Shown here one piece after another: positions 1 to 64,000 of a stretch of 64,000 nt of DNA. The stretch is from an uncultured Candidatus Poseidoniales archaeon (GTDB lineage Archaea > Thermoplasmatota > Poseidoniia > Poseidoniales > Poseidoniaceae). The position numbers and the translations under genes were made by a program. Location of the stretch: contig CAJIYT010000013.1 of the NCBI GenBank assembly GCA_905181715.1, forward strand, positions 10,942 to 74,941, in the 5' to 3' direction. How positions within the stretch are numbered: position 1 is the first letter of the stretch; every line of letters begins with the position of its first letter. The notes under the pieces are model-generated. The model was not told where the DNA came from. It was given only the letters and a program-made list of their open reading frames with translations, and searched no databases.

Positions 1-2
1 CT

Positions 3-950
3 ATGATTGCATCAATAGTCTTCGCCTTTGTATTAATAGCGACTACATTCTTACTCGGTGCAATTGCGGTTAGGGTCATGGGAGAGACCGGTATTGAACC
101 TGTTAGCGGAACTTCTTTCATCGTATTATTGATGCTACTCGGCGTATTCCTTAACTTCCAGGAATTCCTCAATCTATCGACTGAAGAAGCGGTATTACTG
201 GGCTTGGTAGGCACTACGGTTTTCGGCTCAGCGATTTCGATGTCAGGAACGGTAATTGGCGACTACAAGAATAGCCTATACATTGGTAATCGCCCATATC
301 ATATTTCCAAGGGCAATATCATGGGTGTGGTTCCTGGAGCAATCATCGGTGCAGGTGTAGCAATCTTCCTTTCAATTCAATTAGCAGAAGGTCGTATCGA
401 TTTGATCGCTCCTCAAGCAAACGCCTTCGCGACTTTCTCAGTCATCTTTGCTGAAGGCCAGGGTGATCTTGTTCTTCTCGGACTCGGTTTCCTTTTGGGA
501 ATGTTCGTTGAATGGGCCACTGGAATGGGTACATCATTCGGTCTCGGAATGTATCTCGATGTGCCACATACATTACCGATGTTAATCGGTGGTGTTGCAC
601 GTGACAAGTGGGAAGAAAAGAAATTACAGCCACGTATTGACGCAATTAAGGAAAAGGAAGGGACTACTGCAGCAGAGAAACAGCGTGCACTAATACTTCT
701 TGGAACCTTCATGATCGCTGCTGGATTATTGACCGGTGAAGCATTCTTTGGTACTGAAAGCAGCGTCCTCTCTTTTGTTGATTCACTTTGGTCCGAGGAA
801 TTTGCCAATAGTAGCACTTGGTACATTGCTCGCTTAGTTAGTTTCGTTGCCCTCAATGTCTTCATCGGTGGCATGATTTACATCCTATTCAAGAGAGCAG
901 GAGTCATTGGTGGCTCAGAGCCAGAGGAAGCACTAGTCCTCGATGCTTGA
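3..950 (+). CDS. OPT-family oligopeptide transporter, C-terminal fragment (5' end lies outside window)
   Basis: ORF is open to the window edge. Polytopic hydrophobic protein, colinear with the C-terminal third of the full-length OPT paralog at 58231-60396 (VMGETGIEPVSGTSF vs VVGSSNSPVSGMTI; GDYKNSLYIGNRPY vs GDVMQDLKTGHMVGATPY). Confidence 0.65.
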   Translation: MIASIVFAFVLIATTFLLGAIAVRVMGETGIEPVSGTSFIVLLMLLGVFLNFQEFLNLSTEEAVLLGLVGTTVFGSAISMSGTVIGDYKNSLYIGNRPYHISKGNIMGVVPGAIIGAGVAIFLSIQLAEGRIDLIAPQANAFATFSVIFAEGQGDLVLLGLGFLLGMFVEWATGMGTSFGLGMYLDVPHTLPMLIGGVARDKWEEKKLQPRIDAIKEKEGTTAAEKQRALILLGTFMIAAGLLTGEAFFGTESSVLSFVDSLWSEEFANSSTWYIARLVSFVALNVFIGGMIYILFKRAGVIGGSEPEEALVLDA

Positions 951-961
951 GCGTGATACAG

Positions 962-1894
962 ATGCGTAGCCCCCTCTGGGTTTGGATTATTCTACCTCTT
1001 GGGGTATTGGGTGTCTCAAGTGCTGGTGCGATTTTACAACACGTCGATGAAATCCCACCATTGATGAGAGCATCATGGCGTTTACAAATCACGGCATTGA
1101 TGCTTGCGCCATTGATGATTTGGCAATGGAAAAAGACCACACCAGAGGTGAGGTCTAGAGTATTCGAGGGCAAAAACCTGCGCTTATTACTGGGTAGCGG
1201 TCTTGCATTAGCCCTACATTTCGCCTTCTGGGTTAGCAGTTTAGATCACACCAGTCTTGCACACAGTTTGCTATTCGTCACTGCACATCCATTGGTGATA
1301 ATATGTGGTGCAGCGATTTTTGTCCGGAGGCCAAGTCGATACGAAGTCATTGGTGCCCTGATGGGTTTGATTGGCGCAGCGATTACTCTAGTCGATGTTA
1401 ACGATGGAGGAGAGGTCACACTAATCGGTGATACCTTGGCTTTTCTTGGAGCGATTACTGTAGTCGGATACATAGTCATTGGACGTATCATGCGGCCATG
1501 GTTGCCGATATTCCTTTATGCGACTCCGGTAACTGCTATTGCAGCAATATTGCTGGTGCCTCTCTCGTATTTACTTGGGGAAAACAGTTCGACTTTTGGC
1601 TGGATAAACTCATCATTATTGCCGTGGTTTGTCCTTCTGGCATTTTTAGCAGGAATTGTTGGGCATACGGGATTGAATGCTTGTTTGAAACATGTTTCGC
1701 CTTTGGTAATCTCGATTTCTGTGACGATGGAACCTTTGATTGGTTCTTTGATTGGTTGGCTGTTCTTTGAAACTGAAATACCTAGTAAATGGACACTATT
1801 AGGTGGCCCCCTATTGCTTGCAGGTGTGTTATTAATCGTAATTTCAAGCGACAAGTCTCAAGAGCAGGAACTAGGTGGCTATAGCGATGAGTGA
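962..1894 (+). CDS. EamA/DMT-superfamily transporter (about 10 TM)
   Basis: Two similar 5-TM halves typical of EamA repeats. The track ORF starts at TTG 947, overlapping the upstream stop; the first ATG is at 962 (MRSPLWVWIILPLG). The stop overlaps the surE start. Confidence 0.65.
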   Translation: MRSPLWVWIILPLGVLGVSSAGAILQHVDEIPPLMRASWRLQITALMLAPLMIWQWKKTTPEVRSRVFEGKNLRLLLGSGLALALHFAFWVSSLDHTSLAHSLLFVTAHPLVIICGAAIFVRRPSRYEVIGALMGLIGAAITLVDVNDGGEVTLIGDTLAFLGAITVVGYIVIGRIMRPWLPIFLYATPVTAIAAILLVPLSYLLGENSSTFGWINSSLLPWFVLLAFLAGIVGHTGLNACLKHVSPLVISISVTMEPLIGSLIGWLFFETEIPSKWTLLGGPLLLAGVLLIVISSDKSQEQELGGYSDE

Positions 1895-2849
1895 TAGTTG
1901 GTTATTGTTGACTAATGATGATGGAATAGAAGCACGGCCATTACAGATGTTAATCGTAGCATTATTGGCTCGTGGTCACAAAGTGGCTGTGCTAGCACCT
2001 TCTGAAAATCATTCGGCTACCGGTATGAAATTATCATTAGGCAAACCTCTTGGAGTTAGGGAGAGAACCGATATCTGTTCCAAATTATCCACTGAAAAGG
2101 ATGAGTTGTATATGTTTGAATTAGATGGCACTCCTTGTGATACAGTAATTACTGCACTTGATGGCGGATTGGAAAAATTGATGTCTGACGTTGAGGTAAA
2201 AATGGTGATCAGTGGTATTAATATTGGGCCAAATCTCAGTCAGGACACATATCATAGTGGCACTATTGCTGCAGCAAGAGAAGCCGGACTTTACGGAATG
2301 CCAGCATTGGCATGCTCATGGTCGAGCTTTAATGAGGAGGGTGTTGAGAAGGCGGTTGAAGCTACTATCCCCATCATTGAAGCCTGTCTCGCATTACTAC
2401 CAGATAAGCCAGTTAATTTGAGACGCCCACATGTCGATGTTTCGAGTCCTCATCTCAGTGATTGGCCGAATGAATCCCAGAAAGCGTGGTTAAAAGAACC
2501 AGTTAATGCCTTGAGGACAGCATTTCAACACGGTGAACTGATACTAAATGTTAATGTCCCACCAGAATGGAATGGGAAATATGCAACTACACGATTAGGT
2601 ATGCGCTGGTATCGTGGCGCTGTGGTACTGGATGAAGATAGAGAAACTTCGACTTTTACTATAGGGGCAGCAAGTATTGATTACGACCCAGTAGAGAGAG
2701 GCGACTGTGACGCTGATATCGCTGGTTTTTCCAGTATAACTTGCTTGCCTAGTTGGCCAGTAATGCACCCTCTGGCTCTAGATGAGCGCTTATTGGCTTG
2801 GTGCTTGGAAAATAGCCAGTCTGGAATGCCGGTATGGCTTCACAACTGA
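1887..2849 (+). CDS. surE: 5'/3'-nucleotidase SurE
   Basis: N-terminal LLTNDDGIEA and SGINIGPNLSQDTYHSGTIAAAREA motifs are diagnostic of SurE. ATG 1887 overlaps the upstream stop (ATGAGTGA). Confidence 0.85.
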   Translation: MSDSWLLLTNDDGIEARPLQMLIVALLARGHKVAVLAPSENHSATGMKLSLGKPLGVRERTDICSKLSTEKDELYMFELDGTPCDTVITALDGGLEKLMSDVEVKMVISGINIGPNLSQDTYHSGTIAAAREAGLYGMPALACSWSSFNEEGVEKAVEATIPIIEACLALLPDKPVNLRRPHVDVSSPHLSDWPNESQKAWLKEPVNALRTAFQHGELILNVNVPPEWNGKYATTRLGMRWYRGAVVLDEDRETSTFTIGAASIDYDPVERGDCDADIAGFSSITCLPSWPVMHPLALDERLLAWCLENSQSGMPVWLHN

Positions 2850-3442
2850 AGTTCAATACCCTCATCCAGTAGGAAATGACACAGAGTGATACAAGAGTGT
2901 CCTTGTAACCAGGTACTGCCTAGTGAACGGGGAATGCCCTGAATGCATTCGAGAGGCTTGTCATCGCCAAGAACAAAAGCGATATCTCCACTGTATGGTT
3001 TAGATTGGGAGGGTATAGCAACCTCACCCCACAGCCTTGGGGCATCTGCTTCTAATCTGATCAAAGGTGCAGTGATCTCCTGAAGTGTCATTTCCAAATC
3101 ACCATTACCATCGTAAACACCTGGCGTAATTTCTTTCCAATGACCACGTGGAGGTAATGGGTTGCGAATAACTGCGGCAATCTTACCAGCAACAGCTCGC
3201 TCCTCAGAGTGGAAACCACGTAATTCGCTACCGACAAAACGTATTCTCCGGCAAGGGCCAGGACTTCCATCAAGCAATAATATTACTTCAGTATCCTCTC
3301 TAAGGCCATGACTGGTCAGTAAGGCGGACATCAGTGCCCTAACCAGTACGTCCATCCTTCCTGCACCACCGGCAAGATCGTTCAGGGGCAATTTACCATT
3401 TGCCATGGCTCTGGTACCATGAATTACGAATAAGCGCATCAT
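2840..3442 (-). CDS. trmY: tRNA (pseudouridine54-N1)-methyltransferase TrmY (SPOUT, COG1901)
   Basis: Colinear with the TrmY pattern: LNDLAGGAGRMDVLVRALMSALLTSHGLREDTEV, FVLGDD, and a C-terminal SLG..LQGHSCITLCHFLLD knot region. Its start overlaps the coaBC stop by 4 nt. Confidence 0.7.
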   Translation of the reverse strand: MMRLFVIHGTRAMANGKLPLNDLAGGAGRMDVLVRALMSALLTSHGLREDTEVILLLDGSPGPCRRIRFVGSELRGFHSEERAVAGKIAAVIRNPLPPRGHWKEITPGVYDGNGDLEMTLQEITAPLIRLEADAPRLWGEVAIPSQSKPYSGDIAFVLGDDKPLECIQGIPRSLGSTWLQGHSCITLCHFLLDEGIELQL

Positions 3443-4638
3443 GCACCACGCTCGATAAGAACCCGGATTGCTTCACACATGTCTTTCTCAGTTTGGAGAA
3501 TGAAATGGGCACCACTAGCATCTACTAAATGAGCACGAGGCATTTCTGGATTGTCAATATCTTCTAAACGATTAGCGATAGTAGCAGTCATCTGTGCCAT
3601 TTCATTTTGAGCGACTGCACGATGAACCAAATCTCGCTGCTTCACACCGCTCTCTAATTTGAAACCAATCCTACAAGCTCCTTCGCATAGCGGTGCTAAT
3701 TCCATTATGTGTTTGCGTGTTTCAACCAAATCCAAACGCAAACCTGATTGTTGTGAGGCCACCTTTCCTTGCGCTGCCTTCTCGATACGATAATCCAGTA
3801 CGGCTGCTGTGTGAATCCATGCATCAATTTCATCATTAGTCAGGGCAATCAGTTCATTGAGCATGTCTTCTGGATCAGGTGATTCGATTACCAGTGGCAG
3901 CCAAGTAGGTGCTCGCTCACTAGTGATACCACTAACGCATGTTATGTCCATGCCCCAGCGGTAGAGGTAATCAGCAATAGCAAAACCAGTACGGCCAGAA
4001 CTGGTATTTTGCAGGAATCTAATGTCGTCCATAGCAGATCGGTTTGCTCCGAGTGTGATGACAACTGAGGTTTGGTTGTCATTTACCAGATTACACAATT
4101 TGGCTACGATATGCTCGCAAGCAGGAGTCTTTCTCTTCCCTTCTTCTTGCGCACCCCACATCACTTTTGCACCTTGCTTTTGAAGTTCTTCTACCAAGTT
4201 GTCAGTAACTGGATCTTCGGCTAAATCGCCATGCATCGAGGGTATTAGCAAAATAGGGGTCTTTCTACTTCTTGCAGCACTCATAGCCATCAACAAGGGT
4301 CCATTCATCAAACCATGCAGATGGCTTGCGATAAGATTTCTTGTTGCAGGTGATACAATAATAGCATCCACTTCGGATAAAACCGACAAATCACTATCCC
4401 AATCACTGATAACATCGCCCTGCGATGACCATTTTACAGCTAAAGGAGTAATGACTTTCTGTGCTGATTGAGTCATGACTACGCTTACTTTTGCACCATA
4501 GCGCCTCAGTTCACGACATAGTCGTACAGTGTCAACAGCAGCGATGCCACCGCTTACGCCGAGCAGGATGTGTTTGCCGACCAATTGGCCGCCTTTCATC
4601 TCGACATCGGTGTCGCGCATTGTTACTGCCACAACCAC
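3439..4638 (-). CDS. coaBC: bifunctional phosphopantothenoylcysteine decarboxylase / phosphopantothenate-cysteine ligase (CoaBC/Dfp)
   Basis: N-terminal flavoprotein motif GKHILLGVSGGIAAVDTVRLCRELRRYGAKVSVVMT plus a C-terminal DFP ligase domain. The true start may be the internal ATG at 4620 or 4599 (MKGGQLVGKHILLG). Confidence 0.85.
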   Translation of the reverse strand: MVVAVTMRDTDVEMKGGQLVGKHILLGVSGGIAAVDTVRLCRELRRYGAKVSVVMTQSAQKVITPLAVKWSSQGDVISDWDSDLSVLSEVDAIIVSPATRNLIASHLHGLMNGPLLMAMSAARSRKTPILLIPSMHGDLAEDPVTDNLVEELQKQGAKVMWGAQEEGKRKTPACEHIVAKLCNLVNDNQTSVVITLGANRSAMDDIRFLQNTSSGRTGFAIADYLYRWGMDITCVSGITSERAPTWLPLVIESPDPEDMLNELIALTNDEIDAWIHTAAVLDYRIEKAAQGKVASQQSGLRLDLVETRKHIMELAPLCEGACRIGFKLESGVKQRDLVHRAVAQNEMAQMTATIANRLEDIDNPEMPRAHLVDASGAHFILQTEKDMCEAIRVLIERGA

Positions 4639-4687
4639 TTCCTCTTTTGCCCTTCGCCGACATCCTCATTGCCAATCAAAGAGTGCC

Positions 4688-5284
4688 ATGGCCATGCAGC
4701 GGGCTGATGAAATGGTTGCTGCAGGCTCAGCTCCGAGTCAGAGAGGGCCATTTCAGGCCATGCATTCTAGGCATAGTCTCTTGGTATTGGTTGATTTAGC
4801 AGTTCTTTCATATTTTATTTACCTGTTCACCGGCGGTCATTGGGCTACACAATTGATAATTGGATTAATCATCTGGAGTTCATATCGCTCTCGAACTCCT
4901 TGGGCTTATAACGCGGCGATAGCAATCTTGACCCTAGCAGCATTATTTTTCGCTAGCTTTGCCGCCATTAATCTCTATTCCTTCGCAGTAGGAAAGGATG
5001 TGATGAGTTTGTTATTCGCTTTCTTAATGGGTTGGGCTTCTTGGAGTTCTATCCGTCATATCAGAATTCATCTTCATCCAATTTATCGGGTATCCTACAT
5101 GAATGGGAAAATGCAACATTCTCCTCTTCACACAACAGAAATACTTGCAGGCTGCCCAAGTTGCATGGCAGTCTTAGCAATCGATCCTTTACAATTATCA
5201 CCAAGCGATAAGTGTCCGCATTGTGATGAACCACTGGTCAGTAGCGACACAGCAGCCCGCTTCGGATTAGATTCAGAGGAGTAA
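4688..5284 (+). CDS. hypothetical 4-TM membrane protein with C-terminal zinc ribbon
   Basis: Track ORF 4529-5284 overlaps coaBC on the opposite strand; the in-frame ATG at 4688 removes the overlap. Four hydrophobic helices are followed by CPSC-x18-CPHC and an acidic tail. Confidence 0.5.
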   Translation: MAMQRADEMVAAGSAPSQRGPFQAMHSRHSLLVLVDLAVLSYFIYLFTGGHWATQLIIGLIIWSSYRSRTPWAYNAAIAILTLAALFFASFAAINLYSFAVGKDVMSLLFAFLMGWASWSSIRHIRIHLHPIYRVSYMNGKMQHSPLHTTEILAGCPSCMAVLAIDPLQLSPSDKCPHCDEPLVSSDTAARFGLDSEE

Positions 5285-5314
5285 TCCCCTGGTATTTATT
5301 AGTCAAAGCAACTA

Positions 5315-6340
5315 TCAACGTGTTGCAAGGGTTAGGTTGCTCCACATTTCCTCGGGAACTTCCATTGCCAGGCGTAATCCGCCCATGGCTCCTAACTTAA
5401 CTGGGTCATCAACGACGTGAACTACAACTTCACCCATGTCCGAGAGACGTCTCTCGATCAGTGATCCTAATCCCTTGATAGCGGAACCGCCTCCGGCTAG
5501 AATCATATTACGACGGAATTGGTCGTGATATTCTGGGTTTGATTGTGCAATCAGCAACTTAACATTCTCGACGATTGGGTCGACAACAGATTCGCAAGCG
5601 GTTTGCATGCAATCGGTGATGTCCAACTTCATGGCCTTACCTTCGATTGAGAAATCGACCAATACTGCTTCATCAGGTGTTGATGCGGAAGTAAAGGAGT
5701 ATTGCTCCTTCCAGCGGCGTGCCATATCCTTGGTGATCTGAGCGCCGTTATACTTGCGCTGAATCTCTTCGATAAGGCGTCCATCAATTGAATCTCCTGC
5801 TTGGGAGATGTGCATTTGATCTCCAGGTCCCGGAATGGTTCCGTAAACACGGCAAAGATCGGTTGTTCCAGCACCTATGTCGATAACTAGGGAATGTTCA
5901 ATCATGTCTAGTGCATATGCAACAGCGAAAGGTTCAGAGATAATCATTGCTGCATTTACCGAACCGGCTGCTGCATCGAAAATAGCTGACTTGTCGACGT
6001 GACTGGCCTCAGCTGGAGCGCCGATTACAGCGATTACACGGTCGTAATCTTCTGGGTCAGCGAGATTGATTAGGTGAGTGATGAAGTGGGCGATAAACTT
6101 ACGATCATCTGGGGTATCCTTGATGACTCCCAATTCCAGTGGTCTGAATAGATTTAGAGCCAAGCGGTTCTTTAGTGCTTCATTTCCGAATAGAACATCT
6201 CTTTTGAGGAAATTCTTTGCGATTTGATCTTTTGGAGTGCCAATTACGGTCAACTCTTCTTCTTCATGACTGTCGCTTGAGACCATTACTGATCTGAAAG
6301 TTCCAAGGTCTACACCGATGTAGAGGACGTCTTCTGCCAT
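5315..6340 (-). CDS. actin-fold ATPase, MamK-like family
   Basis: Actin-fold motifs are GVDLGT (phosphate 1), VIDIGAGTTDLC (phosphate 2) and ILAGGGSAIKGLG (adenosine). It matches recalled MamK along the whole length (VIGAPAEAS, ISEPFAVAYALD, GTIPGPGDQ, KEQYSF, NPEY, LRLAMEVPEEMW). Start taken at ATG 6340 (MAEDVLYIGVDLG); the track ORF extends to TTG 6394. Confidence 0.8.
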   Translation of the reverse strand: MAEDVLYIGVDLGTFRSVMVSSDSHEEEELTVIGTPKDQIAKNFLKRDVLFGNEALKNRLALNLFRPLELGVIKDTPDDRKFIAHFITHLINLADPEDYDRVIAVIGAPAEASHVDKSAIFDAAAGSVNAAMIISEPFAVAYALDMIEHSLVIDIGAGTTDLCRVYGTIPGPGDQMHISQAGDSIDGRLIEEIQRKYNGAQITKDMARRWKEQYSFTSASTPDEAVLVDFSIEGKAMKLDITDCMQTACESVVDPIVENVKLLIAQSNPEYHDQFRRNMILAGGGSAIKGLGSLIERRLSDMGEVVVHVVDDPVKLGAMGGLRLAMEVPEEMWSNLTLATR

Positions 6341-6433
6341 ATTCACTCGCCGTTCTTTGCCAAGGCAAGACCCCTTATGAATCATCCCTTCCAAGAGGCT
6401 GTGAGATGAGCCGGAGTGGATTCTATAGAAGGG

Positions 6434-7468
6434 TTAACACCAAGACTCACATGGGCTACAATACCATGCTGCATAGTCTGGATACAATTCAGCCATTCCT
6501 GCACATTGTGTACACTCTTTGAGAGCGTGTTCTCCGAATAGTTGCATGACTATCTGCACGTGTTGGTTGTCATCGATACCCAGTTGTTGGCGCATAGCCC
6601 ATAGCATCTGATCTTCTGAAGGTGAAATAATGCCATCCTCAAGTACCAATTTTACTACGGTCATATAATCTTCAAGTATAGTGATTTGACGAGGGTCCAG
6701 ATTCACTCCACCTTTCTCTGCAATGATATCGGTACCACCTGGGTCATCGACAAATAGCACCAAAGATGCAGCTTCTAGTTCGGCAGTTCGCAATTCCAAT
6801 AGAATCACTGCTCCGTCTTGATTGGCATATACCAAACTTGAATGGCGATTAATTACATTTGTAATCGATCTTGCGGTATCCTCAGCTGAGCGTCCACGGC
6901 GCCAGCCGGTAGTGCTCTGTTCATCAAAGATGTAGAATTCAGTTCCCTTTCCAGGGTATTCAATACGTATCTCCTCGCCACCGTCAAAACCATTGGCAAC
7001 TATTGTGATACTACCGACGGTGGTGTCGACCAAATTATCATCATCATCGAAACTGATCATCAATGGTTTACGCTCCTCGGAGGCAGCATTGAAATGACCA
7101 CTCATCCCCGTCATCCATTTGTCCTCAAGACGTTGTAAACTCGCTTCCTGTTTCTTATTCAAGCCTTTACTAATACCCAGTACTTCGCTTAATTCACCAT
7201 TTTCCATTTCCTGCTTGAATTGATCAATCATCTCAGAATCTTGATGGTAAGTTGGGCGCTCAATGCGCTTTGAACTTGTTGCATTGGGATCTTTCCATTC
7301 ATAGTTACAACGACCACATTGGAGATAACTTTCCATCGAGGATGGTTGCGATTCACCACCGCATCGAGGACAGTCTCCTTCCTCTTGAACCTCAATATTT
7401 TCTTGGGCCTCGCGACGACCGCCTCTGATGCCTAATCCCGCCATAGCCCCAGACTTCAGATGAGGCAT
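6434..7468 (-). CDS. hypothetical protein with N- and C-terminal zinc ribbons
   Basis: 344 aa with CPRC-x14-CGRC near the N-terminus and CTQC-x14-CSPC at the C-terminus. The middle is an acidic, mixed alpha/beta region, followed by a helical DG..SPSE..LGID segment that is weakly TerB-like. GAGGAAAG SD lies about 9 nt upstream of ATG 7468. I recognise no family. Confidence 0.6.
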   Translation of the reverse strand: MPHLKSGAMAGLGIRGGRREAQENIEVQEEGDCPRCGGESQPSSMESYLQCGRCNYEWKDPNATSSKRIERPTYHQDSEMIDQFKQEMENGELSEVLGISKGLNKKQEASLQRLEDKWMTGMSGHFNAASEERKPLMISFDDDDNLVDTTVGSITIVANGFDGGEEIRIEYPGKGTEFYIFDEQSTTGWRRGRSAEDTARSITNVINRHSSLVYANQDGAVILLELRTAELEAASLVLFVDDPGGTDIIAEKGGVNLDPRQITILEDYMTVVKLVLEDGIISPSEDQMLWAMRQQLGIDDNQHVQIVMQLFGEHALKECTQCAGMAELYPDYAAWYCSPCESWC

Positions 7469-7505
7469 TTGAAGGCTTTCCTCGTTTAATGAACTATATT
7501 CTTCA

Positions 7506-8300
7506 TCAGTAAAGGGCTTTCAATCCGTAACGTATCAATCCCTCTTGGGCATATATTCTTCTGACGACTAATTCTACAAGTGAGCCTATTTCTGGTTTCT
7601 TTTCCTCGTCATCTGCAAGTAAGAATACGCCTTTAACTCCACATTCGAGCGTGAGCAATAATGTGGTCATTCCATTGAGGATTGGAGAGCGGAATGCGAA
7701 TTCTGAGGGTGATCCTGCAGCAGCAGATTCAGTCCATGATTCAATAATACCCCTGCGTGGGAGAGGTAATGTATTCATTTCTCGATTATTTTCTCTTCCA
7801 GGCCAGAAATAATTATCGCCATCTTTTTGTGCTAGTAAGCGAAGTCGTGATTCGAGCCCTGTGAGGTATTGTTGCTCGCTTACATATGCTCCTTGTGACA
7901 CAGAACGCAATTCCTCATCCCATGCTCTTCTCATCTCCAGATGGAATGCAGCATCCATTTCTTCACCATCTTCTGCAGTCGAATGAATCATACTTGAATC
8001 CTTAGTGATAGAAAGTGAAGCATCTTTGTGTACGACTATTTTCCACTCGCCATCTTCTGATACTACATTGAATCCATAAGCGGCAATTACCCTTTCATCT
8101 ACTTCACTCGGGCATTGAATAGTTGTGACCTCACATTCTTCTTCTAGGGCGCACAATCCAGTGATTGCAAGGCATGTGTAGTCACTGTCGGGGCCGTGGA
8201 CTCTATCTCCATCCAAGATAAACCTTGAACGAACTAAAACACCACTTGCTGCCAGACAGAGAATGTGTCCGTGTAAGGGGATGCATTCATTCGCAGCCAT
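7506..8300 (-). CDS. DUF35-like OB-fold protein (thiolase/HMG-CoA synthase scaffold family) with atypical N-terminal domain
   Basis: The C-terminal 95 aa or so match the DUF35 OB-fold pattern (GIIESWTES..., GSLVELVVRRIYAQEGLIRYGLKA). ATG 8300 shares one base with the thiolase stop (TGATG). The usual 4-Cys rubredoxin-like ribbon is not visible. Confidence 0.55.
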   Translation of the reverse strand: MAANECIPLHGHILCLAASGVLVRSRFILDGDRVHGPDSDYTCLAITGLCALEEECEVTTIQCPSEVDERVIAAYGFNVVSEDGEWKIVVHKDASLSITKDSSMIHSTAEDGEEMDAAFHLEMRRAWDEELRSVSQGAYVSEQQYLTGLESRLRLLAQKDGDNYFWPGRENNREMNTLPLPRRGIIESWTESAAAGSPSEFAFRSPILNGMTTLLLTLECGVKGVFLLADDEEKKPEIGSLVELVVRRIYAQEGLIRYGLKALY

Positions 8301-9469
8301 CAAATCTCCCTCCCCAAAATATGCACAGCACAAGTTGCTCCACTGCCACCTACATTGTGACACAGTGCATCTTCGACATCTAGAACCTGGCGGGATGGTT
8401 CGACCTCGTTTCTTAATTGCTTGAATGCCTCTACGATTTGTCCGACGCCAGTAGAACCTAGTGGGTGACCTTTAGACTTCAGTCCTCCACTCGGATTGAT
8501 TGTGACATCTCCTTGGTTGAGAATGCCGCGCCCCTCGCGAGCAAAAAGGCCGCCTTCGCCGCGATTGGCAAATCCAAGGTCTTCACATGCCATCACTTCA
8601 GCTATGGTAAAACAGTCATGTACCTCGGCTAATCCTATGTCATTAGCCGTTAAACCAGACATAGAATAGGCTTTTTTCGCTGCACGTTGACTAGCGAGGA
8701 TCTGTGTGGATGATTCACGGTCATGTAAGGCAAGATAATCCGAGGCTGCACCACTGCCTTTTACCCATACTGGTGTATCACTTAGTTTGCGAGCCACGTG
8801 GTCTGCTGCTAATATCACACAAGACGCACCATCTGAAGTTGGGCAACAATCGTAGAGAGTCAACGGGTCGGCGACCATGAAACCGGAGGCTGCTTTTTCA
8901 AAAGAGACCTCCTTGCGAATATGTGCGACTTCGTTTGCAAACCCATGTGCATGGTTTTTGACTGCAACGTGGACTAAATCATCATGATTGGAGTCAAACT
9001 CATGGAAATATCGCCGAGCCATCAATGCATAGGTTGCAGGAAATGTAAGTCCAGCAAGTCTCTCCCACTCGGTATCACCACTAACTCCAAGCCAGAAGCG
9101 CTTTCTCTCCGGTGTCAAATCATTCATCTTCTCGATACCGCCTGCGACCACGACATCTGCTTCGCCACTTTTGATCGCCATCCAAGCATCACGGAATGCA
9201 AAACCAGAGGATGCACAGGCATTCTCTACACGACGCACAGAAATACCTTCCATTCCAGAATGTTCGGTCATTAATGCTGCAGTATTGCCAATTTGTTGGC
9301 CGCCGAAAGCGGTACTACCGATATAGGCCTCTTCGATCAAAGAGGACTCTAAGCCCTTGTCAACACTTGATATTGCCTTCTGGGCTGCCTCAGCCCACAT
9401 TTCTTTCAATGTTGATGAAAGATTGCCATATGGTGTCTGGCCGGCACCGATGATGGCGACATCTACCAT
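8300..9469 (-). CDS. acetyl-CoA C-acetyltransferase (archaeal thiolase, SCP-x type)
   Basis: MVDVAIIGAGQTPYG start, active-site region VENACASSG, and C-terminal NPSGGLKSKGHPLGSTG and CHNVGGSG thiolase signatures. Start taken at ATG 9469; the track ORF extends to 9529. Confidence 0.85.
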   Translation of the reverse strand: MVDVAIIGAGQTPYGNLSSTLKEMWAEAAQKAISSVDKGLESSLIEEAYIGSTAFGGQQIGNTAALMTEHSGMEGISVRRVENACASSGFAFRDAWMAIKSGEADVVVAGGIEKMNDLTPERKRFWLGVSGDTEWERLAGLTFPATYALMARRYFHEFDSNHDDLVHVAVKNHAHGFANEVAHIRKEVSFEKAASGFMVADPLTLYDCCPTSDGASCVILAADHVARKLSDTPVWVKGSGAASDYLALHDRESSTQILASQRAAKKAYSMSGLTANDIGLAEVHDCFTIAEVMACEDLGFANRGEGGLFAREGRGILNQGDVTINPSGGLKSKGHPLGSTGVGQIVEAFKQLRNEVEPSRQVLDVEDALCHNVGGSGATCAVHILGREI

Positions 9470-9560
9470 ATGACCGCCAGCATCACTTTGCTGTTGAACC
9501 TCTCGGTCGTTTTGGTGCATAGGATTCAAGAACAGGCCCCTTGTCGACGAGTCGATTGCG

Positions 9561-10253
9561 ATGTTACGTCAATGTAGATCCCACGGCCATTTTGTTGGTA
9601 GCAACTGCCCAGAATGCAATGCTGAAGGCAAGTTTATCATGTCAGATAGAGAGATGAATAGTATAGGTCGCATCCTTGCACTGGTTTTGCGTCATGCTCC
9701 GGAGAAATTTGGTATCGAGATGGATATCAACGGCTGGGTAAACGCACTCGACCTTTCGGTAAAGGTGCAAGAGCAACGTCGTAACTTCCACTGGTTGAGG
9801 AAGTGGCACTTTGAAGCCATTGCTTCGACAGACGACAAAGGTCGATACCAGGTCGAGGGAGATATGATCAGGGCAACCTACGGTCATTCTCTCGAACTTG
9901 AACTGGATCTGCCAACTGATAATATTCCTGATGAGTTATACTGGCCTTGTGAAGAGGACGCAGTAGAAACCCTACTTGAATATGGAATTACCAAAGGTGA
10001 GCGCAAGCACATTCACCTCTCCAAAACCATCGCCAATGCAATGGAAGCAGGCCATGTGAGAATCTCTAGGCCGACCATCCTCGAAGTGGATACCGTTCGT
10101 GCAATCGCTGAAGGAAACATCATTTGGCGTGCAGGAAAGACTGTTTTCCTCTGTGAAGGAGTCCCAGCGGAATTCCTTTGCAAGGTCGATTCCGATGATC
10201 CAGTCATCCAAGAGATGGTTGCGACTTGGGAAAAAGAAGAAGAAGAAGAGTGA
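9561..10253 (+). CDS. kptA: RNA 2'-phosphotransferase Tpt1/KptA with N-terminal zinc ribbon
   Basis: LALVLRHAPEKFGIEMDINGWV, GRYQVEGDMIRATYGHS and HIHLS motifs of the Tpt1 family. N-terminal C-x2-H...CPEC ribbon and a poly-Glu C-terminus. Confidence 0.8.
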   Translation: MLRQCRSHGHFVGSNCPECNAEGKFIMSDREMNSIGRILALVLRHAPEKFGIEMDINGWVNALDLSVKVQEQRRNFHWLRKWHFEAIASTDDKGRYQVEGDMIRATYGHSLELELDLPTDNIPDELYWPCEEDAVETLLEYGITKGERKHIHLSKTIANAMEAGHVRISRPTILEVDTVRAIAEGNIIWRAGKTVFLCEGVPAEFLCKVDSDDPVIQEMVATWEKEEEEE

Positions 10254-10254
10254 T

Positions 10255-10626
10255 TCACTCAAAATAATGTCCACAAGATGGGCAGAAGTCTAACCCTCCT
10301 TCGATTAGTGCGGAGCACTTGTTGCATGAGCCTACTGCTGATGCCGCCGGAGTGTGGCTCCTACGGGCAGCAGCCATCTCCTCGTCGGCGATAGCTTCTA
10401 CCATCTTTAACGGGTCACGTCCTAATTTCATCACATGCTTCCAGCGATTGCTAAAGGTGATCGCTTCCTGCATGGCAGCCTCGATTTGCCATTGCCTTTG
10501 ACCTCGCTCCTCCTTATCGGGGATCTTGTCTGCAATATCCATCTCGGCCTGAAGTTGACGGAGAAATTCATCAAGAGTCGGCTCACCACTCTTCTCATCC
10601 ATGCCATTGCTAACAACGGCTCCCAT
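10255..10626 (-). CDS. hypothetical protein with C-terminal zinc ribbon
   Basis: ATG 10626 avoids overlap with the divergent ipk gene. Helical N-terminal part, then CNKC-x10-CPSC at the C-terminus. Confidence 0.45.
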   Translation of the reverse strand: MGAVVSNGMDEKSGEPTLDEFLRQLQAEMDIADKIPDKEERGQRQWQIEAAMQEAITFSNRWKHVMKLGRDPLKMVEAIADEEMAAARRSHTPAASAVGSCNKCSALIEGGLDFCPSCGHYFE

Positions 10627-10672
10627 TTCAAACCATGCGAACCAATTTGACCAACCTACGCCAGCGTGAACT

Positions 10673-11434
10673 ATGACCGGCGAGTTGATCGTGCTAAAAT
10701 GGGGCGGCGGTCTCATCACTCACAAGTCAGATGAGTGTAGCCCTGACCTTGAGTCAATAGCCGAACTTTCCAAAGTAGTAAACACCTTGATCTCTGAAGG
10801 TAATGAACTTATTTTGGTTCATGGTGCTGGTTCATATGGTCATATCAAAGCAAAAAAATCCCGCTTATCTGAAGGTGATATTGGTCTAATTGGTCAATTG
10901 GAAGCAGTTGCAGAAGTTCGAAAAGATATGTTGGAATTGAATCGGTTGGTGATGAAAGATTTGGATGGCGAGGCTTATCCTCCCCACTTATGGGCTACAG
11001 AAACCGGCCCCGATTTCCACGGGAAATTACCCCTCAACCCTCCTTTGACAATTGTTTTCGGGGATGTAGTTGATTGTGCTAATAATTCATGGGGTATCTT
11101 GTCTGGTGATGATCTAGTTCTTCGCTATGCAATAGAATGCAACGCTGCACGAGTTGTTTTTGCAATTCGTGGCGTAGATGGTTTGCTTACGGCTCCACCT
11201 GATGAGGGTGGTGAATTAATTGAGGAAATACATGGTCGTGCAGACTACCGTGGTTCTCATAGTGAAGGTATTGACGTCACTGGTGGTATTTCTCTAAAAG
11301 TGATAAGGGCTGAAAAAATAGCATTATCTGGGATTGAAGTTTACTTCGTTAATGGCGAAAATATGAACTCGGTTTACAATGCCTGTAGCGGGAAAACGGC
11401 GACTGGGACTAAATTCTTCAGCCGGAATGCTTGA
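10673..11434 (+). CDS. ipk: isopentenyl phosphate kinase (amino-acid kinase fold)
   Basis: IVLKWGGGLITHK and LVHGAGSYGH motifs are typical of archaeal IPK. It sits 37 nt upstream of the IDI::GGPPS gene. Confidence 0.8.
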   Translation: MTGELIVLKWGGGLITHKSDECSPDLESIAELSKVVNTLISEGNELILVHGAGSYGHIKAKKSRLSEGDIGLIGQLEAVAEVRKDMLELNRLVMKDLDGEAYPPHLWATETGPDFHGKLPLNPPLTIVFGDVVDCANNSWGILSGDDLVLRYAIECNAARVVFAIRGVDGLLTAPPDEGGELIEEIHGRADYRGSHSEGIDVTGGISLKVIRAEKIALSGIEVYFVNGENMNSVYNACSGKTATGTKFFSRNA

Positions 11435-11471
11435 AGTAGCCGAGACGCGACGAAGGGTTTGAGGGAGTAAC

Positions 11472-13196
11472 ATGGCTTCGTACGACGTTGATGACGTTCC
11501 AACCCAGGACATAGGCTCTATTGCCGCTTCTGTCCTTTCAGCAAGTGATGCTGAACAGAGTAAATTAATGTCAGAATCAGTGATTCTAGTTGATGAATGG
11601 GACAATTACCTCGGTAGTGCTTCTAAGGCAGACTGTCACTACGGTGCAGGTGCTTATCATCGTGCATTCAGTGTCCTATTATTCGGAAGTGATAATCGCC
11701 TATTATTGCAAAAGAGAGCAGCAGATAAGATAACCTTTCCAGGGGTTTGGGCTAACTCATGTTGTTCGCACCCTTTGGCTTCAGATGAGGAAATGGATCT
11801 TGAAAACGCCATTGGAGTGAAAAGGGCGGCTATACGTAAACTTGAGCAAGAACTTGGCATAAACCCTGAACAAATATCGGTTGATGATTTTTCATTCATC
11901 ACCCGCATGCGTTATCAATCTCGCATGAACCAAGAATGGATTGAACGTGAAATAGATCATATTCTAATCATTCGTGCGGATGTCGATATAGCAGCAAATC
12001 CCAATGAAGTAGATGAGGTTCGCTGGGTTAGTCGTGATGAACTCGAAGATATGCTAATTGATGAGGGTGACGAGATAATCGCACCCTGGTTCAGATGTAT
12101 AGCTGCTCGTCTGATGGATGTCAAGTGGTGGGAAGGCGTCCCAGAATATGATGACAAAATCCATGATATGGGCGATGTATCGCACATGCTCGCTTCGGCA
12201 ATAGGTGCTGATTTGACCACCAGTATCGCCGAAGTTAAGCCTTTGGTGGAAAAACGAATCGAAAGAGCGTTGACACACACTTCGCACAAGAGACTCTCTG
12301 ACGCCATGATGCATTTGGTCGATGGTGGAGGTAAGAGACTGCGTGCAACCCTACCTTGGCTTGTGGCTAAGGCGGTTGGCGACACGCATGCAGGAATGCT
12401 AGATGTTGGAGCAGCAATCGAGACCATCCATAATTTCACCTTGGTTCATGATGATATCATGGACGATGATAATATCCGTCGTGGCCGTCCAGCAGTCCAC
12501 ATAGAATACGGATTGCCGACAGCGATAAACGCAGGCGATGCAATGTTAGCTATCGCCTTCGAAGCGTTATCGGTTGCAGAAGGTCTTGACCCGTTGATGT
12601 TACCCTTCCTCGTAAAGAGAATTGGACGTATGGTGCGAAGAGTATCAGAAGGACAACAACTCGACATAGAATTCGAGGATAGGCTTGCGGTTAGTGAGGA
12701 TGAATACCTTGAGATGATTAGAGGCAAAACCGCAGTGATGTTCCTCACCTGTGCTGAAGTAGGTGCACATATGGCAGGAGCAGATGATGAAACAATTCAA
12801 TGCATGCATGATTGGGGTTTAGCTATTGGAATGTGCTTCCAATTAATGGATGATTTGATTGACGTTATTTCAGATTCAGAGATCTTGGGCAAACCGTCAG
12901 GTAGTGACGTCATACAGGGAAAGCGCACACTGATGGTAATACATGCACTTGCTCAAGATGATTGCAAAGCCAAGCAAGATTTACTCTCTGTTTTGGGAAT
13001 TGGTGCTGAAGCTAGTGCCGAGCAGATAGCATTGGGCCGTGATTCTCTCGAAGAACTTGGATCTATTACCTATGCACGTGAAAAAGCCGAGGCTTATCAT
13101 GCAACAGCGCATCTCTGCTTAGACCGCATTGCAGATAGTCCTGCACTAAAGGCACTTAGGGAATTGACCGATCATCAACTAAATCGAATCAGCTAA
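11472..13196 (+). CDS. fusion protein: type-1 isopentenyl-diphosphate isomerase (Nudix fold) + trans-polyprenyl (geranylgeranyl) diphosphate synthase
   Basis: The N-terminal half carries HRAFSVLLF, LLLQKRAADKITFPGVWANSCCSHPL, EREIDHIL and PWF (eukaryote-like IDI1). The C-terminal half carries FARM LVHDDIMDDD (about 12450-12470) and SARM FQLMDDLIDV, plus GKPSGSD..GKRT. GAGGGAG SD precedes ATG 11472. Confidence 0.85.
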   Translation: MASYDVDDVPTQDIGSIAASVLSASDAEQSKLMSESVILVDEWDNYLGSASKADCHYGAGAYHRAFSVLLFGSDNRLLLQKRAADKITFPGVWANSCCSHPLASDEEMDLENAIGVKRAAIRKLEQELGINPEQISVDDFSFITRMRYQSRMNQEWIEREIDHILIIRADVDIAANPNEVDEVRWVSRDELEDMLIDEGDEIIAPWFRCIAARLMDVKWWEGVPEYDDKIHDMGDVSHMLASAIGADLTTSIAEVKPLVEKRIERALTHTSHKRLSDAMMHLVDGGGKRLRATLPWLVAKAVGDTHAGMLDVGAAIETIHNFTLVHDDIMDDDNIRRGRPAVHIEYGLPTAINAGDAMLAIAFEALSVAEGLDPLMLPFLVKRIGRMVRRVSEGQQLDIEFEDRLAVSEDEYLEMIRGKTAVMFLTCAEVGAHMAGADDETIQCMHDWGLAIGMCFQLMDDLIDVISDSEILGKPSGSDVIQGKRTLMVIHALAQDDCKAKQDLLSVLGIGAEASAEQIALGRDSLEELGSITYAREKAEAYHATAHLCLDRIADSPALKALRELTDHQLNRIS

Positions 13197-13273
13197 TCAA
13201 TTCAGTGATAATGGCTACATCGTAGCAGTTTGTTAAGCGCTATCAACTCGTAAATCTTCCTTGAAGGAAATAT

Positions 13274-15481
13274 TCACTCGCCGTAGTATTCTTCACCTGG
13301 TGGTACCTCTTTGAGGCCCTTCCTTTGGCGTATAGATGCTACAACCTTGTCGAATAATTGAGGGGGTAGTATCTCGAATCCAGTGTTTTCTGAATTCCAG
13401 ATCGCACGTCCTTGACTAGCAGCACGGATATCATTGGAGAATCCGAAGGTCTCTGCGACAGGTAGAGTTCCGATTACAGTGGTTACCTCGCCATCTGCTG
13501 GCATATCTTCGATAATTCCACGGCGATTGGTTATCTCTCTAGTGACTTGACCTAGCCAGTCATTAGGAACGCTGACTTGAGTCTTCTGCATTGGCTCCAT
13601 TATGACGGTACGTGATCTTAGCATAGCGCCTTTGATTGCATTTCTGACAGCAGGGATTGTCTGAGCAGGTCCACGGTGGATAGCATCCTCGTGCAACTTT
13701 GCATCGACGAGCCTGACCATCATTCCCATGACCGGTTCATCAGCAATAGGTCCACGCTTGCAGACTTCATTGAATGCTTCAACAATCAATTCCTTGGTCT
13801 CGTGCAGGTTCTGAATACCTTTGGTATCATTTACTAGAACATTGGTTCCGAAAACCGAGTATGTCTTGCGCATTTGATCTTTATCCATGCCATACTCTGC
13901 GAATTTACGACCGATTTCCTTTGCATCATTTGGTCTGACATTTCCAGAGTGGATATTTCCTTCCCTTAGGGCTACAACAACTTCTTCGCTGAGTGGTTCA
14001 CATTCTATGAAGAATTTATTGTGGCGGTTTGGAGACTTTCCTTCAAAGGAACGGCCCTTGTTGTTACCTTCGACACCTTCACGATAAACTACGATTGGTT
14101 CAGAGACGCTAACTTTGATATGCTGCTCTTCTTCCAACCTGTAGACTGTAATCTCTAGGTGCAATTCTCCCATTCCAGCAAGTAGAGCTTCTCCAGTTTC
14201 CTGGTTGGTCGTAACCTGTAGTGATGCATCGGATTTTGCTAGGGTTCGCAGAGCATCGATGAACTTTGGTAAGTCCTTCATGCTCTTTGGTTCAACTGCT
14301 ACAGTAACCACAGGGTCTGAGTAGTGGCGAATTGGCTCAAAGGGCTCGAAATCTCCTTTTGAAGCAACGGTGACACCAGCGGCAGCACTGCGAATTCCAG
14401 TTAGGGCTGCGATATTTCCAGCAACGACTGAAGGCACGGTAATTCTGTCACCTCCGACCATCATGCTGACTTGTTGGACTCTCTCAGGCTTACTAGCGCC
14501 TATTGCCCAGATGATTTCACCCTGGGTGATAGAGCCAGAGTAGATTCTACCAACCGCTACTTCTCCTGCGTGTGGGTCCATCCAAATCTTTGTAATCATC
14601 ATAGCAAGGTCTGCCTTGGGGTCACATTCCATCATAGCTTTTCCAATAGGGCTCTCTAGATCGCCTTGCCAAATATTTGGGATACGGTATCTCTGTGCCT
14701 CGACTGGACCTGGTAGTTTTGAAACCGCCATGTCTAGTAGAACTTCGTGCACTGGAGCCTTGCGTGACAATTCTTTCTGGTCTTCATTGTGGCAATATTC
14801 GAATATATCCTTGAAGGAGATTCCAGTTCGAGCCATGAAAGGAACGGTGATTCCCCAGTTATGATATGCTGAACCAAATGCAACGGTTCCATCTTGGACG
14901 CTGACTTGCCATGACTTCTTCTTCTCGTCTGGTGCGAATTGCTTAATCAGACGGTTGACCTTAGCAATTGTTTCTTTGAATCGCTCCATCATGTCCTCTG
15001 GGGTAACTTGTAATTCATTGATCAGGCGGTCTACCTTATTGATGAACAAAACTGGCTTAACCTTCTCCTTTAGAGCTTGGCGAACCACCGTTTCGGTCTG
15101 AGGCATTGGGCCTTCAACAGCACAAGCAAGGATAAAACATCCATCTACTGCACGCATTGCTCGGGTGACGTCGCCACCAAAATCTACGTGCCCAGGGGTA
15201 TCGATCAAATTGATGAGGTAATCCTCATCACCGACAGTGTGAACCATAGAAGCAGATGCTGCGTTGATAGTAATTCCACGAGCGCTCTCTTGATCATCGA
15301 AGTCGAGAACACGGCTCTTACCAGCCAAGTCTTCAGACATCATTCCTGCGCCAGCAATCAAATTATCGGACAGTGTTGTCTTTCCGTGATCGATGTGTGC
15401 AGCGATGCACAGATTGCGAATTTGTGGCAGGTGATGCATCACTTCAGTTGCACGCTTGATATTGTCTTCCTTTCTGCCCAT
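13274..15481 (-). CDS. fusA: translation elongation factor 2 (aEF-2)
   Basis: GTPase motifs AHIDHGKTTLSD, DTPGHVDF and NKVD, and the diphthamide-site region LHEDAIHRGPAQ. ATG 15481 is preceded by an AGGTG SD. Confidence 0.95.
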   Translation of the reverse strand: MGRKEDNIKRATEVMHHLPQIRNLCIAAHIDHGKTTLSDNLIAGAGMMSEDLAGKSRVLDFDDQESARGITINAASASMVHTVGDEDYLINLIDTPGHVDFGGDVTRAMRAVDGCFILACAVEGPMPQTETVVRQALKEKVKPVLFINKVDRLINELQVTPEDMMERFKETIAKVNRLIKQFAPDEKKKSWQVSVQDGTVAFGSAYHNWGITVPFMARTGISFKDIFEYCHNEDQKELSRKAPVHEVLLDMAVSKLPGPVEAQRYRIPNIWQGDLESPIGKAMMECDPKADLAMMITKIWMDPHAGEVAVGRIYSGSITQGEIIWAIGASKPERVQQVSMMVGGDRITVPSVVAGNIAALTGIRSAAAGVTVASKGDFEPFEPIRHYSDPVVTVAVEPKSMKDLPKFIDALRTLAKSDASLQVTTNQETGEALLAGMGELHLEITVYRLEEEQHIKVSVSEPIVVYREGVEGNNKGRSFEGKSPNRHNKFFIECEPLSEEVVVALREGNIHSGNVRPNDAKEIGRKFAEYGMDKDQMRKTYSVFGTNVLVNDTKGIQNLHETKELIVEAFNEVCKRGPIADEPVMGMMVRLVDAKLHEDAIHRGPAQTIPAVRNAIKGAMLRSRTVIMEPMQKTQVSVPNDWLGQVTREITNRRGIIEDMPADGEVTTVIGTLPVAETFGFSNDIRAASQGRAIWNSENTGFEILPPQLFDKVVASIRQRKGLKEVPPGEEYYGE

Positions 15482-15585
15482 GGTAAACACCTTTGTGGAT
15501 GTGTCGGCCACCTGCAAGGGGTTTATGAAACCGACTCATATTACGCTTGTTCAATCAAGCAACTGAGAACAGATGGCTACTGTTA

Positions 15586-16224
15586 TCAGCGGGCGGAAGC
15601 AGCGATACGTTGAACTTCTTCTTTCTTGGAAACTGCAAAGGAAGTCATATCACCAGTACTGGCCTTTGTAATCTCAGCGACGATACACTGAGTCAAGGTC
15701 TTCTTCGACTTTCTAGTCCCTTGTTGTGCACCTTTTGCAAGGTGGCTCAAAGCGACATCGAGTCTGCGAGATGGTGAGGAATCAACAGCTTTTGGCTGAG
15801 AGACTGCACCGAATTTGATTCTGGTGATCTCTTCCATAGGTGCGCCGAAGCATATTGCGTCGACGAAGACTTGTAGGGGGTTCGCTCCTGAGCGCTCGGC
15901 TATAACGTCGAGTGCAGCATCGAATGCTTTGATCGAACCCATTTTCTTACCGGTGTACTTTCCGGTTCGCATTAACTTGTTGATGAATCGCTCTACAACT
16001 GAAAGGCGTGCTTTTCCGAACCATGCATTTGCGTGACGGCCACCGGAGTGCGGTGCGCCGACGGTGCTGAGATTGATGTATGGAGCAAGCCCAGGGTCTC
16101 TGCAAGTAACTTCACTCGCATCCCACTTGCCAAATACCAAAGTTCCAATACCAGCAATAGGGCGAATCTCTTCGCTCTCTTCGCTGACGATTTCCTCTTC
16201 TACTACAACTTCCTCGTCAGACAT
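15586..16224 (-). CDS. rps7: 30S ribosomal protein S7 (uS7) with acidic N-terminal extension
   Basis: Archaeal S7 core (LVFGKWD..., INKLMRTGKYTGKK...). It occupies the str-operon position between S12 and EF-2. Confidence 0.9.
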   Translation of the reverse strand: MSDEEVVVEEEIVSEESEEIRPIAGIGTLVFGKWDASEVTCRDPGLAPYINLSTVGAPHSGGRHANAWFGKARLSVVERFINKLMRTGKYTGKKMGSIKAFDAALDVIAERSGANPLQVFVDAICFGAPMEEITRIKFGAVSQPKAVDSSPSRRLDVALSHLAKGAQQGTRKSKKTLTQCIVAEITKASTGDMTSFAVSKKEEVQRIAASAR

Positions 16225-16230
16225 GGTAAA

Positions 16231-16659
16231 TCACCTAATTGGCTTCTCCTTACGCCCTCTGACCATCTCATCTAGCGAGACGCCGTTGACTTGAATTACT
16301 TTGTAGCGGACTCCAGGTATGTCACCATACGAACGACCCTTACTACCGCCGATACCTTCGACCATGACTTCATCGTGTTCATCGATGAAGTTGATTGCAC
16401 CATCGCCGGGAGCGAAAGCTGTGAGTTTGTTTCCGTTCTTAATTAGAGAAATCTTGACCGCCTTGCGGATTCCGGAGTTAGGTTGTTTAGCTTCGATACC
16501 GACCTTTTCAGTAACGATACCTTTTGCCTGAGTTGAGCCAGCCAAAGGGTCGTGCTTAGCGCGACTCTGTAGCATTCTCTGCTTGTAACGACGGTCAGTC
16601 CATCTGAACTTCTGTCGATCCTTGGCCATTTTTGATCCACCGAACAATCCTCGACCCAT
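16231..16659 (-). CDS. rps12: 30S ribosomal protein S12 (uS12)
   Basis: [30 protein letters not shown] and [20 protein letters not shown] motifs. AGAGGGT SD lies upstream of the ATG. Confidence 0.95.
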
Positions 16660-16793
16660 GATATACCCTCTTTAGAAGCAGTCTTGCGACCTACCTCCCC
16701 TATTTCATGGTGCCGATGTGCTTCGGCTCATTGCGAGGACATACGGCTGCTTGCCATACCAATATTGAAGGATGCCATTCATCTGGAACGTAC

Positions 16794-18059
16794 ATGGCCT
16801 TCAGGGATGCACTTAGTGCAGCAACACTTGTCAGCGACACAGTAAGTCTGATCCATGAGATGTTTGACATATCTCGCGATAGAGGCCATGAGATGTTAAT
16901 ATTTGATTCCATCGAACAAGCACCCGGCCATAGAGTAGCCATCAATTTCCTGACCCGAAACCGAATCTGTGCAGCACTCAATATCAAACCTGAAGAGTTC
17001 CTTGACCTTTTACAATGGGCAATGAATAATCCTTCTACTCCAGAGATGGTCGAAGAAGGTCTGGTCCAACAATGCACACAATCCCCCGTTGATTTGAAAG
17101 TATTACCAATTCCTCATCACTGGCGTCAAGACCGTGGGCGTTACATGTCAGCTAGTGTGATAATCGCCGAACAAGATGGTGTTCGAAATATGAGTTTCCA
17201 TCGCCAATTTCTCCGTGATGAGAATCACCTCGTAGCAAGATTGGTTCCACGCCATTTGCGCTCTATGACCGACAAATCTTTGGCTGAAAACAAGGAATTA
17301 CCAATTGCCATCATCAATGCACCCGATCCCGTGGTCTTACTTGCTGCCGCTATGTCTTTTGATCACAACCTCGATGAGTTGACCGTCGCTGCTGCATTGC
17401 ATGAGAAGATTTACTCACGACCTTTACAATTAGTCAAACTTCCAAATGGCATCTCTGTTCCAGCAGATGCAGAATATGCTATGTGGGGTAGTATTACCCC
17501 CGAATGCGATGATGAGGGGCCATATGTTGACATTACAGGGACAGTTGATGACGTCCGTCAAGAACCGGTTATTCGAATAGATGGAGTTCATCATCGTCAA
17601 GATCCTATCTTCCATGCACTGATTCCTGCTGCTTCCGAACACATCACTCTGATGGGCTTGCCAAGGGCTCCAACTATCAAGCAAGCAGTCAATGAGGTCT
17701 GTGAATGCCTTGACGTACATATGACTGAAGGTGGTTGTGGTTGGTTAGCTGCAGTAGTAAAAATCAAGGTCAAGCATCCAGATGATGCAAAAAAGGCGAT
17801 TATGGCGGCACTTGCTGGTCATCGTTCGATGAAAATGGTGACTGTTGTCGATGAGGATATCGATATCGAAGACCCGGTTAGGGTAGAATGGGCTTTAATG
17901 ACCAGATGGCAACCTGACCGTGACACTATCATCCTTAGCGGTGAGAAAGGTAGTAGCCTTGATCCAACACGTGATGAAAACGGGTTGACCAGTAAGATTG
18001 GCTATGATGCTTGTATCCCCTATGGTTTAGACCATGGTCCATTCACCTCTGTTCAGTGA
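16794..18059 (+). CDS. UbiD-family (prFMN-dependent) decarboxylase
   Basis: Colinear with the UbiD family over its length (RNMSFHRQFL, ARLVPRHL, GPYVDITG, E-rich metal/prFMN region). ATG 16794 was chosen over the longer track ORF, whose N-terminus is Cys/His-rich junk facing the S12 promoter. Confidence 0.8.
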   Translation: MAFRDALSAATLVSDTVSLIHEMFDISRDRGHEMLIFDSIEQAPGHRVAINFLTRNRICAALNIKPEEFLDLLQWAMNNPSTPEMVEEGLVQQCTQSPVDLKVLPIPHHWRQDRGRYMSASVIIAEQDGVRNMSFHRQFLRDENHLVARLVPRHLRSMTDKSLAENKELPIAIINAPDPVVLLAAAMSFDHNLDELTVAAALHEKIYSRPLQLVKLPNGISVPADAEYAMWGSITPECDDEGPYVDITGTVDDVRQEPVIRIDGVHHRQDPIFHALIPAASEHITLMGLPRAPTIKQAVNEVCECLDVHMTEGGCGWLAAVVKIKVKHPDDAKKAIMAALAGHRSMKMVTVVDEDIDIEDPVRVEWALMTRWQPDRDTIILSGEKGSSLDPTRDENGLTSKIGYDACIPYGLDHGPFTSVQ

Positions 18060-18070
18060 GTTTGGTAAAG

Positions 18071-19039
18071 ATGGGCGAAACTGATGTTCTGCAACACCCA
18101 CGGCGTAATCTCGGTAATCGACATCGTGCTCAGGCAGAACGTTTTGTCAAATTAGCCACGCGAGATCCAGATAACGCCGCACAGAATCTGGGTTGGGCTG
18201 AACAAAATGCTCGTCAAGCAGTACTCTATGATTTCACCGATGAACGTAATTGGCGTTGTCTTGCTACCATCAAGACGACCCTTGAAGATGAAGCAGGTCT
18301 TCACATCGTGCTAGAAGATTTATTCGTAGTTCTCGGGCGGGAATCAGAGCGTTTAGATCAACTCAAAGGTGTCGAATTATTATCTATCGGGTGTGAATTA
18401 TTGGAGGCAGCATTCCTGGCCGACCCACTCGATGCTGAGGAATGGTTCCGTCGCAAGGGAGAGTCCGATCTGCCTGGGTTCAGCACGAGATGCAAATTAC
18501 TCGACTTTACAGATCAGCGTGCAAATATAATCTATGGCCGAAGATTGGAGCAGATACGTCGAGCAGGACATGATGATTTATTCATTGATTTGGTCAAGCA
18601 CCTTCTCGCTCACCGACCAGCAAATCATGAATTATGGCTTGAACTAGGGCGTTTGCATGAGAGAAGAGACGAGACCGAACAAGCCTGGCTCTGCTATGAT
18701 CACGTCCAATCATTGCGCCCACATCATGCAGTCAGGGATGAGTTCCTTACTCGTCTGTTAGGCCGGATGGATGGCAAGGAGAAGCAACCATGGTCTGGCC
18801 CAAGCGTCGAAACACGCAAAGAATTCCTTGCCAAGATGATCAAACTAACACCTCCATCTTTCGCGAAGGATGTAGTTGATGACGGAGATGGAGAGATATT
18901 CAACCAAGAAGAACTACGTCTCAAAGCATTGATTGCTGCTGGTGATGGTGCAGAGGCCTTCTTCTTAGCCCGTTCATTAGTTACTTCAGGTGAGAAATGG
19001 GCAGATGAATATCTTCTACAAGCCAAGGAGATGCTCTAA
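18071..19039 (+). CDS. hypothetical helical-repeat (TPR-like) protein
   Basis: All-helical composition with W/L/E-rich repeats (ELWLELGRLHERRDETEQAWLCYDHV). It starts 11 nt after the UbiD stop and its stop overlaps the Nudix start (TAATG). Confidence 0.5.
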   Translation: MGETDVLQHPRRNLGNRHRAQAERFVKLATRDPDNAAQNLGWAEQNARQAVLYDFTDERNWRCLATIKTTLEDEAGLHIVLEDLFVVLGRESERLDQLKGVELLSIGCELLEAAFLADPLDAEEWFRRKGESDLPGFSTRCKLLDFTDQRANIIYGRRLEQIRRAGHDDLFIDLVKHLLAHRPANHELWLELGRLHERRDETEQAWLCYDHVQSLRPHHAVRDEFLTRLLGRMDGKEKQPWSGPSVETRKEFLAKMIKLTPPSFAKDVVDDGDGEIFNQEELRLKALIAAGDGAEAFFLARSLVTSGEKWADEYLLQAKEML

Positions 19040-19413
19040 TGTACCCGGCTTTTTGTCTAGCTCTGGTTACCCGGAAAAGTGATGATGCACTACTGTTGGT
19101 CAAACATCCACAACGTGGTTGGGAATTGCCTGGAGGTCATTGTGAAATCAATGAAAGTCCAGAACAAACCCTTATGCGTGAATTGGCTGAAGAAACCGGT
19201 ATTTCCGGTATTTTGAAATTATGGAACCGAGATTATTACCCCGATGGACTAGTGGGTTGGGTAGAGGTTGAAGATAATCGTACCTGGTGGAATAGTAGCG
19301 ATGAAAAAGTTAGCGAAGTCAGGTGGTGGCCAAAAAACCCTGAGATGACTCATTGGGATGAACAGGAATTAGTCGATCTCAGAAATTGGCTTCAAGCGCA
19401 GCGAGTTCACTGA
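19039..19413 (+). CDS. Nudix hydrolase
   Basis: Perfect Nudix box G-x5-E-x7-REUxEExGU in GHCEINESPEQTLMRELAEETGI. Confidence 0.85.
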   Translation: MYPAFCLALVTRKSDDALLLVKHPQRGWELPGGHCEINESPEQTLMRELAEETGISGILKLWNRDYYPDGLVGWVEVEDNRTWWNSSDEKVSEVRWWPKNPEMTHWDEQELVDLRNWLQAQRVH

Positions 19414-20416
19414 TGCGAGTGCTCCATTCTTCACTCTCTGTGAGTGCATAGCATAGATTGGCGAACTCGACATCTTCAACTTCACCAGATCTCTGCAAAG
19501 TATGATTAAAGAAGTCTAATCGTTTTGCTCGCTCACATAGTATCAGCAGAGCTTTGAGATCTCCTCTTTGGTTACCACCAATGTCTATTGTAGCCTTTTC
19601 TACGCACCAAGAAAGAACACCTTCCATGTCTTCAGGATGGATTGCTGGTTTGATTTCCTCTTCCTCAGCATCACGTGGTTTGGCATTTGCTAACTGTTCT
19701 TTCATACGAGCAGCATCCTGTTCTATATGTGGTAATGCAATCTCGATAAAGATGGCGCCAGACTCGATTGCGAGTGCGATGTTTTCAGCAATAATTGCGT
19801 GGATGTGGGCAATAAATGAATTACGCAGTGCCTCGTAAATACGATCAAACGCTAACAGGATTCTTGCGGCATTCATACGTGAAATGGCGATAGTCTCATC
19901 AGCATGACCATCCTTGCGAGAGATATCACCGTAAACTTGTAACGCCATCAAAGGTTCATCGAGAGCGAGGTGGAATGCCGCCTTATTTATCAGAGCGATA
20001 TCATGTTCACGACTGGCTTTTGCTACACTTTTCAAACGAGTCTCTGCCCAGGAGAAATCTTCACGTGCTTGTTCAAAATCCTCAGATTCAAAACGGATTA
20101 ATCCAGCTTCCATACGCAGGCGTCCCTCTAGTAGGAGGTCACGCTGCTCAGGATCACGTACCACTGCCAGTGCCTTTTCGACATCGGATATACTAACCTC
20201 GCCAGCAATGCGCATCACTACTAGGTCTAGTACGGCATTTTCAGCTGCAGACATCTCATCTCTGAGCACATCTACTAGTGGACTGCCATAGAGCAAGGCT
20301 ATCTCTGCGACTGCAAGCCACGAGGTCCAACCCAAATCATCTCGCATTTTTTGTATTAAGCTTAGATCCTCGTTATTATGCCAGGATTCGATAATAGATT
20401 CAGGATTCACCCTCAT
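19379..20416 (-). CDS. hypothetical helical protein, last gene of the exosome superoperon
   Basis: ATG 20416 is preceded by a strong GAGGAGGG SD located inside the 3' end of the DHH gene (17-nt overlap). The product is all-helical and I recognise no family. Confidence 0.5.
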   Translation of the reverse strand: MRVNPESIIESWHNNEDLSLIQKMRDDLGWTSWLAVAEIALLYGSPLVDVLRDEMSAAENAVLDLVVMRIAGEVSISDVEKALAVVRDPEQRDLLLEGRLRMEAGLIRFESEDFEQAREDFSWAETRLKSVAKASREHDIALINKAAFHLALDEPLMALQVYGDISRKDGHADETIAISRMNAARILLAFDRIYEALRNSFIAHIHAIIAENIALAIESGAIFIEIALPHIEQDAARMKEQLANAKPRDAEEEEIKPAIHPEDMEGVLSWCVEKATIDIGGNQRGDLKALLILCERAKRLDFFNHTLQRSGEVEDVEFANLCYALTESEEWSTRISELAALEANF

Positions 20417-21380
20417 CCCTCCTCGTCTTAGCCAAGAGATTGATGAATGCGGTTTCAGCAGCAACACGGTCAATTGTGACAGTTAATCCAGCAGCCCCAT
20501 CATGTCCACCGCCCTCTCCTCCGAGTTCATGGGCTAAATTCTGCAGCATTTCACCCAAGTGTACACCTTGGCGAGTACTCACGCGTGAAGCACGTGTAGT
20601 GAGGCGTGTCTTGCCATCTCTGCTGCGAGAGACCATTGCTACTTCAGCTCCCAATCCAACCAGTGCTCCAGCAACTCTTCCTTCGAGAGTCGAGGCATTG
20701 GTGTGAACTAGATTCCATGGGCCAGCTTCAATATTATTCGCTCGAGCCATGGCCTTGACCATTGCTCCTCGCTCTGAAGGCGAGGTGACGCGTTCTTCGA
20801 CATATTCGATAAAAGACTGATACTCAAATCCTGCTCCTTCCATCAAAGATGCAGCGGTTGCCAACGCTTGTCCATCAGCGTGTCGGAAACGCCCAGTATC
20901 AGTAATAAGTCCAGCCAATAGCAACTTCCTCACATTATCTGTAAGAGATTCTTGCGAGAAATCATTTAGATATTCATGGATTATTTGGGTTGTAGAACGT
21001 CTTTCCAGGCGACATTCAAAATCATCATCAGAAAATTCCCAGTCACTAGTAGAATGATGATCTATGATGCAGATTGGTACTCCCTCCGGAAGGTTAAGTC
21101 CTGTTTGAGCAGGTCCTGCGGAATCGACGATGATAATGCCACCTAGTTTGTCAGGCCAAGATGGGTTTTGCGATAATTGACGAAAGGGTGCTTTCATTTC
21201 ATCACACAGACGTTTAGCCATACGTCCAATATGGACGCCACAGGCCATCAGTTCAGGACGCGAGGATGCCAGAGCGATACCCGAACCTATTGTGTCCATG
21301 TCGCCATTACGGTGAGATAGAATAGGAACTGCTCCACGATTACAAGCAGCGGTTATCCACTCATGGAGTTTAGTGAGCAC
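20400..21380 (-). CDS. DHH/DHHA1-family phosphoesterase (NrnA / short RecJ-like)
   Basis: DHH motifs HRNGDMDTIGS, IVDSAG, IIDHHS and DTGRF, plus DHHA1 GGGHDGAAG. Confidence 0.8.
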   Translation of the reverse strand: MLTKLHEWITAACNRGAVPILSHRNGDMDTIGSGIALASSRPELMACGVHIGRMAKRLCDEMKAPFRQLSQNPSWPDKLGGIIIVDSAGPAQTGLNLPEGVPICIIDHHSTSDWEFSDDDFECRLERRSTTQIIHEYLNDFSQESLTDNVRKLLLAGLITDTGRFRHADGQALATAASLMEGAGFEYQSFIEYVEERVTSPSERGAMVKAMARANNIEAGPWNLVHTNASTLEGRVAGALVGLGAEVAMVSRSRDGKTRLTTRASRVSTRQGVHLGEMLQNLAHELGGEGGGHDGAAGLTVTIDRVAAETAFINLLAKTRRDEGES

Positions 21381-21383
21381 GTT

Positions 21384-21692
21384 TCACTCACCCAGATTTT
21401 GTTTGAGGGTTTCGTAAGCACTAACCAACTCGGCTTCTCTCTCTCGTATTGTGGTCAGAGCTTCACTCATTCTTTTATTCGTATTCTCAAGATCGCTTAC
21501 CAGTTCATCACGGTCGGTTACTTCGATTAATACTGCACCCATCTGTCGATGAAGTGCAGCATCAGCAGGATGCTGGCGTATAGAAGTGATTGTTTGAGAA
21601 ATCTCTTTGATTTGGGCACTCAAAGACGCGACCTGTTGCCGTGCATTTTGTACTTCACCAACTACCATCTGCAACCGTTGCTCATCAGACAT
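21384..21692 (-). CDS. pfdB: prefoldin beta subunit
   Basis: 102-aa coiled-coil / beta-hairpin / coiled-coil layout (QQVASLSAQIKEI ... AVLIEVTDRDELVSDLE ... EREAELVSAYETLKQ). Its position in the superoperon is the canonical one. Confidence 0.7.
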   Translation of the reverse strand: MSDEQRLQMVVGEVQNARQQVASLSAQIKEISQTITSIRQHPADAALHRQMGAVLIEVTDRDELVSDLENTNKRMSEALTTIREREAELVSAYETLKQNLGE

Positions 21693-21714
21693 GTTTGGCC
21701 GAGATAACCATGGT

Positions 21715-21933
21715 TCATGAACTCATCACATCGAGAACGTTGTGTGCGATTACCAGTGAACGTACTCTAGTATTCCACATGGCACGAAGATCTTTGGCTC
21801 TTGGTTCCGATAACATGAATGAAAGTGAATCGCCTTTTATCGCTACTATCTCTTCACTTGCTAACGAAGCAGCTAGAGCAATTACCTCTGGCGATCTCAC
21901 CGTAAGGTGAAGTTGCCACATTGGGGTGATCAC
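21715..21933 (-). CDS. pcc1: KEOPS subunit Pcc1-like protein
   Basis: 72 aa. LHLTVRSPE...A, a strand segment, then AKDLRAMWNTRVRSLVIAHNVLDV, which resembles the Pcc1/CTAG ALRA..N...R helix. Its start overlaps the L37Ae stop. Confidence 0.5.
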   Translation of the reverse strand: MITPMWQLHLTVRSPEVIALAASLASEEIVAIKGDSLSFMLSEPRAKDLRAMWNTRVRSLVIAHNVLDVMSS

Positions 21934-22277
21934 TCCTCTTCATCAGCATTGCTGCGTTCATAATCCATCGCTGCTTGTTGTGCGATAAATGCCATGTCAG
22001 CAGTGGTTGCACCCTCGATTGAACGTCGGGTGATCTTGGAATTAGCCTCGCTTGCACGAGTATATGGTTCCCAAGCGCCGCCAGCAAAGGTGTGGCCGCA
22101 CTTTTTGCAGGCCCAAATGCCCACGGATTGGAAAGTAACCTTCTGATATTGACAGACCGGACAGGTGTATTTTGCCTTCTTCTTGGTCAATGCCTTACCA
22201 GCATTTCTACGGACGGAAACACCGTAGCGTGCACCGAATCGAGCTGTGATTCCAGTCTTCTGGGTTCTTTTTGCCAT
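21930..22277 (-). CDS. rpl37ae: 50S ribosomal protein L37Ae (eL43) with acidic C-terminal extension
   Basis: ARFGARYG and the CPVC...CKKCGHTFAGGAW zinc ribbon. About 40 extra C-terminal residues end in DEEE. Confidence 0.9.
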   Translation of the reverse strand: MAKRTQKTGITARFGARYGVSVRRNAGKALTKKKAKYTCPVCQYQKVTFQSVGIWACKKCGHTFAGGAWEPYTRASEANSKITRRSIEGATTADMAFIAQQAAMDYERSNADEEE

Positions 22278-22279
22278 CT

Positions 22280-23065
22280 TCAGTTCGCCTCCTTAGCGCT
22301 TACCATGTCTCTAAGTTCCGTGCATCGCAGCTGTGCAACATCGAGTATCTCAGCAAATTCGGCCGGAGTGAAGACTCCCTTTAACCCCTTCTGAAGCGAA
22401 TGGAGATGTCCATCGTCACCGAGGGTGATGTGGATACGTTCGTTTCCACCCAGTTCTTCTTGTTCGTTAGCATCGAGTACGTAGCGACCACCAACACGAG
22501 TGAAAGAACACATCATCGGAGCCTTGGATACCTGTAATGGATGGTCATCTCCAATGTCAAAGGTACTTGCTGGTACAGTGGTGGTGCGTAGAGCAGCGAT
22601 TGCTGCAAGTGCTGAAGCATCGAAGATATTTCCTCCATCTGAAAGGACGTGGATATCAATCATTACACCATAGACCTTTTCTCCTGGGATAATACACAGG
22701 GATTGAAGATCGATACAACCAGACTCTCTGATTCCTCGATCGACTACTCGGCCCAATTCAATGGACTCGGGCGATGGAGGTCCTGGTTCATATTTGCGGC
22801 CAGCGATTGGGCGTAATTCAGCCCCGCACATTAGCGACCCTTCGTTTGGACGATCTGGCCAAGGAGTTCTTACTTCGAACTTGACACCAGCGTAGACGAT
22901 AGTATCGCCCAACGTCACCTTTGCGCTGCCATCGCCGTTGTAGAGGCAGTCGACCTCTAGTTTGATATCACGTGATTGCCATTGTGAGCGACCATCTATT
23001 CTTCGGTCGTCTTCAGCTAGGTTTGCTAATTCTTGACGCAGTAGAGAAGGTACTAATTCTACCAT
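22280..23065 (-). CDS. rrp42: exosome complex subunit Rrp42 (RNase PH-like, inactive)
   Basis: RNase PH fold (RIDGRSQWQSRDIKLEV...). It sits immediately after rrp41, as in all archaeal exosome operons. Confidence 0.85.
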   Translation of the reverse strand: MVELVPSLLRQELANLAEDDRRIDGRSQWQSRDIKLEVDCLYNGDGSAKVTLGDTIVYAGVKFEVRTPWPDRPNEGSLMCGAELRPIAGRKYEPGPPSPESIELGRVVDRGIRESGCIDLQSLCIIPGEKVYGVMIDIHVLSDGGNIFDASALAAIAALRTTTVPASTFDIGDDHPLQVSKAPMMCSFTRVGGRYVLDANEQEELGGNERIHITLGDDGHLHSLQKGLKGVFTPAEFAEILDVAQLRCTELRDMVSAKEAN

Positions 23066-23794
23066 TCAAGCACCCCCATCATATTTTGCCTTTAGAGCAT
23101 CAATCATAATTTGGTGAATTTCTTTGGCAGCCTTGAAATTATATTCCATACAGGTGTTGTATTCCTCAGGTGAGAGGTCTCCATCCATCTGTAAGAACGC
23201 TATCTCTCCAGTTGTGGGTAGAATACCCACTGGTAGATCTGCTTGACCGTAATTATCCTCGGCTTTGTCGAGGTCTAGTACGACTATGTTGTCGATTTTA
23301 CCACTAGCAACGCCGACTACCATGTCACGCATTGGAATTCCTGCATCGGCTAGAGCTAGAGATGCGGCGGTAATACCAGCGCACCGTGTTCCAGCCTCTG
23401 CTGCTAGAATCTCAATCTCGACACTTATCTTTGCACGAGGGAATCTCTCGACCAATACCACGCTCTCTAGAGCTTCAGCAGTGACCTTTGAGATCTCTCT
23501 ACTACGGCGATTATATCCTGGGCGAATACGGTCGCTGGTTGAGAAAGGTGCCATGTTGTAGCGTACGTCGACCACTGCGCGGTCTTGACGCTGAATCTTA
23601 CGAGGGTGTGCTTCAACGGGGCCATAGACTGCAGCTATTGCCACGTTCAAGCCGTGGGTAACTATTGCAGAGCCATCTGCAGCAGGAAGAATTCCTACTT
23701 CAGCAGTTAGCGGTCTCATTTCATCAATCGCTCTTCCATCCAAGCGAGTACCATCGTCATTGAGTAATTTTACGTCTCCATATCCTCCCATCAT
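23066..23794 (-). CDS. rrp41: exosome complex exonuclease Rrp41 (RNase PH-like, catalytic)
   Basis: RLDGRAIDEMRPL..., YNMAPFSTSDR, RRSREISK and AGTRCAGITAASLALADAGIPM motifs. Confidence 0.9.
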   Translation of the reverse strand: MMGGYGDVKLLNDDGTRLDGRAIDEMRPLTAEVGILPAADGSAIVTHGLNVAIAAVYGPVEAHPRKIQRQDRAVVDVRYNMAPFSTSDRIRPGYNRRSREISKVTAEALESVVLVERFPRAKISVEIEILAAEAGTRCAGITAASLALADAGIPMRDMVVGVASGKIDNIVVLDLDKAEDNYGQADLPVGILPTTGEIAFLQMDGDLSPEEYNTCMEYNFKAAKEIHQIMIDALKAKYDGGA

Positions 23795-24483
23795 TCAGCA
23801 CCTCCAGGTGTGTTGCCTATCATATCGGACAGACTTTGTTGGAATGTATTCTTGTGACCTTCTTTATTGACAAGGTCGATTGCTTTGCGCACTAAATCGA
23901 TGCCAGTTGAATCGCCATCGATCCAGATGCGGCCATTTTCGCCAACGATTACACGGCAATCGCTAGCAGTGGAAAGAGCACGTAGATTTTCATCGTTCTC
24001 TCCTTTGAGTTTAGATACTAAATTCATTGGTATAGAGGACATAATTCCCTCTTTCAGTTTTCTCAAACCGACACCCTTCATGGTTAAGACCACTGAATGG
24101 GATTCGTCGACTTCTTGAACACGAGCGAGGATGACATCTCCGACATCCATGAATTGTCTAGCTGCACCAAATTCTACCTTCCAAGGTGCTAAGCTCATTG
24201 GTAAGAGGCCATTGAACGGACCTAGGACATCTGCGAACCATAGATTATTGCGCACAGCTTCAATTACACCGATTACTAAATCACCCGATCGGGGTGTGTA
24301 TCTGCTATTGATTGGGTCGACACTGATGGTGTCGTTATTTTCCCTGACCCAGCCGAGTCGGGTTGCTATCATCCCTTCACCTTGTGAAAGGACTCCTATT
24401 CCTGCGCTCTTATCGAGTGAGGTCCCGATGACCTCGCCCGGAGTCACGAGGCGCTGCTCGGCGCCTTCTGCCGCTCCGTTCAT
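23791..24483 (-). CDS. rrp4: exosome RNA-binding subunit Rrp4 (S1 + KH)
   Basis: N-terminal VTPGEVIG, an S1 domain (GDLVIGVI...W.ADV) and a KH domain (GENGRIWI). ATG 24483 has a GGAGAG SD; the track ORF extends to GTG 24528. Confidence 0.85.
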   Translation of the reverse strand: MNGAAEGAEQRLVTPGEVIGTSLDKSAGIGVLSQGEGMIATRLGWVRENNDTISVDPINSRYTPRSGDLVIGVIEAVRNNLWFADVLGPFNGLLPMSLAPWKVEFGAARQFMDVGDVILARVQEVDESHSVVLTMKGVGLRKLKEGIMSSIPMNLVSKLKGENDENLRALSTASDCRVIVGENGRIWIDGDSTGIDLVRKAIDLVNKEGHKNTFQQSLSDMIGNTPGGAE

Positions 24484-24543
24484 CTTTCTCTCTCCGGCCG
24501 CCCCACTCGCCAACCCATGATAAAGCACGCGCTACAACAGAAG

Positions 24544-25236
24544 TCAAATCTCTTTGACTTCAGAGCCCTTGGCTTTACCAAGGACCTTGGACACTAGACT
24601 GTCCTTGATGGCTGCTGAGCACTCGATTACACAAGCCCAATCCCCGTTCGATAACCACTCGTCCTTTTCGACGTGAGATCGTAGAAATTGATGAACCGCT
24701 TGATAGCCACCTGCTGGAATTCGAAAGGCCAACCTCACGTCTTCAAACGATAATGGAATCATTGGCTTTAGTATTGCGACTGCCTCCTTAACTTGGACTT
24801 CAACCGTTTTGAATGGGTCTACGTTAAACTTGCTTTCTTCAAATGCCAACTCGATTCTGGTTCTTGGATGTGGACTCTTTGTCCTTGGATCGACAGCAGT
24901 AGAGTGTATTTCATGGATTATTTGTTGGCGTTTGGTTTCAACCATCGCCTTACGTTGGTTGGTGGTTAACTGAATGCTTCCGCGGTCGAGAATAATTTGA
25001 GTTAGTTTGACGATATCAAGAGTGTCAAAATTGCTGGTAAGCGCTTCTTCTGTCGGGCGATCTCCGGCTCTTGCATCGTGGAATACCTCATCAATGGCTA
25101 GAAAGTCATCTATATTCACCGATTCAGGATTCTCTTGAAAAGCATCGACTAATTCAGAATCGACCAAGACCTCATAACGCTTACCGCCCTTTTCAAGTCG
25201 GGCAAGAACAGCGTCATCGAGGCTTACCATATTCAC
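24544..25236 (-). CDS. SBDS-family ribosome maturation protein
   Basis: VLARLEKGGKRYEVLVD N-terminal FYSH-domain signature. The position between psmA and rrp4 is canonical, and its start overlaps the psmA stop by 4 nt. Confidence 0.85.
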   Translation of the reverse strand: MNMVSLDDAVLARLEKGGKRYEVLVDSELVDAFQENPESVNIDDFLAIDEVFHDARAGDRPTEEALTSNFDTLDIVKLTQIILDRGSIQLTTNQRKAMVETKRQQIIHEIHSTAVDPRTKSPHPRTRIELAFEESKFNVDPFKTVEVQVKEAVAILKPMIPLSFEDVRLAFRIPAGGYQAVHQFLRSHVEKDEWLSNGDWACVIECSAAIKDSLVSKVLGKAKGSEVKEI

Positions 25237-25955
25237 TCCCCTAGGGGTTTCAATCGATCTATTTGCTTGTTGACTTGAGCACGATCGAGTATCCGGTATC
25301 CTTCTGAATCAATAACTACAACTTCGACAGCTTCACGGTTAAGATCCTCATCATTTGCATGGCGCAAGGCCTCAAGACCTAGTTTCATTGCCGCATTCAT
25401 GGTCATATTCTCCTTCCAGTTGACTTCAAAGAATTCTGTTACGGTATTTCTACCGCTACCGATAGCACCGGCGTGATATGATTGGTAGGCGCCACTAGGG
25501 TCAGTCTCAAAGAGATGGATTCCATTATCGTCTACTCCGCCAATCAATAGTGCAGTTCCGAATGGACGGGAACCCCCGTATTGGGTGAATGATTGCTTGA
25601 AGTCACAGACCTTCTTTGTCAGAATGTCAACAGGGACACTCGCAGCGTAGGTAATGCGGTTGACTTGTGCTTCAACTCTCGCTCTCGCTACCAATTGGCG
25701 GGCGTCAGCGACTAAACCACTGGTGGCAATACCAATATGTTCGTCGATTTTGAACATCTTTTCAATGCTTTCTGGAATAATAAGACGACTTGCAATCCGC
25801 TTATCGCAGACCAATACAACTCCGTCTCTAAATTTCAATCCTGCCGTTGTAGTGCCTCTCTTGACCGATTCCCTAGCATATTCGACTTGGAATAATCTTC
25901 CGTCTGGGCTAAAGGTGGTGATTCCGTGGTCGTATCCTCGTCCGCTTGGTTGCAT
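25233..25955 (-). CDS. psmA: proteasome alpha subunit
   Basis: GYDHGITTFSPDGRLFQVEYA N-terminus. ATG 25955 is preceded by an AGGTG SD; the track ORF extends to 25979. Confidence 0.9.
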   Translation of the reverse strand: MQPSGRGYDHGITTFSPDGRLFQVEYARESVKRGTTTAGLKFRDGVVLVCDKRIASRLIIPESIEKMFKIDEHIGIATSGLVADARQLVARARVEAQVNRITYAASVPVDILTKKVCDFKQSFTQYGGSRPFGTALLIGGVDDNGIHLFETDPSGAYQSYHAGAIGSGRNTVTEFFEVNWKENMTMNAAMKLGLEALRHANDEDLNREAVEVVVIDSEGYRILDRAQVNKQIDRLKPLGE

Positions 25956-26017
25956 GTTCGCACCTAAGTAAAGGCTCATTGGAGGGGTCTTATCAACCTT
26001 GGTTCTTTGGCCGATTC

Positions 26018-26683
26018 ATGCGAGTGGTCATCCTCTCGAGCGGCGGGAAGGATTCTGCCGCTGCTTTGTGGTGGGCGGAGTGTCGTGGTTGGAGCGTAAC
26101 CCATCTGGCTACTGTACGCATAATTGGCACAGATTCAATGATGTTTCAGATGCCCGGGACAGATTTAGTTGAACATCAAGCCAAGTTAATGGGGACCGAA
26201 TGGCTTGCTATTGAAAGCGAAGGTATCGCCGAACTGGAATTAATTGATCTTGAAAATGGATTGGCCGGATTAGAATTTGATGCTTTGGTCTGTGGAGCAT
26301 TGCGCTCAGATTATCAAAAGAGTAGAATCGAGCGCATGTGTGAGCGTCTTGGAGTACATTCATTCACCCCTCTATGGCATCAAAATGCATATGAACATCT
26401 TTCAGGAATGGTAGAGAACGGTTTCGAGATAATGATTACTGGAGTTTCGGCAGATGGACTGGGCAAGGAATGGCTTGGTCATATCATCACGCGTAATTCA
26501 TTATCTACTTTGAAGGAACTTTCACAAAAATATAGGTTCAATGTCGATGGTGAGGGCGGTGAATACGAATCAATCGTCATCGCAGGACCACATCATCATG
26601 GGCGCCTGGTTCTTGAGCATAAACAGGTCTGGGACGGGGTGCGTGGTCATCTTGTTATCACTCGATGCAGCACGGAAAGTTGA
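26018..26683 (+). CDS. dph6: diphthine-ammonia ligase (Dph6 / MJ0570-family N-type ATP pyrophosphatase)
   Basis: MRVVILSSGGKDS PP-loop, GALRSDYQKSRIERMC, TPLW and DGEGGEYES motifs. Confidence 0.8.
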   Translation: MRVVILSSGGKDSAAALWWAECRGWSVTHLATVRIIGTDSMMFQMPGTDLVEHQAKLMGTEWLAIESEGIAELELIDLENGLAGLEFDALVCGALRSDYQKSRIERMCERLGVHSFTPLWHQNAYEHLSGMVENGFEIMITGVSADGLGKEWLGHIITRNSLSTLKELSQKYRFNVDGEGGEYESIVIAGPHHHGRLVLEHKQVWDGVRGHLVITRCSTES

Positions 26684-26708
26684 TGATGTCTAGCGTAGGC
26701 GCCTATTC

Positions 26709-28058
26709 ATGTCCTTCTGCCCACTAGATTACCGCTACGGCTGTGAAGATTTCAAACAGATCTGGTCTGAACTTGGTCGTCATGAAAGACAGTTGGAGGT
26801 CGAAAGGGCTCTAATTTGGGCTCACAAAGAGATGGGTCGTGTAAGCCAAGAGGATTACGACATCGTTGCTAGTATCGCTAATCCTGAGAAGGTCACCAAG
26901 GAGAGGGTGTCAGAAATCGAGGCGGAGACACGTCACGACATAATGGCCTTGACCAAGGCTATGGCTGAAGCAGCAGGAGAGGCTGGATGGTGTATACATC
27001 TTGGCGCAACCTCGAATGACATTGTCGATACTGCAGTCGGTTTGCAATTACGCGACTCAATTATTTTACTCAGGGAGGTCCTATGCAAGCTTATCTCGGT
27101 AACAGCCGATCTTTCTGAAAGAGAACGTAGTACTGTAATGCTTGGACGAACCCATGGCCAAGCAGCGGTACCAATCACCTTTGGTCTAAAGGCAGCGGTT
27201 TGGCTCGATGAGATGCGGCGCCAACTAGTCCGTCTTGACGAAGCGAGTCCACGTATCTCGGTTGGCAAGTTCCTCGGTGCCGTCGGTACCGGAGCAGCCC
27301 AAGGCGACGGCGCTAGGGAATTACAACGCCTAATTTTGACACATCTCGGCTTAGGCGTTCCATTGGTTACCACTCAAGTTGTAGGACGTGACCGCTATGT
27401 AGAATACGTATCATGGCTTGCAAATGTCGCTTGTACATGTGAGAAGGTATTACAGGAAGTTCGTAATCTTCAGCGTTCAGAAATAGCGGAAGCCGGTGAA
27501 GGTTTTGATGTGAAAAAGCAGGTCGGCTCTTCAACCATGGCCCATAAGAAAAACCCCATAAAAAGTGAGAATGCATCCGGTCTTGCTCGGATTGTGCGCT
27601 CTTTTATCATACCCACTTATGAGAACGCCTTACTCTGGCACGAGAGGGATTTAGCTAACTCTAGTGCTGAGAGGTTCACTCTTTCTCACGCATCAGCACT
27701 CTGTGAAGATGTGATGGCAAAGACCTGTGATGTCTTGACAAATCTGTGGGTTGATAGCGAACGTATGCTCGCCAATATCGCTAGCCAAAAAGGACTGGTA
27801 ATGGCAGAGAAGGTGATGATCGATTTGGTGTCACACGGAATAGGCAGGGACGAAGCCCATGAAATTCTTAGAACCGCTTCCTTTGAAGCTATTTCTACAG
27901 GTGAAGAATTAATTGATATCTGTTCGCGTACACCAGCGATATCTGCTGCATTCTCCGCTGAAGAACTTGAAGCCATGTTCGATCCGGCAAATCATATCGG
28001 TGTTTCACTGGAATTGGTAGACGAAGCCGTTGCATTAGCGCGTGCTTCTATTCAGTGA
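26709..28058 (+). CDS. purB: adenylosuccinate lyase
   Basis: Fumarate-lyase signature GSSTMAHKKNP. It is PurB-like throughout (PLDYRYG..., TSNDIVDTA). Confidence 0.9.
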   Translation: MSFCPLDYRYGCEDFKQIWSELGRHERQLEVERALIWAHKEMGRVSQEDYDIVASIANPEKVTKERVSEIEAETRHDIMALTKAMAEAAGEAGWCIHLGATSNDIVDTAVGLQLRDSIILLREVLCKLISVTADLSERERSTVMLGRTHGQAAVPITFGLKAAVWLDEMRRQLVRLDEASPRISVGKFLGAVGTGAAQGDGARELQRLILTHLGLGVPLVTTQVVGRDRYVEYVSWLANVACTCEKVLQEVRNLQRSEIAEAGEGFDVKKQVGSSTMAHKKNPIKSENASGLARIVRSFIIPTYENALLWHERDLANSSAERFTLSHASALCEDVMAKTCDVLTNLWVDSERMLANIASQKGLVMAEKVMIDLVSHGIGRDEAHEILRTASFEAISTGEELIDICSRTPAISAAFSAEELEAMFDPANHIGVSLELVDEAVALARASIQ

Positions 28059-28508
28059 TTAGTCAGTATTGCTTTCATCGACTGGCTGCATCACCAATCT
28101 AATGATTATAATTGCGATAATTGTTGATAACAAAAATGCAATTCCTATGTATTCCGAAAGGTTATACCATAGTAGAAACGCTCCACTCAAGGAAAGATAG
28201 GATACCACTTGACACAATGCCGATACCCTTTGAAGTAGCAAAACCTGACGCTTGGAAGCCGTATCCGACTGTTCAAGTAAAAATGTGTAGATCATGAAAA
28301 ATAAACCTTGAAAGGGTAAGGCAGCAGCAATTATTGTTAGTGCTAATTCTCTATGGATAGACGGTCTACTTTCCTGCTCAATTCCCTGGAATAGCATTAA
28401 TGCGGTATTTGTTCCAAGTAAAGCGGCCATTATTGTCCAACGCTTATCTTGCGAGGAAGTAAGACTCTCAACATTAACCGAACCTTCTCCCATGATTGCC
28501 AAAGACAA
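28059..28508 (-). CDS. hypothetical 4-TM membrane protein
   Basis: 149 aa with four hydrophobic segments. No recognisable family. Confidence 0.45.
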   Translation of the reverse strand: MSLAIMGEGSVNVESLTSSQDKRWTIMAALLGTNTALMLFQGIEQESRPSIHRELALTIIAAALPFQGLFFMIYTFLLEQSDTASKRQVLLLQRVSALCQVVSYLSLSGAFLLWYNLSEYIGIAFLLSTIIAIIIIRLVMQPVDESNTD

Positions 28509-28538
28509 GAGAAGGGGATTGAACCTTTCCGCAAAAAA

Positions 28539-28757
28539 TCAGCGTAGGAGGTATAGTAGAGTGCCAGTAGCCAAAGCCACAACAAAGAGTAAGATGATCA
28601 TCCCATGAGGTCCGTATTGATTGCGATCATCAAGTGCGGTACCGAATAAACCATCACGTGAAATCGCTGCCATCAGACCACCTTCGACTTCATCGAATTG
28701 GGGTAAGGGGCGGCGTGGGATTCGTTCTCCTTTACGGATCTCGGTTTCATCAGCCAT
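28539..28757 (-). CDS. hypothetical 72-aa tail-anchored membrane protein
   Basis: An internal ATG at 28757 in track ORF 28539-29159. The upstream part of that ORF is antisense to the CBS gene and looks spurious. The product has a soluble N-terminal part and a single C-terminal TM (GMIILLFVVALATGTLLYLL). Confidence 0.4.
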   Translation of the reverse strand: MADETEIRKGERIPRRPLPQFDEVEGGLMAAISRDGLFGTALDDRNQYGPHGMIILLFVVALATGTLLYLLR

Positions 28758-28809
28758 AATTAACCGACATGGGGCCAACACATATTTCTGTCGCCTATCT
28801 AAAGGGAAA

Positions 28810-28817
28810 TTAATAAA
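28810..28817 (+). promoter_or_regulatory. TATA-box-like element (TTAATAAA) about 26 nt upstream of ATG 28840, suggesting a leaderless or short-leader transcript
   Basis: AT-rich octamer in the 82-nt divergent intergenic region. The spacing fits an archaeal TATA-to-TSS distance. No experimental support. Confidence 0.3.
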
Positions 28818-28839
28818 CATACAACATATAGCGTATGTT

Positions 28840-29394
28840 ATGGAAGGACCTACTATCTCAGATATGTCGATTACGGATGAACACATTGTCGTTGATGGAA
28901 AAGCTACTGTATCATCTGTTGCTGGCAATTTAGCCAAAAGCCCGAACGACGCCATTCTAATCAAGGACAAAGGCGGCGTTGTCTCTGGAGTAGTCACTAC
29001 CAAAGATATTTTTGGGGCAATATCAGAAGGTGTCAATATCATGAAAGTGAAGTTCGAGAAGATAATGCGAACCAATCTGCTAACAGCACCGCCAAATCTA
29101 CCATTGACTGAAGCAATCGATATGATTGCTAAGCAAGGTCCTGATGCGATAATAATCATGGATGGTCCACAATTCGTCGGTTACTTCTCTCCCGATGACT
29201 ATCGCGACGCAACTCGTCGTATCGAAGCACATCAAACAATGATGTCTAGACTTTCGAAGTCAAAGAACGCTCTCGATGCTGCCGCAAGCAGCGCTCCCGC
29301 CGAAGATGAAGATGAAACATCAGACTTACTTGGTGTACTTCTCGGCGGTATCGAGGACGAAGAAGATGATGGATTTGGCGAAGTCTCTCTGTGA
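28840..29394 (+). CDS. CBS-pair domain protein with acidic C-terminal tail
   Basis: Two CBS repeats (VSGVVTTKDIFGAI; FVGYFSPDDY). ATG 28840 lies within track ORF 28621-29394. The tail is EDEDETSD...EDEEDD. Confidence 0.75.
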   Translation: MEGPTISDMSITDEHIVVDGKATVSSVAGNLAKSPNDAILIKDKGGVVSGVVTTKDIFGAISEGVNIMKVKFEKIMRTNLLTAPPNLPLTEAIDMIAKQGPDAIIIMDGPQFVGYFSPDDYRDATRRIEAHQTMMSRLSKSKNALDAAASSAPAEDEDETSDLLGVLLGGIEDEEDDGFGEVSL

Positions 29395-29401
29395 TTAGGG
29401 T

Positions 29402-29971
29402 GTGGGTCTAATGTTCACCCCTTCACTTGATAATCGTATTATTCATCTTGCAGTTCAAGGTAGATGTGGTGGTAGCACCATGGGATTGCAATTAGCAATG
29501 CAGGCGATATCGGGAGGGGGCCGAGTTGTGTGGGCCTATCATGATCTACCAGATAGTGCACGTTTCTCGCAAATATTTTCTGAACTATCGCCAGCAGATT
29601 CATCACGATTCCACGCAATAAATATCTCCGGAGATGTTTCTCAAGCCTTTGAAAGAGTAACTTCTGCCATCACTATGCTACCAGATGTACAATTGCTGGT
29701 CATGGATGATTGGATTGAAAAAACAGGGCGTGTCGGTAAAAAATATACCGAGGCAATTGCAAAAGTAATTGCGAAAAGAGGTCAATGCTCTCTTTTCTTA
29801 ATCTCTAAAGGCGGTGAATCAATGAAGAAGGAAATTCCACTCAACGCTAGAGGTGCCAACAAGGACATGGAAGTTTGGTTATTGACTAAACCCAAAGACG
29901 GCATTGAAAGAGTTTTGACTCTACCTCAAGAGGAGATAATACTTAATCTGAAAGAAGAAGGTTTCTTCTGA
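29402..29971 (+). CDS. RecA/KaiC-superfamily-like protein with degenerate Walker A
   Basis: HLAVQGRCGGSTMGLQLA resembles a Walker A motif lacking the Lys (GGST in place of GKT/S). LLVMDDW is Walker-B-like. 189 aa; starts at GTG 29402 or ATG 29411. Confidence 0.4.
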   Translation: MGLMFTPSLDNRIIHLAVQGRCGGSTMGLQLAMQAISGGGRVVWAYHDLPDSARFSQIFSELSPADSSRFHAINISGDVSQAFERVTSAITMLPDVQLLVMDDWIEKTGRVGKKYTEAIAKVIAKRGQCSLFLISKGGESMKKEIPLNARGANKDMEVWLLTKPKDGIERVLTLPQEEIILNLKEEGFF

Positions 29972-29972
29972 T

Positions 29973-30212
29973 TCAATCTTCGTCTTCTTCACCGAGTAAA
30001 TCAGCCATCTCTTGCAAAGCTTCAGCATCTGGCTCTTCAAATTGCTCGGGGTTCTGTGCAGATCCAGATATTTCGTCCTCTCCTGCAATCTTTGGTGCAT
30101 TTGCTTGACGTGCACTCTCAAGATTTTGTTTTCCTTTGTTGGTCATGAACCAAATCATTCCCGCGAGTGTCAATCCAAGAAGGACATATACCAATATCTC
30201 TGCTGTCTCCAT
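29973..30212 (-). CDS. hypothetical 79-aa single-pass membrane protein with acidic tail
   Basis: N-terminal TM (ILVYVLLGLTLAGMIWFM) followed by an E/D-rich soluble tail ending EEDED. Confidence 0.4.
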   Translation of the reverse strand: METAEILVYVLLGLTLAGMIWFMTNKGKQNLESARQANAPKIAGEDEISGSAQNPEQFEEPDAEALQEMADLLGEEDED

Positions 30213-30235
30213 GTTCTTGCCACCACTGCGCTAGT

Positions 30236-31369
30236 CTATACTATTTCCCTTGCTAAATGCCTTCTGCAATCGAAAGGAGGTTGAGTCCAACCTGACGAAG
30301 GAGGGATTCTCTCAGTTACAATCCATTGTCGGTTTTGGATATTTTTACAATTAGGACAGCGTACACCCTGTCCTTTCCCCATCGACTTCATTCTCTTGCC
30401 ACAATCACAAGTAGGCCTCTGCTTACTAGTGGCACTAAGGAGTTTCAAACCCTCTAGGTGAATTACCCCATCCCGGTCTTGAAGCCCGAGATACTCGATT
30501 TCATCTCCACATTGCAACCATTGCGCTAGAATATTCATCTCACCACCTTCCGAAAAGGAGACCAGATTATCTAATTCAGTCTCAATTGTGGTATGACCAC
30601 CTTTGAGTGTGGCTACTGCATTGACCTTTGCAGTAAATGATGATTCTAGATGATCTCCACTGGCTTGATTGGTGGCAAAGGTTCGACAGGCTAACACCGG
30701 TGCAGTGTCCTTTGCCACAATCAGTACCTCTGCTGCATTTGCGGCAGCCTGTTGACTCGTTGCTCTAATTCCAAACATAACAGGGCAAGGACCTCTTGGT
30801 GCAATTAACCCGCGCTTACTCCTTGGGTCGCGGCAAAGGAATGTCTCTGGCCATGAATCAACTTCAGCAAGCGCTATTTCATCGACTTTCCTCTCCTTTA
30901 CTCGCCAGGCAATAGATTCCCAAGTGCAAATATTTGCTGGCCATGCACAAGCTGCGCTGGCTCCGATGCATCCATGGCCACCCCAGGTCTTGACAGCCGG
31001 AGGTAAATCTGCAACCTCCTGGCGAACCGCTCGCCAATAAAATTCAGAATCCGGTTGTTCAGCGAATAATACCATTCCCGGGTCGGCGGGATGTTGATCC
31101 CGATCATCATGATTGGAAGATGAAACCGCTCCACGTAAGGGTAATATTACCCTCTGCCAATAATCATCCAAGAAGTCTATAATCTCCTCATCACAGTCGA
31201 TTTCCACCGCTAAAGCAGCATTTCCGCGCGTACGCTGAGCTGCAAATGGCCATAGCCTGACTAGCCTTGGCTCAGAATAAGAACAGGGTAAAGACTCAAG
31301 CAATTTATGAAATTCTAGAGTAGTACAACCACCTTCTAAGTGATCGGTGTCATCCAGTCCTAACCACAT
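30236..31369 (-). CDS. tiaS: tRNA(Ile2) 2-agmatinylcytidine synthetase TiaS
   Basis: MWLGLDDTDHLEGGCTT N-terminal signature of TiaS/DUF1743, plus an OB-like middle and a C-terminal ribbon CDCG...CPNC. Confidence 0.8.
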   Translation of the reverse strand: MWLGLDDTDHLEGGCTTLEFHKLLESLPCSYSEPRLVRLWPFAAQRTRGNAALAVEIDCDEEIIDFLDDYWQRVILPLRGAVSSSNHDDRDQHPADPGMVLFAEQPDSEFYWRAVRQEVADLPPAVKTWGGHGCIGASAACAWPANICTWESIAWRVKERKVDEIALAEVDSWPETFLCRDPRSKRGLIAPRGPCPVMFGIRATSQQAAANAAEVLIVAKDTAPVLACRTFATNQASGDHLESSFTAKVNAVATLKGGHTTIETELDNLVSFSEGGEMNILAQWLQCGDEIEYLGLQDRDGVIHLEGLKLLSATSKQRPTCDCGKRMKSMGKGQGVRCPNCKNIQNRQWIVTERIPPSSGWTQPPFDCRRHLAREIV

Positions 31370-32005
31370 TCAATTCACCGGTTTGAATTCATCTCCGTCC
31401 TCGCCCGTGATGATACGTTCGATAACCTCGGACAGGCCAGTGTGTGCGTCCACCTTGAACAGTCTTGCGCCGATTGCCCAACCTGCACCCATATCAGTAC
31501 CTCTATCTCCTACCATCAGATCCAATGGATTGATTGGTTGTGGCTTAGTACCCCACCAATCGAAACTCGAATGTGAACTATTGCGAAGAATCTGTGAAGC
31601 TTGGATTAGCATTCCAGGATGCGGTTTGCGACAATTGCAACCCTCGCCATAAGAATGCGGGCAGGTCATGATTATGTCGAGGTGAGCATCTTCATCTATT
31701 GCCAATAACATCGAACGTAGAGTCGAATGAATCCGCTTAAGATTTGATTCACCCCACATCCCCTTGGATATCGCTGATTGATTAGTAACTACAGCAATTC
31801 TATATCCTGCGTGACGTAAAGCCGATATTGATTCAGCACACCCATCTAACAAGATTAATTCTTCTGGTGAATTGATATATCCAGCCTTACCGAGATTTAG
31901 GACACCATCACGGTCGAGAAATGCGATTGCACCATTCCATTCCACAGGCATTGGGCAAGGGACCTGATCACAAATCGCCGCGTCCATAAACGGTGGGCAA
32001 TGCAA
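31370..32005 (-). CDS. HAD-IIIA phosphatase, GmhB/histidinol-phosphatase-like
   Basis: FLDRDGVLN (motif I), VVTNQS (motif II), Zn site CPHSYGEGCNCRKPHPGM, and MVGDRGTDMGAG (motif IV). The likely start is ATG 31951 (MPVEWNGAIAFLDRDG). The stop abuts the tiaS start. Confidence 0.75.
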   Translation of the reverse strand: MHCPPFMDAAICDQVPCPMPVEWNGAIAFLDRDGVLNLGKAGYINSPEELILLDGCAESISALRHAGYRIAVVTNQSAISKGMWGESNLKRIHSTLRSMLLAIDEDAHLDIIMTCPHSYGEGCNCRKPHPGMLIQASQILRNSSHSSFDWWGTKPQPINPLDLMVGDRGTDMGAGWAIGARLFKVDAHTGLSEVIERIITGEDGDEFKPVN

Positions 32006-32012
32006 GAAGTAC

Positions 32013-33017
32013 TTGTCTATTCAGGCGAAGGCTGATTACAGAGGCCATAATCGAAACATCGTGTTCGTCGACAGGTCACTCGCAACATTGCTCGGCGCGC
32101 TTGGTATGCTCATACTTGGTGTGACCTGGCATTCGCGTAGCGCATTTATGCAGCGCTTCTCGCCTTTAGGTTGGATATTGACGGGTTTCTTTTTCTTCAA
32201 CGATACCAGCACATATATCGAAAAATCAGATATGGTACTTACTATCATGTCAGCTGCATGTCTTCCGGCTGCTATCGGTATTTCGATTTGGGAGAAAAAG
32301 AGTGTTCGAAAAGAGGAATCTGAAGCACTGCATTGGTTCCGTGGTGCTATTTTCTATGCGGGTTTCCCCTACATGCTGATAGCACATGTTCCATGGTTGA
32401 ATGTCTTGGCTATTTGGTTTGTCGCTTGGCAATCAGGCCTGTTTCTATCTTTTGCTGGTTTAGATGGAATCACTATGGGAGAGACCATGGTAAATACGAC
32501 AACTGGTTCAATACCATGGGCTGAATGGACTGGGAATAAGTGGTTTATTGCCCAGCCCATGGCAGAGCATCCATTCCATACCGAGTTATTGATGGCAGAT
32601 GGTTCAGCACTCGGAATCAATTTTGTTCTTGCCTGCACCGCGATTCAATCGATGATTATTTTCGTAGGAGCAACCGTTGTTTTGGATATCGATGTACGTA
32701 AGAGAATCCGTGCATTAATCATAACGTTGCCAGTTATTCACATCCTCAACCTATTCCGCAACGCTGGTTTGATTTGGTTACATCATACCTATGAAGGTTG
32801 GAATTGGCTGGGCTTATCCATGTTTGACTTCGGTCATCTATATGCGGCTAGAGTAGCATCCTTGGCAGCCATGTTCTTGATGGCGATAATACTCTTTGAA
32901 TTATTGCCAACACTTCATCGCAACGTATTGGTTCTCATGTCACCACTTGGTGTTGATGCGGGACTTCCTGAGATTCAAGACCAAGAATCATCTGGTGATG
33001 ATCTGCTCCAAGTCTGA
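32013..33017 (+). CDS. exosortase/archaeosortase-family polytopic membrane protein (tentative)
   Basis: About 8 TM. The candidate catalytic Cys is in FVLACTAIQSMIIF, followed by ILNLFRNAGLIWL (Arg) and FDFGHLYAARV, in the order expected for exosortase/archaeosortase. Start uncertain (TTG 32013 or GTG 32061). The 3' end overlaps the convergent surface-protein gene by 43 nt. Confidence 0.45.
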   Translation: MSIQAKADYRGHNRNIVFVDRSLATLLGALGMLILGVTWHSRSAFMQRFSPLGWILTGFFFFNDTSTYIEKSDMVLTIMSAACLPAAIGISIWEKKSVRKEESEALHWFRGAIFYAGFPYMLIAHVPWLNVLAIWFVAWQSGLFLSFAGLDGITMGETMVNTTTGSIPWAEWTGNKWFIAQPMAEHPFHTELLMADGSALGINFVLACTAIQSMIIFVGATVVLDIDVRKRIRALIITLPVIHILNLFRNAGLIWLHHTYEGWNWLGLSMFDFGHLYAARVASLAAMFLMAIILFELLPTLHRNVLVLMSPLGVDAGLPEIQDQESSGDDLLQV

Positions 33018-36000
33018 CCACTACCACTAGGCCATTCAATCGATTCATTACCATCGTCTCCAAGCATTCCCATCAGGTTTGCAGGAGGCTTTTCAACAGC
33101 TTCATCACCATCGAATAGATCGTTTAGGTTTAGGTCGATAGAGGCAGCTGGAATCGGTTGGCTGAGATTACCAACATCGATTGGCATCATTGCCATCTCA
33201 GATTCAGAAGATTGATTTTTGATATCCTCAGATGGTGACATTAGATTAGGTTCATCCATTCCTAGCATCACATCTGTCATCGAGTCGAAAGAAGTAGTGT
33301 CACTCCACGCTTCATCCTCACTATTCTTCTGACTGCGCATCGAAAATAGCATTATTGCAAGGAACACTATCAAGATTAGTCCAATTATTCCACCACCAGC
33401 GTAGACAAGATCGTTTGGGACGCTAGCAATTATATCGGAATTGTCACCAACACCGTCCCCATCGCTATCCTTTTGCTCAGTACCATCATCTGGGAATGCA
33501 TCTTCATCATCTGGTGTGCCATCTCCATCACGGTCAAAGGCACTGTAAGTTGTTGTACAAGCTAGTGATTCACGACTTACTTCAGCATCGGAGATTTTGG
33601 TATTGGCATCACGGTCAATAACCAAAAGGTTGAATTCATTGCTCCAAGACAAGGCAGAAAGGGCCTCGATGCCAACTTCATCAGCACCATATTGCTCAAA
33701 GACCAGTGTTATTTCATTGCTACAAGAACAAACTTCTTGCTTTAATTCTTGTAAACTGACCATGCCATCATCATTAAGATCTACTCTGACAAATATATCT
33801 TCGTCGATATCGTCTTGCCAAGCTTCATTTACGTCAAGTAGACCGTTTTCGTCTTTGTCACTAACAGTAAACACCTGCTCAGATATTTGTTGACAGGTTA
33901 GGATTGAAGTCGGTTCATCCTCCTTCGGTTCCGGTTCGACTAACCCGCCTTCTTCTTGCCAAGAAGCGATAATTGACACGCCACTAAAATCATCTATAGC
34001 TGTGACAGTGATATCGAACCTTCCTGCTGCAGGTAGGAATATTTCTACGGATTGTCCAGTTCCATCGCCTTCACTTACTTCCATTATTTCTTGACCCTGG
34101 GTATTTTGTCGACCTGGGCCACCACCCATGCCTTCATCGTCAAAAACGAATTGTCTTCGCTCACCTTCGACGGTGATGAGTAGAGACCCTTGACCTGCAA
34201 ATGTTTTGATGCTCAATTGATTACCAGGTTCAACTAATGTCACATAGAATAACAATTCTTCTCCGGCAGGGGCTTCAAGACCTTGCATTTCATCGTCAGA
34301 ATATAATTCCAATGGTAAACCATCGTATTCCCACACATATAAATCCTCAAAAGAGGCTGTAATGAATACGTTTGAAAATACCTTTTGAGATGTTATCATG
34401 ATATTCCAGCGGCCTGGAGTTGGGTTGTTAAAACCAATTTTATCATTTGAGTCAGGGGCAGCAGATGCATGATCAAAGGTTAATTGAGTAGGAACTAATT
34501 CATGACGCATGTATATTGTTGCTTCACCAAAGCCCTTGGCTAGGTCGACTTCCAATCGCTCTACCCCCGTGGTAACTTCGATGTAAAAGTGCTGTTCTAA
34601 GCCGGAATAGCCTGTCATCGGTCCATGTTCAATACCATCGGTTAATTCAATTGCATCCTCAGGATCAACATTTGTTGGAGCATAGGTGAAATCTGCTTGG
34701 ATACTTACTTCACTGAAACGGCCATATCCTTGAACCACAATATAGTAAATGCCAGGTTCCGCAGCAAAGAGATGTACAGATTCCTCTGGACCGGGGTTAG
34801 TCGATTGATCTAGGGTTTTAGTTGAAGAAGCATCTTGACTAATTTCCTCTGTAATCCCTATGTCAATAAAATCATCATTGATTCCGATTTGACTTGTTGA
34901 AGGGATGTAATCTTTCTGAATATACAAGTCAGCATTGCCCCTTCCTCCAAATGTTTTAACCTGTAATTCCGAAAGATTATCTTTCAAGTCGACATAGAAA
35001 TATTGCACATTTTCAGCACTATTACCATTATTTATGGATTTTAAACCTGTTACAGCCACTCCGTCATTTAATTCAGTCATCTCTTCTAGTGGTGGGGGAA
35101 CCGCGGCTTCTTGCCATGATGCACCGATTGTTATTTCGGGGATGTCCGATTCTGATGTTAGCACAATCCACCAAGTTCCATTGTCTGGCATCGACCATTG
35201 CTCCGATAGATAGAACCACTCAGATTGAATGTGCTTATCGTGCTCCCATGGTGATGGGATGTAGCCATTTGCGACGTAGATTTCTACTCCTTGAGATTCG
35301 AAACCTCCTCCTCCTTGTCCCCATCCGCCTGTCCACGATTGTAGAGTAAGGGAAAGTGTATTGTCCGGTATTTCAAGATAGAATAACAATGTCTTATTTT
35401 TGGAAATATCCGGTAGATCAAGGAATTCATCATTCTCCAGTTTCACAGCTTGAGCGACAATTCCGCCATCTGGCATAACCCAAGCGGCGCCGTTAATGAT
35501 TCCCTCTCTACTATTCTCATCAAAAGTAGAAGTACCCTCGCCTTCGTTAAAGGTCCAATTGCTAAATTTATTCCAGAAAACTTCCGCAGCCTCTTCGCCA
35601 TTGCCATATGAAGAGTAAGGTGAAATGGCGACATCATCTATCATGCCAGCAAAATGGTTACAATCACAGGCAGCACCCATTCTTCCGATGTATAACTCGT
35701 CACAAGTATCATTGTTCTCATAGCAGCTATTTGAGCCAAAATCTCCAGTTGGAATCTTTGCATCCTCGGAGGATATATTGCCTGCAAATTCATCATCGAT
35801 GAAGAATTTACCACCTCCATTACCCGGATATATGTCTACTCTAACTTTGACCCAATCATCACTCGGAATCGTCAAATTAGATTGTGGGTGTTTTGAGAGG
35901 CTATATTCACTGGCATAAGCGAGTTTATCGCCATCGAGGTATAGACCCCAGCCATAATCACCTTTCATGGTGATGAATTGCTTTCCTTCCAATTCAAAAG

Positions 36001-36643
36001 GTTTGATCATTGCCTCGATGACTATACCCTCATTCGTATTGAACTCGAACTCGGAATCGTAATTTATTTCTATTTCCACATAGTCATCCTCACCATCAAA
36101 ACGCAATGCGAAATCAGCACCTGGCCCAACTTCTACTACTCCGAATACCGGGAAATATTGTGGGTCATCTTCTAAGTCATTCCAAGAGTTTTCCAAGATA
36201 TCACCTAAATTTGTACCGGTGATGTGGACATAATCCTCATCGCTACCCTGCACTGGTTGCCCTTCTCCCCAGTTACGGTAGGTGAATGGTGTGCCATCGT
36301 GCCAGCGGAAATCTCCTTCGGTATTGTAGTCCGAAAGACCAATCCAGATGTGACGTGTTGCGTTTTCAGTGGCGGCGAAAGTGTCGAACAACCATTGGTT
36401 CTCTGCAGCATTGTCAACGGTGACCAAGAAGCCATCAAGACCTCTAGCTGCCTCGGCAGCATCGCTCCACGAAGAGGCCGAAAGCAAATGGTAAGTGTTG
36501 TTATTGGCGGGGTTAATCACGGTCTCAATAATTTCTATTCCAGTGCTATTTTCAGCACTTGTAGACATAGTCATAGGACCAAAGCCAACCATCAGCAATA
36601 TTAGCAATGCGAGAAAACTTTGCCTTTTGCGATTATTTGTCAT
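32975..36643 (-). CDS. giant type-I membrane surface protein: signal peptide, C-type lectin-like domain, LamG/ConA-like domain, about 4 PPC-like beta-sandwich modules, EF-hand/TSP3-like Ca-binding repeats, TM, acidic cytoplasmic tail
   Basis: Signal peptide: FLALLILLMVGFGP. CTLD: WSDAAEAARGLDGFLVTV..ENQWL, HIWIGLSDYNTEGDFRWHDGTPFTYRNWGEGQP, WNDL. LamG: ALRFDGEDDYVEI ... IDDVAISP. PPC-like repeats: YFYVDL..GRGNADLYIQ, HFYIEV..GFGEATIYM, LFYVTL. Ca-binding: DKDENGLLD, DLNDDGMVSLQE, DRDGDGTPDDEDAFPDDGTEQKDSDGDGVGDNSD. TM: GIIGLILIVFLAIMLF, followed by about 130 aa. Confidence 0.85.
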   Translation of the reverse strand: MTNNRKRQSFLALLILLMVGFGPMTMSTSAENSTGIEIIETVINPANNNTYHLLSASSWSDAAEAARGLDGFLVTVDNAAENQWLFDTFAATENATRHIWIGLSDYNTEGDFRWHDGTPFTYRNWGEGQPVQGSDEDYVHITGTNLGDILENSWNDLEDDPQYFPVFGVVEVGPGADFALRFDGEDDYVEIEINYDSEFEFNTNEGIVIEAMIKPFELEGKQFITMKGDYGWGLYLDGDKLAYASEYSLSKHPQSNLTIPSDDWVKVRVDIYPGNGGGKFFIDDEFAGNISSEDAKIPTGDFGSNSCYENNDTCDELYIGRMGAACDCNHFAGMIDDVAISPYSSYGNGEEAAEVFWNKFSNWTFNEGEGTSTFDENSREGIINGAAWVMPDGGIVAQAVKLENDEFLDLPDISKNKTLLFYLEIPDNTLSLTLQSWTGGWGQGGGGFESQGVEIYVANGYIPSPWEHDKHIQSEWFYLSEQWSMPDNGTWWIVLTSESDIPEITIGASWQEAAVPPPLEEMTELNDGVAVTGLKSINNGNSAENVQYFYVDLKDNLSELQVKTFGGRGNADLYIQKDYIPSTSQIGINDDFIDIGITEEISQDASSTKTLDQSTNPGPEESVHLFAAEPGIYYIVVQGYGRFSEVSIQADFTYAPTNVDPEDAIELTDGIEHGPMTGYSGLEQHFYIEVTTGVERLEVDLAKGFGEATIYMRHELVPTQLTFDHASAAPDSNDKIGFNNPTPGRWNIMITSQKVFSNVFITASFEDLYVWEYDGLPLELYSDDEMQGLEAPAGEELLFYVTLVEPGNQLSIKTFAGQGSLLITVEGERRQFVFDDEGMGGGPGRQNTQGQEIMEVSEGDGTGQSVEIFLPAAGRFDITVTAIDDFSGVSIIASWQEEGGLVEPEPKEDEPTSILTCQQISEQVFTVSDKDENGLLDVNEAWQDDIDEDIFVRVDLNDDGMVSLQELKQEVCSCSNEITLVFEQYGADEVGIEALSALSWSNEFNLLVIDRDANTKISDAEVSRESLACTTTYSAFDRDGDGTPDDEDAFPDDGTEQKDSDGDGVGDNSDIIASVPNDLVYAGGGIIGLILIVFLAIMLFSMRSQKNSEDEAWSDTTSFDSMTDVMLGMDEPNLMSPSEDIKNQSSESEMAMMPIDVGNLSQPIPAASIDLNLNDLFDGDEAVEKPPANLMGMLGDDGNESIEWPSGSGQTWSRSSPDDSWS

Positions 36644-36704
36644 GCCCTAAGGGCATGGTGGATAGTTTTGAACCTGCCCACTCCCTGACAAGTCGAAATT
36701 ATCT

Positions 36705-39700
36705 TCATTTGAGCTTCTTTCCAGCAATTCTTATATCGCTTTTCAGTGGCATTTGATGTTCCCATGCAAACTCTTTGACAACACGCCAACCCTTGTCACT
36801 ACCCTCGTAATCTGTAATCTCGATGGTTTTATTGCGGGTATTGGCTTTGAAGGCAGCGATTGGTTCTGCATTTCTGAATACTAGATAGGCTGAACCGAAG
36901 CCAAATTTCTGCTTTAATACATCAGAGAAATATGGAGCGATAGGGTCGGAAGGCGGAAGGACGAAATCACGAATTGGGCTAACTCCCTTGGCATCGTTAA
37001 GTAGATTCTTTCGTCCCCAACATACTTCGTGCAAATCTTGGATTAGGAACCCTTTGATCAAGGTACCATCTTGCTCGAAATCTGTTAGAACTGCCTTGAG
37101 TTCCTCAGGTTTGAAAGGAGTGCCGGCTAATTTGATAAATTGTTTAAGGGTAATTACTGGATATTCCGACACTAAATTGCGCAAGAACTCCTTTCTTAAT
37201 ACAACAGGATCTGCTGATGCATCCATATGGACCGCCCTAAATCCAGCACGATAATCCTGGACTATGTGGCCACTACGAATCAGTGGTTGAATCAATTTTC
37301 TAAATTCGGCTCTTTTCATAGCATGGCGCTCCATGAATATATTCGGGTCGGAATTACCAGTGAAATAATCAATAATATCAAGCAACTCTTCAGGCGGTTC
37401 TTGTCCTCTAATAGCCAGTAATTTAGCAAAGTGGTCATGTGAAGCCCAGACCTGATGTCCTCTGAGGTTAATCCCTTGGTGCAAGCGATGAGCGCTAGCC
37501 ATATTCTTCAGTCCAACTCTGAATAATTCAGTTCTTCCACGCAACGCGAAATCATCCCGAATTTCATCAATTTTATCGAGTGCTCGAATCTCGTTTTCCA
37601 ATCGTGTTTCTTGATGCAAATGATGACGATGGAATAATGCACGTTCAGCAATTTCTCGTGGCTGCGGGTCTACGATGCCTCCACGAATCATCCTCTCTCC
37701 TGCTGTCTTGAAGCCAATTCGCTTTAGAGCATCCAATGTTTCCTCATCGAGAGAGGAAACAGGTTCACCATTAAAATTAGAGAGAACAGATACATCGACC
37801 AATTGATCGGCGTGATTATCCAATAATTTTTCAAAGGATTGGCAGAATTCATCAAGATAGGCATAAGGTATGTGGATGTCTTTTATCTCAAGATAATCGT
37901 TAACCTTGAACATCAATACCTTGCCAATAGGGTCAACTCCCTTGAATACTGGAAGATACCAACCGCGATCCAAAGTAGAACGCACCTCCCAAATAAAGCG
38001 CGACACATAGGGGTCGGATTGGGTCAGAATACGCATTGTCCGGTCTTCACGTCTTGGATGGTTGAGTAGAGTGACTTCCTCTGGCACGACATAGAATGCT
38101 TCGGGTTCTGGTACCAATGCCATCACTTTGGTAATTCGTCCAGCACGCTCCATCTCGGCTAGAGTCATGGCCAAATCCTCGACACTTCGCGAAACCAAAT
38201 ATCGTAATGTAAAGGCTCGAATTGGTCCGATTCTCCGGATGACTTCGACTAACGAATCACCAAAATCCATCGCAGTGTAATTATCTATGACGCGATGGAA
38301 TAGGCTTAATCTTCGTCGTCGACCAACTACATCCTCGAATTGCTTCACCACGCACATTTGTCGTTCAAGATTAGAAAGTGCATTCTTCAAGTCACGCTGT
38401 AAGGAGGTGTAATCATCGCCCTTTGGGAAGTCAGCCATTACCTCTTGTCGAGTTAGATTATCATCGGCGGGTATTTTCTCAAGAATCATCTTTTCCATCT
38501 CGCCAAGCCATGGTTCAGGTTTCATTCCCAATAGCATAGGCAGGTTTTTCTTGGTGCAATATCCGATTCTATTATGCAATAATCTTCCCATCAACATGTC
38601 ACTGTCAAGTTGCAAATCTTTCCAATCAGAGAAGCGGAAATCTGCGACACGGTAAAGTAATTCTTGTTGCTTTTGGAATAGGACGTGCTCGTCAAAGGCA
38701 GTGAATGCATCGGGGTATATCTTGAATGACTTGTCCATGACCAAGTTTTGAACCCAGCGATATTCGACAACCTCTTCAGTTCCGCCTGTGATTCGGTGTT
38801 CGTCGATTCGAAGAATATACTCGGCATCTTCGGTTTGGCTAAAGAACCCGACAGAGATGACATTCCTAACCTCCAATTCATGCAGTATTTTGTCGATTTG
38901 TGATTTTGGGAATGGTAATCTATCGATCAACACATCTCCTGTTTGTGGACCTTCACTACCCAGCATTTCAATAATTTTAACCCGCAATGACTCGTGTGGG
39001 TCGATAATCGCAATCTTCTCCCATTTAGTAGGAATCATGCCATCAAATTCAACAGCCAATTCGAATTCTAAACCTCTAGTGTAAAGATCTCGTAAATCTT
39101 TGGCATCCTTTCCACCATGCATTGCAAGGCAACCTAGAGTTCCATGAACTTCAGCCATATACGATGAGAACCACTTGCCATCGAGTTCCTCCATGCCAGT
39201 ACCTCTTAGTTTCGTGATACTATTATTGTTGACTAATTCCTCGACCCATCCTTTGATGACATCGTGTGAAATACCTTCCAATCGATTAGCATAGAGTGGG
39301 TTATCCCAATCTCGATTTAATCCTCCACCTTTTGCCATTAGATTGAGCAAGGAATTTGCATCGGAAGGGATAGGTACCTTTTCATTGAAATATTGAGCCA
39401 ACTCCTCATCGTTTAATTCAGTTGCAAGACTCCTTGTCCCAAGTAAGCGCTTCAATACTTCGGGATCGATATCCTTGATTAGGAATGCTCGAGTTCGCAT
39501 AGAGAGTAAATCTTCGAAGGAACTCATGTAGAGACTCATACCCAGTTTCGATGGCATCTGCACTTTTGAATGGACTAAGCGTACATCTGATTGTTTCGAT
39601 CGCTCTAAGAAATCCAGCAAACCTGCTAAGTCAATATCTCCATTGAAAATTTCTTGCTTCGCTTCTCGCATCAATAAGCTATCTTCGAGGTTTCTGTGTT

Positions 39701-41972
39701 TTTGTAACAATGCATCGGCCTTTTGCTGGAAGTGCTGTGGACTAACTTCCTCTGCCCCGATACGCTTGGGTATGATTAATGAGCGACCGGCAACTTCTCT
39801 GAAACGCTTAGCAAAGATCTGAGTGCTAACTACGTATCGTTCTAGGATTTCCATGTGATTTCCTGTTTTGAAAGCCTCATACATCATAGAAGGACCGACC
39901 TCTCCACTAGTTTTGAACAGTAGACCATTCTCATCGAAAGATAATTCCAGAACTGAGATGCCATTGTCTTCAGCAATTCCTGCCATTAAATATCCCAGGG
40001 CGGTATTGAATGCACGGCCACGACAAGAGGTTATCAGATATGTGGGCATTCCACCTGATACGATTTGCTCGACCAAGATTTTATCATGGTCTGGAACTTG
40101 AAATGAATCAATACAATGCTCCTCGAGATGTCTCGACATCGAGTTTGCAACTTCTGCCGATAGGCCGTATACCTCACGCAAAATTTTCCGTGGATCTTGT
40201 TGGCGACGTAAGGTTACCAGACAATTCTCTAATAGATCGAGTAGAGCACTCGACAATTCTTTCGAGCGTGAACGTGCTTCACCAGCCCAAGATGGAACGG
40301 TTGGTCGGTAACCAGTGACCGAGGTGACATTGACTCTTGTTCCTTGTATGTTGACCACTCTATAGGTTGAACCACCAAGAAGAATAACATCTCCACCACG
40401 CAGATTTGAAACGAAAGACGACGATAATTTACCTAAGACTGCACCTTCAGCATTGAATACAAGATATGAGTTGTCAGGAGCAATAGTACCGATGTTTGTA
40501 TAGTATATCATGCGTGAATAACCACGCTTTCCATAGAGGTTCTCCTCCCAATCGATCCAGATTCTTCGCTCGTCCTCGAGCATATCCAATACCTCGATAA
40601 AATCATCATAGGGGAATGCTCGAAATGACCATGAGGAGGTTACGATTTCAAAAGCCTCATCAATATCTAACTCATTGATGATAACCAATCCTATCAAGAA
40701 TTGGGCCAGTACATCGAGACTATTGGTTGGGAAGTGTAATTCATCCATTTCTCCTGCTTGAATAGCGGACTGTAAAGCCGCTAGTTCTAGCAGATCATCG
40801 ACACTTGTTGGAAGGAAGCGAGCTCTTGGAACTCCACCTACATGGTGCCCTGCACGTCCAATTCTTTGCAAGGCAGTGGCTATGTCTCCGGGGCTACCAA
40901 TTTGTAAAACCAAATCGACTGAACCGATATCAATACCCATCTCCAAAGACGAAGAGGTGACACAGGCACGTAATTCACCCATCTTCAAACGCTTCTCTAC
41001 ATCCAGACGAATGCGTTTATCCATCGAGCCGTGGTGACCAGCGATTTTTTCACCGAGATGGGGGCGCAATTTCTGAACTATAGTTTCAGTCATCTTCCTG
41101 GTATTAGCGAATACCAATGTAGTATTGTGAGCGGTAATAAAATCAGCGATCATCTCGATATTCCCTTCGAGGATTTTCATCACGCTCATGTCGTTAAAAC
41201 GCGCATTTGGTAGAATTATGTCGAGATCAAGTTCTCTTGCACCACTGACTTTGGCTATGTAGACAGTTACGGTATCATCATTGCTAGGTACAAGATATTC
41301 TGCAACCATATTCAATGGTTCCATCGTTGCAGAAATACCGATTCTTTGTACTGGATTCAATAAATGAGTGTCCAAAAAAGCCATGGTCAATGACAGATGA
41401 ACACCCCTTTTCGTAGGTACCAATGCATGCATTTCATCAATTATCAGCCATTCTACCTCTGCAATAATTGGTTGGAATCTCTTTGAGGAGATTGCAATAG
41501 CCATGCTTTCAGGGGTCGTGATTAGAATGTGTGGGGGCTTACGCAGCATCTTTTGCCGGTCTGATTGCGAGGTGTCACCGGTCCTAAGCCCAACCCGTAT
41601 CTCTTGTGCACGATCTGGGAGATACTTTTGTTTAATTTCGGTCAGTGGACCAATGAGGTTTCTTTGAATATCATTTGCTAGAGCTTTAATCGGTGAGATG
41701 TATATGCAGTAGACCTGATTCTTCAGATTGTTATCCAAAGCCAAGCGAGTTAATTTATCAATGATAGTCAAAAAGGCAGTCAGAGTTTTACCAGAACCAG
41801 TTGGAGAGCATAGAAGCAGATTACCGCCATTTATTATAGTTGGAATCGCTAATTTCTGAGGATCAGTAAAATCAGGGAATTTGGCTGTAAACCAATTGCG
41901 AACAGGGCCACAGAGAGACTCTAACAGCTCCTCTTTACTCACTGGATTATCAAGATACTCAATTACAGGCAT
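36705..41972 (-). CDS. lhr: Lhr-family superfamily-2 DNA helicase, long form with about 870-aa C-terminal extension
   Basis: Lhr N-terminus WFTAKFPDFTDPQKLAIPTIINGGNLLLCSPTGSGKTL, YISPIKALANDIQRNL, DEMHAL (DExH), TSSLEMGIDIG and QRIGRAGH. ATG 41972 is preceded by a G-rich SD; the track ORF extends to 42023. Confidence 0.9.
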   Translation of the reverse strand: MPVIEYLDNPVSKEELLESLCGPVRNWFTAKFPDFTDPQKLAIPTIINGGNLLLCSPTGSGKTLTAFLTIIDKLTRLALDNNLKNQVYCIYISPIKALANDIQRNLIGPLTEIKQKYLPDRAQEIRVGLRTGDTSQSDRQKMLRKPPHILITTPESMAIAISSKRFQPIIAEVEWLIIDEMHALVPTKRGVHLSLTMAFLDTHLLNPVQRIGISATMEPLNMVAEYLVPSNDDTVTVYIAKVSGARELDLDIILPNARFNDMSVMKILEGNIEMIADFITAHNTTLVFANTRKMTETIVQKLRPHLGEKIAGHHGSMDKRIRLDVEKRLKMGELRACVTSSSLEMGIDIGSVDLVLQIGSPGDIATALQRIGRAGHHVGGVPRARFLPTSVDDLLELAALQSAIQAGEMDELHFPTNSLDVLAQFLIGLVIINELDIDEAFEIVTSSWSFRAFPYDDFIEVLDMLEDERRIWIDWEENLYGKRGYSRMIYYTNIGTIAPDNSYLVFNAEGAVLGKLSSSFVSNLRGGDVILLGGSTYRVVNIQGTRVNVTSVTGYRPTVPSWAGEARSRSKELSSALLDLLENCLVTLRRQQDPRKILREVYGLSAEVANSMSRHLEEHCIDSFQVPDHDKILVEQIVSGGMPTYLITSCRGRAFNTALGYLMAGIAEDNGISVLELSFDENGLLFKTSGEVGPSMMYEAFKTGNHMEILERYVVSTQIFAKRFREVAGRSLIIPKRIGAEEVSPQHFQQKADALLQKHRNLEDSLLMREAKQEIFNGDIDLAGLLDFLERSKQSDVRLVHSKVQMPSKLGMSLYMSSFEDLLSMRTRAFLIKDIDPEVLKRLLGTRSLATELNDEELAQYFNEKVPIPSDANSLLNLMAKGGGLNRDWDNPLYANRLEGISHDVIKGWVEELVNNNSITKLRGTGMEELDGKWFSSYMAEVHGTLGCLAMHGGKDAKDLRDLYTRGLEFELAVEFDGMIPTKWEKIAIIDPHESLRVKIIEMLGSEGPQTGDVLIDRLPFPKSQIDKILHELEVRNVISVGFFSQTEDAEYILRIDEHRITGGTEEVVEYRWVQNLVMDKSFKIYPDAFTAFDEHVLFQKQQELLYRVADFRFSDWKDLQLDSDMLMGRLLHNRIGYCTKKNLPMLLGMKPEPWLGEMEKMILEKIPADDNLTRQEVMADFPKGDDYTSLQRDLKNALSNLERQMCVVKQFEDVVGRRRRLSLFHRVIDNYTAMDFGDSLVEVIRRIGPIRAFTLRYLVSRSVEDLAMTLAEMERAGRITKVMALVPEPEAFYVVPEEVTLLNHPRREDRTMRILTQSDPYVSRFIWEVRSTLDRGWYLPVFKGVDPIGKVLMFKVNDYLEIKDIHIPYAYLDEFCQSFEKLLDNHADQLVDVSVLSNFNGEPVSSLDEETLDALKRIGFKTAGERMIRGGIVDPQPREIAERALFHRHHLHQETRLENEIRALDKIDEIRDDFALRGRTELFRVGLKNMASAHRLHQGINLRGHQVWASHDHFAKLLAIRGQEPPEELLDIIDYFTGNSDPNIFMERHAMKRAEFRKLIQPLIRSGHIVQDYRAGFRAVHMDASADPVVLRKEFLRNLVSEYPVITLKQFIKLAGTPFKPEELKAVLTDFEQDGTLIKGFLIQDLHEVCWGRKNLLNDAKGVSPIRDFVLPPSDPIAPYFSDVLKQKFGFGSAYLVFRNAEPIAAFKANTRNKTIEITDYEGSDKGWRVVKEFAWEHQMPLKSDIRIAGKKLK

Positions 41973-42121
41973 TTTATCCCCCCTATTACGGTAGAGGGAG
42001 AGCGAGTGAGACGAGTTATTCAATCCTTCGATTTATGGCTACAATAAAGTTCGGCTGAATCTGGACTATTCCGCGCCGAGATAAGGGTTTGACTATTGTA
42101 TGACTACCTCGCCCAAAGCGC

Positions 42122-43792
42122 ATGGTCGAGTTCTCGGAGCAGCGCCTTGGAAGTTTGGTCAGTATCCTACGACGGCGTGGAATTATCTTGCCAGCATTTG
42201 AAATCCACGGCGGTGCTAAGGGTTTCTATGACTTTGGCCCAGTCGGCGGAAGATTACATCGTAGAGTAATTCAGCACTGGGTCAGCCATTGGTTGAAAAA
42301 CGGCAATATCGTTGAACTCTCCTGTCCCACTGTGACTCCATTTCAAGTGCTTGAAGCCAGTGGGCATGTCGGTGAATTTAGTGATTCGATGACCACTTGC
42401 AATTCCTGTGAGGAAGCTAGCCGTGCAGATCTTATCTTGGAAGATTTCCACCCGAACCCCGATGCCCTCTCAATGGAGGAATTACAGGATTTACTTGAGA
42501 GGTCACAACCGGCCTGTCCTTCATGTGGGCAAAGTGATTGGAGTTCAGTCGAACTTCAGAATTTGATGTTTAATACCGCTATCGGCAGTGGTAAGAGTGC
42601 TAAGGCCGGGTTTTTGCGGCCAGAAACCGCACAAGGTATGTTTACTTCCTTCCCATCCATTTATCGCCATTTTAGAGAGAGGTTACCATTTGGTGCATTG
42701 CAGGTTGGTAAGGGCTACCGTAATGAAATCGCACCTCGCCAAGGTATGATTAGATTACGCGAATTCAATATGGCTGAACTAGAATACTTTATTGATCCCG
42801 AAGCACCATTGTCAGAGGAAATAGATGGCTGGTCAGAACCAGTTAATTTAATTGCAGATGGTAAGGGAGAAGAGAGTTTAACTTTCTCTGCAGCACTTAA
42901 GCAAGGTATGATTCGCCATACAACCGTTGCAGATTTCATGTCTAAAACAATGACTTTTTTGGTCGAGGTCGGTATTGATGCGAATCTGATTCGTTTCAGG
43001 CAACATGAGGCGGATGAGATGGCGCATTATGCTCGAGACTGTTGGGATGCTGAAGTATACGGTTCATATGGCTGGGTAGAATGTGTTGGTATCGCTCATC
43101 GTGGTTGTTACGACTTAGAAGCACATGAAAATGCAACAGGTCAACGCCTTAGAGCTTGGCGTGGCTTTTCAGAACCGAGGATTGAGCAGGTCGATGGTTG
43201 GACAATAGATGGTGCAGTCGCTGGACCAGTATTCCGTGGCGACGCAGGTAGTATCAAAATCGCCTTGGAGAAGTTGCCTGCTGATGTATCATTTCCACTT
43301 GAAGTAGCAATCGATGAACGAATGGTCAAGGTTTCGCAGGAGCATGTGAAACGTGTACAGAGAACTGAATCCATCGCAGGTGAGTGGTATATCCCTCATG
43401 TTATCGAACCAGCCTTTGGTATCGATCGAATTATCTGGCATATTTTAGACCATGCGTTTAACGATACTGGAAAGGATGGAGAAGAATATTCGATGTTGAG
43501 ATTCAAGGCTGCGGTTGCTCCTGTCGATTATTGTGTGTTACCACTCTTCGAAAAAGATGGCATGGGTGAATTAGCATTGAAAATTCATCAAAGGTTGTGC
43601 GCAGAAGCGAATGTGGTGTCAATTCTTGATGGGAGTGGATCAATAGGTCGTAGATACGCACGGGCTGATGAGATTGGTGTGCCGATTTGTATAACCGTCG
43701 ACCATCAATCGGTAGAAGATGGGACAGTCACTCTTCGACAACGTGATGATGGTAGTCAAACCCGTATTAACATCTCAGATCTTACCAGTTGA
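42122..43792 (+). CDS. glyS: glycyl-tRNA synthetase (archaeal/eukaryotic class II type)
   Basis: FEIHGGAKGFYDFGPVGGRL, FLRPETAQG, YRNEIAPRQGMIRLREFNMAELEYF, and PHVIEPAFGIDRI. Confidence 0.9.
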   Translation: MVEFSEQRLGSLVSILRRRGIILPAFEIHGGAKGFYDFGPVGGRLHRRVIQHWVSHWLKNGNIVELSCPTVTPFQVLEASGHVGEFSDSMTTCNSCEEASRADLILEDFHPNPDALSMEELQDLLERSQPACPSCGQSDWSSVELQNLMFNTAIGSGKSAKAGFLRPETAQGMFTSFPSIYRHFRERLPFGALQVGKGYRNEIAPRQGMIRLREFNMAELEYFIDPEAPLSEEIDGWSEPVNLIADGKGEESLTFSAALKQGMIRHTTVADFMSKTMTFLVEVGIDANLIRFRQHEADEMAHYARDCWDAEVYGSYGWVECVGIAHRGCYDLEAHENATGQRLRAWRGFSEPRIEQVDGWTIDGAVAGPVFRGDAGSIKIALEKLPADVSFPLEVAIDERMVKVSQEHVKRVQRTESIAGEWYIPHVIEPAFGIDRIIWHILDHAFNDTGKDGEEYSMLRFKAAVAPVDYCVLPLFEKDGMGELALKIHQRLCAEANVVSILDGSGSIGRRYARADEIGVPICITVDHQSVEDGTVTLRQRDDGSQTRINISDLTS

Positions 43793-43807
43793 TTAGCACC
43801 AAGGTTC

Positions 43808-45313
43808 TTGGAGTGCTGGCCATACGAGAGTGGTGTGAACCTCAGTGATTGGACCGAGCGTTACCGACCTGAGACCGAGCGTCAGCTCGAGGGTAACGAG
43901 TCTAATCGCAAAATCATCCGTAATTGGTTGGAACAGTGGCAACATGGGCGACCAAAAAAGCCTGGACTACTATTGGTCGGTCCCCCGGGTGTCGGTAAGA
44001 CCACAATCGCCAGAGCGGTTGCTAACGACATGGGTTGGGACGTCATAGAATTGAACGCCTCGGATGCTAGAAATGCTGTGGCGATAAGAAAGGCTGCGAC
44101 CAATGCATCGACCCACCGGTCTTTATTCATGAGCAGTGATTCAAATAGAAGAACATTAATTCTCCTCGATGAAGTAGACCATCTAACAGGAGGACTGCGT
44201 GAACTTTCGGAAGAAAGGTTGAAGAAAAACCTCAGTAGAGATGAAACTGCAAAAGCTGTAAGTGGAGATAGTGGCGGTAAGGCCGAGTTACTGCGTCTAC
44301 TAACCGAGACCAAACAACCGGTCTTTCTAGCTTGTAATGAGGAAATGGGCTTGTGGGGCCGTGGTAGTTCATGGCGATCTACACGTGATCGATTTATGCG
44401 TCATCTTATCGCTATCAGATTCACCAGAGTCGGTAAAGATGGTTTACGAAGGGTTGCTAAAAAGATTCTTGCAAGTGAGAATTATACCGTCGATGGTGAT
44501 GCATTGGACGAATTGGTCGAGAGAAACCCTGGTGACCTCAGAGCCTTGGTGCGTGATTTGCAAGTGATTTCAACTATTGCAGAAACTCATATTTGTAAAA
44601 AGGATGTTCTGGCCCATTACCAACTGGGTCAACGTGACACATCATTAGAGGTATTCAGTGGCTTACAAGAACTCTACATGGCGAGGACTGCCGAGAAAGC
44701 CAGTAGTATTGCTCGGACACTAGACAAGAGTCCAGATGATCTCGTCGCTTGGGTTTCATGGAATAACGCTGCTGTAATGACTGATAGTTCTTCTATAAGC
44801 AGGGCTTCTAAGGCGCTGACTGTTGCTGATACCCTTCTTGCTTCCCGGTTCACAAATACAGCACAACGGTCCTGGTATTGGGGCTCACAATTAGCATCTC
44901 TAGCAGCAAGTGTAACCTCTAATGCTGGGCAAGAAGGTCGTATATACTGCTCATATCCTGATTTTTTACGTTATAGTGGAGCGTCTGTACGTAGTTCGAT
45001 AATCGAACGTCTCGCAGATACCTGTGGTTGTTCAAGAAGTGCGGTAATAGAGGAGATATTACCCCCATTATTGGCAGTTCAAAATGGTGATGGTGACGAT
45101 TTCTCAATCTCTTTGGCTTTAGGTCTTAGTCCAGAGGAGCATGCTTCACTCTCGGGATTGAATACCACTCATAGGTCGACCAAGGAATTGATGGAAAGGT
45201 ACTTACTCAAAATGAATAAAAAAGCAGAGATGCCAGTTGAGGAATCAATCGAAAACGCGCCTCCTCTTGAAGAGGAAAACACCGTTGATAGTGACCAAAA
45301 GACCCTATTTTGA
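43808..45313 (+). CDS. rfcL: replication factor C large subunit
   Basis: WTERYRP, LLLVGPPGVGKTT, ELNASDARN, LLDEVDHL and an acidic/Lys-rich C-terminal PCNA-binding-like tail. Start uncertain (TTG 43808 or GTG 43835). Confidence 0.85.
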   Translation: MECWPYESGVNLSDWTERYRPETERQLEGNESNRKIIRNWLEQWQHGRPKKPGLLLVGPPGVGKTTIARAVANDMGWDVIELNASDARNAVAIRKAATNASTHRSLFMSSDSNRRTLILLDEVDHLTGGLRELSEERLKKNLSRDETAKAVSGDSGGKAELLRLLTETKQPVFLACNEEMGLWGRGSSWRSTRDRFMRHLIAIRFTRVGKDGLRRVAKKILASENYTVDGDALDELVERNPGDLRALVRDLQVISTIAETHICKKDVLAHYQLGQRDTSLEVFSGLQELYMARTAEKASSIARTLDKSPDDLVAWVSWNNAAVMTDSSSISRASKALTVADTLLASRFTNTAQRSWYWGSQLASLAASVTSNAGQEGRIYCSYPDFLRYSGASVRSSIIERLADTCGCSRSAVIEEILPPLLAVQNGDGDDFSISLALGLSPEEHASLSGLNTTHRSTKELMERYLLKMNKKAEMPVEESIENAPPLEEENTVDSDQKTLF

Positions 45314-45314
45314 A

Positions 45315-46919
45315 TTAACGCTTTGAGAATATATTCTTAAACAGCTTAATTGAAGTACGATCGGGAGCATCTCTCTTTTCTCTCTTCCAGGTGTCGGGAT
45401 GGAGCAATAATAATGCAGTCAACAATTCAAGACGGCCAAACCACATTAATGCTGAAGTGGTAATCAACGCTCCAGAATTCATTTCAGCCCAGGTGGTACT
45501 GGGACCATAAGACCCTAATGCCGGTCCGGTATTGCCTAATGATGAGGCGACGACAGAGAAAATTGTCTCAAAATCTGAATCCTGCATGAAAAATGCTAGA
45601 GCGAGACATGCTAGAGAAAACAGCATTATCCACACGAATAGCATACCGATAATCATTCCTAAACGTTCCCGTTGCACAACCTCGCCATTCATCCTGATGC
45701 GCTGAACCTTTCGCGGTTGGGTTATGCGACCAATTTCACGGGTTGCTACTTTGAATGCGAGATTTATTCGCAGTACTTTGAGGCCACCAGCAGTCGATCC
45801 TGCGCATCCTCCTACTATCATTAATAGGATAATCAATACATGGGCAATAACCGGCCAAATGCCATAATCAGTGATCACATAGCCGGTTGAACTAGCTATT
45901 GCAACCACAGTAAAAAGCGCATCCCTAAAGCCGCTTTCTGAGTTATCTGAGGCATATAATACAATGGTGATGAATAGTGTAATCACTGTTATCATCCCAA
46001 TAAATAATCGCCCTTCTTCATCGCGGAAAGATTTCTTCCACTGTCCTTCCCAAGCAAACCAGATCAAGGTGAAATTGATACCTGCCAAGAGCATGAAAAC
46101 TATGATAATAGTCTCGACTATCGCAGAATCATAGAACCCTATACTTGCATCATGGGTGGAAAAACCGCCGGATGGCATTGTGGTCAAGCCATGGTTGATG
46201 GCATCAAATACCGAGAGGCCACCGATCGACCACAATAAAATGATCTCCAATAAGGTCAGTACAAAGTAAATGCTCCATAAGGCAAGTGCCGTTTGTTGAA
46301 CCCTTGGCCTTAGTCGTGAAAGTGAAGGACCGGTTAATTCGGCTCTAGCCAATGCCATCCCACCGCCAAGAATACGTGATAGCATGAGCATACCTAGCAT
46401 TATGATACCCATCCCACCTAACCACTGGGTCATCGAGCGCCAAAGTAAAACCCCTTTCGGTTGGGAATTGATACAGTCAACGGTCACTCCGGCGATACAA
46501 TTGGGACTCATCGAATAGTCGATTACAGTGGCCCCTGTAGTGGTAAAACCACTCATTGACTCAAACCAACTATTTATCGCTCCTCGTGTGATATCTATCA
46601 TACTGGAATCTGTAAAAGGCCCATGGAATACCCCGCTGAGCCAAAAGGGCAAACCACCGATTAATACTGCAAACGGCCAAGCCAGAGCAACTGCTGCAAA
46701 AGCCTCTCTATCACGCAATCTTTCACTGGTATCGGTTCGTACAAAATATCCGAGTAGGAGTATTCCAATCATCCCACTCAAAATCGTAGGAATCAAAAAT
46801 GATTGAGCAGCCATGGCAAAACCATCCATCGCCCAGGTGACTATGAAGCATAGTACCAATGGCGCGATTAGGGCAATCATAGTCCAGCCCACAATCAGGG
46901 CAAGTACGTCTTTACGCAT
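45315..46919 (-). CDS. trkH: Trk-type K+ transporter membrane subunit TrkH
   Basis: Repeated M1-P-M2 units with selectivity-filter-like segments (SGFTTTGATV, SGGFSTHD, SSTGY, LGNTGP). Confidence 0.85.
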   Translation of the reverse strand: MRKDVLALIVGWTMIALIAPLVLCFIVTWAMDGFAMAAQSFLIPTILSGMIGILLLGYFVRTDTSERLRDREAFAAVALAWPFAVLIGGLPFWLSGVFHGPFTDSSMIDITRGAINSWFESMSGFTTTGATVIDYSMSPNCIAGVTVDCINSQPKGVLLWRSMTQWLGGMGIIMLGMLMLSRILGGGMALARAELTGPSLSRLRPRVQQTALALWSIYFVLTLLEIILLWSIGGLSVFDAINHGLTTMPSGGFSTHDASIGFYDSAIVETIIIVFMLLAGINFTLIWFAWEGQWKKSFRDEEGRLFIGMITVITLFITIVLYASDNSESGFRDALFTVVAIASSTGYVITDYGIWPVIAHVLIILLMIVGGCAGSTAGGLKVLRINLAFKVATREIGRITQPRKVQRIRMNGEVVQRERLGMIIGMLFVWIMLFSLACLALAFFMQDSDFETIFSVVASSLGNTGPALGSYGPSTTWAEMNSGALITTSALMWFGRLELLTALLLLHPDTWKREKRDAPDRTSIKLFKNIFSKR

Positions 46920-46922
46920 TTT

Positions 46923-48338
46923 TCACACCTTGAAGCGTTTTTCTAAATCACTAACCCGGTCAGGGGGTAGGAAAATCGTCATTCGGTCACCTAATTGAAT
47001 AGTTTTGGATGGGGATGGGCGCAGAGTCTCAAGCCCATTTGCGGTTTTCCGCTGAATAAATGCAACTTTACACCATTCAGGAAGGTCACAATCTGCTAGC
47101 GCCTTACCGACAAACTTCACCTTTTCACCAACGGGTAAACAAATACCAACTACGTCTGATATCGAGGAAAGTACTGCATATGGTCCTGGTAACTCTGTGT
47201 GTACTTTAGCTAACATTCCATCGACAGCAATACGGTTCTTATCGACAGCAAAGGTAATTCCCATTCTCCTTACAACATTGACCAAATCAGCAGATGTTAG
47301 AATTAAACCAGTTCTCTCTACTCCAAGATCACTGGCTAGAAGAGCAGCAGCAATAGATTCGTTATCATTGTCAAGTGCTGCGATTGCAATGTCATGTGAA
47401 GATATTTCAATTTCGGAGAGCAAACCTTTGTCGAGATGGTCTCCGTGAATTATTTCCAAACTGGAATTACTTGCAATATTGGTTCCTGCGAGAGAGTTTG
47501 CTTTTTGCAGGTCTCTTTCGACAATAGTCACACTACCGCCCATTTCCAAGATTTTCTCTGCAATTCTAATCCCAACTTTACCAGCTCCAAATATTGCTAC
47601 TCTTGGGGCTACAGGAAAGTCAACTACCTCGTGACCAAATATTCTTAGAATTCTACTGAAAGATGCTTCACCAGTTGTCGCAACTGCAACTCTATCATGT
47701 GGTAAGATTTTCTCGTCTTCATTCGGAATCCTTCCTGGCTCTGACTGACGCTTCAAGCCGACAATCAATGGCAGCTCTCCTTCGATTCTTTTAGCTGATT
47801 CTCTCAAGGTAGAGAAGGTGACATCACCAGCATCAGCAGTGACATCTAATTCGAGGATAAAAGCCTCTGAACCAAAAGGAATAACCTGTTCAAATGACGA
47901 CGATCGCAGACCAGACATCAAGCGGTCTATCGCACCATCTATTGGATTGATTACGAAATCTACCGTAGTCCATTCTTTCAAATCGCCATTCAAGGACTCT
48001 GCTACTAATTTTGGGTCATGTAGACGACAGATAGTGGTAAGTTTACTTCCGCTGCCATTGGTTGCTCTAGCATGTGCATGTTTTGCTAGTGCACATGATA
48101 GTAGATTTCTCTCATCTGATTGAGTCGCAGCAATGTATACCTGAGCATCTTCTATACCCGCTTCAATAAATTTCGATCGATGTGTTACATCCCCTTGGAT
48201 TACCAGAACATCGAGTCCCTGGGCACTCTTTACAGCGCGTGCATCGTGATCCATTAGAACCACGTCCTTTGACTCATTACGCAGAGCCTGTGCCAATTCG
48301 GTACCGACTCTACCGGCACCTCCGATAATGATTCTCAT
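46923..48338 (-). CDS. trkA: Trk system NAD-binding subunit TrkA (two RCK-N/RCK-C units)
   Basis: MRIIIGGAGRVGTELA and a second Rossmann motif VAIFGAGKVGIRIA. It lies 3 nt upstream of trkH. Confidence 0.85.
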   Translation of the reverse strand: MRIIIGGAGRVGTELAQALRNESKDVVLMDHDARAVKSAQGLDVLVIQGDVTHRSKFIEAGIEDAQVYIAATQSDERNLLSCALAKHAHARATNGSGSKLTTICRLHDPKLVAESLNGDLKEWTTVDFVINPIDGAIDRLMSGLRSSSFEQVIPFGSEAFILELDVTADAGDVTFSTLRESAKRIEGELPLIVGLKRQSEPGRIPNEDEKILPHDRVAVATTGEASFSRILRIFGHEVVDFPVAPRVAIFGAGKVGIRIAEKILEMGGSVTIVERDLQKANSLAGTNIASNSSLEIIHGDHLDKGLLSEIEISSHDIAIAALDNDNESIAAALLASDLGVERTGLILTSADLVNVVRRMGITFAVDKNRIAVDGMLAKVHTELPGPYAVLSSISDVVGICLPVGEKVKFVGKALADCDLPEWCKVAFIQRKTANGLETLRPSPSKTIQLGDRMTIFLPPDRVSDLEKRFKV

Positions 48339-48340
48339 TT

Positions 48341-50041
48341 TTAGCCTCCAAAGTCCTCTACGGAGTATTTATTCTCCCAATTCCCACCAGTGATTACTGG
48401 TTCTCCTTGGGTATAATACATCCTTGGTTCTCTCGTAATTTTGCCATTGTAGGAATTATCATACTTGGTTCCATGGTAATAGCCATATATTTTTTCGCCG
48501 GATTGATCCGCTTGCTCAATCCAATTAATGTAAGCAGTCGGTGTTTGAATAAGCCATTTCTTATTCACTACATCCACAGGTGCTTCAATATAACATGAAC
48601 TTAGCGAGATTCCAACCTCTTCACAATATTTGTCTGAAAGTGGCATCATAATATATGCCCATCCGTGACCTTCCCAGCGACCATAATCAGCGGCAGTAAG
48701 GGCTCCGAAGACATACCAAGTCGGGACATTCTTCACTCGCATAATACTCATGTATGCATTGGATTGTTCGTCACAATCGCCAACACCTTGAGCGAGACAA
48801 TCATCACCATTGCGTGGTGGTTCGCCGAAATTTGAACTGACTGCCATCTCGTATAACTCCTGTGCGTTAGGATATCTAACAAAAGAATCTGCACTCGGGT
48901 CAGCCATATAATCAAAGGCAGCTCGTGCAAATGCGTAGACATTACCTTTCATGTTTGCGGGCAAGGATGCATCTATTTCGGTCGCTGCTCGAATTACCGA
49001 TGGTGCGGTGTTTGTACCATCGATTGCCCAATTTGCGGAGCCACTAGATGCGCGATTATACCATGTCTTACTCAAAGAAAAAGTGCTAGATCTAATCCCT
49101 TGTTCACGATTAGCGATTTCGGAAAAAGAACCGGATCTTTCGATATTTATTCCCTCTGATTTCCCATCGATTCGGCTATCTACCTGTACTGAATTCCACC
49201 AAGAAAAACTAGTTGACTTCAATTTTATGACGACATCTACTCGTCGGTGACAGGTAGTATCGACCAATAATCGTGTAGCCATATCTGAGCGTTTGCAGGT
49301 TTCAGTAGCCTGGAGGCCAGATTCGAGATGACTAGCGACTTTGATACAAGGTCCATGGTAGCAATAATCTACAGAACTCTCACTTTTTCTGGTCTCAGGC
49401 CACCATACATCGGTACCTTTTTGTGTAGTCTCAGCCGCTGCACGATTCTTAACACCACTTGTTTCGACATTAATGGTTTCACCATCGACTAATACCTTGA
49501 TGGAAATGATATGCTGAATCGGAATTTTACCGGGAGATTTGGTTACATCAGCATAGGCAAATCCATTGCCATGTTCGAAATTATAAACCTCTGGTGGGAG
49601 TGGTATACTCTCTACAACACCGGCAGTTTGAGTATCATTATTCCAGTAAGATACCGTCCGGACCAATGTATATTCTGTTTCATGTGGATATTCATAACCA
49701 GGCATTACCATATCAGCAGCTAATTCTTGAATTTCAGCCCATTGCGCCAAAGCATATTGCTTGGCATCAGGCGAAAGGAATACGAAAGCCACTACGCCGA
49801 GCATTGCGAGTTGGTAGACACGCGACTTTTTCTTTCCACGTCGGCGTCGCATCGGTTTCGCAGCTTGTCTCGGAGCCATACCCTTTTTCGCACCACGTGA
49901 AGAAGAACGTTGGAATTCACCCTTCTCACGGCCACCCATCCCAGAAGCACCACTGATTACCCTACCGCAACTATAGCAGATAGAGTCCCCTTCCATAGTA
50001 GGGGATAAGCAGAATGGACAACTTCCCATCATGCTGACCAT
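48341..50041 (-). CDS. membrane-anchored transglutaminase-like cysteine protease-fold protein with N-terminal zinc ribbon
   Basis: CPFC-x11-CYSC ribbon, an R/K-rich linker, a TM (LAMLGVVAFVFL) and a large ectodomain ending in the transglutaminase core GVGDCDEQSNAYMSI...GHGWAYI. ATG 50041 has a GGAGG SD 8 nt upstream; the track ORF starts at 50056. Confidence 0.7.
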   Translation of the reverse strand: MVSMMGSCPFCLSPTMEGDSICYSCGRVISGASGMGGREKGEFQRSSSRGAKKGMAPRQAAKPMRRRRGKKKSRVYQLAMLGVVAFVFLSPDAKQYALAQWAEIQELAADMVMPGYEYPHETEYTLVRTVSYWNNDTQTAGVVESIPLPPEVYNFEHGNGFAYADVTKSPGKIPIQHIISIKVLVDGETINVETSGVKNRAAAETTQKGTDVWWPETRKSESSVDYCYHGPCIKVASHLESGLQATETCKRSDMATRLLVDTTCHRRVDVVIKLKSTSFSWWNSVQVDSRIDGKSEGINIERSGSFSEIANREQGIRSSTFSLSKTWYNRASSGSANWAIDGTNTAPSVIRAATEIDASLPANMKGNVYAFARAAFDYMADPSADSFVRYPNAQELYEMAVSSNFGEPPRNGDDCLAQGVGDCDEQSNAYMSIMRVKNVPTWYVFGALTAADYGRWEGHGWAYIMMPLSDKYCEEVGISLSSCYIEAPVDVVNKKWLIQTPTAYINWIEQADQSGEKIYGYYHGTKYDNSYNGKITREPRMYYTQGEPVITGGNWENKYSVEDFGG

Positions 50042-50057
50042 GTTCGGAGCCTCCATG

Positions 50058-50079
50058 AAGGTTGCTGAGGGGCAACCTT
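50058..50079 (-). other. perfect 8-bp inverted repeat / hairpin (AAGGTTGC-6 nt-GCAACCTT)
   Basis: Read directly from the sequence. It lies in the 84-99 nt gap between the stop of the 50141-50878 gene and the transglutaminase-like gene, just 5' of its SD. Confidence 0.5.
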
Positions 50080-50140
50080 TGTCGACCTTTATCTATGATA
50101 AGAACCCTATTTGCTCTAAGTAAGGCGAATAAGTATGCAC

Positions 50141-50878
50141 TTACTCTTCTTCGATGCTTGCTTCTCTGGCCTTTTCTGCCCATATGCGCCTAAGTCGTCT
50201 CCGAGCAGGCTTTGGCACTGCAGCCCAGACCCATTTCTCTGCATTTCTTTCGGCTAGTAAGGTCAACGGGATGATGAAGATCCAAGTTATAGGTTGTAGG
50301 ACTGAATAGTAAAGTGCGGATAAGAAAATGGTGCGAATGAAAAACGAACGAAAAACCGCTCGCCACCGCTCGCCCTCAAGCATACGATAGCCATGATGTG
50401 CGCACATCAGAGCCTCGCAACGCGGGGTTATTATGGCCAAAAGAACTATGTTAGCAATGATGAGTAAACTTACATCATAAACTTGAAGAACACGAAATAT
50501 AAGATACATAGCAGTCATTCCACCAATTGCCAAACCCAGAGCCCAACCACTGGTTGGCTGAGATCCAGTTTTACGTACCCGAACTCGCCTCAGCATCATG
50601 TGAATGACCACACTAATCGCCAATATTATGACTAGATTAGAAATGGAATTACCAGAGGTAACTCCAGTTAATCCAGCGGTGACGAAGGGCACGAATATGT
50701 ATCCATCAGCTAGAGAAGCATATATTCCACCAATCAAGATACCCCAAAAAATCTGATTCCACGCAGTTGGTAAGTCATAAAATCCAGAAAAGCGAGTCAT
50801 TACCCCGCGCCAGCCTAGTGCCATCCCAACTAAAGCCGTCATCGAGGCCACTTGGAAGAGGATGGCTTCACTGACCAT
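50141..50878 (-). CDS. hypothetical 6-7 TM membrane protein
   Basis: 245 aa, polytopic, with a basic/acidic C-terminal tail (RRRLRRIWAEKAREASIEEE). No recognisable catalytic motifs. Confidence 0.5.
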   Translation of the reverse strand: MVSEAILFQVASMTALVGMALGWRGVMTRFSGFYDLPTAWNQIFWGILIGGIYASLADGYIFVPFVTAGLTGVTSGNSISNLVIILAISVVIHMMLRRVRVRKTGSQPTSGWALGLAIGGMTAMYLIFRVLQVYDVSLLIIANIVLLAIITPRCEALMCAHHGYRMLEGERWRAVFRSFFIRTIFLSALYYSVLQPITWIFIIPLTLLAERNAEKWVWAAVPKPARRRLRRIWAEKAREASIEEE

Positions 50879-50954
50879 GAGGAGCCCTTGTGCCTTCCAT
50901 TCATCTTAGTTGTGGCAGCGAGGGGTTCAAGTCCTGCCTCTGCGCCACAGTGAC

Positions 50955-52154
50955 ATGGCACGACTACTCCTGTTCGGAGGTAAAGGAGGAGTAGGCAAGA
51001 CAACCACCTCTACAGCGACAGCTGTTGGTTTGGCTAGAGCCGGTCTGAAGGTCTTGCTAGTAAGTAGCGATCCTGCCCACAGTACAAGTGATAGCTTGGG
51101 TGTCGAATTGGGTTCAGAACCAACAGAGGTAGCAGGAATTCCCGGGCTATGGGGCTTGGAATTAGATCCAGAGGCCAAAATCAGTGACATGTTGCCCAAT
51201 ATTTCAGAATCGATGGCTGGACCGATGGCTGGAATGCTTGGCTCTGATGCACTCAACGAGATTAATGAGATGAAGGAAGAGGTTTCGACATCTGAGATGA
51301 TACTTCCTGGCCTCGATGAAGCGATGGCATTTGACGAGTTACTGAAACATCTAGAAAATCCCAATTGGGATGTAATTGTCTTTGATACTGCACCGACCGG
51401 CCACACATTGCGTTTCCTTGCCCTACCAGAAATAATCGAGACGTGGGCAGATCGAATAATCCGTATGCATCGTGTGACTGGAGGAATTCGCTCTATTCTA
51501 TTTGGACGTAAAGAAGGCGATAAAATGCGTGAGGAGTTAGAACGCTTTAGACGTAGAGTCTTGCATGTTAGAAGAATCCTTTGCGACCCAAGGTTGACGC
51601 GTTTCACCCTTGTCACAATCCCAGAAAAGATGGGCGTAAATGAGTCGATTAGGGCATATGAATCGCTTATGGAATTCAATCTCCCAGTTTCTGGTTGCGT
51701 AATCAACCGAAAAACCCCTGACATAGACCACCAATTCATCAAACGACGTCGTGAGATGGAGGAAGGCTATTGCCAAGAATTAGAGGAGCGTTTGAGCGAC
51801 TTGGTTTTCAAACATGTTGAATTGCTAGAAGGTGATGTACATGGTTTTGATAGATTAGATGAAATGTCCAAATTACTTCATGGCGAAATCGAATTGTCTG
51901 ACGGTCTTGGTCCTTTTGATATCGGTTTAGGATTGCAGGTTAATCGAGGTAGTTGGCGTGAGGGTGATGAGGTCCAGGTTCACCTTCCTGCAATTGAACG
52001 CGAAGAACTTTCACTACGTTCTGAAGAAGGGGTTCTAATGGTTGGAATCAACGGCCGCGAACACGAGATAGAACACCATTCACCAGTCAAGGCCAGTCAA
52101 GTCGGTGCAAAGTTAAATGGCGACGTACTCCATCTGTCCTTTCCTGAAAAGTAG
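50955..52154 (+). CDS. arsA: ArsA/Get3-family ATPase with C-terminal HSP20-like (alpha-crystallin) domain
   Basis: LLLFGGKGGVGKTTTS P-loop, SSDPAHSTSD and FDTAPTGHTLRFL switch motifs. The C-terminal 90 aa or so form a beta-sandwich-like region (VQVHLPAIEREELSLRSEEGVLMVGING...GDVLHLSF). ATG 50955 lies within the track ORF. Confidence 0.85.
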   Translation: MARLLLFGGKGGVGKTTTSTATAVGLARAGLKVLLVSSDPAHSTSDSLGVELGSEPTEVAGIPGLWGLELDPEAKISDMLPNISESMAGPMAGMLGSDALNEINEMKEEVSTSEMILPGLDEAMAFDELLKHLENPNWDVIVFDTAPTGHTLRFLALPEIIETWADRIIRMHRVTGGIRSILFGRKEGDKMREELERFRRRVLHVRRILCDPRLTRFTLVTIPEKMGVNESIRAYESLMEFNLPVSGCVINRKTPDIDHQFIKRRREMEEGYCQELEERLSDLVFKHVELLEGDVHGFDRLDEMSKLLHGEIELSDGLGPFDIGLGLQVNRGSWREGDEVQVHLPAIEREELSLRSEEGVLMVGINGREHEIEHHSPVKASQVGAKLNGDVLHLSFPEK

Positions 52155-52191
52155 CGTTGGGTTGAAAACATTGGCCTGATTCGGATGGCTG

Positions 52192-53556
52192 ATGGCGCTT
52201 GAAGGTCTCTCTCAAGGTATCCTTTCCTCACTTGGCTTGCTCAAGAGTAGACGCAAACTCGATGAGGCTGAAATGCGAGAGATGATCAAAGCATTACGCC
52301 GTGCTCTACAAGAAGCAGATTTCAACGTAAGACAAACCAAGGAGATCACCGAACGTCTCGAATCACGAATGAGTGAGGAAGAGCCGAGACCTGGCACAAC
52401 TCTACAAACACATGCTCTCAATATCATCTATGCTGAATTGGTGCGAATACTCGGGCCAAGCCGTGAGCCTAGACCAAGACAAATCACTATGCTTATGGTT
52501 GGCCTTTACGGTCAAGGAAAGACCACTACTACAGCAAAACTGGCAGAATGGTATCGGCGCATACATGGTGTGAAAGTTGCAGTAATCGAAGCAGACGTTC
52601 ATCGACCAGGTGCATATTCTCAACTCACTCAATTATTGGAGGACTCAACTGTTGAGGTTTATGGTGAACCGGATAATACTGATGCGGTTTCTATTGTTCG
52701 CAATGGACTCGCAGCTCATGCAACTGCAGACATGGTCATCATCGACACCGCCGGGCGTCATCAACTCGATCAGGATTTAGTCGATGAGTTAGAACAGATA
52801 AGCGAATTAGCACGGGCGGAAGAACGAATATTGGTAATAGATGCCCAAGTAGGTCAATCAGCAGGTCCAGTGGCTGCCTCTTTCCATGACTTAGCAGGGA
52901 TTACTGGGATTATCATCACTAAACTCGATGGAACCGCTAGAGGCGGTGGCGCACTTTCTGCTGTCGCTGCAACAGGTTCGCCGATAATGTACATCGGTGT
53001 TGGCGAACGGGTTCAGGATTTAGAAAGATTCGAGGGAGACCGTTTTATCTCCAGATTACTCGGAATGGGCGATATCAGGGGCTTGATTGATCTCGCTCCC
53101 GAAGATATGGACGAAGAGGAAGCTATGCGCTTGACACAGAGGATGATGAGTGGGCGATTTACTCTCAATGATATGTACAAGCAGATGGAGATGATGTCGA
53201 AAGTTGGCACCATTGACAAATTGATGTCATTTCTTCCTTCAGGAATGTTTGGAGGAATGGGTGCTATGGGAAAAGCTCAGAAAATGGAGATGCAGTCTAA
53301 TTTGGATCGTTTCCAGGTGATTATGGATTCCATGACCACATATGAGAAGAACGAACCAGCAAAGGTCAAGGCAGAACGTATTCGAAGAATAGCAAGAGGT
53401 TCAGGTGTGCGAGAAAAGGATGTCCGTGAATTGATAGCACAATGGGGTCGCTCACGCAAGATGATGAAAGGTATGAGTGGCAATCGTCAGATGAGTAAGA
53501 AGATGAAATCCATGATGCGCGATGACAATATGGACTTGGAAGGCCTTGGCCTCTAA
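52192..53556 (+). CDS. srp54: signal recognition particle protein SRP54
   Basis: N domain, then G-domain motifs [19 protein letters not shown] and TKLDG, and a Met-rich M domain ([16 protein letters not shown]...). Confidence 0.95.
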
Positions 53557-55077
53557 TCAATATGAGCGTGAGAGCAAGACCCTGCGAGAGGTTGGCTTTC
53601 CAGTGATAATGCAGTTCCTCTCTTCGGGATAATCAGTAGTGGAGTCTCCAAGGAAACTTAGAGAGGTTGCACGTTCTATAACTTCAGCATCAGCATCGGT
53701 GCCATCAAATGGCATCTCATAAATCGTATCGGTTTCCACTTGACCATTCATTTGCCATTTACCATCTACTTGTTTGAATTCAGGTAATGGCTGAATAATA
53801 TTTTCAGCACTTGCTGCTGATCTATTACGCAATTCATCGGCTATCTCAAGCAATGCCGTTTGCACTTCATTTACGATGTCACTCAATGGCATTGGCTGCT
53901 TTCCACCAGTACGTTTTGCAGAAAAAGCGTGACCTTTCTCCACATCTCTGGGACCAATATCGAGTCTTAGCGGGATGCCTTTAATCTCACAATCGTAGTA
54001 TTTAGTACCCGGGCGTAAATCTCGGTCATCGACTTTGTAGCGTATTCCTACTTCGTCCAATTTACGACACACCTCAGCAATCGCTATTCCAACTGCTGGG
54101 TCTTTATCTGGCATGATTGGAATAATTGCAACCTGGATAGGTGCGATTGCTGGTGGCATTATCAGACCATCATCGTCTCCATGGACGCCGACAACGGCAC
54201 CAAGTAATCTCTCAGACATCCCATAGGTAGTCTGGTGGCAATATTGCTGCTCTGCATTTTCGTCCTCATAGGTAATATCGAATGCTTTAGCCCATTGGTC
54301 ACGATAATGATGACAACTAGCTACCTGTAGTGTTCTACCGTCTGGCATGATAGCATCGATGCCAATAGTGTACCAAGCACCAGGGAATGTATCCCACACT
54401 GGGCGTTTTGCTTTGATAATCGGTAAGCAAAGGTCATGCATAATCCGATCGACCATCTCCATATCTTGCTCGATTTGGCGGGTAGCACAGGCTTCATCCG
54501 CATGAGCTGTATGGGCTTCGAAGAAGTGAATCTCACGGACACGGATGAAACTACGGGTTTGTTTTGTCTCATAGCGGAAGGTGTTGACCATTTGGTAAAC
54601 CTTGAGAGGTAAATCAGCATGCGATCTTATCCACAAAGGGAACATGGTATACATAGCAGTCTCAGAAGTAGGTCGTAAGAACATCGGTATGTCGAGTTCG
54701 TTTTCACCAGCGTTCTTGACCCAATAAACCTCTTTTTTGAATCCACCTTCTTCTTCGTCCATCCGCAAGTCGTCAGGATCAACACCTTCATCACGTGCTT
54801 TTTTGAGTCGGGCTACCAAGGCGTTCTCCTTATCGAGAAGATTCTCGGGAATGAGGAGTGGGAAATTAACTTCTTCGTGGTCTGTTCTTTCCATCTCGCG
54901 ATGGGTAAGTGAATCGATTAAGCGCATTGTTTTCCAGCCATAAGGCCGCCAGACGTCCATACCCTTGATCGGATAGCGTTTGTCGACAAGGTCACTGGCT
55001 TCGACGATGAAAGGATACCAAGCAGCAAACTCATCTTTCTTAGATGGAATACCGCGCTTTGCCTTTCCCTTCGCCAT
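53557..55077 (-). CDS. proS: prolyl-tRNA synthetase (archaeal/eukaryotic type)
   Basis: FAAWYPFIVEASDLVD..YPIKGMDVWRPYGW N-terminus, class II motifs (FRYE, REIHFFEAHT) and a C-terminal Zn-domain-type extension ending in Y. Confidence 0.9.
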   Translation of the reverse strand: MAKGKAKRGIPSKKDEFAAWYPFIVEASDLVDKRYPIKGMDVWRPYGWKTMRLIDSLTHREMERTDHEEVNFPLLIPENLLDKENALVARLKKARDEGVDPDDLRMDEEEGGFKKEVYWVKNAGENELDIPMFLRPTSETAMYTMFPLWIRSHADLPLKVYQMVNTFRYETKQTRSFIRVREIHFFEAHTAHADEACATRQIEQDMEMVDRIMHDLCLPIIKAKRPVWDTFPGAWYTIGIDAIMPDGRTLQVASCHHYRDQWAKAFDITYEDENAEQQYCHQTTYGMSERLLGAVVGVHGDDDGLIMPPAIAPIQVAIIPIMPDKDPAVGIAIAEVCRKLDEVGIRYKVDDRDLRPGTKYYDCEIKGIPLRLDIGPRDVEKGHAFSAKRTGGKQPMPLSDIVNEVQTALLEIADELRNRSAASAENIIQPLPEFKQVDGKWQMNGQVETDTIYEMPFDGTDADAEVIERATSLSFLGDSTTDYPEERNCIITGKPTSRRVLLSRSY

Positions 55078-55114
55078 ACAAATACCTCAATAGGTTCTTT
55101 CATCAATCTGCCGC

Positions 55115-55684
55115 TTACTTTTTGCGACTGAATAGCAACATTAGTACAATACTACCAGCCAAGAGTGCGTAATCAGGTATACCGAATGGATAAACCTCAG
55201 ACCAACCTTGGCCATTGAATATATTTTGAATATCCAACCAATTGATTCGGTTAGCACCCTCGGTCGGACAGAGACCGGTACTACCAACTGGTTCGATACA
55301 TACACTTCCCAAGGCTATACCAAAGAGTCCAGCCATATTCGATACAGATACGAATAGTGATAAGAAACCTAACTTGAACATTATCCCCCGCTTCTTCTTT
55401 ACAGGCAGGGGAGGGAGTTCCTTATGCAATGGAGGGAGTGTTGATGGAGCCTGACCTTCTACAACTTCAACCATCAAACTAGTTGGAGGGGCTATTTCAG
55501 TAATATCGCCGCTAGCATCCGTAATTGATGCGGAAGGTTTACTCGCAATGATTGGTTCAATAGTTACGCCATAGATTCTTTCAGCAAGGCTTGCAAGCAC
55601 TGGGTCACTTGCAATTTGCTCAGCATCGAACTCGCCATCGAGTAATTGCTGAAGTCTGCTGCTGCCCTCTTCCATGCGACTCAC
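55115..55684 (-). CDS. hypothetical membrane protein (2 TM)
   Basis: 189 aa: a soluble acidic/Pro-rich N-terminal half followed by two hydrophobic helices. No recognised family. Confidence 0.45.
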   Translation of the reverse strand: MSRMEEGSSRLQQLLDGEFDAEQIASDPVLASLAERIYGVTIEPIIASKPSASITDASGDITEIAPPTSLMVEVVEGQAPSTLPPLHKELPPLPVKKKRGIMFKLGFLSLFVSVSNMAGLFGIALGSVCIEPVGSTGLCPTEGANRINWLDIQNIFNGQGWSEVYPFGIPDYALLAGSIVLMLLFSRKK

Positions 55685-55725
55685 CCTTAGATGCCTGTGA
55701 ATTATTCATTATGAACAGTGTGGTC

Positions 55726-56388
55726 TCAAGCATTTCCTGCAGCTTCGACCTCTGCCCAATCTTTGAGGAAGCCATCAAGGCCTCTGTCGGTCAATGGATG
55801 AGTCATCAATTGACGGAAAATCTTGGCTGGCATTGTAACAGTGTGTGCTCCTAATTGCATGCAACTGAGGACATGGGTTGGGTGACGAATAGATGCTGCA
55901 AGAACCTTTGTCGTTATCTCAGGATAACATGCCCATGTTTGCATAATCTCAGCGATCAACTGCATTCCATCAGCACCTGTATCATCGATTCTGCCAATAA
56001 ATGGCGAAACATAAGTTGCACCAGCTTTTGCAGCCATCAATGCTTGACTAGCCGAGAATACCAGAGTAACATTTGTATCGATACCTTTGGAGGTTAGGAA
56101 TTTGGTGGCTGCTAATCCTTCAGGGGTACATGGGACCTTGATGATGACGTTGCCAGGTAAGTCATCTTTCAGTGCTAATCCCTGTGAGATCATTCCTTCT
56201 GTATCCATGGCGGTTACTTCTGCGGAGATCGGACCAGGGCATATAGCGGCGATTTCACTGACTACGGTCTTGAAATCGCGACCACTTTTCTTGATTAGCG
56301 AGGGGTTTGTTGTAACTCCGTCGAGTATTCCCCAGGCGGCAATCTCGCGTATTTCATCAACATCTGCGGTATCAAGGAAGAACTCCAT
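55726..56388 (-). CDS. tal: transaldolase / fructose-6-phosphate aldolase (short TalC/FSA family)
   Basis: [24 protein letters not shown] and active-site IKVPCT. ATG 56388 was chosen; the track ORF begins at TTG 56418. Confidence 0.85.
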
Positions 56389-56414
56389 GTTCCACTGCCT
56401 GAGCCCGGAGGTCT

Positions 56415-57353
56415 TCAAGCCTTTCTTGCCACAGCCCGTTTTGCAGCCTCTGAAATATGAGGGCTACTCAAGTGCAATAAGTCGAGCATTTGTTGTGCTT
56501 CACCCGATTCTCCGAAGCGATCTTTAACTCCTATTCTCTCAATTGGCACTGGGTTGTTAGAAGAGGTGTATTCCGCTACTGCACTTCCCAAACCGCCGAT
56601 AATCGAATGATCTTCGGCTGTAACAATCGAACCACACTTTGCCACATATCGGTCTATCAGGTCATTATCTAGAGGCTTTAGAGTATGCATATCAATCACT
56701 GCAGCTGAGACACCTTGGCTAGCAAGGTCTTCTGCAGCTTTCATTGCTTCATGAACTAGAACGCCGCAGGCGATAATCGCAACATCAGATCCATCCTTGA
56801 GTACAATACCCTTACCTATTTTGATTTCATCTTCGCGCCCACTGTGAACAACAGGTGTTTTATTACGGGCTGTTCTTGTGTATGAGGGTGAATTCAACTC
56901 GACCAATTGCTTGGTCAATTCCCGCGTCGATACGGTGTCACAGGGATGCATTACCACCATGTTGGGTAAGGTTCGATATATTGCCAAATCCTCTATGGAT
57001 TGGGCACTTGAACCATCGGTCCCAGTATGGGTCCCACCGTGGCTACCACAAATGTGAACGGCAAGATTTGGTCTTGCAATACCATTTCTTACCTGCTCAA
57101 AGCCACGTTCGGTAAATATTGCAAAAGTACTGGCGAAGGGAATGTAACCACTCGATGCCAAACCTGCTCCTATTAGCATCATATTCTGCTCACCTATACC
57201 ACAGGACACCGTGCGTTCTGGGTATGCTTTACGGAAATGTAGGGATTTGGTTGATTTGCCCAAATCCGCTTCAAGTACTACCACTCGGTTATCTGCTGCG
57301 ATGTCGAGAAGAGCATCGCCATAGCCATCTCTAGTAGCACCCATTTCGGTCAT
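56415..57353 (-). CDS. transketolase, C-terminal (pyrimidine-binding) subunit
   Basis: [27 protein letters not shown] and [21 protein letters not shown] motifs. Its start overlaps the N-terminal subunit's stop by 4 nt. Confidence 0.9.
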
Positions 57354-58177
57354 ACGCTCACCCCTAGTTCGGTCATTGCCAATTGCAATTGTTCATCGTT
57401 TGGCGGTGCGCCATGGAATGCTGGGTTGTTTTCCATGAAGGAGACCCCTTTGCCTTTGACAGTATTTGCGATAATAATCGCTGGTCTGTCAGTGATTGTA
57501 TCGAGCCAAGCAATCGCTTCTACTATCTCATGCATATTATGACCGTCAATTTCCTTGACAGCCCATCCAAAGCCGTGCCACTTAGCAGGGATGTCGAACA
57601 TTCGCATTTGCACTTCACAGAAGTCGTCATTCTGGATATTATTGCGATCTAGAAATACCTTGAGATTACCTAATTCATGATGCCTAGCAGCCATAGCTGC
57701 TTCCCAAATAGCACCTTCTTGGATTTCACCATCGCCTATCATGACGTAAGTTGTTCTTGAAGACCCATCCATTCGAGCAGCCAATGCGCAACCCATACCG
57801 TAAGAGAGTCCCATTCCGAGACTACCTGCGCTAAAATCAACACCTGGTGTCCATTTCATGTCGACATGCCCTTGACAGACACCACCGAGAACACGATATG
57901 ATTCGAGATCCTCATGGCTGATGAAACCCATTTCAGCAAGCAATGCATACATGCCGGGTGAAGCATGTCCTTTAGAAAGAATAAATCGATCACGATCAGC
58001 CCATTTCGGATTTGAAGCATCGACTCTAAGTCGTGAACCGTAGAGACCACAGAGAATATCTATCTCCGATAAAGATCCTCCTGGATGACCAGCCTTTGCC
58101 CGATGTGTCATCCGGCATATTTCGACGCGGCACCGACGTGCCATATCCTCTAATTCTTCGATAGCCATGCTCTGCAT
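57350..58177 (-). CDS. transketolase, N-terminal (TPP-binding) subunit
   Basis: AKAGHPGGSLS, DRFILSKGHASPGMYA and MIGDGEIQEGAIWEA (the GDG-x-N TPP motif region). Confidence 0.9.
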   Translation of the reverse strand: MQSMAIEELEDMARRCRVEICRMTHRAKAGHPGGSLSEIDILCGLYGSRLRVDASNPKWADRDRFILSKGHASPGMYALLAEMGFISHEDLESYRVLGGVCQGHVDMKWTPGVDFSAGSLGMGLSYGMGCALAARMDGSSRTTYVMIGDGEIQEGAIWEAAMAARHHELGNLKVFLDRNNIQNDDFCEVQMRMFDIPAKWHGFGWAVKEIDGHNMHEIVEAIAWLDTITDRPAIIIANTVKGKGVSFMENNPAFHGAPPNDEQLQLAMTELGVSV

Positions 58178-58230
58178 TTTTCGACCTCGACCGGAGGTGA
58201 TTGACTATGGCCTTTGATGCTTGTGCTAGT

Positions 58231-60396
58231 TCACTTTCTACTTGGAGGCTGTAAAGATTTGATCAAGTCTTTACCTGCTTTGGCTATTATGACGGTTGTA
58301 TCTGTGATTAGATGGCTACCTTTAGGCATTGCTTGCGCCGCTAATGTGATGAAAACTGCTACGAACCAGCCGTAGAATAATAATGAGAGTGAGTCTCCAA
58401 GTGTACCGATTCCGAGGGCCTTAGCAGGGTCGATATCTGCGACGATGAAAATTGCCAATAACACACCCATCAGCGATTCTCCGGCGATGAAACCAGCGCC
58501 TATCAGTACTCCACGGTCCTGAACTTCAGCCACTGCCTTTTTCGCTTCAGAACTAGCCTCTCCTTCGAGAGTGCCATCAACACGTAATATGGCGCCATTT
58601 AGCAGTATGTGGGAAATAACTCCACCTAGCATTATTGGAACAGAAAGTGCAAGTGGCAAGTAAATACCAATCGCTACCGACATTACTGGCATTTTTAGCC
58701 TGATTAGTATTACTGCGATGACAGCCCCGAGAATAACCATTTGAAGATTTAGATCACCACCAAATGCACCTTGAACAATTGCACCAATCAATTCTGCTTG
58801 TGGGGCTAATAGGGCGTCATCACAATTGTAAAGGCTATTATTTGGCGAACCTTCAATACTTGTAAATCTGCCTGAATCACCACCCTCTAGTATACGTTGA
58901 TTAGTGGCAAGACATGCAGTCTTAGTGATTTGGAAGGCATTGTGTAGCAAAGAAAGAACGGGTCCGATTACAATTGCACCAACCAGTACACCTATTATTT
59001 CAGCAATCTGTTGCCGGTAAGGTGTAGCACCTACCATGTGTCCGGTTTTTAGGTCCTGCATCACATCTCCAGCAATAGCAGCAGAGGTAGCGACGATTGC
59101 GGCAATGAACATAGTCGCAATCATCAAATCACGCGTTTGCATCCCCAGCATCAAGTCTCCAACTATCCAAACAAGTCCAATTGTGAATAGTAGTGTGGCG
59201 ATAGTCATTCCAGATACTGGAGAATTTGATGAACCTACGACCCCAGCAATATATCCTGCAACTGCGGCGAAGAAGAATGATACTACAGCAAGAAAAAGCG
59301 CTCCTGCTAATGCCAATAAAAGGCTACCAGTCGCATACCAATAAAACAGAAAGGTCAATACTACTAAAACTCCAGAAAACATCATAACTTTGTCTAGAGG
59401 GAGATCTTTCTCTGTTCTCAACAACTCAGAATTATCCGAGCGAGATGTGTTCAGTGCTTTGGAAAGTCCAACGAAAATTGTATCTTTCATCGTCCAAAGT
59501 GTGTAGATTCCACCAACAACCATTGCACCAACGCCAACATAGCGTATCTGACTCGACCAAACGAGGTAGAAGTCATCAACTATGTCGCCACTTCCAGGCC
59601 AACCATTGATCAAACCGTAGAGCGGCACTAGGATTCCGAACCCCAGAACTCCACCGAGGAAAATGAATGAGGCAATTCGAAGACCAACTATGAACCCTAC
59701 CGAAAGTAGTGCTAGTGAGAGTTCAGCCCCACCATATAATCTTGTACCGAGGAAGTGAATTCCGCCCTCGACATGCTGGTGAGTTACTCTGAATCCCTTG
59801 ACAAACCATCCGTATATTGCACCTATTCCAAGTGCATACATGATTGCTATCAATCCGGTGCCGCCTTTTTCACCTGCTACCAACACCTCTCGACATGCTA
59901 CTCCTTCTGGATATGGCAATGCTTCTTCAACAATGAATAGTCGACGTAAGGCAATTGTAAACATGGTACCTAATAGTCCACCCAATACTGCAATAATCAA
60001 AGTTTCAAGCCACATTATTTCGGTCCAGATTCCCAAAACCAATAGTGCTGGGACAGTAAATATGATTCCAGCGGCTAAACTTTCACCAGCGCTAGCCATC
60101 GTTTGGACCGAATTGTTTTCTAAAATCGTTACATCTTTGAATTTGAAACCACGTAGAATCAGCATCGACATGACAGCTGCAGGTATTGATGCAGAGACAG
60201 TCATTCCGACATAAAGGCCCAAGTATGCATTTGCTGCGGTCATTACCGCGCCCAAAAGAACCCCAATAACAACCACGCGAACGGTTAATTCAGCGACATC
60301 TTCCTCAGGCAGGACCCACGGAGAGTCATCATCGCCCATGAGGCTGGGAGAGCCGTTGGGCTTGTCAATCAATCGGAGATAATCGCGGAAGTCCAA
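58231..60396 (-). CDS. OPT-family oligopeptide transporter
   Basis: 721 aa, about 16 TM. OPT-type segments LGLYVGMTVSASIPAAV, SNSPVSGMTIATLL and GDVMQDLKTGHMVGATPYRQQ. Confidence 0.85.
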   Translation of the reverse strand: MDFRDYLRLIDKPNGSPSLMGDDDSPWVLPEEDVAELTVRVVVIGVLLGAVMTAANAYLGLYVGMTVSASIPAAVMSMLILRGFKFKDVTILENNSVQTMASAGESLAAGIIFTVPALLVLGIWTEIMWLETLIIAVLGGLLGTMFTIALRRLFIVEEALPYPEGVACREVLVAGEKGGTGLIAIMYALGIGAIYGWFVKGFRVTHQHVEGGIHFLGTRLYGGAELSLALLSVGFIVGLRIASFIFLGGVLGFGILVPLYGLINGWPGSGDIVDDFYLVWSSQIRYVGVGAMVVGGIYTLWTMKDTIFVGLSKALNTSRSDNSELLRTEKDLPLDKVMMFSGVLVVLTFLFYWYATGSLLLALAGALFLAVVSFFFAAVAGYIAGVVGSSNSPVSGMTIATLLFTIGLVWIVGDLMLGMQTRDLMIATMFIAAIVATSAAIAGDVMQDLKTGHMVGATPYRQQIAEIIGVLVGAIVIGPVLSLLHNAFQITKTACLATNQRILEGGDSGRFTSIEGSPNNSLYNCDDALLAPQAELIGAIVQGAFGGDLNLQMVILGAVIAVILIRLKMPVMSVAIGIYLPLALSVPIMLGGVISHILLNGAILRVDGTLEGEASSEAKKAVAEVQDRGVLIGAGFIAGESLMGVLLAIFIVADIDPAKALGIGTLGDSLSLLFYGWFVAVFITLAAQAMPKGSHLITDTTVIIAKAGKDLIKSLQPPSRK

Positions 60397-60461
60397 CCTT
60401 GATAATAATATACAACATCATGTGCGCAGTTCAGAGTGTGAAAACACTTTAGGTGATTGGG

Positions 60462-63356
60462 ATGACTGAAGAAAAGTGGCACCAGATGACTTCTGAAAAG
60501 GTTATGTCACACTATGATTTAACTCGAGACGGTCTTTCTAGTGATGCAGTAAAGCAATCTTTCGAGAAGTATGGCTATAATCGCCTTGATGAGAATAAGA
60601 GAGTTCCCGCCTTCATACGCTTTTTATCACAATATAATGACCCATTAAATTATTTGTTACTAGGTGCAGCACTTTTGGCATTAGTAATTCATCCCAATGA
60701 ACCAGGAGATGCAATCTTCATATTTATCGTGCTAACCGCAAATGCCTTTTTCGGTTTTTGGCAAGAAAACCAGGCAGAACAAGCCATGGATGCATTAAAG
60801 AAAATGTCCGTTTCACATTGCGTAGTAATTAGAGCTGGTATCGAAATTGAAACCTCGACAGAAGAATTGGTACCTGGTGATTTGGTCAGACTTGAGCAAG
60901 GGCTTAACGTTCCAGCAGATCTTCGTATAATCGAATCACTCCAGTGTAAGATCGACGAATCTGCACTTACCGGTGAATCAGACACCGTATCCAAGCATGG
61001 AGATGTTCTTGTCGGCGAGACAATACTTGCTGAGCGGAAAAATATGGCTTATATGGGTACTGTGATCTCATCCGGTCGTGCACTAGGAATAGTGTGTGAT
61101 ACGGGAATGTCTACTGAATTGGGCAAAATCGCTAGCGATATCGCCTCGGCAGAAACTCCGAAAACCCCACTTGAACTAAAATTAGAAAGCCTCGGGAAAT
61201 TCCTTGGTTTCATCGCTTTGGTTGTAGCAGTATTACTGGTTTCGATTAAGCTCCTCCTTTCCTATAATGTACCTGGTGTGGATATGGTCGATGTAGCAAT
61301 CGACCAATTTATCATCGCTATTGCAATATTCGTGGCTATAGTTCCAGAAGGATTACCGATTATTCTAGTTACTACTCTCGCTATTGGAATGCGTAATATG
61401 GCGCGCCATAAGGCGATTATTAGGCGGATGAAAGCGGTAGAAACACTTGGTTCAACCACAGTTATCTGCACTGATAAAACCGGCACTCTGACCAAGAATC
61501 AAATGACAGTACGCGAATTTGCGCTAGTTAGTGCGAAATATGGAGTTTCAGGCGAGGGTTTCACTCCACTTGGAGAGTTGACAATAGATGACGATGTGTT
61601 AAGTGATTCTCAAATGAGTAAGGTGCAAAGCAATCTCGATTTCCGCTTGGCTGCTGCGTGTCTGAGTCTCTGCCACAATAGTCAAATCGTTCATTCGGAA
61701 GATGAATGGATTACCACTGGTGACCCAACCGACCTTGCTTGCGCTGTTCTTGGTTGGAAGTTGAATGGTAATATTCAGAAATTCGCTCAACGCCATTCAC
61801 GCTTACATGAATTCTTCTTTGATTCAGAACGCAAACGTATGTCTGTAGTTCATGAATACGAGGGTAAGAAGTGGATCTTTTCCAAAGGTAGTGCCAAGGG
61901 ATACAAGAATCTAGTAAGTTCAAAGATTATCGACGGTGAAATAGTTCCAGTAACCGATGACGACCTTCAATATCTTCTAGGGGTTAACAATCGAATGGCT
62001 AGTGAGGCTATGAGGGTAATAGCTCTCTTCGCTCGTCCTGTTTCGGATGAAGAGGATATTACTGATCTCGAATCCATGGAATCCAATTTGATAGTTCTTG
62101 GATTAGTGGGTATAATCGACCCACCCCGACCTGAGGTATTCGATGCAATCGCTCTCTGTCAAAATGCTGGTATTAGGGTGAAAATGATCACAGGCGATCA
62201 ACAACTTACAGCACAAGCCATCGGATTGGAACTCAATATCACAGATGGAAGCGTGGATCCTTTATCTTGTAAGGAAATAGAGGATATGACTGATGATGAA
62301 TTAGCAGATGCAACTCGAACCGCTAGTATATTCAGTCGCGTAACTCCTGAACAAAAGATGCGTATAGTGTCCTGTTTACAAGATGATGGTGAAGTAGTTG
62401 CTATGACTGGTGATGGAGTAAATGATGCTCCAGCATTATCTCGCGCCAATATCGGAATCGCCATGGGAATCTCAGGTACTGATGTGGCAAAGGATGCGGC
62501 CGACATGGTCCTCCAAGACGATAATTTTGCAAACATTGTACACGCAGTAGAAGAAGGTCGCAAAATATATACAAATATTCGTAATTTCGTCAGATATCAG
62601 GTTTCGACAAATGTTGCGGCTGTAGCATTGATAATATTCTCTACCTTTATCTTCGGTTGGAATCTACCCCTCACTGCAACTCAAATTCTGGTCATCAATA
62701 TTTTGATGGATGGCCCCCCTGCAGTCGCTCTTGGTGTTGAAAAGAGACATTCTAGAGTCATGGACAGACCACCGCGCCCTATATCCGAAGGCCTACCTAA
62801 TTTCAAGGATTTAGTCTTGATCTTCTACTTGGGAACCATTATGGTAGTTGGGACTCTATTGGTGTATTATCTGGCAGGCGGCGGCTTACCAGATACTCCC
62901 TGCACGGGAGTAATGCCTGTAAACGGGGCATCTGGTGATCAATTTATGTCAGGTGGAGTATGTGATGAAGCAGCATGGGGAGATTGGCAACAAGGCCATC
63001 TACAGCACGCAATGACAATGGCATTTGGTGTATTCATAGTATTCCAATTATTCAATGTCATTAACTGTAGATCTAACGAAGATAGTATATTCAAGATAGG
63101 ATTGTTCTCCAATCGATTCATATATGTTGCAATCTCTATTTCTTTGACACTATTATTGATAGCAGTACAAGGTGCAAATTATATTGTTCCTTTCACCAAT
63201 TTCGCAATTGGGGAATTACTTTCAACAACCATACTATCCAAAGAAGATTGGTTGATAATTTTCAGCGTTTCCAGTTCGGTATTCTTGATTGAAGAATTCC
63301 GCAAATTATTGGTTTACTCTAAATTCTTTAAAGTAGCTGACAATAGTAGGCGATGA
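60462..63356 (+). CDS. P-type ATPase, P2 (Ca2+/cation-transporting) type
   Basis: TGES, PEGLP in TM4, ICTDKTGTLT, KGS, DPPR, MITGD and TGDGVNDAPAL. ATG 60462 is preceded by an AGGTGA SD; the track ORF begins at GTG 60453. Confidence 0.9.
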   Translation: MTEEKWHQMTSEKVMSHYDLTRDGLSSDAVKQSFEKYGYNRLDENKRVPAFIRFLSQYNDPLNYLLLGAALLALVIHPNEPGDAIFIFIVLTANAFFGFWQENQAEQAMDALKKMSVSHCVVIRAGIEIETSTEELVPGDLVRLEQGLNVPADLRIIESLQCKIDESALTGESDTVSKHGDVLVGETILAERKNMAYMGTVISSGRALGIVCDTGMSTELGKIASDIASAETPKTPLELKLESLGKFLGFIALVVAVLLVSIKLLLSYNVPGVDMVDVAIDQFIIAIAIFVAIVPEGLPIILVTTLAIGMRNMARHKAIIRRMKAVETLGSTTVICTDKTGTLTKNQMTVREFALVSAKYGVSGEGFTPLGELTIDDDVLSDSQMSKVQSNLDFRLAAACLSLCHNSQIVHSEDEWITTGDPTDLACAVLGWKLNGNIQKFAQRHSRLHEFFFDSERKRMSVVHEYEGKKWIFSKGSAKGYKNLVSSKIIDGEIVPVTDDDLQYLLGVNNRMASEAMRVIALFARPVSDEEDITDLESMESNLIVLGLVGIIDPPRPEVFDAIALCQNAGIRVKMITGDQQLTAQAIGLELNITDGSVDPLSCKEIEDMTDDELADATRTASIFSRVTPEQKMRIVSCLQDDGEVVAMTGDGVNDAPALSRANIGIAMGISGTDVAKDAADMVLQDDNFANIVHAVEEGRKIYTNIRNFVRYQVSTNVAAVALIIFSTFIFGWNLPLTATQILVINILMDGPPAVALGVEKRHSRVMDRPPRPISEGLPNFKDLVLIFYLGTIMVVGTLLVYYLAGGGLPDTPCTGVMPVNGASGDQFMSGGVCDEAAWGDWQQGHLQHAMTMAFGVFIVFQLFNVINCRSNEDSIFKIGLFSNRFIYVAISISLTLLLIAVQGANYIVPFTNFAIGELLSTTILSKEDWLIIFSVSSSVFLIEEFRKLLVYSKFFKVADNSRR

Positions 63357-63389
63357 TAGATTCATCAAGTGTGACAATTGCGCTGGTAT

Positions 63390-64000
63390 ATGGACAAGGA
63401 ATGGTCATCTGACGTTGTCCTTGCTGGAAGTACTAGCGATTGGTGTAAACGATTACCAAAAGCCGAAACTAATTGGCCTGCGGGGGTAATTGCAGCATGG
63501 AAAACTCTCTCTGGCGGTAGTAGCCTATCTCTTGAGCAAGGTCTAGAACTCTATGCTGAACCCGACTTGGCTTCTGTTGGGGAATTGGCAGCGATGGTGA
63601 AGAGTTCTCGCTTTGGCACTCATGTCTTCTTCAATTCCAATGTTCATGTCAACCAAACGAATATTTGTGTTCTAGCCTGTAAATTCTGCGCCTTCCGTAG
63701 AGGGAGAAAAGCAAAGGATGCATATGCAATGGATATCGAAACATATCTTTCAGAAGTTGGAAAGTTCGCAGATCATGTCGATGAAGTACATTCAGTAGGC
63801 GGCCTTCACCCTGATTGGGGAATCGAACACTATGAAGAATTATTCAAAAGCGCAACTACGACCTTTCCTCATATCCATTTCAAAGCCCTTACAGCCGTGG
63901 AAATACAACACATATCACGTCTATCAAATATTTCAATCGAAACATGCTTGAAGCGCCTGAAAAAGGCTGGATTATCATCTCTCCCAGGTGGCGGTGCAGA
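63390..64000 (+). CDS. radical SAM enzyme of the MqnE/MqnC/CofH family (3' end outside window)
   Basis: Not in the ORF track because it is open at the window edge. My own translation from ATG 63390 gives ...HVFFNSNVHVNQTNICVLACKFCAFRRG..., i.e. a CxxxCxxC cluster, followed by VHSVGGLHPDW, HFKALTAVEI and LKKAGLSSLPGGGA. These are typical of futalosine-pathway/FO-synthase radical SAM enzymes. Confidence 0.7.
   Translation, partial: MDKEWSSDVVLAGSTSDWCKRLPKAETNWPAGVIAAWKTLSGGSSLSLEQGLELYAEPDLASVGELAAMVKSSRFGTHVFFNSNVHVNQTNICVLACKFCAFRRGRKAKDAYAMDIETYLSEVGKFADHVDEVHSVGGLHPDWGIEHYEELFKSATTTFPHIHFKALTAVEIQHISRLSNISIETCLKRLKKAGLSSLPGGGA

Follow-up and report, generated by a model that had tools for sequence, protein, structure and literature searches.

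Among the actin-like proteins of prokaryotes, MamK is known for its ATP-dependent assembly into double-stranded, non-staggered filaments. In the plasmid cassettes ParM/ParR/parC, AlfA/AlfB, and Alp7A/Alp7R, the gene of an actin-like ATPase is located beside a small gene for a dedicated partner, which in ParMRC is a small ribbon-helix-helix/helix-turn-helix DNA-binding protein at the filament tip. Archaea also have actin-family cytoskeletal proteins, namely crenactin with its arcadins, Ta0583, salactin, and volactin, and for salactin the nearest subfamily was reported to be MamK (PMC10746226). BeeR, a MamK-related actin of Verrucomicrobiota, forms a three-stranded tube (PDB 8r2n) and has as its hallmark a disordered N-terminal extension of 30–50 aa (PMC11929497).

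In this study, we analyzed a stretch of archaeal DNA of 64 kb (hereafter the window), in which the gene of a MamK-like actin-fold ATPase (actin A) directly follows the gene of a protein with two zinc ribbons (partner). The host is a planktonic archaeon, as initially assumed, and belongs to Candidatus Poseidoniales, i.e., Marine Group II. These organisms are among the most abundant archaea of the surface ocean, and to our knowledge nothing is known about their cell biology because no member has been cultured. The papers on Marine Group II reference genomes are silent on a cytoskeleton, and literature searches for MamK in connection with Poseidoniales or Marine Group II, or for MamK-like proteins in non-magnetotactic hosts, yielded nothing relevant. 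The initial annotation knew of no description of such a system, and the literature searched held no paper on either gene; the order-wide MamK-like actin cassette of Poseidoniales is real and undescribed in that literature.

Actin A shares the archaeal host with crenactin, Ta0583, salactin, and volactin, and with BeeR it shares the relatedness to MamK and a non-magnetotactic host. It differs from MamK in its archaeal host and in having a zinc-ribbon neighbor instead of MamJ or other genes of the mamAB operon. Pfam searches of the 45 other larger open reading frames (ORFs) revealed only archaeal housekeeping families and, as initially claimed, no magnetosome gene in the window; also, no arcadin-like genes were found near actin A. 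With the plasmid cassettes, the locus has in common that an actin gene is adjacent to the gene of a candidate dedicated partner. Unlike these cassettes, it is chromosomal and order-wide, its partner greatly exceeds theirs in size and lacks the ribbon-helix-helix fold, and centromere iterons are absent.

The gene pair and its surroundings

Both ORFs are present as initially described. Actin A, the Poseidoniales paralog A, comprises 341 aa when read from an ATG (5315–6340, −), and from a TTG the ORF covers 5315–6394 (−). All orthologs begin at the ATG of a MAED/MAEE sequence, and in the ortholog alignment the stretch 5′ of this ATG shows promoter-like rather than coding conservation. Therefore, the start of actin A was set to 6340, which settles the gap to the partner, initially given as 39–93 nt depending on the start chosen, at 93 nt. 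The motifs GVDLGT, VIDIGAGTTD, and AGGGSAIKGLG were all found in the protein. Its residues E136 and D154 are the counterparts of the catalytic residues E143 and D161 of MamK and were invariant in an ortholog alignment that also took in a second Poseidoniales actin, paralog B. In actin A, the actin fold extends over the full length and the catalytic residues are intact.

Relatives of actin A occur in 527 GTDB species genomes, and the named matches include both Poseidoniaceae and Thalassarchaeaceae. Across the order, the identity of actin A is 77–85%, that of EF-2 is 77–83%, and that of the genes neighboring actin A is 22–72%, compared for the same genome pairs.

The partner gene (6434–7468, −) encodes an acidic (pI 4.5), soluble Poseidoniales protein of 344 aa. 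As initially noticed, it is bracketed by two Cys4 ribbons of identical x14 spacing, C33PRC36-x14-C51GRC54 (7307–7372, −) and C319TQC322-x14-C337SPC340 (6449–6514, −), all eight cysteines of which are invariant among 19 orthologs. Its homologs fall into 302 clusters, and every named one originates from Poseidoniales. The description as an orphan agrees with our searches, which found no match for the partner in Pfam, in NCBIfam, among PDB sequences, or, for the whole chain, at the level of the fold. The AF2 model of the partner has a pLDDT of 73, with residues 145–340 at 82–92. Before the N-terminal ribbon, there is a conserved arm (pI 5.1), predicted to be disordered, with R15, G17, R18, A21, and N24 invariant. 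Arm and ribbon together gave a weak profile match to ribosomal protein L37Ae (E 3e-3), and the ribbon gave sub-threshold matches to Zn_ribbon_IS1595 and Zn_ribbon_NUD. The central beta/alpha domain (approximately residues 146–255; 6704–7033, −) belongs to the high-confidence part of the AF2 model and has no match in Pfam. Foldseek aligned ~110 residues of it with accessory domains found in phage tail proteins and in flagellin FliC (rmsd 3–4.4 Å, ≤24% identity, E 1e-6 to 1e-3). The following helical domain (approximately residues 256–315; 6524–6703, −) carries the invariant motif DGIISPSEDQxLW, and its only match was a sub-threshold one to TerB (E 0.033); for the C-terminal ribbon, three short strands are predicted in the AF2 model. 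From its N-terminus, the partner would accordingly be read as a conserved arm and an L37Ae-like ribbon, then a helical linker leading to a beta/alpha domain that possibly has the fold of the accessory domains in phage tails and flagellin, and finally a TerB-like helical hairpin and a second ribbon.

Two other assignments of the partner were rejected. Its source annotation is 'ribosomal protein L37AE'; as a ribosomal protein L37Ae/eL43, it reaches 13.5 bits against a cutoff of 87 (NCBIfam PRK03976) and has 344 aa compared with ~90 aa. As a DUF35 scaffold, it gave no DUF35 or DUF35_N match with the separate domains at E up to 10, and it has no such fold.

The initial annotation had named adjacency in related genomes as the test of the pairing. 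Of 167 informative loci, which come from both families, 165 have the partner directly upstream of actin A and in the same orientation, namely 79/79 actin-centered GTDB loci, 74/74 partner-centered metagenome loci with partner identities of 56–98%, and the loci L001–L008 and L099–L102. The spacer is near-constant (75–140 nt). Across these loci, the upstream thiolase occurs as one of two types or is missing, and the DUF35-like OB-fold gene, which in the window lies between thiolase and partner (7506–8300, −), is present in some and absent in others. In L009/L010, which represent one lineage, both genes are retained; actin A is encoded on the other strand, 2.1 kb away from the partner, which lies 22 nt behind the thiolase. 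For the most part, conservation also extends to the larger block that begins with IPK and IDI-GGPPS and reaches CoaBC and ProRS.

Downstream of actin A, a convergent gene (4529–5284, +) encodes a multi-pass membrane protein whose C-terminal part carries a CPSC-x17-CPHC ribbon; its true start is likely near 4688–4694, giving ~196 aa. A weakly conserved ortholog (22–53% identity) directly follows actin A in most loci and stays with it in the rearranged L009/L010; elsewhere, it is displaced by 2–6 kb or absent, as in the 'Poseidonia sp.' group. This gene is an uncertain candidate member of the actin system.

A TATA-like box TTCATAAG (6374–6381, −), preceded by AGGnAT, is located 34–41 nt upstream of the actin A ATG. 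It is conserved in all 14 aligned lineages, including the rearranged L009, in which the partner is not upstream. Octamers of this type occur just three times in the window, and one of them precedes the probable start of EF-2 by ~40 nt. The box probably represents the promoter element of actin A. The upstream region of the partner (7476–7493, −) contains TTCATTAA (7486–7493) and the initially reported GAGGAAAG (7476–7483), the latter 8–15 nt upstream of the partner ATG. Read from the sequence, this region resembles the TATA-like box of actin A and has a putative role of the same kind; separate promoter-like elements would drive transcription of the partner and of actin A. Immediately past the partner stop codon, there is a perfect 10-bp palindrome TTCTATAGAA (6421–6430), which occurs once in the window and whose core TATAG is conserved across the aligned Poseidoniaceae loci.

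Relation between partner and actin A

By analogy with MamK and BeeR, actin A would polymerize with ATP into filaments. In cells without magnetosomes, such filaments may form a cytoskeletal element of the housekeeping type, which could act in cell shape, in division, or in positioning DNA or the envelope machinery. The partner may act with the filament as regulator or cargo adaptor, which we consider the most likely reading, at close to an even chance. Its role is likened to those of MamJ, ParR, AlfB, and the arcadins by analogy, and it is homologous to none of them. Of the initial proposal of a dedicated adaptor, the synteny stood; the proposal goes no further than this synteny, because actin A has a box of its own, one lineage has split the pair, AF2 gave no complex, and no centromere-like repeat is present. 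Synteny inside one order in turn says little about function, since the region is largely collinear across Poseidoniales.

For the structural prediction, use was made of the fact that the ORFs of partner and actin A are in the same frame, so that natural read-through gives a linker of 31 aa. The fused partner-linker-actin chain reached a pTM of 0.44, and the confidence rose in neither half; being a low-power test (monomer weights, shallow unpaired alignments, no PAE), this modeling result is unsupportive of a complex and not decisive. Also, no partner homolog was found beside the bacterial relatives of actin A or beside paralog B. A Rosetta-stone fusion was considered and rejected: the N-terminal parts of the bacterial fusion proteins consist of coiled coil and low-complexity sequence, have no zinc ribbons, and show no similarity to the partner. 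These parts also showed no similarity to the coiled-coil neighbor of paralog B (E 0.22).

A possible though more tentative explanation is that the adjacency is inherited gene order: the partner would belong to the core genes of Poseidoniales and have a task that has nothing to do with actin A, and in a young order with largely collinear genomes the two genes would simply have stayed together. The promoter-like box of actin A, which was retained after rearrangement, is consistent with this, as are the split pair in L009/L010 with both genes retained, the fused-chain run without a complex, and the block from IPK/IDI-GGPPS to CoaBC/ProRS, which is likewise largely kept. However, all other junctions in this block vary by swaps or loss of the thiolase, by the DUF35-like gene, and by insertions of 2–6 kb after actin A, whereas the junction between partner and actin A with its short spacer is the one that stayed intact in all but two of the loci.

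That the pair is a chromosomal DNA-segregation cassette of the ParMRC/AlfAB type, in which the partner would bind DNA via its L37Ae-like arm and ribbon and couple it to the filament, appears improbable. Its layout of an actin and a small adjacent adaptor would fit, the arm and ribbon weakly resemble the rRNA-binding L37Ae, and a conserved palindrome lies between both genes. Against this stand the acidity of the partner throughout, including the arm, the lack of a ribbon-helix-helix or helix-turn-helix fold in the AF2 model and the fold searches, and a setting in a housekeeping region of the chromosome rather than on a plasmid. Moreover, in positions 4000–10500 no iterons or centromere-like repeats were found, but only two-copy repeats at chance level and no tandem array.

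In a further reading, the partner would belong with the upstream mevalonate-pathway thiolase as a DUF35-like scaffold and stand apart from actin A; a Cys4 ribbon is known from the DUF35 scaffolds of archaea. This reading would account for L009/L010, where the partner stayed 22 nt after the thiolase and actin A moved off, and for Thalassarchaeaceae, in which the partner is directly behind the thiolase. We regard it as very unlikely, as the partner has neither an HMM nor a fold match to DUF35, the window already holds a separate DUF35-like OB-fold gene, and in about 10 loci as well as in L065 no thiolase is beside the partner and actin A is still adjacent. We keep to a regulator or cargo adaptor of the filament as the favored role of the partner.

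Placement of actin A among actin families

In phmmer searches against the PDB, the best match of actin A was MamK (5ljw, E 3e-73, residues 2–336), followed by BeeR (E 1e-43) and MreB (E 8e-16); crenactin and Ta0583 were absent among the PDB matches listed. With NCBIfam models, 354.9 bits were obtained for MamK, 215 for BeeR, 97 for MreB, and 57 for salactin, with ParM at only E 4.5e-4, and the BLASTP identities were 38% to MamK, 33% to BeeR, and 30% to MreB. MamK (PDB 5ljw, 5ljv, 5jyg) is thereby the best match by sequence and by profile, and both proteins are collinear with almost no indels. The likeness to solved MamK structures extends over the full length with the catalytic residues kept, and the MamK motifs listed in the initial annotation are conserved in actin A as well. 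Thus, the initial claims of a MamK likeness along the whole length and of no comparable likeness to MreB, FtsA, or Hsp70 held in the NCBIfam and PDB searches; actin A is also far nearer to MamK than to ParM, salactin, or volactin.

Actin A nevertheless scores below the curated MamK cutoff of NCBIfam NF040964 (354.9 vs. 400 bits). For calibration, true MamK representatives reach 472–508 bits with this model, an NCBI-named Nitrospira MamK 425, a KSB1 fusion protein 410, the MGIIb ortholog 368, and paralog B 330. Also, the protein does not pass the BeeR model NF053558 (215 bits, cutoff 530) and has no N-terminal extension of the BeeR type, since the match to the BeeR model begins at residue 6 of actin A. 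The NCBIfam salactin model (56.6 bits, cutoff 400) and the Pfam volactin model (26.2 bits, cutoff 35) were missed as well. The broad Pfam Salactin model was passed (47.9 vs. 27.1 bits), far below the scores for MreB_Mbl and MamK.

A neighbor-joining (distance) tree of 85 sequences, bootstrapped 100 times and without support in its backbone, placed the Poseidoniales actin A proteins in a clade of their own (bootstrap 100), apart from the MamK core (69–72); all backbone nodes between the archaeal clade and this core had a support below 25. The sister of the actin A clade is paralog B (bootstrap 85), the next branch out is a clade of bacterial (KSB1-type) fusion proteins (bootstrap 60), and BeeR forms a separate clade (bootstrap 91). 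The nearest non-archaeal relatives of actin A are such fusion proteins, with 700–1232 aa.

The initial label 'MamK-clade actin' is thus correct in that MamK is closest and too strong in view of the score under the NCBIfam cutoff (355 vs. 400) and of the separate Poseidoniales clade, for which the unsupported backbone has to be kept in mind. Judged by sequence, the closest characterized relative of actin A is MamK, yet actin A is no bona fide MamK. On balance, we favor as one joint explanation that actin A is a chromosomal actin-family ATPase conserved across the whole order Poseidoniales, and that, among prokaryotic actins, it represents a separate Poseidoniales subfamily of the MamK/BeeR-like branch.

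A plain archaeal MreB, i.e., a rod-shape determinant as in the source records ('rod shape-determining protein MreB'), is hardly credible: Pfam MreB_Mbl ranks first among the Pfam families (94.7 bits) and is the sole MreB model passed, but it covers a broad superfamily and Pfam has no MamK-specific model, whereas the NCBIfam MreB models PRK13927 and TIGR00904 gave only 97 and 90 bits against cutoffs of 293 and 366 compared with 355 for MamK, and PDB matches to MreB were at E 1e-15 vs. 3e-73. This concerns the membership in the MreB family; actin A may still have a role in cell shape.

The MamK-like actin branch would thereby reach beyond bacteria to archaea and beyond a link with magnetosomes. 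The placement also corrects a systematic mis-annotation, as records from hundreds of metagenome-assembled genomes carry 'MreB' for the actin and 'ribosomal protein L37AE' for the partner.

A second MamK-like paralog in Poseidoniales

Paralog B (P0248 type) is 45% identical to actin A, shows 84–100% identity among its best 120 matches, and is likewise labeled 'MreB' by the sources. An origin of this type from a second archaeal order was ruled out, as the source names on the contig are those of Poseidoniales. The gene is absent from the window; its own locus has the order S8 peptidase, actin B, coiled-coil protein, and GGGP synthase. The downstream neighbor is a conserved, non-enzymatic coiled-coil protein of 426 aa with an acidic tail, and it is unrelated to the zinc-ribbon partner.

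The EF-2-like conservation of the actin in every lineage and the presence of a second paralog point to a central filament system. In a wider and speculative reading, which as a whole we hold to be rather unlikely, Poseidoniales would own a dedicated actin cytoskeleton of two MamK-like paralogs of bacterial origin, each with a lineage-specific adaptor, for positioning chromosomes, the division site, or envelope machinery. The adaptors would be the double-zinc-ribbon protein for A and the acidic-tailed coiled-coil protein for B, an assignment as speculative as the reading itself. Acquisition from bacteria is suggested by the sister relationship with the bacterial (KSB1-type) actins. If true, archaea would have a third type of actin system beside crenactin/arcadins and the haloarchaeal salactin/volactin. 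Paralog B shares with actin A the host order, the position in a sister clade, the high conservation, and one conserved non-enzymatic neighbor, and it differs in its locus and in having this neighbor downstream instead of upstream.

Gene models and family assignment of the actin

An ORF check of the window found both genes of the pair reported in the initial annotation, and all actin motifs listed there were found in the window sequence. Thus, the observation of an actin with a double-ribbon neighbour was confirmed, while its interpretation was partly supported. The actin ORF covers 5315-6394(-) if it is read from a TTG codon. In every ortholog, the start is the ATG corresponding to position 6340 (MAED/MAEE, 340-341 aa), and 6341-6394 aligns between lineages as a promoter-like, non-coding block. 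Therefore, the actin (actin A) was assigned to 5315-6340(-) with 341 aa, which leaves a gap of 93 nt to the upstream gene (6434-7468(-), 344 aa), here termed the partner.

Among solved structures, actin A matched the three entries of MamK best (residues 2-336; E 3e-73 to 5e-72), followed by BeeR (1e-43) and then MreB (about 1e-15). BLASTP identities were 38% to MamK, 33% to BeeR and 30% to MreB. With the NCBIfam models, 354.9 bits were obtained for MamK, 215 for BeeR, 97 for MreB and 57 for salactin, all four below the respective curated cutoffs (400 bits for MamK). When the MamK model was calibrated, true MamK representatives reached 472-508 bits, an NCBI-named Nitrospira MamK 425, a bacterial (KSB1) fusion relative 410, an MGIIb ortholog 368, actin A 355 and a Poseidoniales paralog (paralog B) 330 bits. 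Pfam returns only the broad MreB_Mbl family because it has no MamK model, which explains the label 'MreB' in public records. The catalytic residues E143 and D161 of MamK align to E136 and D154 of actin A, both of which are invariant.

When 1.84 billion cluster representatives were searched exhaustively, 1,394 relatives of actin A were detected. The nearest ones past Poseidoniales fragments (43-48% identity) were 14 long bacterial proteins, carrying the MamK-like domain C-terminally, and P0248, the representative of paralog B. A neighbour-joining tree with bootstrapping (85 sequences and 334 columns, with MreB as root) placed the Poseidoniales actins in one clade (bootstrap 100) with P0248 as sister (bootstrap 85) and the fusion clade next (bootstrap 60). 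MamK proper and BeeR formed clades of their own, and the backbone between the groups had no resolution in this tree. BeeR is second-best among the structure matches. MamK is the closest by structure-database search and profile, but actin A stays below the cutoff of its model and falls into a separate clade. Scores, identities and tree hence argue for a MamK-like actin of a distinct subfamily, which is nearer to MamK than BeeR is and would lie outside the magnetosome MamK clade. The earlier placement in the MamK clade agrees with the likeness in sequence and profile, but goes too far as a statement on clade membership.

Comparison of the window with five divergent lineages gave identities of 77-85% for actin A and 77-83% for EF-2, while values were 51-65% for the partner, 50-72% for Tpt1, 45-59% for CoaBC, 50-64% for IDI-GGPPS, 33-46% for IPK and 22-33% for the membrane protein downstream of the actin. 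Judged by these identities, actin A is constrained like core translation factors.

The zinc-ribbon partner and its linkage to the actin

The two ribbons of the partner have identical spacing, as initially described (C33-x2-C36-x14-C51-x2-C54 and C319-x2-C322-x14-C337-x2-C340), and none of the eight cysteines varies among 19 orthologs with identities down to 56%. Among 5.8 billion proteins, 302 homolog clusters were found; every named cluster is from Poseidoniales, with 'hypothetical' or the erroneous 'ribosomal protein L37AE' as label. Neither the whole protein nor its separate domains matched a family of Pfam or NCBIfam, and Foldseek yielded no whole-chain fold match, so that the partner is indeed a true orphan. 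Its AlphaFold2 model (48 sequences; pLDDT 73) comprises an N-terminal arm of low confidence, a zinc ribbon (residues 33-59), helices of low confidence (74-123), a confident beta/alpha domain (150-252), a helical domain (265-314) and the C-terminal ribbon. Despite its low model confidence the arm is highly conserved, with R15, G17, R18, A21 and N24 invariant, and together with the ribbon it weakly matches L37Ae (E 3e-3). The helical domain bears an invariant DGIISPSEDQxLW motif and a TerB match below threshold (E 0.033). By Foldseek, the central domain matches, over about 110 residues, accessory domains of phage tail proteins and of flagellin FliC, a recurrent fold that is uninformative on function. 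With a pI of 4.5, the partner is acidic, and it lacks membrane segments.

The adjacency of both genes in related genomes, proposed as a check in the initial annotation, was near-invariant. In the 80 best GTDB species loci of the actin, all from Poseidoniaceae, the partner was located directly upstream on the same strand in 79 of the 79 loci with upstream sequence. Also, in 80 metagenome loci picked around a Thalassarchaeaceae-type partner (56-98% identity to that partner), the actin followed directly downstream in all 74 with room, and the same arrangement was present in the comparison loci L001-L008 and L099-L102. The sole exception is one lineage (L009/L010), in which the actin lies 2.1 kb off on the opposite strand and retains its convergent membrane-protein neighbour, and the partner is located 22 nt behind a thiolase gene.

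The flanks vary. At the thiolase position (8300-9529(-), with its stop overlapping the start of the next gene), two unrelated types (22% identity) or none are found. The following gene of 264 aa (7506-8300(-)), an OB-fold protein with a DUF35-type-looking C-terminus and no Pfam match, is present only in some Poseidoniaceae. The membrane gene downstream of the actin either adjoins it, is shifted away by 2-6 kb or is missing. In the window, this gene (4529-5284(+)) is convergent to the actin; its product spans the membrane several times, ends in a Cys4 ribbon at the C-terminus and could be a membrane anchor of the filament. In most lineages, weak orthologs (22-53% identity) directly follow the actin. 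Since the flanks are variable whereas the partner-actin junction is nearly constant, no other junction of the region is as stable. This stability is greater than expected from collinearity alone, but it was seen within a single order only.

Spacer elements and tests of coupling

The partner-actin spacer contains two conserved elements. The perfect 10-bp palindrome TTCTATAGAA (6421-6430), directly after the partner stop codon, is unique in the window and conserved across Poseidoniaceae; TTCTATAGAA might act as a terminator, as a site for a regulator or as another TATA box. The second element, AGGnAT..TTCATAAG, is located 34-41 nt upstream of the actin ATG and also precedes the actin in the rearranged L009. 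Only three copies of TTCATAAR occur in the window, and one of them is located some 40 nt before the probable ATG of EF-2. This box, TTCATAAA (15522-15529(-)), is of the same type as that of the actin, which suggests TTCATAA as TATA-box consensus of the source organism. We infer that the TTCATAAG element is the actin's own TATA box. Partner and actin are probably not an obligate operon. A similar TTCATTAA precedes the partner.

As the ORFs of partner and actin are in one reading frame, the chain that read-through would naturally yield, with 31 aa linking partner and actin, was modelled with unpaired alignments. The AlphaFold2 run gave a pTM of 0.44 and a pLDDT of 66.8, the disordered parts of the partner stayed below 50, and no confidence was gained in either half in this low-power test; the model does not support a complex. 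Around the cassette, no iterons or tandem repeats were found. For the dedicated adaptor proposed initially, synteny is the evidence in favor, and it is countered by these neutral or negative tests, including the actin's own TATA-like box. We rate the system as a gene for a prokaryotic actin filament beside a neighbour that is specific to the lineage.

In the searched literature, no paper combined MamK with Poseidoniales or Marine Group II, and papers with both 'Marine Group II' and 'MreB' were off this topic. Two reference MGII genome papers mention neither actin, MreB, FtsZ nor cytoskeleton, and a survey of lineage-specific archaeal families with 199 Poseidoniales-specific families does not discuss the pair. 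The nearest published MamK-related actins outside magnetosomes are BeeR (PMC11929497) and salactin (PMC10746226).

Second actin family and genomic context

An origin of P0248 from another order was ruled out, as three proteins of its contig (FtsY, GGGP synthase and the coiled-coil protein) carry source names of Poseidoniales, Thalassarchaeaceae or Poseidoniaceae. P0248 has 852 close homologs, the best 120 being 84-100% identical, with names from both families. These names and homologs, read from separate contigs, indicate that Poseidoniales have two families of MamK-like actins (A and B) with 45% identity between them; the 64-kb window does not contain paralog B. Its locus order (L011-L013, 8001-10381; L095-L098, 5001-7378) is L18Ae, an S8 peptidase (about 950 aa), actin B and, always after it, an acidic-tailed coiled-coil protein of 426 aa, labelled 'chromosome segregation ATPase' by JGI; GGGP synthase, an ABC transporter and a rhodopsin follow in conserved context. 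No partner-like neighbour was found beside paralog B or the bacterial actin relatives. The system is important because its hosts carry much ecological weight, actin A is conserved like EF-2, there is another paralog, and a decisive biochemical test would be easy.

In the bacterial proteins of the candidate division KSB1 type (P0244-P0259; 700-1232 aa), a very long linker of low complexity joins a coiled coil at the N-terminus to the C-terminal MamK-like actin. At one locus (L014, 4864-13315), such a fusion has as neighbours a further actin that stands alone, three genes of the Roadblock/LC7 type and one for an Arf/Ras-like GTPase.

Named homologs of actin A and partner are from Candidatus Poseidoniales, namely Poseidoniaceae and Thalassarchaeaceae (Marine Group II). 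In Pfam scans, the remaining 45 larger ORFs of the window matched archaeal housekeeping families or nothing, and no magnetosome-type gene is among them, in agreement with the initial annotation. The genes found were EF-2, S7, exosome subunits, proteasome alpha, SBDS, diphthamide synthase, TiaS, SRP54, ProRS, Lhr, RFC, TrkAH, ArsA, transketolase, transaldolase, OPT, P-type ATPase, SurE, CoaBC, Tpt1, isopentenyl-phosphate kinase (IPK) and an IDI-GGPPS fusion. Base composition is uniform along the window.

A JGI metagenome contig (Ga0114994_10002555; L171) is 98-100% identical to the window over seven genes (Tpt1, thiolase, DUF35-like gene, partner, actin, membrane protein, CoaBC), and therefore the source population of the window was sampled there, too. 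Two GTDB records titled 'Verrucomicrobiales bacterium' (L048) and 'Rhodobiaceae bacterium' (L094) hold typical Poseidoniales actin contigs (86% identity), L048 also sharing the Poseidoniales gene order around the actin; both are probably mis-binned Poseidoniales contigs in bacterial MAGs. A large protein of 1222 aa (32975-36643(-)), with a C-type lectin and a PPC (pre-peptidase C-terminal) domain, is probably secreted or located at the cell surface. The NUDIX-type (IPP isomerase-like) and polyprenyl synthase domains are fused in a single ORF of 574 aa (11472-13196(+)), and the fusion is kept in related loci. Yet another zinc-ribbon gene of the region (10255-10719(-); 154 aa as called, 107-133 aa in relatives) encodes a small protein with a C-terminal ribbon and weak DUF7575 and Zn_ribbon_15 matches, and adjoins Tpt1 and IPK throughout the order.

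Follow-up and report, generated by a model that had tools for sequence, protein, structure and literature searches.

The question raised by this locus is which reaction its UbiD-family decarboxylase serves, and why the gene is followed so closely by genes for a helical protein and a Nudix hydrolase. The locus lies in a stretch of 64,000 nucleotides from an uncultured Poseidoniales (Marine Group II) archaeon, referred to below as the window. [quoted passage not shown] It had also suggested that the Nudix enzyme could make dimethylallyl monophosphate (DMAP), from which UbiX synthesizes the prenylated FMN (prFMN) required by UbiD enzymes, and that the helical protein could help in maturation or assembly. 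The features considered here, numbered by position within the window, are as follows.

8300-9529: thiolase, within the window.
10673..11434, + strand: isopentenyl phosphate kinase (IPK; NF040647, 125.1 bits, cut-off 120).
11472..13196, + strand: type-1 IPP isomerase fused to a short-chain prenyl diphosphate synthase (TIGR02150, 157.3 bits, cut-off 105.8; matches to IdsA/GGPP synthase models).
16761..16766, + strand: AATATT, 28-33 nt 5' of the start codon of the decarboxylase gene (direct sequence reading).
16794..18059, + strand: UbiD-family gene, very probably AMPD, 421 aa (ORF translation, domain models, motifs).
18071..19039, + strand: gene for a TPR-like, all-helical protein, 322 aa (ORF translation, ortholog alignment, predicted fold).
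19039..19413, + strand: gene for a small canonical Nudix hydrolase, 124 aa (ORF translation, domain models).
19135..19203, + strand: complete Nudix box GX5EX7REUXEEXGU (GHCEINESPEQTLMRELAEETGI), residues 33-55 of the Nudix protein.
63378-63998, at the window end: fragment of an MqnE/MqnC-type radical SAM gene.

The coordinates and junction sequences bear out the tight three-gene layout described in the earlier note, and its nearby ipk and thiolase genes, its Mqn-type radical SAM gene near the window end and the absence of UbiX from the window were likewise all as it had stated. The AMPD and TPR-like genes are separated by 11 nt (TGA, gtttggtaaag, ATG), and the stop codon of the TPR-like gene and the start codon of the Nudix gene have one base in common (ctcTAATGtac); a Shine-Dalgarno-like AAGGAG lies 9 nt 5' of the Nudix ATG. 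It is likely that AMPD, TPR-like and Nudix genes form a single transcription unit. We placed the AMPD start at 16794 rather than at an upstream ATG (16707), a choice backed by orthologs of 421-426 aa and by the conserved N-terminus MAFRD. The AATATT may be an archaeal TATA element, in which case the transcript would be leaderless or nearly so. IPK, which acts at the step following AMPD, belongs to a transcription unit of its own, 5.4 kb 5' of AMPD. The isomerase-prenyl synthase fusion both produces and uses DMAPP, i.e., the proposed substrate of the Nudix enzyme.

The decarboxylase scored above the curated cut-offs for PF01977 (160.2 bits; cut-off 23.3), UbiD_C PF20696 (116.5; 24.2) and TIGR00148 (315.5; 244.85). 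In Fdc1, the residues that bind metal and cofactor, together with the catalytic R / E-x4-(E/D) pattern, are N168, R173, E233, E277 and E282. By motif spacing, rather than by structural alignment, the corresponding residues of the window protein would be N132-x4-R137 (NMSFHR), E195 (DELTV) and E241-x4-D246 (EGPYVD), and these motif columns (N/R, E and E-x4-D) are invariant across 17 AMPD-type sequences. Judged by its sequence, the gene belongs to the UbiD family of prFMN-dependent (de)carboxylases.

Within that family, the window gene is very probably the AMPD of the archaeal mevalonate pathway, an orthology that we draw from a context-labelled phylogeny and from co-occurrence. In this archaeon the enzyme, with prFMN as cofactor, would convert trans-anhydromevalonate 5-phosphate into isopentenyl phosphate. 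The same genome encodes mevalonate kinase (MVK; contig C35) and IPK, and the phosphomevalonate dehydratase (PMDh) that the earlier note had asked to be sought was found on contig C26 as a single chain, i.e., a fused AcnX. Our reconstruction of the pathway covers thiolase, MVK, PMDh, AMPD, IPK, the IDI1-prenyl synthase fusion and UbiX. The AMPD gene is near-universal in the lineage (39 of 41 relatives) and single copy per genome, and no MDD-family score rose above the cut-off in 41 Poseidoniales genomes. When P0001-type UbiD and AcnX were scored in 201 Thermoplasmatota genomes, 156 had both, 37 had neither and 8 were discordant (a manual count from presence lists), and the pattern agreed family by family.

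Gene order elsewhere points to the same role. Of 80 named loci, 70 have a homolog of the window gene immediately 5' of AcnX, with UbiX adjacent in 26 and IPK in 31; these loci come from uncultured lineages only, among them Bathyarchaeia, Hadarchaeia, Micrarchaeota, Asgard archaea, Nitrosopumilales and Anaerolineae (Chloroflexota). The adjacency of AMPD and PMDh spans the archaea, DPANN included, and in MGIII, which belongs to the same class as Poseidoniales, AcnX and UbiD form a cluster with UbiX close by. The phylogenetic placement called for in the earlier note put the window gene inside the AcnX-linked radiation, from which paralogs adjacent to MqnP split off with 100% support. Poseidoniales AMPDs occupy a long branch beside other "unlinked" Thermoplasmatota AMPDs, apart from those of their class-mate MGIII. 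Of the roles suggested in the earlier note, the AMPD role is thus strongly supported by co-occurrence with AcnX, by adjacency to AcnX elsewhere, by the tree and by the lack of an MDD.

Hayakawa et al. reportedly described the AMPD enzyme of Aeropyrum pernix in PNAS in 2018. Like the known AMPDs (A. pernix; M. mazei MM_1526), the window gene encodes a UbiD-family protein of about 420 aa, is single copy, and is found with an AcnX-type PMDh, MVK, IPK and UbiX. In M. mazei, the genes used experimentally are MM_1526 for AMPD and MM_1525 and MM_1524 for PMDh-L and PMDh-S (PMC12547664), and relatives of the window gene share this AMPD-PMDh-L-PMDh-S order. The N-terminus MAFRD also resembles that of the M. 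mazei protein, MTYRD, as read from a cloning primer (PMC12547664). Unlike at known AMPD loci, however, AMPD in Poseidoniales stands apart from the gene for the dehydratase, itself one fused chain here, and is followed by the order-specific TPR-like and Nudix genes. In addition, the motif GGC.WLH of most AMPD-type sequences compared ends in a His that is replaced by Ala or Ser in Poseidoniales.

Could the enzyme instead be a catabolic (hetero)aromatic-acid decarboxylase, e.g., the furandicarboxylate decarboxylase HmfF? HmfF was its top match in the PDB (6h6x, E = 5e-61), and public records name the AMPD-type gene just "UbiD family decarboxylase" or furandicarboxylate decarboxylase, some JGI relatives being called "2,5-furandicarboxylate decarboxylase 1". 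However, AMPD structures were absent among the solved-structure matches, so that HmfF is merely the nearest solved relative. The near-universal presence of the gene in the lineage, its co-occurrence with PMDh and its adjacency to PMDh across archaea also argue against a catabolic role, and we found no aromatic-catabolism genes near the window gene. An aromatic-acid role, for which we found no support, is very improbable.

The other candidate role, an MqnL-like step in the futalosine route, drew on the MqnE/MqnC-type radical SAM gene at the window end, and the lineage does carry MqnP- and MqnL-like genes. However, the window gene scored only 118.8 bits on TIGR03701, the model for MqnL / SCO4490-type proteins, against a cut-off of 495.9. 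A second UbiD paralog of 648 aa (G000:C4:145093-147039) scored 474.7 bits. The gene after it is an MqnP-like UbiA gene, and the two are adjacent in 6/6 genomes examined. Both kinds of protein, each of the UbiD family and prFMN-dependent, are thus encoded in this genome, but they are only about 28% identical and fall on opposite sides of the fully supported split in the tree. The menaquinone role sits with the 648-aa paralog; for the window gene we reject it, as it is extremely improbable.

A prFMN-dependent AMPD needs UbiX, which was not found in this genome assembly. UbiX is, however, present in 39 of 41 relatives, where the next gene downstream of it encodes an M28 peptidase, and in this assembly a contig (C40) ends inside the M28 peptidase gene, the part towards UbiX lying beyond the contig end. 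The gene is missing because the contig ends where it should lie, and true absence of UbiX was ruled out. The genome search proposed in the earlier note therefore places UbiX in the lineage. In Poseidoniales it is not linked to the AMPD operon and sits among unrelated genes.

The earlier note had taken conservation of the three-gene arrangement in relatives as a test of a functional link. At least 28 of 41 relatives, from three families of the order, had the full trio with equally tight spacing, and the spacing was held in the most divergent lineages, where AMPD identity falls to 43-45%. This part of the expectation stood, but conservation proved weaker evidence than had been assumed. Synteny across the order extends to the flanking genes, i.e., rpS12 on one side and those for a 364-aa helical protein and a DHH phosphoesterase on the opposite side, so that gene order by itself says little about shared function and may reflect inheritance rather than selection. 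Moreover, the Nudix gene is cleanly absent from genera g11, g2, g15 and g20, which keep AMPD and usually the TPR-like gene, and one genome (G004) is without both partners. These observations, together with the unlinked position of UbiX, would fit an alternative in which the decarboxylase is AMPD but the TPR-like and Nudix genes are unrelated passengers, kept by inherited order in compact genomes. The TPR-like protein would then have a role of its own, and the Nudix enzyme would be a housekeeping nucleotide-sanitising or dinucleotide/RNA-5'-end pyrophosphatase. Against this, the stop-start overlap and short gaps persist at 43% AMPD identity, the TPR-like gene lies directly downstream of AMPD in every locus examined, and Nudix orthologs occur in Poseidoniales only and at this locus only. 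We consider the passenger explanation possible, although rather unlikely.

The TPR-like protein itself gave only sub-threshold TPR matches, while TPR_14 was matched by 22 of 26 orthologs (best E = 8.2e-09). AlphaFold2 predicted an all-alpha, TPR-like solenoid (pLDDT 86.8), for which Foldseek returned generic TPR structures only, at TM 0.2-0.3; the ortholog matches and this model place it among TPR proteins, and an enzyme-like fold was dropped on the same grounds. It resembles generic TPR adaptors (consensus TPR designs, the TPR domains of OGT/SPY, PEX5, Hop) in being an all-alpha repeat solenoid, but differs from them in its low TM scores, in its restriction to Poseidoniales and in having invariant polar/arginine-rich motifs of its own, which the ortholog alignment places at HPRR (9-12), WAE (42-44), RR (157-158), RP.N.E.W (182-189) and CYD (208-210). 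A profile search of 1.84 billion representatives yielded few full-length clusters of this family and many fragments, the rest being generic TPR repeats. Two possible relatives were rejected: the convergent 364-aa helical gene showed no similarity, and unannotated proteins of ~297 aa encoded beside AMPD in sister Thermoplasmatota gave hhalign probabilities of 0.1% or less. Other neighbours of AMPD in those sister lineages are unrelated housekeeping genes.

For the 124-aa protein, a PF00293 score of 57.8 bits, the complete box and an AlphaFold2 model (pLDDT 96.5) that matches Nudix structures place it in the Nudix superfamily. All 24 sequences aligned keep the catalytic residues R47, E48, E51 and E52. 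Attempts to assign a substrate through NCBIfam, PDB sequence and fold searches returned generic Nudix-box or fold similarity only. The best NCBIfam and PDB matches, which are YtkD/RppH-, MutT- and Ap4A-hydrolase-like and extend over the Nudix box only, favour a housekeeping passenger, although the several other Nudix paralogs in each genome could cover such duties. The structural neighbours were mixed (NrtR, NudC, RppH, Ap4A hydrolase, MutT, YmfB), and we know of no sequence signature that predicts preferential hydrolysis of C5/C10 prenyl diphosphates to monophosphates by Nudix enzymes such as NudB/F/I/J or those of the plant NUDX1 type.

The presence of NudC-type structures among the nearest folds raises another alternative, in which the Nudix enzyme, as operon partner of a prFMN-dependent enzyme, would serve prFMN synthesis on its flavin side, or some other cofactor, e.g., by cleaving FAD to FMN and AMP and so feeding UbiX. 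The Nudix superfamily does include FAD and NADH pyrophosphatases. However, the protein has no specific similarity to any FAD pyrophosphatase, its 124 aa lack the extra domains of NudC-type enzymes, and the normal source of FMN is direct synthesis by riboflavin kinase. We regard this flavin-side role as improbable.

The explanation that we prefer for the locus as a whole, with a probability of about 0.55, is an AMPD operon whose TPR-like and Nudix partners serve AMPD or its cofactor supply. The Poseidoniales AMPD would have left an ancestral AMPD-dehydratase(-UbiX-IPK) cluster and then gained two order-specific, translationally coupled genes downstream, while UbiX, encoded elsewhere, would make its cofactor. 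The TPR-like protein would bind other proteins as an adaptor, acting for AMPD or for the supply of its cofactor, and the Nudix enzyme would be a small-molecule diphosphatase. Taken separately, the claim that the two partners serve AMPD or prFMN is evenly balanced. The likeliest Nudix substrates would be C5 prenyl diphosphates, i.e., DMAPP or IPP cleaved to DMAP or IP, but even these are doubtful candidates. DMAP so made might be passed to UbiX, and AMPD thus primed with prFMN; such a supply is plausible, and we propose it tentatively. Less probable still is a cofactor-supply module dedicated to AMPD, with the TPR-like protein joining AMPD to UbiX or to the Nudix enzyme for prFMN handover and maturation.

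There is a precedent for the proposed chemistry: E. coli NudB, NudF, NudI and NudJ (YmfB) were reported to convert DMAPP to DMAP for UbiX and prFMN (Wang 2018, as cited in PMC12359138). The window Nudix protein is similarly small and single-domain with a canonical box, and YmfB/NudJ structures (4nfx, 3dku) were among its fold matches at a TM of about 0.5-0.57, but it has no specific sequence relationship to the four E. coli enzymes past the Nudix box. Unlike them, it is operon-linked to a UbiD gene. To our knowledge, the E. coli DMAPP-cleaving enzymes are promiscuous and none is encoded beside a UbiD gene, and the in vivo source of DMAP for UbiX is not settled in any organism.

Marine Group II, of which no member is in culture, counts among the most abundant archaea in surface seawater. 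Placing isoprenoid synthesis in this group on the archaeal AMPD/PMDh pathway is a useful annotation, although an expected one, and AMPD is an ordinary enzyme of that pathway; the unusual part is the order-specific operon with TPR-like and Nudix genes. DMAPP, the end product of the archaeal pathway, is also the source of the cofactor on which AMPD depends. A Nudix gene translationally coupled to the AMPD operon offers a concrete and cheap experimental handle on the source of DMAP, and the conserved TPR partner is a candidate accessory factor for a UbiD-family enzyme. If the dedicated module were real, it would give prenylated-flavin synthesis its first physiological DMAP source with a genetic link, and would address the priming of a pathway whose product activates its own enzyme. 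If the two genes are passengers, the analysis still cleanly separates the UbiD paralogs of this lineage into AMPD and MqnL-like.

In the literature searched, we found no description of an AMPD-TPR-Nudix operon and no link of Nudix enzymes with UbiX or prFMN in archaea. Outside Poseidoniales, a Nudix gene lay beside AMPD in none of 17 Thermoplasmatota loci and in one of the 80 named loci, a contig of Aenigmarchaeota. There, in favour of a link with AMPD or prFMN, a small Nudix gene lies between UbiX and IPK in an operon of the order AMPD-PMDh-UbiX-Nudix-IPK. Its product, however, is not orthologous to the window Nudix protein (23% identity), and its closest homolog is encoded in an MDD-type mevalonate cluster, for which prFMN is not needed.

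The window belongs to a Marine Group II archaeon (Poseidoniales), and the proteins most similar to its own carry the names Candidatus Poseidoniales or Poseidoniaceae. The UbiD-family gene is the first of three tightly spaced genes on the forward strand, laid out as follows.

16794-18059, + strand: UbiD-family gene, 421 aa
18071-19039, + strand: gene for an all-helical, TPR-like protein, 322 aa
19039-19413, + strand: Nudix hydrolase gene, 124 aa

The close packing described in the earlier note could be read directly from the sequence: the TGA of the UbiD gene is followed by 11 nt and the ATG of the helical-protein gene, and the latter shares one base with the Nudix gene in the junction TAATG, with AAGGAG ahead of it. 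The start at 16794 is backed by an MAFRD N terminus kept in orthologs and by ortholog lengths. The 5' neighbor of the trio is a divergent rpS12. On the other side, a gene for a 364-aa helical protein (19379-20473, - strand) runs toward the Nudix gene, with 35 nt of overlap at the 3' end of the latter. This protein had no family match, showed no relationship to the TPR-like protein when the two were compared, and holds the same position across the order Poseidoniales.

The UbiD protein carries N-x4-R, E and E-x4-D, motifs of its family. Its scores exceeded the cut-offs of the general UbiD models, but reached that of none of the specific NCBIfam models listed. The earlier note left two roles open, i.e., anhydromevalonate phosphate decarboxylase (AMPD) of the archaeal mevalonate pathway, or a late-step decarboxylase (MqnL-like) of the futalosine menaquinone route. 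Co-occurrence with the AcnX-type phosphomevalonate dehydratase (PMDh), gene order elsewhere and tree position strongly supported the first; the protein is very probably AMPD (probability about 0.9). Among 201 Thermoplasmatota genomes, UbiD of the window type (E <= 1e-30) was found in 158 and AcnX in 162. When the two lists were compared side by side and tallied by hand, 156 genomes had both, 2 had UbiD alone, 6 had AcnX alone and 37 had neither, and the families without one also lacked the other (f9, f10, f18, f26, f28 and f29). Because these genomes are kin, we present this as a pattern rather than a statistical test. Among the mevalonate routes of archaea, the archaeal pathway is reported to be dominant (PMC11052028), and AMPD is expected in Poseidoniales.

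In many of the Thermoplasmatota genomes, UbiD of this type adjoins AcnX, and the sister order MGIII has an AcnX-UbiD cluster and, at a distance of about 1-2 kb, UbiX. A scan of named-species genomes gave 80 loci from Bathyarchaeia, Hadarchaeia, Micrarchaeota, Aenigmatarchaeota, Iainarchaeota, Asgard archaea, Nitrosopumilales and Anaerolineae. The homolog lay directly upstream of AcnX in 70 of the 80, the same gene order as in Methanosarcina mazei, and adjacent genes included UbiX (26 loci), isopentenyl phosphate kinase (IPK; 31) and prenyl diphosphate synthase (17). The M. mazei genes used experimentally are MM_1526 (AMPD), MM_1525 (PMDh-L) and MM_1524 (PMDh-S) (PMC12547664). AMPD-AcnX clusters, some with UbiX or IPK, also occurred in Anaerolineae and other Chloroflexota (loci L152, L155, L157, L163, L165, L167, L170 and L171), whose AMPD sequences nest among archaeal ones.

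In a maximum-likelihood tree of 77 UbiD sequences, with branches labeled from gene context and no characterized AMPD among them, the window protein fell inside a fully supported Poseidoniales clade. This clade was sister, with 100% support, to other Thermoplasmatota AMPD-type genes likewise unlinked from AcnX, and the combined group was nested within the AcnX-linked radiation. Paralogs adjacent to MqnP, a gene of the menaquinone route, were set apart by a long branch (SH-aLRT support 100%). Poseidoniales AMPD was not sister to that of MGIII, although the two orders belong to the same class (loci L072 and L073 versus L005-L034), whereas the AcnX of Poseidoniales was closest to that of MGIII. 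The histories of AMPD and AcnX are therefore discordant, through replacement, transfer or old paralogy. A further difference was seen in the GGC.WLH motif (window 17730-17747, AMPD residues 313-318), which reads GGCGWLA in the window; the last position is His in most AMPD-type sequences compared, Asn in two, and Ala or Ser in all four Poseidoniales compared.

The menaquinone option was not borne out. On the menaquinone decarboxylase model TIGR03701 (cut-off 495.9 bits) the window protein scored 118.8 bits, compared with 474.7 bits for a second UbiD paralog in the same genome (G000:C4:145093-147039; locus L041:6094-8040), which has 648 aa and is about 28% identical to it. A gene for an MqnP-like UbiA prenyltransferase lies directly 3' of this paralog, with overlapping ends, and the pairing recurs in five other Poseidoniales genomes. 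Because of this score and the repeated neighbor, the futalosine late step falls to the paralog, and we rejected that role for the window protein. The paralog comprises a UbiD core (about 450 aa) and, at its C terminus, an extension (about 200 aa) that matched no family; relatives have open frames of 620-715 aa, which suggests that the extension is conserved. A geranylgeranyl reductase gene lies upstream of it.

Other genes of the pathway were present. The dehydratase subunits that the earlier note proposed to look for were found as a single 578-aa AcnX chain with large-subunit and swivel (small-subunit) domains (G000:C26:5687-7420; locus L035:1480-3216). This fused form is common to Poseidoniales and MGIII (49-54% identity), whereas PMDh in M. 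mazei and other Thermoplasmatota has two subunits. A mevalonate kinase was found in the genome, and the window itself carries a thiolase, IPK and a fusion of IDI1 with a prenyl synthase. No decarboxylase of the MDD family scored above the cut-off among 41 Poseidoniales genomes. UbiX, already noted as absent from the window, was not found in the assembly either (52 contigs, 85.5% complete), but was present in 39 of 41 relatives, where it immediately precedes an M28 peptidase gene and is unlinked from AMPD. In the window's own genome, contig C40 stops inside that peptidase gene (G000:C40:23936-24690), and the end adjoining UbiX runs off the contig, so that the absence is attributable to an assembly gap.

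The earlier note had suggested examining whether the three genes stay together, and the full trio was found on one contig in at least 28 of the 41 relatives. Five (G013, G015, G023, G028 and G033) had AMPD and the TPR-like gene without the Nudix gene, the TPR-like gene abutting the convergent helical gene directly, i.e., a clean deletion. Loss of the Nudix gene was seen in genera g11, g2, g15 and g20. This makes the Nudix gene dispensable or redundant. One genome (G004; L026:2897-4057) had AMPD alone, followed by a gene for a membrane protein of the fatty-acid-desaturase family in place of the other two; in the remaining relatives the region was missing or its state not classifiable. Tight spacing was kept at AMPD identities as low as 43-45% (G007, G018 and G027). 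In the same loci the flanking rpS12 was also conserved, as were the genes for the 364-aa helical protein and a DHH phosphoesterase at the opposite end, so that the conserved order is partly inheritance. The case for shared function comes from the coupling of stop and start codons, from how strictly both order-specific genes keep to this locus, and from the biochemical logic. The operon is a lineage-specific variant, of which our literature search found no description.

The TPR-like gene lay immediately 3' of AMPD in every locus examined. Its family occurred in 21/21 and 13/14 sampled genomes of two Poseidoniales families, and was not found in sampled genomes from MGIII or elsewhere in the phylum. 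Twenty-six orthologs aligned over their full length (mean column identity 56%), with many invariant polar residues (HPRR, WAE, RR, RP.N.E.W and CYD), and 22 of them matched TPR_14. When 1.84 billion representative proteins were searched with a profile of the family, a few full-length clusters and many fragments came up, other matches being single repeats in unrelated TPR proteins. The AlphaFold2 model was all-alpha and confident (pLDDT 86.8); Foldseek hits were limited to generic TPR solenoids and had low TM-scores, and no catalytic fold was seen. A role as a protein-binding adaptor would be the reasonable reading.

The Nudix protein has a complete Nudix box and was modeled as a canonical Nudix fold (pLDDT 96.5). 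R47, E48, E51 and E52 were invariant in 24 sequences, as was a family-specific RGWE.PGG segment. Orthologs occurred in Poseidoniales only, and at the AMPD locus only; several further Nudix candidates are present in each genome. Sequence and structure searches gave no substrate class, the closest matches being Ap4A hydrolase, RppH/YtkD, MutT, NudC, NrtR and NUDT18, with E. coli YmfB/NudJ at rank 39.

AMPD requires prenylated FMN (prFMN), which UbiX makes from FMN and dimethylallyl monophosphate (DMAP). The earlier note proposed that the Nudix enzyme could supply DMAP from DMAPP, a conversion reported for E. coli NudB, NudF, NudI and NudJ (Wang 2018, as cited in PMC12359138). We consider DMAPP or IPP a doubtful prediction for its substrate, and put at about even the chance that the two partners have some putative AMPD- or prFMN-related role. 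Outside Poseidoniales, a single independent Nudix association was found, the other 96 loci examined having no Nudix gene near AMPD. It is a compact cluster in Candidatus Aenigmatarchaeota (JAFGDH010000028.1, L095:5992-10602), with gene ends mostly overlapping, encoding AMPD, PMDh-L, PMDh-S, UbiX, a 129-aa Nudix protein and IPK. This Nudix protein is non-orthologous to that of the window (23% identity). Its closest homolog (45% identical) comes from a second Aenigmarchaeota genome (L172), in which it heads a mevalonate cluster of the MDD type and is followed by a HAD hydrolase, a GHMP kinase, a histidine phosphatase and an MVD-like decarboxylase. Because both clusters carry it, a small Nudix family tracks mevalonate genes in these DPANN archaea, and the pair points to a probable role in prenyl phosphate metabolism generally rather than in prFMN specifically.
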